Virus record (IMG/VR): IMGVR_UViG_3300033830_000011
Location: 1-6,696 of that record
Reading direction: 5' to 3' (one strand)
DNA length: 6,696 nucleotides
Positions 1 through 6,696 of this stretch are shown here, one piece after another. The notes below the pieces were generated by a model. The model saw only the letters and a list, made by a program, of their open reading frames with translations. It was not told the DNA's origin and searched no databases. Each line of letters begins with the position of its first letter. Positions within the stretch are counted from its first letter, which is position 1. The position numbers were made by a program, and so were the translations under genes.

Positions 1-23
1 GAGAGTAGTCCTTACGGACCGTG

Positions 24-93
24 ATTAGGGGGAAACTTAAAGACCCTTCAGATATCCCCAGTGGGGGACACTCCCACACCCCCAATCCTAAAG
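24..93. repeat. Intergenic modular G/C-run repeat, cluster I
   Basis: Contains GAAACTTAAAGACCCTTCAGA (32-52), GATATCCCCA (51-60), GACACTCCCA (67-76) and CCCCCAATCCTA (79-90). These blocks recur at 814-924 and 5630-5706. Confidence 0.9.
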
Positions 94-129
94 TAATTTA
101 TTTTTTAACTTATTCTCCTACTTCTTCAT

Positions 130-762
130 ATGAAAAGACTGTTACTACTGCTTTTAGTTCCTCTCATGGCATCTCTGCTAGTAGTCGCAACAACGGGAGG
201 AGCTGTTTTAGACTGGTCTGACGGTAGTGCCGTTGTAACGATACAACCGCTTTCTGAGACAGTTATAGACGGTTACGTCGTTAATGCGTTTTATAACGGC
301 TCTAATCAAGTAGTCCTCTTAGCTGAGCCCTACTACCAAGGTCAAAACTTACAACAAGTTACGTTCTCTCTCTATGATTATTACACGCATCAATTGATCG
401 GTAACTACACATTACAAGACAACTACACCGTTGTAACAGTACCATCCAACATAACCGTTATCTTCATTTACTTCGATAGTCAGCAATTCGGACCATTCTA
501 CATAACTACAAACGGTGGGAATTATGCACCTCCGCTCCTCGAACAAATGCTGATGTACGTAATTCCGTTATCTTCAGTAGCTTTGTTCGGACTTAGAGCG
601 GGTCTGAGAAACGTAGGACTGGGGTTAATAGTATCGTCAGTGTTTACGACAGCGGAAATGGTAGCACTCGGTGTCTCAAACCTGTGGCTATATGCTATAC
701 CTACACTGGAGGTGTTGTTTGCCATTATACTGTTATGGCATAGCGTTCAAACGTCAGGTTAG
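130..762 (+). CDS. Membrane-anchored surface glycoprotein (putative virion/envelope protein), 210 aa
   Basis: N-terminal signal peptide (MKRLLLLLLVPLMASLLVVA). A beta-rich, Y/N/T-rich ectodomain has 4 N-X-S/T sequons (NGS, NYT, NYT, NIT), followed by about 3 C-terminal hydrophobic helices. The function is inferred. Confidence 0.8.
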   Translation: MKRLLLLLLVPLMASLLVVATTGGAVLDWSDGSAVVTIQPLSETVIDGYVVNAFYNGSNQVVLLAEPYYQGQNLQQVTFSLYDYYTHQLIGNYTLQDNYTVVTVPSNITVIFIYFDSQQFGPFYITTNGGNYAPPLLEQMLMYVIPLSSVALFGLRAGLRNVGLGLIVSSVFTTAEMVALGVSNLWLYAIPTLEVLFAIILLWHSVQTSG

Positions 763-790
763 TCAAGGGGAAGTTGACAAAACGTCTCTT

Positions 791-926
791 TGGGGGGATA
801 TAATTCTGTGGGAGAAACTTAAAGACCCTTCAGACACTCCCATTAGGGGGATACCCCCTAAGACCCCCAATGCTAGTGAGGGAAACTTAAAGACCTTTCA
901 GATACCCCCACACCCCCAATGCTAAG
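791..926. repeat. Intergenic modular G/C-run repeat, cluster II (two tandem units)
   Basis: The 21-mer occurs at 814-834 (identical to 32-52) and at 882-902 (1 mismatch). CCCCCAATGCTA occurs at 864-875 and 913-924. There is a perfect inverted repeat TTAGGGGG-ATA-CCCCCTAA at 843-861. Confidence 0.92.
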
Positions 927-956
927 ATTTTTCTTATTTAACACTCTTTTTCTGTC

Positions 957-1700
957 ATGACAACTACAACACTCCCTCCACCGGTAACAGTTCCTGCTCT
1001 ATCGTCATCATCTGCAGTTGTATCATCTTTTTCACCCGACATCCTCGAATACGCTATGATTACAGTCTTCGCAGGAGTGATAATTTACATTGCGTACAAA
1101 CTCTTCCGTAAACCAAGTTACCGTTACTGGTTAAGGCTTATTGACGGTAACGAAGAAAGGGAGATACCGTTAACCAGGATAGACGAGGTCAACTTCGTCA
1201 GTGTGAGGGGGAATATACGTGTTTATAAAGACCCTACAGTTAAGATGATTAAGAGCGGAAGGAGGTACATACTTTACGGCTGGGGTATACAGCCCTACTA
1301 TATTGCAAAGGACCCGCAAACACTTGTCAACGTCGGGATCCGAGACTTAGTACTAAGGGTCGGAAACAAGGAGATAAAATTCGACGGAACGTGGAAGTCA
1401 ATCGTCGATTATTACACTTACCTGATAAAAAGTAGGATTGACACCATGAGAGAACTTACACTTGATACTAACACACAACTCGTCATAGCAGTAGATTATC
1501 CCAGTATATTCAAGAACTCCGTTGAGGACTTACTCCACACTAACGTAAAGCACTCACTGAGACAATTAGAGGAAATAGTAAACATAGAGAAGAACGTAAC
1601 GGCTACAAAGTCTACGGACTTCTCATGGATGAGATGGCTCATAATAGCGTTTATGATAATGGGTGTATTCCTGTTAGCCTTGTCGGTGATACACAAATGA
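957..1700 (+). CDS. Membrane protein with N- and C-terminal TM helices and a central soluble domain, 247 aa
   Basis: T/P/S-rich N-terminus, then a TM segment (YAMITVFAGVIIYIAY) followed by basic KLFRK, and a C-terminal TM segment (WLIIAFMIMGVFLLALSVI). The stop codon overlaps the ATPase start (ATGA at 1697-1700). Confidence 0.8.
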   Translation: MTTTTLPPPVTVPALSSSSAVVSSFSPDILEYAMITVFAGVIIYIAYKLFRKPSYRYWLRLIDGNEEREIPLTRIDEVNFVSVRGNIRVYKDPTVKMIKSGRRYILYGWGIQPYYIAKDPQTLVNVGIRDLVLRVGNKEIKFDGTWKSIVDYYTYLIKSRIDTMRELTLDTNTQLVIAVDYPSIFKNSVEDLLHTNVKHSLRQLEEIVNIEKNVTATKSTDFSWMRWLIIAFMIMGVFLLALSVIHK

Positions 1701-3004
1701 TATGCCGAAAAGTTGTAAGGAACTCCTCAGGGGAAGTACTCAGGAGACCTATCAATTGCAACGAAATTGCCCCTTATACTGACGTTAAGACGGTAGGAGA
1801 AGTCAAAGTAGAGGAGGTCAAGGGATATATAGTAGTTACCGCAGATGACGTATACGTTTACCCGAAAAGTGTATGGGAACGAATACAGTTTTACGTTGAC
1901 TATTTCAGAAAAAACGGTGTCTTCCCAAATCCCGGTTTGCTCTTTACGGGACCACCCGGAACCGGAAAAACAACATTGTCCAGAATAATTACCGAAATGT
2001 TAGGGTTGGACAGAGTTTTCTTCAGTTTCGCTGAAGTCTTAGGACCCTACGTCGGGCAGAGTGAAAAGGGTTTTCAAGCGAAAATCGATGAAGCTATGAG
2101 ATCACGCCCTTCTGCTCTAATAATCGATGAAGCTGACACTTTGCTCATGTCAAGAGAAGTTATGGTACAAAGGATAGGCGTGTCATCTGCAGACATTAAC
2201 ATAAAGTCAATGCTACTCGACACGATGTCCAAGATGAGGGAGAGTGACGTATTGTTTATTGCAATAACCAACATTTCACCATCTCTCATTGACAGTGCGT
2301 TAAAAAGAGAAGGGAGATTCGGTGAACCGGTCTACGTCCCGGTACCAACAAAGGACGCAATAGAGATACTCATAGAAAGGAAGTTTCCGCAACACATTAA
2401 TAAACGGGAAGAGTTAGCGTCAAAGCTCGCTTCATCAATGCAGAACTTCGCTAACATAGTGTCCTATCTGAAAAGATTGGAATACGGCATAGACAGACTT
2501 CCCGAGGAGTCATTACGCGGTTACAGGATAATTTACGTTAAGAAACCGTACAGTGATAGAAGACTTGAGAAGTTTTTTTCCTCACTCGACTACCCTGAGC
2601 TTTACTTCGCGAAAGCAAACCCGGATCTAGCGATACCTGTACTTGCAGCTTATTTCGTTTCTGTCGGTAAAGGGAACGTAGTCGTTTATAACGCAAAGGG
2701 ACTGGAAGAGGCGATAAAAGTAGCTGAAACATATAACGCCGTGCTCATCGTGGACGAGAGGAGCGGGATACCGATAAAGGAACTGTTTCGCGTTGCAAAC
2801 GTCCCGATTGTCGTTGTCGGAGACAATGTTACGGCAAAGGAAGTTTTTCATGTAGACGAATATAACGAAGACATGATAAACATCATCTTCAGTGCGTATA
2901 ACATTAGGGTGACACCGAAGAGATATGCCTTGTCTGATTTGGAAAGGATCGTTTACCACTGTAAAGGAGGTGATGAGAGTTGCGTAAAGAAGTTGAGAGA
3001 GTAG
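1697..3004 (+). CDS. AAA+ ATPase, classic clade (Cdc48/p97/Vps4-like), about 435 aa, with a degenerate C-terminal second AAA-like region
   Basis: Walker A GPPGTGKT (1949-1972), pore loop EVLGPYVGQSEK, Walker B ALIIDEAD, and sensor-1/SRH IAITN..SLIDSALKREGRF. I moved the start from 1625 to ATG 1697 because of the ATGA overlap with the upstream stop and the GGTGA SD at 1685-1689. Confidence 0.92.
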   Translation: MICRKVVRNSSGEVLRRPINCNEIAPYTDVKTVGEVKVEEVKGYIVVTADDVYVYPKSVWERIQFYVDYFRKNGVFPNPGLLFTGPPGTGKTTLSRIITEMLGLDRVFFSFAEVLGPYVGQSEKGFQAKIDEAMRSRPSALIIDEADTLLMSREVMVQRIGVSSADINIKSMLLDTMSKMRESDVLFIAITNISPSLIDSALKREGRFGEPVYVPVPTKDAIEILIERKFPQHINKREELASKLASSMQNFANIVSYLKRLEYGIDRLPEESLRGYRIIYVKKPYSDRRLEKFFSSLDYPELYFAKANPDLAIPVLAAYFVSVGKGNVVVYNAKGLEEAIKVAETYNAVLIVDERSGIPIKELFRVANVPIVVVGDNVTAKEVFHVDEYNEDMINIIFSAYNIRVTPKRYALSDLERIVYHCKGGDESCVKKLRE

Positions 3005-4041
3005 CCGTATTTCTAGGAGCGTTAACATTTGTAAACGGTGTATTATCATTGGAAGTAGCCTCCGTTATAGTGTACATGTTTTACATTCTAGCTGTAGTAT
3101 TCGCTTTCCTTTACCTTGTGAAAGACGACAGAAGGTTTGCTGACTTAATCGTGTTCTTTACGTTTGTCGCCGCATTTACTGCAGTTTCAGTATACAGAGT
3201 CCCATCACAAACGGACGAAGAAAGTCTTGTGTTATATGCGGCTTATCTTTTCAGACACGGGATTAACCCCTATACGGCTAACTTCATCAACGCTTATAAG
3301 ATGTTTCCCGTAGCCGAACCCGTCGTTACTGTTACACTTACTCCCAGTTATTACGTTAACGTGTTCGGTTACCCTGCGTTATATTTCGAGATAGCTTCCG
3401 TAGTGTACCCTCAGATCGTCACGCTTGTTACAACGTTTCTGCTTTACCCCTTTCTGAGGTGGAAGGGTAAGGAGAAGTTATTCTTCATTATAATGCTGAT
3501 AGAAGGGAGCTACTCAGCTTTCACCGGTGGTACGTTTGACATAATATCATTAACTATCGCGGTCATAGCACTTACAACGAAAGGTTGGATCAGGACAACA
3601 TTTATGACGTTGAGCGGTGACATTAAGCAATACACATTACTTTACTTACCGTTTATATGGAAGGATTATTGGGGTAAATGGAAAGAGCTGACAAAGAACA
3701 TCCTCATACCGCTAACCGTTTTTCTAATTCCCAACTTACCCTTCATCTCGTTTAAATGGGCTTTCGACGTATTAGGCCCTCTCACGCAACCCATTGCAAA
3801 CCAAGGTACTTCACTCAGTTTGTTGACTATGATAGGCGTGCCCATTCCGCATATTGCGTATACTATCGCTTTTCTGACGCTCTATGTCGCGTTGTTGGTG
3901 CTGTATAAACCTAACACTAAGTGGAAGTGGATCCTCCCGGCTTTCATCTGGCTCGTGAGTTGGAGGGATTTGAATTATTTCTTATTCTACATAACGGTAT
4001 GGGTGAGCAGTTATGAACTGGAAAGTGCTGGTGATAATTAG
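2980..4041 (+). CDS. Polytopic membrane protein, probable GT-C fold glycosyltransferase (GT87/PMT-like), 353 aa
   Basis: Many hydrophobic helices. The first large loop carries an acidic TDEE motif followed by GINPY and YPALYF, with a later IKQY motif; this pattern resembles lipid-linked-sugar-dependent GT-C enzymes. TTG start with a strong SD, GGAGGTGA, at 2966-2973. Confidence 0.7.
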   Translation: MRKEVERVAVFLGALTFVNGVLSLEVASVIVYMFYILAVVFAFLYLVKDDRRFADLIVFFTFVAAFTAVSVYRVPSQTDEESLVLYAAYLFRHGINPYTANFINAYKMFPVAEPVVTVTLTPSYYVNVFGYPALYFEIASVVYPQIVTLVTTFLLYPFLRWKGKEKLFFIIMLIEGSYSAFTGGTFDIISLTIAVIALTTKGWIRTTFMTLSGDIKQYTLLYLPFIWKDYWGKWKELTKNILIPLTVFLIPNLPFISFKWAFDVLGPLTQPIANQGTSLSLLTMIGVPIPHIAYTIAFLTLYVALLVLYKPNTKWKWILPAFIWLVSWRDLNYFLFYITVWVSSYELESAGDN

Positions 4042-4732
4042 TCTCATTGTACTCGAAATTCTCGCTATCTCTTTATTGTGGAAACCGACATTACCGTTGA
4101 CGGTCTACATCGTAAGGGTCTATGACGTCGGCGATGTAGGGTACTGGGACGTAGTATGTTTGAACGTTACTAACCACGGAAACTCTCCAATTCACCCTAT
4201 TTTCCTACTTAACGAGTTCGGTAGTGAGAAGAGGTGGGTCGTTTTGAGCCAAATCATACCATACGTACCGTATAATTGTACGTTGCCCGTTATTTCACCT
4301 CACTCATGGCGTCTTATCAATATCTCTGCACCATCACCCCTTTACTTCATACCGCCTTTTACACCGATTTATGTACAAGTCTATTCGGTGGGGGATACAC
4401 CCATACCCCCAATGCTCTTTGTAAACTCTCCCGTTTACATAACGCCTAACATAACTAGACCTCTTATCATCAACCCAAACTTTACCGTTCTGTATTATAG
4501 CGGGAAGTATAACGAGGAGTTACCGTGGGGTTGGTACGTCGAACTCGCTCCGGGGACTAAACTTTCTTACCATGACGGCGTTATTGTAAACGGTACAGCG
4601 ATATTTTACCAACCGGTTTTCGACGCGAATGTGACGGTAATCGGTTACAATGTCTCTTACACGGTCTCTGGCAATACACTGTTCATCTACGTCCATGACG
4701 GTTATGTGAGAGGTGTCGTACTTGGGTCGTGA
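4013..4732 (+). CDS. Membrane-anchored/secreted beta-rich glycoprotein, 239 aa
   Basis: N-terminal hydrophobic helix and a V/Y/P/N-rich ectodomain with 8 sequons (NVT, NCT, NIS, NIT, NFT, NGT, NVT, NVS). SD GGTGA at 4002-4006. Confidence 0.8.
   Translation: MNWKVLVIISLIVLEILAISLLWKPTLPLTVYIVRVYDVGDVGYWDVVCLNVTNHGNSPIHPIFLLNEFGSEKRWVVLSQIIPYVPYNCTLPVISPHSWRLINISAPSPLYFIPPFTPIYVQVYSVGDTPIPPMLFVNSPVYITPNITRPLIINPNFTVLYYSGKYNEELPWGWYVELAPGTKLSYHDGVIVNGTAIFYQPVFDANVTVIGYNVSYTVSGNTLFIYVHDGYVRGVVLGS
4388..4416. repeat. Intragenic copy of the G/C-run repeat
   Basis: GTGGGGGATACACCCATACCCCCAATGCT matches 61-89 (GTGGGGGACACTCCCACACCCCCAATCCT) at 25 of 29 positions without gaps. Confidence 0.8.
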
Positions 4733-5054
4733 AATATGTGAAAAATTTGTGAACGACATCATCAAGAAAGCAAAGAGTAAAATATATTATTTCAGCGACA
4801 GAAAGAACGGGTTTTACAGTTACTACGGTGTACAAGCTAAAAAGTTAAAGTACTTCATTGAGGACGATGAGGAGCTAGTGAAACTATGTGAAAAGAAGTA
4901 TGACACGCTGGAAATGTGTGTGTCAAAACTTCTAAATTATTGTGCGGAGAGAGAAAACTACCAACCGGCGATCTACATTTACGGTAGGATATTCTTTAAT
5001 AAACCGATAAACATAGATGAACTCAGGAGGTTGGTACAAAATGTTAGGAGATGA
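4722..5054 (+). CDS. Hypothetical soluble K/Y-rich protein, about 110 aa
   Basis: The ORF overlaps both neighbours in operon fashion. TTG at 4722 with SD GAGGTG (4710-4715) is preferred over GTG at 4713. Confidence 0.7.
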   Translation: MGREICEKFVNDIIKKAKSKIYYFSDRKNGFYSYYGVQAKKLKYFIEDDEELVKLCEKKYDTLEMCVSKLLNYCAERENYQPAIYIYGRIFFNKPINIDELRRLVQNVRR

Positions 5055-5379
5055 GTTGATCGTAACGTTATCGATAGACTTTATTGCGTTGTCGCTTCAG
5101 TTGTATCTCATCAACAAGGATACACCGTTTTATCTTGACGCTCTCATTACGATCTTTCTTGCGATTTTCAACTTCGCTTCATACTTAAACGGTATAATTT
5201 ATGTTGCTGGCGAGAATGAGACAAAGTTAAACAACTCAACAGTTATAATAACGCCTGTTTATAAGCCCGATCCCTTTGCTCCTCTTTTCATGATAGGGTT
5301 CGCTATAACGATAGTATCGGCTTTCCTGCTAATAATAAAAATATTTACGAAAAAAGGAAGTTTCGAATTATTTCCTTAA
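5041..5379 (+). CDS. Small 3-TM membrane protein, about 112 aa
   Basis: Three hydrophobic segments, with a loop ENETKLNNST carrying 3 sequons. ATG 5041 follows GGAGGT (5026-5031); the alternative start is 5017. Confidence 0.75.
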   Translation: MLGDELIVTLSIDFIALSLQLYLINKDTPFYLDALITIFLAIFNFASYLNGIIYVAGENETKLNNSTVIITPVYKPDPFAPLFMIGFAITIVSAFLLIIKIFTKKGSFELFP

Positions 5380-5583
5380 TGTCCTCTCTAAAACAGCACC
5401 GCAGTATGTAGTATCCAGATGTCTTTGTAAAAAGAACACGTTTTTAAATTTTTTACCACATACAGGGCATTTTTTCTCCTTTATCGAACCTAGGATGTCA
5501 ATATTCTTTTTTTCTGCATTCATAATCAGCCATCTCATTCCCAGTAACTTCTTATACCTTGAAACCGCATAAAGTTCTTTCAT
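5368..5583 (-). CDS. Small zinc-finger protein (C2H2/C2HC type), putative transcription regulator, 71 aa
   Basis: CPVCGKKFKNVFFLQRHLDTTYC gives C-x2-C-x3-F-x5-L-x2-H-x5-C. The protein is basic and has a correctly spaced upstream TATA box. Small zinc-finger proteins of this kind are common in crenarchaeal viruses. Confidence 0.85.
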   Translation of the reverse strand: MKELYAVSRYKKLLGMRWLIMNAEKKNIDILGSIKEKKCPVCGKKFKNVFFLQRHLDTTYCGAVLERTLRK

Positions 5584-5594
5584 TATATAATGAA
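5579..5594. promoter_or_regulatory. Perfect 16-bp palindrome (putative operator) over the zinc-finger gene start
   Basis: TTCATTATATAATGAA is its own reverse complement and covers the start codon (5581-5583). Confidence 0.55.
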
Positions 5595-5605
5595 TTCACA
5601 ACTCG

Positions 5606-5619
5606 ATTTAAAACTTTTA
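5606..5619 (-). promoter_or_regulatory. Archaeal BRE-TATA promoter for a leaderless zinc-finger transcript
   Basis: The minus strand reads TAAAAG-TTTTAAAT. TTTAAA lies at -29 to -24 relative to the ATG at 5583, the canonical spacing for leaderless mRNAs in Sulfolobales. Confidence 0.7.
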
Positions 5620-5620
5620 T

Positions 5621-5709
5621 TATTAGGGAGGTACCCCCATTAGAGGGATACTCCCACACCCCCAATCCTAGTTAGGGGAACACCTTCACCCCCCCCCCCC
5701 ATGCTAATA
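5621..5709. repeat. Intergenic modular G/C-run repeat, cluster III
   Basis: GGATACTCCCACACCCCCAATCCTA (5646-5670) matches 66-90 at 24 of 25 positions. It also contains GGTACCCCCA (5630-5639) and a C12 run followed by ATGCTAA (5689-5707). The 21-mer block is absent. Confidence 0.9.
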
Positions 5710-5738
5710 TTTTTATTATTATACAGAGACGTATAACT

Positions 5739-5939
5739 ATGGATGTTATTGACATAATTGTCGCATACAACCCCCTATTTTCCCCGGAAAAGGAGAACAT
5801 TATTATGGTACCGCTGGACTACGTAGAAGAAGTTAAACGATTAGCGAAATCACATAACGCAAAGATCCAAATTTTTCAGAAACGAAGGAGTAAATACGCT
5901 TATATAAGGTGGTACTACCCGGGTGAGAAGGATGAGTGA
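5739..5939 (+). CDS. Small hypothetical protein, 66 aa
   Basis: First ORF after cluster III, with an AT-rich TATA-like tract about 25-30 nt upstream. Its end overlaps the next gene start. Confidence 0.65.
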   Translation: MDVIDIIVAYNPLFSPEKENIIMVPLDYVEEVKRLAKSHNAKIQIFQKRRSKYAYIRWYYPGEKDE

Positions 5940-6513
5940 TGATAAACAGCAACAGCAACAACAGCAGACCGGAATCAGAGGGACAAGTGCAAAAACCGTA
6001 GTAGTGAAAGTAAATCCCTTAACATTTGACGACAATCACGGACTTGTAAAACTCGTAAAACAACCTTTATCGAAGATAAACCTCCTTGAGGAGTTAAAAG
6101 ATGATGACGTTATCAATAACATCAACAAACTTAAACAGTTTGAGAGTGCGGTCATTGCTGCACTGCTTGAGGACCTGCAACAGGAAGTACGTTATATCAC
6201 AGTACCTTCACTTATACTGCCTTTGTTTAAGAACTCAGTGAGGAACGTAATCAGGAACATGATAGTTATTTCAGACGCAGTTTACACCCACGTCCTCAGT
6301 AAGATAAGCAAAGACGTAGACGATAGTGAGAAATTAATGGAAGACTTAAAGCTTATCCAGCATTATCTTGACATTATAAACAGCTTCTACCTTGCAGTCG
6401 ATAACATAAGCATTGTAATTGTGAACCTCCTGAATACTAACTTACCTGCCGATAGGGCACCGCGTCTGATTAACGAAATATTGACGGGGTACGACATATG
6501 GAAACAACATTGA
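5932..6513 (+). CDS. Hypothetical alpha-helical protein with an N-terminal polyQ tract, about 193 aa
   Basis: ATG 5932 is preceded by SD GGTGA (5922-5926) and is preferred over GTG 5923. The composition is amphipathic and helical (L/I/D/N/K-rich). Confidence 0.8.
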   Translation: MSDDKQQQQQQQTGIRGTSAKTVVVKVNPLTFDDNHGLVKLVKQPLSKINLLEELKDDDVINNINKLKQFESAVIAALLEDLQQEVRYITVPSLILPLFKNSVRNVIRNMIVISDAVYTHVLSKISKDVDDSEKLMEDLKLIQHYLDIINSFYLAVDNISIVIVNLLNTNLPADRAPRLINEILTGYDIWKQH

Positions 6514-6696
6514 TAGTGGGAACGGCAGGAGTTGTAACAGCCACAGTAACTACTACAGTCCTACTTTTAAAGAGAAAGAAAAAGAAACCAGTTTACACTG
6601 AAAGAAACGTAGTGTGGTGGATTGATAAACACCTAACTCCCAAAATGCTCACTGCAACAAAACCCAGAGTCGTTGATAAGGTATACGGGCAATATG
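6498..6696 (+). CDS. Partial CDS (runs off the window end), N-terminally membrane-anchored protein
   Basis: Not in the ORF track. ATG 6498 opens METTLIVGTAGVVTATVTTTVLLLKRKKKKPVYTERNVVWWIDKHLTPK... with no stop before 6696. It overlaps the upstream stop, has GGGGT upstream, and shows a hydrophobic anchor followed by KRKKKK. Confidence 0.75.
   Translation, partial: METTLIVGTAGVVTATVTTTVLLLKRKKKKPVYTERNVVWWIDKHLTPKMLTATKPRVVDKVYGQY

What the first reader, a model, noticed from the sequence alone, without database searches (positions are those of the whole stretch)
24..5709. A modular G/C-run repeat family occupies every intergenic region
Seen: all three non-coding gaps (24-93, 791-926, 5621-5709) are built from the same blocks in the same orientation. 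Block A (GAAACTTAAAGACCYTTCAGA) is at 32, 814 and 882. Block B (consensus GAYACYCCCA) is at 51, 67, 833, 850, 901, 5630 and 5647. Block C (CCCCCAATSCTA) is at 79, 864, 913 and 5659, with a degenerate copy at 5696. These blocks stand out from the AT-rich background and do not look like a CRISPR, tRNA or IS end that I recognise. Inference: an element-wide cis-acting system, such as sites for an element-encoded transcription activator, multiple replication/priming or packaging signals, or a small dispersed structured-RNA/MITE-like family.
Basis: partly seen in the sequence, partly recalled or inferred. Interest (0 to 1): 0.85.

Follow-up and report, generated by a model that had tools for sequence, protein, structure and literature searches.

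The report
Mobile GC-rich palindromes in archaeal viruses
The G/C-run blocks are real, but they are not a conserved control system of this virus: they are 30-33-base GC-rich palindromic mini-repeats that come and go between closely related hot-spring archaeal viruses, sit in frame inside genes, and also flank the integration site inside the integrase genes of a different virus family.

Summary
Every block is at the stated coordinates, all are on the + strand, and none is expected by chance. One copy was missed, inside an ORF at 4388-4417.

The window is a whole 6.7-kb IMG/VR contig of a Sulfolobales virus YNP1-like virus (81% identity). The blocks resolve into 30-33-nt units: a 7-8-bp G5/C5 palindrome, a second C5 run and an AATSCTA tail.

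- **Variable sites:** At eight orthologous sites, 8-16 distinct alleles per site range from empty to five units. YNP2 is empty at the seven sites where it could be placed, and YNP1 keeps one good copy plus decayed relics.
- **Reading frame kept:** Inside ORFs, 19 of 20 length differences are multiples of three, against 16 of 38 in intergenic sites.
- **Copying within genomes:** Sequence variants segregate by genome, not by site.
- **Restricted range:** In a 37.5-kb relative the units occupy only one 10.6-kb co-oriented module.
- **Other viruses:** The same element flanks the tRNA-derived attP core in 9 of 9 fusellovirus integrase genes. It marks tRNA-provirus junctions in host genomes, is dense in some bottle-shaped-virus-like contigs, and occurs as CRISPR spacers.

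Best reading: a dispersed, selfish or recombinogenic palindromic repeat family, comparable to yeast mitochondrial GC clusters, RPEs or REP/BIME. How it copies itself is unresolved. A role as transcription-factor sites is not excluded but lacks conservation support.

The parts
25..60 (+). A-type unit: G5 run, block A (32-52), C4 run
   Evidence: The homologous unit in L005 has extra flanking modules.
61..90 (+). U2-type unit (GTG-G5 / ACA / CTCCC-AC / A / C5 / AATCCTA), 30 nt
   Evidence: Site s3 is empty in YNP1, YNP2, L221 and L289.
95..129 (+). Core promoter-like stretch: BRE/TATA-like AATTTATTTTTTAAC plus a conserved spacer up to the ATG at 130. It is not part of the repeat and is conserved in relatives that lack the repeat.
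   Evidence: Read directly from the sequence. The promoter function is inferred from archaeal BRE/TATA geometry.
792..809 (+). Degenerate G-run remnant (G6 at 792-797)
810..842 (+). A-type unit (GGGAG, block A 814-834, CTCCC)
843..875 (+). U1 unit, 33 nt. Window 834-875 is 95% identical to a stretch inside the SSV K1 integrase gene next to its attP core.
876..924 (+). Composite unit: GTGAGGG, block A (882-902), C5-ACA-C5-AATGCTA tail
   Evidence: At site s4, YNP1 has at most a decayed relic and L029 has a single U1.
4388..4417 (+). U2-like unit inside ORF 4013-4732, read as VGDTPIPPML. The net difference is +21 nt relative to the eight empty alleles.
5623..5639 (+). Degenerate hairpin unit (TTAGGGAGG-TA-CCCCCA)
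5640..5670 (+). U2-like unit with AATCCTA tail
5671..5706 (+). Degenerate unit ending in a C12 tract (5689-5700) and ATGCTA
   Evidence: Site s8 is empty in YNP1 and YNP2. A 9-nt T-rich duplication flanks the insert.
3661..3690 (.). Unoccupied site s5 in the membrane-protein ORF. Relatives carry +18 to +78 nt of units here. YNP1 carries one unit in inverted orientation.
4013..4050 (.). Unoccupied site s6 at the overlap of ORFs 2980-4041 and 4013-4732. Relatives carry +39 to +111 nt here.

Best explanation
The blocks belong to a dispersed family of very short (30-33 nt) GC-rich palindromic repeat units carried by Sulfolobales viruses.

**Structure.** Each unit has three parts:
- a 7-8-bp perfect palindrome built on G5-N3-C5;
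- a second C5 run;
- an AATSCTA tail that doubles as a BRE-like sequence when it abuts a TATA box.

**Behaviour (shown).** The units are gained, multiplied, exchanged between sites of one genome, and lost by decay, on a time scale shorter than the divergence of strains that are 80-95% identical.

**Mechanism (inferred).**
- They spread at the DNA level. The route I favour is templated ectopic copying: gene conversion or template switching between copies, helped by the G5/C5 palindromes and the shared promoter-proximal tail.
- Tandem growth and shrinkage would then follow from slippage or unequal exchange.
- They survive only where they do no harm: just upstream of core promoters, in protein linkers where they keep the frame, and beside the attP core in SSV-type integrase genes.
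- They are therefore selfish or neutral junction repeats. They may modulate promoters or promote recombination between viruses, but the genes they precede do not need them.
For: 1. **Presence/absence at orthologous sites.** At eight orthologous sites there are 8-16 distinct alleles per site, from empty to five units. YNP2 is empty at the seven sites where it could be placed, and YNP1 has one good copy plus decayed relics.
2. **Clean insertions between genomes with identical flanks.**
   - s1 carries a 57-nt insert plus a 12-nt duplication.
   - s3 carries an exact 30-nt unit.
   - s8 carries a 9-nt duplication.
3. **Frame constraint.** Inside ORFs, 19 of 20 distinct length differences are multiples of three. 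In intergenic sites the figure is 16 of 38.
4. **Copying within genomes.** The linker variant TAAAA versus TAAGA is uniform within 7 of 9 genomes but differs between genomes at the same site.
5. **Patchy spread across three virus groups.**
   - YNP1-like viruses.
   - Fusellovirus int/attP, 9 of 9.
   - Ampullavirus-like contigs: 11 clusters in 5.2 kb of L263, against about one in the ABV3 reference.
   - All 27 hits in the phage collection are Sulfolobales viruses.
6. **Palindrome maintained.** The two pairs outside G5:C5 are Watson-Crick in 90/99 and 88/99 distinct units, against about 47 in shuffles.
7. **No dedicated enzyme found.** No element-specific enzyme gene was found in an element-rich genome.
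Against: - **Non-random placement.** In the YNP1-like lineage the units are confined to one co-oriented module. They are almost always co-directional with the genes (70:1; 8 of 8 sites). They sit right upstream of BRE/TATA at five promoters. A purely selfish element would not be expected to do this unless selection or local gene conversion imposes it.
- **Possible function beside attP.** The palindrome stays intact next to attP in all nine fuselloviruses, even though their integrases have diverged to about 42% identity. In SSV1 it has a compensated stem change. This suggests a function in that context.
- **No direct evidence of movement.** No de novo insertion has been observed and no mobilising protein is identified.
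- **Weak target-site duplications.** Duplications are seen at only two sites, both T-rich.
- **Unit length as a confounder.** Unit lengths of 30 and 33 nt are themselves multiples of three, which explains part of the frame result.
- **Assembly risk.** The alleles come from metagenome assemblies.
Confidence: 0.55

Rival explanations
1. The units are upstream operator or activator sites. Each 17-19-bp palindrome would bind a dimeric DNA-binding protein, either a host factor or a protein shared among Sulfolobales viruses. Arrays upstream of BRE/TATA would then tune late or structural gene transcription. The copies in ORFs and beside attP would be strays, or would serve the same protein as an architectural factor.
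For: - The palindromic geometry, 7-8-bp arms around a 3-bp centre, suits a dimeric binding protein.
- The units lie immediately upstream of BRE/TATA-like sequences at five promoters, all within one co-oriented module.
- A C2H2 zinc-finger gene lies beside gap 3.
- YNP1 encodes a TFB homologue and repressor-like proteins.
Against: - YNP1 and YNP2 have the same genes, including the zinc finger and the TFB homologue. Where their orthologous sites could be read they keep the same core promoters but lack the sites.
- Unit number and order differ among near-identical strains.
- Copies are translated inside ORFs.
- Ampullavirus-like contigs carry the units in both orientations.
Confidence: 0.17
2. 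The units are recombination sites or accessory sites tied to SSV-type integrases, or to another recombinase. They would bracket the tRNA-derived attP core as inverted repeats. This would allow the core to be swapped, or allow exchange of promoter and gene cassettes between co-infecting viruses, in the manner of integron attC sites.
For: - The element lies next to the attP core in 9 of 9 fusellovirus int genes. In SSV10 and L190 it lies on both sides as inverted repeats, and the SSV10 cassette folds with z = -5.7.
- In metagenome contigs, 15 full-tRNA junctions cover 7 tRNA species, and 14 of them are followed by an antisense Int(N) fragment. Three further junctions occur in cellular genomes.
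- Different tRNA cores sit inside the same bracket.
Against: - The 44-bp att sequence, or the anticodon stem-loop region alone, is reported as sufficient for SSV1/SSV2 Int recombination in vitro (review PMC8371274).
- A 3-bp spacer is too short for a canonical tyrosine-recombinase core. This rests on established knowledge.
- The YNP1 integrase region shows neither a tRNA core nor an element.
- Rearrangement breakpoints in the 37.5-kb relative do not coincide with elements.
Confidence: 0.13
3. The units transpose as single-stranded DNA hairpins, moved by a host Y1 transposase of the RAYT or IS200/IS605 TnpA type. This would make them archaeal-virus counterparts of REP/BIME elements.
For: - The hairpin units form mosaic arrays in intergenic DNA.
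- A conserved TTAG or AGTG motif lies at the 5' foot of the hairpin.
- Orientation is nearly uniform within one replicon region.
- An unrelated bacterial intergenic repeat ends in the identical 23-mer, with conservation stopping about 10 nt after the hairpin.
Against: - No Y1 transposase was found in the window, or among the ORFs of the element-rich 37.5-kb contig that lack YNP1/YNP2 homologues. Two ORFs of L263 also gave no Pfam hit.
- Host genomes could not be surveyed because the scan was truncated.
- The 9-12-nt duplications at s1 and s8 are not expected for this transposition mode, which makes no target-site duplication. This rests on established knowledge.
Confidence: 0.1
4. The units act at the RNA level. 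GC hairpins at the 3' ends of upstream transcripts, or in the trailers of reconstituted tRNA genes, would serve as stabilisers, insulators or termination aids.
For: - The hairpins lie between a stop codon and the next T-rich TATA region.
- In host junctions the hairpin starts 4-7 nt after the tRNA 3' end.
Against: - Gap 3 lies between divergent genes, so it is not at the 3' end of any + strand transcript.
- In-ORF copies are tolerated.
- No terminator-like geometry was detected.
- The window's arrays do not fold better than shuffles.
- There is no Rfam match.
Confidence: 0.05

Closest known systems
GC clusters of Saccharomyces mitochondrial DNA (from my own knowledge, not tested here)
   Same: - Short GC-rich palindromic elements in an AT-rich genome.
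- Present or absent between strains.
- Form tandem arrays.
- Mostly intergenic, but also found in frame inside a protein gene.
- The mobilising mechanism is unknown.
   Different: - No sequence relationship, and a different domain of life.
- The units here are shorter and have a fixed asymmetric tail.
- They are shared between unrelated viruses, and they are linked to an integrase attP site.
Rickettsia palindromic elements (RPE) (from my own knowledge)
   Same: Palindromic selfish repeats that insert into ORFs while keeping the reading frame and adding a peptide segment.
   Different: RPEs are about 100-150 bp and chromosomal. The units here are 30-33 nt, virus-borne and mostly promoter-proximal.
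REP/BIME elements of enterobacteria and their RAYT transposases (from my own knowledge)
   Same: Hairpin units combined with other short motifs into mosaic intergenic arrays of variable composition.
   Different: - No RAYT or Y1 transposase was found.
- REPs alternate in orientation within BIMEs and are not translated.
- There is no sequence similarity.
PeSL 'mobile regulatory cassettes' of T4-type phages (from my own knowledge)
   Same: A repeated motif combining a stem-loop with a promoter at gene boundaries of a viral genome, thought to drive recombination and modular shuffling.
   Different: PeSLs flank hyperplastic regions that hold novel ORFs. Here gene order is conserved and only the repeats vary.
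Direct-repeat recombination motifs of Sulfolobus conjugative and pRN plasmids
   Same: Short conserved motifs on Sulfolobales extrachromosomal elements at which rearrangements occur. [quoted passage not shown] From memory, the motif sequences contain a central G-run.
   Different: The motif sequences could not be retrieved. BLAST of the window's array against PLSDB found no archaeal plasmid.
Integron attC sites
   Same: Imperfect palindromes at gene boundaries, all in one orientation, associated with a tyrosine recombinase.
   Different: - No integron-type integrase or attI site is present.
- No cassette gain or loss was seen.
- The units also lie inside ORFs.
- The palindrome geometry is different.

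Membership tests
MITE (miniature inverted-repeat transposable element) | Terminal inverted repeats | tested here: inconclusive
   Each unit is itself a 7-8-bp palindrome. A unit has an asymmetric tail rather than matching termini. Inverted pairs of whole units do occur, in the SSV10 int gene and in L263.
MITE (miniature inverted-repeat transposable element) | Target-site duplication of fixed length | tested here: inconclusive
   There is a 12-nt duplication at s1 and a 9-nt duplication at s8, both T-rich. None is seen at s2, s3 or s5.
MITE (miniature inverted-repeat transposable element) | Derivation from an autonomous IS with matching ends | not tested
   No transposase was found in the window or in an element-rich relative. 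Host IS elements were not surveyed.
MITE (miniature inverted-repeat transposable element) | Size of about 50-500 bp | tested here: not met
   Units are 30-33 nt.
REP/BIME | Hairpin units in mosaic intergenic arrays | tested here: met
REP/BIME | Cognate RAYT (Y1 transposase) in the same genome | tested here: inconclusive
   None was found in the viral sequences.
Cis-regulatory operator/UAS array of this virus | Sites conserved at orthologous promoters of relatives that keep the regulated genes | tested here: not met
   YNP2 is empty at the four intergenic sites where it could be placed, and YNP1 is empty at s3 and s8.
Cis-regulatory operator/UAS array of this virus | A cognate DNA-binding protein that binds the sites | not testable with these tools
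   Needs EMSA, pull-down or ChIP.
CRISPR array | Identical repeats regularly spaced by unique spacers | tested here: not met
   The units abut each other with no unique spacers. The element does occur as a spacer in real CRISPR arrays elsewhere.
tRNA gene or tRNA-derived att core | Cloverleaf or tRNA fragment | tested here: not met
   ARAGORN found no tRNA in the window. In SSVs the element lies beside the tRNA fragment and is not part of it.
Known RNA family | Match to an Rfam covariance model | tested here: not met
   No match at E <= 1.
Integron-like attC system | Gene cassettes gained or lost at the sites, with an adjacent integrase and attI | tested here: not met
   Gene order is conserved across alleles and breakpoints do not fall at units. 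No integrase lies in the window.

The most novel reading that the evidence does not exclude
The units are a cross-family 'junction element' of Sulfolobales viruses on which a specific protein acts, such as a hairpin-binding transposase, a recombinase or a host architectural factor. As inverted repeats they would delimit a swappable, tRNA-derived attP cassette inside SSV-type integrase genes, which would explain how these integrases change integration specificity. As solo copies they would move promoter-proximal DNA and peptide linkers between and within unrelated viruses.
Probability: 0.2. Interest if true: 0.85.

Novelty: new variant of a known kind. Interest (0 to 1): 0.6.

Why it matters
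**Rapid genome variation.** If the reading is right, hyperthermophilic archaeal viruses carry their own class of ultra-short selfish palindromic repeats. That would be a source of rapid variation in both promoters and proteins that annotation pipelines overlook. YNP1's membrane-protein gene is annotated as split exactly at one copy.

**How integration targets change.** The same element brackets the tRNA-derived attP core of every fusellovirus integrase examined. This gives a concrete, testable handle on an open question: how SSV-type 'suicidal' integrases acquire and exchange their integration targets.

**Interaction with host defence.** Hosts hold CRISPR spacers made of the element, so one multi-copy sequence shared by several virus families is under immune surveillance. 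This could itself drive the turnover.

**Practical use.** The units mark strain-level variation in hot-spring viral populations.

Tried and rejected
- **Host-genome scan.** The pattern was too permissive for GC-rich bacteria. Whether host chromosomes hold solo copies away from proviruses is therefore not settled.
- **Block A as a tRNA fragment.** Considered by eye and dropped. There is no anticodon-arm complementarity and no ARAGORN hit.
- **Bacterial-type terminators and sigma-70 promoters.** Nothing lies at the elements, and the scan is not designed for archaea.
- **Rfam.** No hits, either on the window or on the unrelated bacterial or AT-rich repeats that share the 23-mer.
- **TnpB/IS605 right-end idea for the bacterial repeat.** Rejected, because its neighbours are housekeeping genes.
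- **Rigid 5+3+5 hairpin register test.** Uninformative. It was replaced by an anchored test and an outer-pair test.
- **Mobilising enzyme in an element-rich genome.** Only an acyltransferase and a weak methyltransferase hit were found.
- **YNP1 integrase region.** No tRNA core or element was seen.
- **Literature.** Nothing describing this family was found. Zhan et al. 2015, Greve et al. 2004 and Stedman et al. 2000 were not available.
- **CRISPR, tRNA and IS-end identities for the window's blocks.** Rejected; see the membership tests.
Full report
**What the window is.** The window is the whole of IMG/VR contig IMGVR_UViG_3300033830_000011.
- It is 81% identical over 95% of its length to Sulfolobales virus YNP1, and 78% identical over 68% to YNP2.
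- All but one of its genes run on the + strand. They include an AAA ATPase (1700-3004), a membrane protein (2980-4041) and several proteins of unknown function that match PHROGs.
- A 71-aa C2H2 zinc-finger protein is encoded on the minus strand at 5368-5583.
- There are three intergenic gaps: 24-129, 763-956 and 5584-5738.

- Blocks A, B and C are at the stated positions, all on the + strand.
- Observed against expected matches are 3 vs 0.00, 12 vs 1.2, and 7 vs 0.56. No shuffle reached the observed counts.
- One copy was missed, inside ORF 4013-4732 at 4388-4417.

**The blocks are parts of larger units**.
- U1 (33 nt) is TTAGGGGG-ATA-CCCCCTAA-GA-CCCCC-AATGCTA.
- U2 (30 nt) is GTGGGGG-ATA-CCCCCAC-A-CCCCC-AATGCTA.
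- An A-type unit has block A lying between the G-run and the C-run.
- The palindrome extends beyond G5:C5. Among 99 distinct G5-N3-C5 sites in viral loci, the next two outer pairs are Watson-Crick in 90 and 88 cases. Shuffling the partners gives about 47. The pair types are A-T/T-A and T-A/G-C.
- The AATSCTA tail abuts a TATA-like T-run about 30 nt before each start codon. The tail therefore occupies the BRE position of a promoter for leaderless mRNA. This is inferred from archaeal promoter geometry.

**The units are not conserved where a regulatory system should be.**
- In YNP1 the gaps upstream of the gp18 and gp08 homologues have the same T-rich promoter sequence but no blocks. The gap upstream of gp17 has at most a decayed remnant.
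- The whole YNP1 genome has one good copy. YNP2 has none.
- I anchored eight sites (s1-s8) by their flanks in YNP1, YNP2 and up to about 30 related contigs. Every site has 8-16 distinct alleles, running from empty to five units.
- Several comparisons are clean insertions between genomes with identical flanks:
  - At s1 the 37.5-kb relative is empty. L005 has a 57-nt insert plus a 12-nt duplication of the TATA sequence.
  - At s3 one allele differs from the empty alleles by exactly one 30-nt U2.
  - At s8 a 9-nt T-rich duplication flanks the insert.
- YNP1 carries decayed relics at s1, s2 and perhaps s4.

**Copies inside genes are translated.**
- Three sites lie in ORFs: s5 in the membrane protein, s6 at the overlap of two ORFs, and s7 in the ORF that holds the window's copy at 4388-4417. 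The window is empty at s5 and s6.
- 19 of 20 distinct length differences at these sites are multiples of three (+6 to +111).
- The one exception is the YNP1 record. It has ambiguous bases there, carries the unit in inverted orientation, and is annotated as a split gene at that point.
- In the five intergenic sites only 16 of 38 differences are multiples of three.
- Unit lengths of 30 and 33 nt explain part of this. The observed differences are not simple sums of whole units, however, so selection for an open frame is the better explanation.

**Copies exchange sequence within a genome.** The linker between the two C-runs is TAAGA or TAAAA. Seven of nine genomes with two or more informative sites use a single variant at all sites. 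The same site uses different variants in different genomes. Parallel mutation is unlikely, so copying between sites is needed.

**Placement is not random.**
- In the 37.5-kb relative, 36.5 kb of which was retrieved, units lie only between contig positions 8132 and 18726. This is the co-oriented module that the window belongs to.
- Across all alleles the asymmetric parts point the same way as the genes, 70 to 1.
- This is the main point in favour of a function at promoters. It is equally expected if spread is driven by gene conversion between the very similar promoters of this module.

**The family is shared with other viruses.**
- Window 834-875 matches the SSV K1 integrase gene at 95% identity.
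- In nine of nine fusellovirus int genes the tRNA-derived attP core is flanked by the element. The nine are K1, SSV2, two IMG/VR genomes, SSV RH, SSV10, SSeV, one metagenomic virus and SSV1.
  - Usually the element is on the anticodon-stem side.
  - In SSV1 it is on the acceptor side, right next to the annotated 44-bp integration site. The palindrome there is TAGGGGA-TAC-TCCCCTA.
  - In SSV10 and one other genome it is on both sides as inverted repeats. That cassette folds with z = -5.7.
- These genomes have no other copies.
- All 27 records of the phage collection that match the window's array are Sulfolobales viruses. No archaeal plasmid matched.
- In three crenarchaeal genomes the element starts 4-7 nt after the 3' end of a full tRNA gene. 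In the two loci read through (L158, L170) it is followed by an antisense integrase N-terminal fragment, which is the attL junction expected for such integrases.
- In metagenome contigs, 15 junctions involving 7 tRNA species show the same arrangement. Fourteen of them are followed by the antisense Int(N) fragment.
- Contigs related to Acidianus bottle-shaped virus are packed with units in both orientations, all intergenic. L263 has 11 clusters in 5.2 kb. The ABV3 reference has about one.
- Four CRISPR-array contigs hold a spacer that consists of the element. They represent three distinct arrays with 57-85 repeats each.

**What this adds up to.**
- These points fit a selfish, dispersed palindromic repeat family:
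  - lineage-specific bursts in three unrelated virus groups;
  - insertion and loss at orthologous sites;
  - decay in YNP1;
  - frame-keeping copies in ORFs;
  - sequence exchange within genomes.
- The closest analogues are yeast mitochondrial GC clusters, Rickettsia palindromic elements, REP/BIME arrays and the promoter/stem-loop cassettes of T4-type phages. These comparisons rest on my own knowledge.
- I found no description of this family in the searchable literature.
- The copy mechanism is not shown. I favour templated ectopic copying plus slippage. ssDNA hairpin transposition by a host Y1 transposase is the alternative. No candidate enzyme was found in viral sequence.

**Rivals.**
- *Operator or activator array.* It has the right geometry and position but fails the conservation test.
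- *Integrase-linked recombination sites.* The attP bracket makes this attractive. However, the att core alone is reported as sufficient in vitro (PMC8371274), and the 3-bp centre does not suit a tyrosine-recombinase core.
- *RNA-level roles.* These fit gap 3 poorly, because it lies between divergent genes. They also get no support from the terminator scan, Rfam or folding. The window's arrays give z = -0.4, -1.5 and +0.6.

**Limits.**
- Most alleles come from metagenome assemblies, and repeats can be mis-assembled. Against this, the same structures occur in isolate genomes (SSV1, SSV2, K1) and in more than 20 independent assemblies.
- The host-genome scan was truncated.
- Sites, not alleles, are the independent observations for orientation: eight sites.

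Noticed in passing
L220 2772-2837, L314, L244 445-509, L271 3610-3675: Large CRISPR arrays (57-85 repeats, three different repeat sequences) each hold one spacer made of the element, for example the stretch from the G6-ACA-C5 hairpin to the AATGCTAATTA tail. Hosts therefore target this multi-copy sequence that several virus families share.
   Followed up: partly
L204, L207, L208, L215 6103-6125, L223, L237, L239 and about 25 more metagenome loci: An unrelated intergenic repeat of about 100 nt ends in the identical 23-mer GGGGGACACCCCCTAAAACCCCC. It occurs in bacterial-looking contigs of 30-56% G+C, some of them, to judge by their sample names, from gut or rumen. Conservation stops right after the 23-mer. 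Its neighbours are housekeeping genes such as glutamine synthetase and an ANTAR regulator. There is no Rfam hit. It could be convergence or a shared recognised motif.
   Followed up: partly
L201, L210, L219, L233, L313; L238, L256, L312: AT-rich contigs carry the same 23-mer followed by a conserved (A)TTGGGCAGATGGGAAAGG-like stretch. In L238, L256 and L312 a long T-run follows. This looks like the 3' end of an unknown small RNA gene. There is no Rfam hit.
   Followed up: partly
L110 5927, L145 4092/7738/7933, L152 5533; L300, L315: A Kamchatka 'bacterium' MAG has its own dispersed repeat, CAAGATACATCA followed by a G5-ATA-C5-TGAAA-C5 core, at five or more sites.
   Followed up: no
window 95-129; L005 1116-1156, 1612-1655, 5622-5659: The core promoters of this module are themselves a repeat of about 45 nt: a TATA-like AATTTATTTTTTAAC plus a conserved spacer TCTCCTAYTTCTTC running up to the ATG. 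The repeat is also present in YNP1 and YNP2. It suggests one promoter class, and these viruses encode a TFB homologue.
   Followed up: partly
window 5368-5583 (minus strand): This is the only minus-strand gene. It encodes a 71-aa C2H2 zinc-finger protein transcribed divergently from gap 3. The gene is conserved in YNP1 and YNP2, which lack the repeats.
   Followed up: partly
window 5689-5700: A C12 homopolymer lies inside the last degenerate unit. It is likely to vary in length or to be an assembly-sensitive spot.
   Followed up: no
L066 (YNP1) 5182-5256; annotated CDS gp13/gp14: The YNP1 homologue of the window's 353-aa membrane protein is annotated as three separate CDSs. The gp13/gp14 split coincides with an inverted copy of the element and with ambiguous bases, so it is probably an assembly or annotation artefact.
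   Followed up: partly
window 5923-5975: ORF 5923-6513 starts with a glutamine run (CAG/CAA repeats).
   Followed up: no
L170 2579-2884 and 3182-4240: On the Stygiolobus contig, a ParE-like toxin gene and a DDE transposase lie downstream of the tRNA-His/element/Int(N) junction. This suggests a decayed integrated element.
   Followed up: no

What the first reader, a model, noticed from the sequence alone, without database searches (positions are those of the whole stretch)
957..5379. Translationally coupled operon: membrane protein, Cdc48/Vps4-like ATPase, GT-C enzyme and glycoproteins
Seen: six consecutive overlapping genes, each downstream gene with an SD motif, and four of the six encoding membrane proteins. 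Known: classic-clade AAA+ ATPases such as Vps4/CdvC and Cdc48 unfold or extract membrane-associated proteins, and GT-C enzymes glycosylate on the outer membrane face using lipid-linked donors. Inference: a self-contained module for envelope morphogenesis/egress or cell-surface remodelling (for example superinfection exclusion by receptor glycosylation). I do not recognise this combination as a described system.
Basis: partly seen in the sequence, partly recalled or inferred. Interest (0 to 1): 0.65.

Follow-up and report, generated by a model that had tools for sequence, protein, structure and literature searches.

The report
Archaeal virus operon with split glycosyltransferase
Six overlapping genes of a hot-spring archaeal virus form one real operon whose conserved core is a membrane sugar-transferring enzyme (GT-C type) split into two proteins and co-expressed with a Cdc48-like ATPase; this enzyme type was found in no paper on archaeal viruses in the library searched.

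Summary
Window 957-5379 carries six same-strand genes overlapping by 4, 25, 29, 11 and 14 nt. All five downstream genes have a Shine-Dalgarno 5-mer. The first has a TATA-like box instead. All tested genes are under strong purifying selection.

The window is a fragment of a Sulfolobales virus of the YNP1/YNP2 lineage. g2 is a single-module classic AAA ATPase, nearest Cdc48. It is not Vps4 or FtsH. g3 is a GT-C-fold protein: all 16 best structural matches are GT-C enzymes, a family profile matches GPI mannosyltransferase I, and distant relatives match Pfam GT87.

So g3+g4 is a split enzyme. This pair stays adjacent in every lineage examined that has both genes: the YNP lineage, two more distant metagenomic relatives, and SMV1-3.

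The six-gene "self-contained system" is not supported. In a divergent relative g1 and the ATPase lie 7 kb apart and no GT-C gene lies in the 21 kb examined. The acceptor and the ATPase's role remain inferred. Verdict: a real operon and a new variant of a known enzyme kind, of moderate interest.

The parts
930..943 (+). TATA-like box (TTTCTTATTTAACA) 14-27 nt upstream of the g1 ATG. It is the likely promoter of a leaderless operon transcript.
   Evidence: Sequence read. g0 (130) and g8a (5739) have the same arrangement of an AT-rich box and no SD motif. Inference only: no transcript data.
957..1700 (+). g1, 247 aa. It has a Ser/Thr/Pro-rich N-terminal tail, TM1 (about 29-50), a positively charged stretch (RKPSYRYWLR), a conserved central domain of about 175 aa (probably cytoplasmic), and a C-terminal TM (227-245). 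Function unknown.
   Evidence: A3, 14 homologs, down to 35% identity in L022. No match in Pfam, NCBIfam, PADLOC or PDB. The AF2 model is poor (pLDDT 56).
1685..1689 (+). SD motif GGTGA for g2, inside the 3' end of g1.
1697..3004 (+). g2, 435 aa. A soluble, single-module classic AAA ATPase. It has Walker A (GPPGTGKT), Walker B (IIDEAD), a pore loop (YVG), sensor-1 (ITN) and Arg fingers (REGRFGE). It also has a small N-domain of about 55 aa and an extra C-terminal alpha/beta region of about 125 aa.
   Evidence: PF00004 at 1.5e-24. The best solved relatives are Cdc48, VAT and p97 at 5.6e-39. NCBIfam ranks CDC48 > PAN > FtsH > CdvC. The motifs are conserved in A4 down to 27% identity. The ATG at 1697 matches the YNP1/YNP2 annotation.
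2965..2973 (+). SD motif AGGAGGTGA for g3, inside the 3' end of g2.
2980..4041 (+). g3, 353 aa. The catalytic membrane module of a GT-C-fold glycosyltransferase (GT87/PIG-M-like). Asp79 in the first outer loop (TDEE) is invariant, as are P97, Y98, T117, P132, G276, R329 and Y333.
   Evidence: AF2 pTM 0.83. The top 16 VIA matches are all GT-C, Z 13.7-7.9. ESM Atlas clusters carry GT87, PIG-U, ALG3, PIG-M and MptA_B. A profile search found 245 relatives, and some pass the Pfam GT87 cut-off. The broad profile hits GPI mannosyltransferase 1 at 6.8e-7.
4001..4006 (+). SD motif GGGTGA for g4, inside the 3' end of g3.
4013..4732 (+). g4, 239 aa. It has an N-terminal TM anchor and an extracytoplasmic beta-rich domain with 8 N-glycosylation sequons. 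It is the split-off C-terminal domain of the GT-C enzyme.
   Evidence: The g4 HMM hits the segment directly after the GT-C part in 16 long relatives: P0287 433-578 at 4.8e-10, P0237 at 3.5e-9, P0344 426-572. Reversed decoys gave no hit. It follows g3 in the YNP lineage, L015-L017 and SMV1-3. It is homologous to SMV1 gp27 at 2e-13. The complex prediction gave weak support (0.52 against a best control of 0.00).
4710..4715 (+). SD motif GAGGTG for g5, inside the 3' end of g4.
4722..5054 (+). g5, 110 aa. Soluble, function unknown.
   Evidence: phrog_33209 covers residues 4-113 of the longer ORF. YNP2 has ATG at this start. dN/dS is 0.06. No match in Pfam, NCBIfam or PADLOC.
5026..5031 (+). SD motif GGAGGT for g6, inside the 3' end of g5.
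5041..5379 (+). g6, 112 aa. Three predicted TM segments, with sequons in the loop at 59-67. Function unknown.
   Evidence: A homolog is retained in L022 at 32% identity. dN/dS is 0.065.

Best explanation
Window 957-5379 is one operon of a Sulfolobales virus of the YNP1/YNP2 (SYV) lineage. The promoter and transcript are inferred. The SD-coupled overlaps are shown.

It is a composite, not a single machine. Its conserved functional core is a two-chain GT-C glycosyltransferase of the GT87/PIG-M kind.

- g3 is the multi-pass catalytic module. An invariant Asp79 sits in the first outer loop, and Arg329 is also invariant.
- g4 is a TM-anchored extracytoplasmic domain. In single-chain relatives this domain is fused to the C-terminus of the GT-C module.

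By analogy with GT87, MptA/B, PIG-M and ALG3 enzymes, the pair most likely takes a dolichyl-phosphate-hexose made by the host and transfers the sugar to an acceptor on the outer face of the host membrane.

The likeliest acceptors are membrane-inserted viral structural proteins or their N-glycans during assembly. Host surface glycans are the main alternative.

g2 is a soluble hexamer-type Cdc48-like AAA unfoldase with an intact pore loop. It is co-expressed with the two-TM protein g1. Its substrate is unknown. It may remodel or extract membrane-embedded viral or host proteins.

g5 and g6 are conserved and of unknown role. The link between the g1-g2 part and the GT-C part is co-expression in this lineage only.
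For: Operon:
- The overlaps, the SD motifs (about 1e-8) and the absence of an SD motif at g1 next to a TATA-like box.
- The order g1..g6 is kept in 8 IMG/VR loci, in YNP1 and YNP2, and in L015 at about 60% aa identity.
- dN/dS is 0.03-0.07.

Virus identity:
- 81% nt identity to YNP1; the record is a viral one.
- The YNP1 genome has an integrase and a virion structural protein.

GT-C assignment:
- Fold match: Gpi14 Z 13.7, ALG3 13.0, ALG6 12.2, ArnT 11.6, PimE 11.0, each with 230-280 aligned residues. Below the 16 GT-C matches the list drops to unrelated short helix bundles.
- Atlas matches reach TM 0.56-0.79.
- There are 245 profile relatives.
- The GT87 gathering cut-off is passed by relatives P0229 and P0344, and NCBI names one such cluster "glycosyltransferase 87 family protein".
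- The broad profile hits PDB GPI mannosyltransferase 1 at 6.8e-7.
- Asp79 is invariant in 34 sequences at 21-62% identity and in SMV and ATV homologs.

Split enzyme:
- g4 HMM hits lie directly after the GT-C part of long relatives.
- P0344 combines GT87, a g3-like part and a g4-like part in one chain.
- g3 and g4 are always adjacent.
- Complex prediction gave weak support: 0.52 against a best control of 0.00.

Donor type: the fused relative P0287 lies in a bacterial cluster with a GT2 gene, MptA_B, GT87, PMT_2 and PIG-V-like genes.

ATPase.
Against: - No enzymatic, glycan or transcript data exist, and no RNA run holds the sequence.
- g3 itself hits no Pfam or NCBIfam model directly.
- A GT-C fold does not prove catalysis: PIG-U has this fold and is not known as a transferase.
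- The acceptor is a guess.
- No virus-encoded Dol-P-sugar synthase or flippase was recognised in the window.
- The complex score is of the class that is "more often wrong than right unless likely beforehand".
- The C-terminal domain of ATV ORF545 is not detectably homologous to g4 (hhalign P 0.05; no HMM hit).
- The roles of g1, g2, g5 and g6 are unresolved.
Confidence: 0.6

Rival explanations
1. One reading: all six genes form one self-contained machine. The membrane-tethered AAA ATPase (through g1) unfolds or extracts membrane proteins that the GT-C enzyme then glycosylates, driving envelope morphogenesis or egress.
For: - Tight SD-coupled overlaps, including an ATGA junction between g1 and g2 and a 25-nt overlap between g2 and g3.
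- Fixed gene order throughout the YNP1/YNP2 lineage and in L015.
- In SMV1-3 and ATV an unrelated AAA+ ATPase (MoxR type) also lies next to the GT-C homolog.
- YNP1 lacks a detectable MoxR or vWA gene. This could mean one ATPase has replaced the other.
Against: - In L022 (ATPase 42% identical) the g1 homolog and the ATPase lie 7 kb apart, a different soluble 219-aa gene overlaps the ATPase start, and no GT-C gene lies in the 21 kb examined.
- L016, from the same sample, has GT-C+g4 with other neighbours.
- The ATPase relatives in HAV2 and L024 have unrelated neighbours.
- GT-C+g4 occurs without this ATPase in five other contexts.
- There is no evidence that g1 binds g2. That pair was not tested, and the g1 model is poor.
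Confidence: 0.12
2. Host-surface conversion. The split GT-C enzyme modifies host S-layer or pilus glycans (the receptors) to exclude superinfecting viruses, as phage GtrC enzymes modify O-antigen.
For: - The GT-C fold, the outer-face catalytic loop, and the precedent of phage gtrABC (general knowledge).
- YNP1 carries an integrase, so a carrier state is possible.
- S-layer glycans are discussed as receptors for spindle-shaped viruses (PMC13437554).
Against: - The gene sits in a long same-strand block that also holds the virion structural protein gene. It is not next to the integrase, as gtr morons usually are.
- No GtrA- or GtrB-like partner was recognised.
- The pair is conserved over wide divergence together with structural-region neighbours.
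- There are no data on lysogeny or exclusion.
Confidence: 0.2
3. g3 is a non-catalytic GT-C-fold scaffold, like PIG-U in GPI transamidase. It serves as a membrane platform for g4 or other viral proteins and not as an enzyme.
For: PIG-U chains are among the best fold matches (Z 11.3-11.7). PIG-U-carrying clusters are found in the Atlas search. There is no direct Pfam GT hit for g3.
Against: - Asp79 in the first outer loop and Arg329 are invariant from viral to cellular relatives at 21% identity.
- Relatives pass the GT87 cut-off.
- The profile hits the catalytic GPI mannosyltransferase I, not PIG-U, in the PDB.
- A fused relative lies in a glycan-synthesis cluster.
Confidence: 0.08

Closest known systems
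GT87 / MptA-B type polyprenyl-phosphate-mannose-dependent mannosyltransferases (e.g. mycobacterial PimE) and uncharacterised archaeal and bacterial "GT87 family" membrane proteins
   Same: - GT-C fold (PimE Z 11.0).
- Distant relatives of g3 pass the Pfam GT87 cut-off.
- An acidic residue is conserved in the first outer loop.
- A fused relative lies among MptA_B, GT87 and GT2 genes.
   Different: - g3 itself does not reach any Pfam threshold.
- The enzyme is virus-encoded and split into two chains (g3 + g4).
- Donor, acceptor and sugar are unknown.
GPI mannosyltransferase I (PIG-M/Gpi14), which needs a single-pass partner (PIG-X/Pbn1; from general knowledge)
   Same: - It is the best structural match (9wno, Z 13.7, 267 residues).
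- It is the only significant sequence-profile match in the PDB (6.8e-7).
- It has a two-chain layout of a multi-pass catalytic subunit plus a single-TM partner with an outer or lumenal domain.
   Different: - No GPI pathway is implied.
- g4 was not compared with PIG-X or Pbn1.
- The resemblance in subunit layout is recalled from memory, not tested.
ATV ORF545, and SMV1 gp26 + gp27 with their SMV2-4 homologs (Bicaudaviridae)
   Same: - These are true homologs of g3 (29-35% identity).
- SMV gp27 is a true homolog of g4 (2e-13).
- The gene order and overlap are the same.
- ATV ORF545 has a C-terminal TM plus a sequon-rich beta domain in one chain.
   Different: - They are annotated only as membrane protein, putative transporter or SecF.
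- They lie divergently next to a MoxR-type ATPase and a vWA protein, not downstream of a classic AAA ATPase.
- The ATV C-terminal domain is not detectably related to g4.
Phage GtrC-type serotype-converting glucosyltransferases (gtrABC)
   Same: They are virus-encoded GT-C-type enzymes that use lipid-phosphate-sugar donors on the outer face of the host membrane (general knowledge).
   Different: - Those viruses are bacterial and the genes sit at the attachment site as lysogenic-conversion morons with GtrA and GtrB partners.
- No such partners were recognised here.
- No sequence relation was tested.
Cdc48 / VAT / p97, and HAV2 ORF506 ("AAA-ATPase, CDC48-type")
   Same: - A classic AAA module with Walker A and B, an aromatic-hydrophobic-Gly pore loop and Arg fingers.
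- The best PDB and NCBIfam matches are Cdc48.
- HAV2 ORF506 is the nearest named viral relative (30% identity over 82%).
   Different: - There is one AAA module, not two.
- There is no CDC48_N double-psi barrel match.
- The N-domain (about 55 aa) and the C-terminal alpha/beta region are unique and shared only with viral or metagenomic relatives.

Membership tests
GT-C glycosyltransferase superfamily | Integral membrane protein with about 8-13 transmembrane helices | tested here: met
   The AF2 model has about 12 long helices. The hydropathy scan finds multiple segments.
GT-C glycosyltransferase superfamily | Conserved GT-C core fold | tested here: met
   The top 16 of 48,161 chains are all GT-C (Z 13.7-7.9, 228-280 aligned residues), followed by a drop to short helix bundles. 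Foldseek PDB top hits are PimE, ALG12, PIG-U and ALG3, at weak E-values. Atlas TM is 0.56-0.79.
GT-C glycosyltransferase superfamily | Conserved acidic residue in the first extracytoplasmic loop | tested here: met
   Asp79 is invariant in A1, in the SYV/SMV/ATV alignment and in the 34-sequence A5. The outer location is inferred from the positive-inside rule and the model. A catalytic role was not tested.
GT-C glycosyltransferase superfamily | Direct match of the protein to a curated GT-C family model (Pfam or NCBIfam) | tested here: not met
   No Pfam or NCBIfam hit for g3 or for any of the 19 close homologs at E up to 10.
GT-C glycosyltransferase superfamily | Significant profile-level sequence relation to an established GT-C enzyme | tested here: met
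   Profile A5 hits PDB GPI mannosyltransferase 1 at 6.8e-7. Relatives found with profile A1 pass the GT87 cut-off: P0229 at 26.8 bits and P0344 at 31.1 bits, against a cut-off of 25.
GT-C glycosyltransferase superfamily | Transfer from a lipid-phosphate-linked sugar donor | not testable with these tools
   This needs a biochemical assay. The only context evidence is from the fused relative P0287.
Cdc48/p97/VAT | Classic AAA module with Walker A/B, pore loop and second region of homology | tested here: met
Cdc48/p97/VAT | Two tandem AAA modules (D1, D2) | tested here: not met
   There is a single PF00004 stretch (residues 105-239 of the 459-aa ORF) in a 435-aa protein. The score of 76 bits is far below the CDC48 cut-off of 803.
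Cdc48/p97/VAT | N-terminal CDC48_N double-psi barrel domain | tested here: not met
   No PF02359 or PF02933 match in g2, although cellular Cdc48 hits carry both.
Vps4/CdvC | N-terminal MIT domain and membership of the CdvC equivalog | tested here: not met
   No MIT match. The CdvC model scores 34 bits against a cut-off of 650.
FtsH (the annotation of the YNP1/YNP2 homolog) | N-terminal TM helices and a C-terminal M41 peptidase domain | tested here: not met
   No TM segment and no Peptidase_M41 match. The FtsH model scores 41 bits against a cut-off of 600.
Phage gtrABC-type glycan conversion module | GtrA flippase and GtrB (GT2) genes beside the GT-C gene | tested here: not met
   No GtrA or GT2 Pfam match in any window protein at E up to 0.1.

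The most novel reading that the evidence does not exclude
The ATPase lies next to the GT-C gene in two lineages: a classic AAA ATPase here and a MoxR ATPase in SMV and ATV. If that position is functional, these large spindle-virus relatives carry a virus-encoded, ATP-driven membrane-protein processing line. An ATPase would mobilise membrane-embedded structural proteins, and the split GT-C enzyme would glycosylate them on the outer face. This would prepare virions for the extracellular shape changes known from ATV and SMV1.
Probability: 0.1. Interest if true: 0.8.

Novelty: new variant of a known kind. Interest (0 to 1): 0.5.

Why it matters
Glycosylation of archaeal virions is well known. The virus-encoded glycosyltransferases discussed in the review consulted (PMC13437554) are not described as GT-C; that the described ones are soluble GT-A or GT-B enzymes acting in the cytoplasm is from general knowledge.

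A conserved GT-C enzyme in the YNP1/YNP2 lineage, in SMV1-4 and in ATV would mean these viruses also direct sugar transfer on the outer face of the host membrane. That is where capsid proteins, S-layer and pili sit.

The finding gives a testable function to a gene pair that is annotated only as "membrane protein", "putative transporter" or "SecF". It offers a natural split form of a GT-C enzyme for structural work. It also corrects the FtsH label on the ATPase.

The literature searches found no paper that links archaeal viruses to GT-C enzymes. That library lacks most subscription journals, so the claim of novelty is limited to what was searched.

Tried and rejected
- g1, g4, g5 and g6 have no Pfam, NCBIfam, PADLOC or PDB sequence match. 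PHROGs gives only families of unknown function.
- g1: the Atlas feature search returned only unnamed viral clusters. AF2 with 14 homologs gave pLDDT 56 and pTM 0.30, so no fold search was made.
- g4: the Atlas feature search scored 0.80 or less, which is uninformative.
- g3: the profile of close homologs had no PDB hit. Foldseek against the PDB gave only weak E-values. BFVD returned only the protein's own family.
- ATV ORF545 C-terminal domain against g4: BLAST, hhalign (P 0.05-0.07) and the g4 HMM all failed to show homology.
- SMV1 gp25, the gene upstream of the SMV GT-C, showed no similarity to g1 or g8.
- The pattern scan of 185,579 species genomes for g3 relatives found none. The all-against-all profile search later did find relatives.
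- MoxR and vWA homologs were not found in YNP1, L007, L009, L015 or L022 by tblastn or by Pfam on large YNP1 proteins.
- The complex prediction for g3+g4 gave weak support only: 0.52, best control 0.00, two of three runs. The mark was reached by 58 of 80 solved complexes and 2 of 110 mismatched pairs. At 0.60 or under, only 7 of those 80 solved complexes passed, and both mismatches that passed fell there.
- No RNA run holds the stretch.
- Rfam and ARAGORN found nothing in the window.
- The YNP1 virion structural protein had no PDB sequence hit.

Full report
**What the window is.** The 6696-bp window is a complete IMG/VR record classed as a linear fragment, about 18% complete. It is 81% identical in DNA to Sulfolobales virus YNP1 and 78% identical to YNP2 over most of its length. 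Both are unclassified circular genomes of 35-41 kb from Yellowstone. They carry an integrase, replication genes and a small virion structural protein. Eight further IMG/VR contigs and many metagenomic proteins belong to the same lineage.

**Checking the observation.** The six genes are real and lie where the finding says.
- Refined coordinates are g1 957-1700, g2 1697-3004, g3 2980-4041, g4 4013-4732, g5 4722-5054 and g6 5041-5379. Starts were fixed by homolog annotation and alignments.
- Successive overlaps are 4, 25, 29, 11 and 14 nt.
- Each of the five downstream starts is preceded at -16..-5 by at least five bases of GAGGTGA. Only 2.6% of window positions have such a match, so five of five is about 1e-8.
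- g1, like g0 and g8a, lacks an SD motif. It has an AT-rich TATA-like box 16-30 nt upstream of its ATG. This fits leaderless first genes.
- g1, g3, g4 and g6 have hydrophobic segments. g2 and g5 have none.
- dN/dS against YNP2 is 0.03-0.07 for g2-g6 and for the upstream gene g0. g1 was not computed against YNP2 because it is frame-shifted there. Its coding status rests on conservation across 14 homologs.

Co-transcription could not be tested. No RNA run holds the sequence.

**The ATPase (g2).**
- g2 matches PF00004 at 1.5e-24.
- Its best solved relatives are the D2 and D1 modules of Cdc48, VAT and p97 at 5.6e-39.
- NCBIfam ranks CDC48 above PAN, FtsH and CdvC, all far below their cut-offs.
- Walker A and B, the YVG pore loop, sensor-1 and the Arg fingers are conserved down to 27% identity.
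- It has one AAA module, no CDC48_N, MIT or M41 domain, and no TM segment.
- It is therefore a classic-clade unfoldase-type ATPase nearest Cdc48. It is not a member of Cdc48, Vps4 or FtsH proper.
- Its nearest named relative is ORF506 of Hyperthermophilic Archaeal Virus 2.

**The GT-C protein (g3).** No curated family model matches g3 or its close homologs, and the close-homolog profile has no PDB hit. The assignment rests on the following.
- An AF2 model built from 19 homologs is confident (pTM 0.83).
- An exhaustive structural comparison puts 16 GT-C enzymes at the top. They include GPI mannosyltransferase I (Z 13.7), ALG3 (13.0), ALG6 (12.2), PIG-U, ArnT, PimE (11.0), PMTs, AftA, ALG12, STT3, AglB, PglB and ALG9. 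Each aligns 228-280 residues. Below them the list drops to unrelated short bundles.
- The ESM Atlas search finds clusters carrying GT87, PIG-U, ALG3, PIG-M and MptA_B.
- A profile search of 1.84 billion representatives finds 245 relatives. Most are 400-1000 aa with the g3-like part at the N-terminus.
- Several of these relatives match Pfam GT87, and two pass the gathering cut-off. NCBI names one such cluster a GT87 family protein of a Thermoplasmatota archaeon.
- A broader profile of 34 sequences hits GPI mannosyltransferase 1 in the PDB at 6.8e-7.
- Asp79 is invariant in all alignments, as are P97, Y98, T117, P132, G276, R329 and Y333. By the positive-inside rule and the model, Asp79 lies in the first outer loop.

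**g4 is the other half of the enzyme.**
- g4 has an N-terminal TM anchor, a beta-rich outer domain and eight sequons. Several sequons are conserved in homologs at 41% identity and in SMV1 gp27.
- An HMM of the g4 family hits 16 of the long g3 relatives, always directly after their GT-C part. Examples are P0287 433-578 at 4.8e-10 and P0237 at 3.5e-9. Reversed decoys gave no hit.
- P0344 combines a GT87 match, a g3-like part and a g4-like part in one chain.
- g3 and g4 are therefore a split form of single-chain enzymes.
- They are adjacent in every lineage examined that has both genes: the YNP lineage, L015, L016, L017 and SMV1-3.
- ATV ORF545 has a comparable C-terminal TM plus a sequon-rich domain. 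Homology to g4 could not be shown.
- The complex prediction gave weak support: 0.52 against a best control of 0.00. That is a class of pass that is only credible with prior evidence.
- The fused relative P0287 lies in a bacterial cluster with a GT2 gene and MptA_B, GT87, PMT_2 and PIG-V-like genes. This fits polyprenyl-phosphate-sugar chemistry.

**Is it one six-gene system?**
- Within the YNP lineage and in L015, at about 60% identity, the order is fixed.
- In L022 the ATPase is 42% identical, but the layout differs. The g1 homolog lies at 2024-2809 and the ATPase at 10001-11407. Homologs of g6, g7 and g8 lie between them. A different soluble gene overlaps the ATPase start. No GT-C gene lies in the 21 kb examined.
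- L016, from the same sample as a second copy of that ATPase, has GT-C+g4 beside a g0 homolog and an ankyrin gene.
- The ATPase relatives in HAV2 and L024 have other neighbours.
- The cluster is therefore a lineage-specific arrangement of at least two separable units.
- One point remains in favour of a link. SMV1-3 and ATV have an unrelated MoxR-type ATPase next to the GT-C homolog, while YNP1 has no detectable MoxR or vWA gene.

**Mechanism.**
- Shown: the operon architecture, the ATPase motifs, the GT-C fold and family relation, the invariant Asp79, and the split-gene relation of g3 and g4.
- Inferred: a dolichyl-phosphate-hexose donor, action on the outer membrane face, and the acceptor.
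- I favour viral membrane-inserted structural proteins or their glycans as acceptors. The operon lies in the long same-strand block that also holds the virion protein gene. Host-surface conversion is the main alternative.
- The roles of g1, g2, g5 and g6 are open.

**Novelty.**
- The genes exist in deposited genomes, but with uninformative or wrong names: FtsH, SecF, putative transporter, membrane protein.
- Searches of the held literature found no paper linking archaeal viruses to GT-C enzymes.
- This is a new variant of a known enzyme kind. It is not a new kind of system.

Noticed in passing
window 28-90, 810-875, 878-924, 5627-5700; partial copy 4392-4417: A G5/C5-rich element (core GGGGGATACCCCCTAAGACCCCCAATGCTA) sits just upstream of the TATA-like boxes of g0, g1 (two tandem copies) and g8a.

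The same element also occurs inside coding sequence:
- in frame in a loop of g3 after WKD229 in several relatives (insert RGVPPKTPNASGGHPHTPN);
- at the N-terminus of g4 in L007, L008 and L013;
- as a 10-residue insert (VGDTPIPPML) in this window's g4 that relatives lack;
- in reverse orientation in YNP1, where it breaks the g3 frame.

It looks like a small mobile or recombination-prone element.
   Followed up: partly
window 834-875; L032 1201-1242: Forty-two bases of that element are 95% identical to a stretch in the N-terminal part of the integrase gene of Sulfolobus virus Kamchatka 1 and three other fuselloviruses. From general knowledge, this is the region where fusellovirus attP sites lie. 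No tRNA or Rfam match was found in the window.
   Followed up: partly
L001 6735-7824 (YNP1 gp13-gp15): In the YNP1 RefSeq record the GT-C gene is annotated as three separate "membrane protein" CDS. The cause is a frame change at the element insertion, plus ambiguous bases. It is intact in the window, in YNP2 and in most metagenomic relatives.
   Followed up: yes
window 130-762 (+): g0 (210 aa) has a signal-peptide-like N-terminus, four sequons and two C-terminal TM segments, with dN/dS 0.03. Its position varies: directly upstream of g1 here, about 9 kb away in L015, and divergently adjacent to the GT-C gene in L016. It is a candidate viral surface glycoprotein.
   Followed up: partly
window 5368-5583 (-): g7 is a 71-aa C2H2 zinc-finger protein on the opposite strand. 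It overlaps the end of g6 convergently by 12 nt. Its homolog in L022 is on the same strand as its neighbours.
   Followed up: no
window 5739-6695 (+): A second SD-coupled string, g8a-g8-g9, starts at its own TATA-like box. g8 has an N-terminal poly-Gln run. The SMV1-3 proteins just upstream of their GT-C genes also begin with Gln-rich runs, but no similarity was detected.
   Followed up: partly
window 2700-3004 (g2 residues about 335-435): The extra C-terminal alpha/beta region of the ATPase has a strand-helix-strand pattern. LIVDE and VVVGDN recall the Walker B and sensor-1 strands, so it may be a degenerate second nucleotide-binding-like domain. This comes from reading the sequence only.
   Followed up: no
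P0092 (homolog of g1): One g1 homolog (80% identity) is deposited as a protein of a Thermofilum sp. MAG on a 25-kb contig. This is probably a viral contig binned with a cellular genome, or a provirus.
   Followed up: no

What the first reader, a model, noticed from the sequence alone, without database searches (positions are those of the whole stretch)
4388..4416. Repeat copy hidden in frame inside a coding sequence
Seen: a 25/29 ungapped match to the intergenic repeat (G5 + block B + block C), in the same orientation, encoding VGDTPIPPML in the 239-aa glycoprotein. Inference: dual-coding DNA. Its presence in the middle of a 4.7-kb stretch with no intergenic space suggests the motif is needed at intervals along the genome (packaging, nucleoprotein organisation, replication priming) or provides an internal promoter for the downstream genes.
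Basis: partly seen in the sequence, partly recalled or inferred. Interest (0 to 1): 0.7.

Follow-up and report, generated by a model that had tools for sequence, protein, structure and literature searches.

The report
Palindromic repeat unit inserted in frame
The 29 bases are a real, slightly decayed copy of a 30-base palindromic repeat that colonises promoters and, in frame, a few tolerant spots of membrane-protein genes in a group of hot-spring archaeal viruses; it is an optional insertion that most related viruses sampled lack at this site, not a signal the genome needs.

Summary
Window 4388-4416 matches the intergenic repeat at 61-89 in 25 of 29 positions and the family consensus in 27 of 29. 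It is read in frame as VGDTPIPPML.

The window is a contig of a YNP1-like, fusellovirus-related virus of Sulfolobales. In 48 related contigs this site is empty in 30 (..VQVYS-GYN-FVNSP..) and filled in 18, with one or two repeat units and always in frame. The cleanest allele is an exact 30-nt insertion. The window allele is that insertion minus 9 nt, plus two substitutions that break the palindrome.

Three more in-frame hot spots lie within 750 nt, in this gene and the upstream membrane-protein gene. The window is empty at all three. Elsewhere the units form short arrays directly upstream of TATA boxes. YNP1 and YNP2 express the same genes with almost no units, so "needed at intervals" and "internal promoter" are not supported.

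Best reading: a repeat that spreads as DNA, probably by short-patch gene conversion or template switching, and is tolerated as a Pro/Thr/Gly-rich loop.

Unexpected extra: the same units bracket the tRNA-derived attP core inside every SSV-type integrase gene examined (15 of 15). I found no description of this in the searchable literature.

The parts
4388..4417 (+). Coding copy: one GTG-type repeat unit (30 nt) replacing the 9 nt (GGN TAY AAY, G-Y-N) found in empty alleles. Net +21 nt, read as VGDTPIPPML. Two substitutions break 2 of the 7 palindrome pairs.
4013..4732 (+). 239-aa ORF with an N-terminal membrane anchor (PHROG 16502, function unknown). Hosts hot spots 3, 4 and 1.
24..92 (+). Intergenic array 1: a G5..C5 pair holding a 22-nt insert (block A, 28-59), then a GTG-type unit with tail (61-89). 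It ends at the TATA box at 97-107 of the gene starting at 130.
785..925 (+). Intergenic array 2: block A copy, TTA-type unit (843-875), block A copy, tail unit (895-925). It abuts the TATA box at 927-941 of the gene starting at 957.
5627..5706 (+). Intergenic array 3: decayed units ending in a C12 run plus ATGCTA. It is flanked on both sides by copies of the TATA box TTTTATTATTA, and the gene starts at 5739.
3667..3681 (+). Hot spot 2, empty in the window (TATTGGGGTAAATGG; residues 230-234 of the 353-aa membrane protein, in a hydrophilic loop before a hydrophobic segment). Filled with 1-4 units in 16 of 36 contigs.
4022..4039 (+). Hot spot 3, empty in the window (codons 4-9 of the 239-aa ORF, inside the overlap with the upstream ORF). 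Filled with 1-4 units in 19 of 48 contigs.
4238..4261 (+). Hot spot 4, empty in the window (..RWVV-LSQIIPYV-PYN). Filled (SVGDTPTPPAYA) in 10 of 53 contigs.
2980..4041 (+). 353-aa multi-pass membrane protein ORF (PHROG 21437). Hosts hot spot 2.

Best explanation
Bases 4388-4417 are one unit of a ~30-nt repeat family carried by YNP1-like (fusellovirus-related) viruses of Sulfolobales. The unit reads [A/G]GT GGGGG AYA CCCCC ACA CCCCC AATGCT: a 17-19-nt perfect palindrome followed by a third C5 run and a tail.

Units normally stand in short head-to-tail arrays directly upstream of TATA boxes. They have also been copied into four permissive spots of two adjacent membrane-protein genes. The two unit types are 30 and 27 nt long, so whole-unit insertions keep the reading frame.

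Shown: the window carries the filled allele of one such spot, namely a one-unit insertion, a later 9-nt deletion and two point changes that break the hairpin. The allele is polymorphic in the virus population and dispensable.

Inferred: units spread as DNA by homology-guided copying between copies and look-alike target sequences. The likely routes are short-patch gene conversion or template switching, plus slippage for copy number, favoured by the unit's hairpin or other non-B structure. The protein merely tolerates the extra Pro/Thr/Gly-rich loop. At this position the copy most likely has no function of its own.
For: Family membership and non-chance.

Insertion:
- 8 of 8 IMG/VR homologues lack it.
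- With metagenome contigs, 30 are empty and 18 filled.
- L049 against L011 shows an exact 30-nt insertion with the original G-F-N codons kept. The window type equals that minus 9 nt.

Frame: all filled alleles found with DNA anchors differ from the empty allele by multiples of 3. There are 9 distinct length differences at site 1 and 7 at site 3.

The unit's reading frame differs between sites (VGDTPTPP at sites 1 and 4; RGIPPSGGHPHTP and RGVPPKTPNA at sites 2 and 3). The DNA unit, not a peptide, is therefore what recurs.

Tree: with insert columns removed, the ORF tree needs at least 7, 5 and 5 state changes for sites 1, 3 and 4. Filled and empty alleles co-occur in the same samples.

Dispensability: YNP1 and YNP2 have essentially no units. 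Homologous promoters exist both empty and filled.

Microhomology: empty targets resemble the unit ends (TTGGGGTAAATGG at site 2, GGGRTAT..AAT at site 1, AGT..ATGGCT at site 4, GCTA at promoter 957).

No dedicated mobilising enzyme: no transposase domain in the window or in 20.7 kb of a unit-rich relative, and none annotated in YNP1 or YNP2.

Decay of the window copy: hairpin -5.8 kcal/mol (z -1.0) against -7.6 (z -2.1) for the intact allele.

Background knowledge, not tested here: Sulfolobus homologous recombination works with very short homologies and gives short, patchy conversion tracts.
Against: The copying mechanism is inferred from junctions only; no event was observed.

Palindromes are perfect as often in coding copies (43 of 71) as in non-coding copies (27 of 45). 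That fits constant homogenisation but equally fits selection for the palindrome everywhere.

Nearly all copies point the same way as transcription, and the two palindrome types co-vary in their outer arm bases. This hints at a strand-specific or structure-dependent role.

At two or three promoters the array is flanked by a duplicated ~11-nt TATA box, which looks like a target-site duplication.

The units' fixed place beside attP in all SSV integrase genes examined argues that the unit has a real molecular partner.
Confidence: 0.55

Rival explanations
1. The unit is a recognition or arm site of a fusellovirus recombination protein, the SSV-type integrase or a partner. Copies in YNP1-like viruses would be secondary sites or joints at which gene segments and promoters are exchanged or inserted by site-specific or recombinase-assisted recombination. 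The coding copy would be a by-product or footprint of such an event.
For: In 15 of 15 SSV-type integrase genes examined, the tRNA-derived attP core is directly bracketed by these units. There is an inverted GTG-type unit on one side and a TTA-type unit on the other, with tails outward. In SSV-K1 the whole module is inverted. In the SSV parts held, no other copies occur. In SSV-Lassen the units abut the annotated virus-host identity segment within about 3 nt. At site 2 the unit occurs in both orientations in different genomes.
Against: Reviewed in vitro work reports that the att stretch or the anticodon-arm inverted repeats suffice for IntSSV1 and IntSSV2, and no arm sites are described (PMC8371274). 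No tRNA-like core lies next to the window's copies. The YNP1 integrase gene has no unit or tRNA fragment upstream. The 3-nt spacer of the palindrome is too short for a tyrosine-recombinase overlap region.
Confidence: 0.2
2. The unit is a working cis-regulatory element: an operator or upstream activating site with a BRE-like tail, or a 3'-end hairpin for the upstream mRNA. The coding copies would then act as internal regulatory sites or promoters for downstream genes.
For: Terminal units abut TATA boxes in 45 of 89 distinct contexts and point toward the downstream gene. The tail ATGCTAA resembles the native sequence upstream of the TATA box in unit-free YNP1 (ATGCTAACA). Palindromic symmetry with co-varying outer arm bases suits a dimeric binder or a hairpin. 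A C2H2 zinc-finger gene (5368-5583, minus strand) sits next to array 3. At site 3 the array is followed by a TATA-like TTATATTTTT.
Against: The same promoters exist without units in YNP1, YNP2 and others. The coding copy at 4388 lacks an adjacent TATA box, and its palindrome is broken. There is no in-frame start codon downstream before the next gene. The zinc-finger gene is also present in unit-free YNP1. Presence or absence at all four coding sites varies within single samples.
Confidence: 0.15
3. Selection acts on the protein. The units serve as ready-made cassettes that lengthen exposed loops of two virion or membrane proteins with Pro/Thr/Gly-rich linkers, giving variation in host recognition. 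The intergenic arrays would be the donors.
For: Four hot spots cluster within about 750 nt in two adjacent membrane-protein genes, at a hydrophilic loop, the N-terminal tail and two ectodomain positions. Copy number varies from 1 to 4 units, always in frame. In the frame used at sites 2 and 3, unit junctions encode N-A-S sequons.
Against: The same DNA unit is read in two frames giving unrelated peptides. Identical units sit in non-coding DNA and in integrase genes. Substitutions in the window clade's copies are about as frequent as in the backbone and mostly change the peptide. The structure model is too poor to say the sites are surface loops (pLDDT 44).
Confidence: 0.1
4. The match is a chance resemblance or a metagenome assembly artefact.
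For: The unit is of low complexity (G5/C5 runs), and short repeats can confuse assemblers. Unit-like strings occur in two unrelated viral contigs.
Against: No match occurred in 200 shuffles. The copy matches the family consensus at 27 of 29 positions. The same junctions occur in independent contigs from other samples (L032, L034, L049). Both flanks belong to the same gene site, which a chimeric join would not give. Units are also present in Sanger-era genomes of cultured SSVs.
Confidence: 0.01

Closest known systems
Rickettsia palindromic elements (RPE; Ogata et al. 2000, recalled from memory)
   Same: A palindromic repeat found both between genes and inserted in frame inside protein-coding genes. 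It is tolerated as an extra peptide segment and is polymorphic between related genomes.
   Different: RPEs are 100-150 bp and occur in a bacterial chromosome. Here the unit is 27-30 nt, in archaeal virus genomes, forms tandem arrays of 1-4 units and is tied to promoters and to attP.
REP/BIME/REPIN elements mobilised by RAYT (Y1) transposases
   Same: A short (20-40 nt) G+C-rich palindrome in multiple copies near gene ends, forming a hairpin. Units are often paired.
   Different: REPs are extragenic and come with a RAYT gene. Here copies lie inside ORFs, no Y1 transposase was found, and copy numbers are a handful per genome.
12-bp indels of rudivirus SIRV1 variants (Peng et al. 2004, recalled from memory)
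   Same: Frame-preserving indels, in multiples of a unit, in ORFs and intergenic DNA of Sulfolobus viruses, polymorphic within populations.
   Different: Those indels have no conserved sequence or palindrome. Here a defined 30-nt unit recurs.
Correia (CREE) and similar promoter-bearing miniature elements; 'mobile promoters'
   Same: A small repeat that lands next to genes and contributes promoter-proximal sequence.
   Different: CREE are 100-155 bp with terminal inverted repeats and a TA duplication. Here there is no constant target duplication and no evidence of promoter activity.
Arm-type or accessory sites of tyrosine-recombinase attP regions (lambda paradigm)
   Same: In SSVs the units flank the att core symmetrically, as accessory sites do.
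   Different: No binding data exist, and in vitro SSV recombination is reported not to need them. In the window the units are not next to any att core.
Intramolecular triplex / H-DNA-forming sequences (purine-loop-pyrimidine-loop-pyrimidine design; recalled from memory)
   Same: G5-loop-C5-loop-C5 has exactly that order, and C5-ACA-C5 is a mirror repeat. Such non-B DNA is known to be recombinogenic.
   Different: The tracts are only 5 nt, and stability at about 80 C and near-neutral cytoplasmic pH is doubtful. Untested.

Membership tests
REP/REPIN-RAYT | Short imperfect palindrome (20-40 nt) repeated in the genome | tested here: met
   17- and 19-nt perfect palindromes within 27-30-nt units; 148 cores in the loci held
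REP/REPIN-RAYT | Extragenic location | tested here: not met
   Four in-frame coding hot spots
REP/REPIN-RAYT | Cognate Y1 (RAYT) transposase gene in the same genome | tested here: inconclusive
   None in the window, in 20.7 kb of L011, or in the YNP1/YNP2 annotation. No complete unit-rich genome was held.
Rickettsia palindromic elements | In-frame insertion into ORFs as well as intergenic copies | tested here: met
Rickettsia palindromic elements | Element of about 100-150 bp, sequence family of Rickettsia | tested here: not met
   Unit 27-30 nt; hosts are archaeal viruses
MITE / IS-derived miniature element | Terminal inverted repeats with a target-site duplication of fixed length | tested here: not met
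   Clean 30-nt insertion without duplication at site 1 (L049 vs L011). GCTA repeat at promoter 957. An ~11-nt TATA-box duplication at promoter 5739 and in L008 and L026. The pattern is not constant.
Archaeal promoter operator / upstream activating site | Position directly upstream of BRE/TATA, oriented with the gene | tested here: met
   45 of 89 tail contexts. Met for intergenic copies only; the coding copy at 4388 has no adjacent TATA box.
Archaeal promoter operator / upstream activating site | Specific binding by a regulator and an effect on transcription | not testable with these tools
   No transcript or binding data. Homologous promoters exist in genomes without units.
attP accessory (arm) site of an SSV-type integrase | Located beside the att core within attP | tested here: met
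   15 of 15 SSV-type int genes. Met for SSVs only; no tRNA-like core near any unit of the window.
attP accessory (arm) site of an SSV-type integrase | Bound by integrase or a helper and required for recombination | not testable with these tools
   The review reports no such requirement (PMC8371274)
Rudivirus 12-bp indels | Indels in multiples of 12 bp without a conserved sequence | tested here: not met
   Length differences of +12, +21, +30, +39 and others, made of a conserved unit
Known structured RNA / tRNA | Match to an Rfam family or a tRNA model | tested here: not met
   No Rfam match at E<=1 in the window. No tRNA in the relatives.

The most novel reading that the evidence does not exclude
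A previously undescribed repeat family specific to fusellovirus-like viruses of Sulfolobales. It is a 27-30-nt, codon-compatible G5-loop-C5-loop-C5 module (hairpin plus possible triplex) that brackets the tRNA-derived attP core in all SSV-type integrase genes. In YNP1-like viruses it propagates into promoters and, in frame, into membrane-protein genes. It would be the recognition or recombination joint of a virus-encoded recombination system, used for swapping att cassettes and shuffling gene segments, rather than passive junk.
Probability: 0.3. Interest if true: 0.8.

Novelty: new variant of a known kind. Interest (0 to 1): 0.62.

Why it matters
It shows an archaeal virus population in which one short DNA palindrome repeatedly enters open reading frames without breaking them. 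This is the smallest and first viral-archaeal analogue I know of to the Rickettsia in-frame palindromic elements.

It gives four natural filled/empty allele pairs for testing what such repeats cost or contribute.

The link to the attP region of every SSV integrase examined offers a concrete, testable handle on two open questions. One is how SSV-type integrases acquire and switch tRNA targets. The other is why fusellovirus genomes recombine in modules.

For annotation, it warns that length variants in these genes are repeat insertions, not sequencing errors or separate gene families.

Tried and rejected
- tRNA origin of the repeat: the 42-nt match to SSV-K1 lies next to, not inside, the tRNA-Asp-derived att core. 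ARAGORN and Rfam find nothing.
- Host-derived repeat: a strict unit pattern found one, probably chance, Bacillota hit in 185,579 species genomes. The pattern was strict, so diverged host or provirus copies are not excluded.
- Transposase search: Pfam on window ORFs and on 16 ORFs of L011 gave AAA ATPase, HAD/PNKP phosphatase, acyltransferase, helicase and a C2H2 finger, but no transposase or extra recombinase.
- Function of the 239-aa and 353-aa proteins: only PHROGs of unknown function.
- Structure of the 239-aa protein, to ask whether the hot spots are loops: AlphaFold2 with 31 sequences gave mean pLDDT 44, below 50 for residues 23-171, so it was unusable and no fold search was run.
- Block A origin: its 19-nt core occurs only in the window contig and one relative.
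- The block-A-like 15/17 match inside ORF 957-1700 (1226-1242) is a conserved native coding sequence also present in unit-free YNP1 and YNP2. I treated it as chance.
- Decay test: I asked whether coding copies are more decayed than intergenic ones. They are not (61% against 60% perfect), so this does not separate junk from function.
- Sigma-70 promoter/terminator scan: not run, because it does not apply to archaeal promoters.
- Literature: no paper in the library holds the motif strings, and reviews and SSV comparative papers do not mention att-flanking palindromes. Zhan et al. 2015 could not be opened.

Full report
**What the window is.** The 6696-nt window is the IMG/VR contig 3300033830_000011. 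It is 81% identical over 95% of its length to Sulfolobales virus YNP1, and 78% identical to YNP2 over the 68% of its length that aligns. These are circular 35-41-kb genomes with fusellovirus-type genes: DnaA-like protein, integrase, virion structural protein, and also a TFB homologue. The closest relative found is the metagenome contig L049, about 94% identical. Genes 957-5583 are packed without intergenic space.

**The observation.** Bases 4388-4416 belong to the same direct-repeat family as 61-89 (25 of 29), 5641-5669, 846-874 and 895-923. A degenerate 27-nt pattern hits three of these and never hits in 200 shuffles. The copy lies in the 239-aa ORF 4013-4732 and reads VGDTPIPPML.

**Anatomy of the repeat.**
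- Across related loci the unit is a perfect palindrome, either GTGGGGG-ATA-CCCCCAC (31 copies) or TTAGGGGG-ATA-CCCCCTAA (21 copies). The outer arm bases co-vary between the two types.
- The palindrome is followed by 3-5 nt, a third C5 run and the tail AATGCT(A).
- The GTG-type unit is 30 nt. The additional TTA-type unit in double arrays is 27 nt. Both are divisible by three, and two sense frames are open.
- The window's coding copy differs from the consensus at two positions, both in the 3' palindrome arm. Its local hairpin is gone: -5.8 kcal/mol, z -1.0, against -7.6, z -2.1, for the intact allele in L032.

**It is an insertion, and a polymorphic one.**
- All eight IMG/VR homologues read ..VQVYS-G[YF][ND]-FVNSP.. 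at this place.
- With 52 metagenome loci added, the site is empty in 30 contigs and filled in 18.
- DNA-anchored comparison gives spans of 83 nt (empty) and 95 to 146 nt (filled). Every difference is a multiple of three.
- L049 against L011 shows a clean 30-nt insertion that keeps the original G-F-N codons.
- The window type (also L032, L034) is that allele minus 9 nt. Another class has lost the 9 nt on the other side. Others carry two units.
- Filled and empty alleles occur in the same samples.

**More hot spots.** Three further in-frame sites exist within about 750 nt.
- Site 2 lies in a hydrophilic loop of the upstream 353-aa membrane protein. It holds 1-4 units and is filled in 16 of 36 contigs.
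- Site 3 lies at codons 4-9 of the 239-aa ORF and is filled in 19 of 48.
- Site 4 lies after ..EKRWVV and is filled in 10 of 53.
- The window is empty at all three. Its segment of about 3600-4125 is most similar to empty lineages (L012, L013), whereas its closest relatives are filled there, so it is a mosaic.
- The unit is read in different frames at different sites, so a DNA unit rather than a peptide is what recurs.
- On a tree of the ORF built without the insert columns, the filled state needs at least 7, 5 and 5 changes at sites 1, 3 and 4.
- In YNP1 a unit sits at site 2 in inverted orientation, and the ORF is interrupted in the deposited record.

**Intergenic copies.**
- Arrays end directly at TATA boxes, in 45 of 89 distinct tail contexts; 16 more are followed by the next unit.
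- The homologous promoters exist with and without arrays.
- YNP1 has one unit in 40.9 kb, and YNP2 has none of the full motif. The units are therefore dispensable for expressing the same genes.
- Junctions vary. There is a GCTA repeat at promoter 957, an ~11-nt duplicated TATA box around arrays at promoter 5739 and in L008 and L026, and no duplication elsewhere.
- Empty coding targets resemble the unit ends. This suggests homology-guided copying rather than a transposase with a fixed target duplication.
- No transposase was found.

- Need at intervals is contradicted by the empty alleles, by YNP1 and YNP2, and by the uneven distribution in L011.
- For an internal promoter there is no adjacent TATA box. 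The nearest TATA-like string (4436) is shared with empty alleles. There is no in-frame start downstream, and this copy's palindrome is broken.
- No transcript data exist, so the promoter idea is unsupported rather than disproved.

**Unexpected link.**
- The only non-YNP matches of the window in the phage collection are 42 nt of array 2 against SSV-K1 and three Kamchatka SSVs, inside the integrase gene.
- There the units lie next to the tRNA-Asp-derived att core.
- In all 15 SSV-type integrase genes inspected (SSV1, 2, 3, 4, 5, 6, 7, K1, RH, Lassen, SSV19, SSeV, an SSV10 strain and two contigs) the att core is flanked on one or both sides by these units. They are often an inverted pair with tails outward. 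In SSV-K1 the whole module is flipped.
- They are translated within Int in the same frame as at sites 2 and 3 (..RGTPPKTP..).
- I found no description of this.
- It suggests the unit has a molecular partner in fuselloviruses. That is why the recombination-site rival keeps substantial weight.

**What stays open.**
- Palindromes are perfect equally often in coding and non-coding copies. This fits either constant gene conversion or selection.
- The order G5-loop-C5-loop-C5 is the textbook design of an intramolecular triplex. Near-identical strings turn up in two unrelated viral contigs. I could not test structure formation.
- The AlphaFold model of the 239-aa protein was too poor to place the hot spots.

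**Verdict.** It is one allele of a population-wide, frame-preserving repeat insertion and most likely has no function of its own at this position. The repeat family itself appears to be undescribed and is moderately to highly interesting.

Noticed in passing
L003 1490-1545; L028-L031, L084-L091 (int genes of SSVs); L006 ~110-165; L025 ~2150-2290: In 15 of 15 SSV-type integrase genes the tRNA-derived attP core is bracketed by the same G5/C5 units. They are often an inverted pair with tails outward, like ~30-bp terminal inverted repeats around the tRNA fragment. In SSV-K1 the module is inverted relative to int. No other copies occur in the SSV parts held.
   Followed up: partly
L019 (YNP1) 5190-5240, record coordinates: The only unit in the 40.9-kb YNP1 genome sits at coding hot spot 2 in inverted orientation. 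The membrane-protein ORF is interrupted there (gp14/gp13 boundary). The record has N bases nearby, so a sequencing error is possible.
   Followed up: partly
window 28-59, 810-841, 878-909: Block A: a 22-nt segment (AAACTTAAAGACCCTTCAGATA) sits where the 3-nt loop of the palindrome should be, between G5 and C5, as if nested inside a unit. Its core is found only in this contig and one relative.
   Followed up: partly
window 5610-5626 and 5707-5723; L017 ~3650-3700; L008 ~1050-1135; L026 ~1150-1260: Arrays at some promoters are flanked on both sides by copies of the ~11-nt TATA box, while empty alleles have one box. This looks like a target-site duplication or an unequal exchange between TATA boxes.
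   Followed up: partly
window 3600-4125: Mosaic segment: here the window is closest (up to 97%) to L012 and L013, lineages empty at sites 2 and 3. Elsewhere it is closest to L049 and L011, which are filled at those sites. Recombination seems to have removed two arrays.
   Followed up: partly
window 5368-5583 (minus strand): A 71-aa ORF with a weak C2H2 zinc-finger match (below the Pfam cut-off), transcribed divergently from array 3. It is a candidate DNA binder but is also present in unit-free YNP1.
   Followed up: no
L093 ~714-738; L101 ~1222-1245: Strings nearly identical to the unit's palindrome plus third C5 run occur in two unrelated viral contigs (66% and 21% G+C). This could be a convergent structure-forming motif (hairpin plus triplex design) or chance.
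   Followed up: no
window 1226-1242: A 15/17 match to block A inside ORF 957-1700. The peptide (VYKDPTVKM) and most of the DNA are conserved in unit-free relatives, so this is probably a chance resemblance.
   Followed up: yes
L019 35401-36405; L020 29607-30629: YNP1 and YNP2 each encode a TFB (transcription initiation factor B) homologue, which is unusual for a virus. Its presence does not correlate with the repeat.
   Followed up: no
sites 2 and 3 in L016, L032, L033, L055, L058: In the frame used at these sites, the junction between two units (AAT GCT AGT) encodes N-A-S, an N-glycosylation sequon.
   Followed up: no
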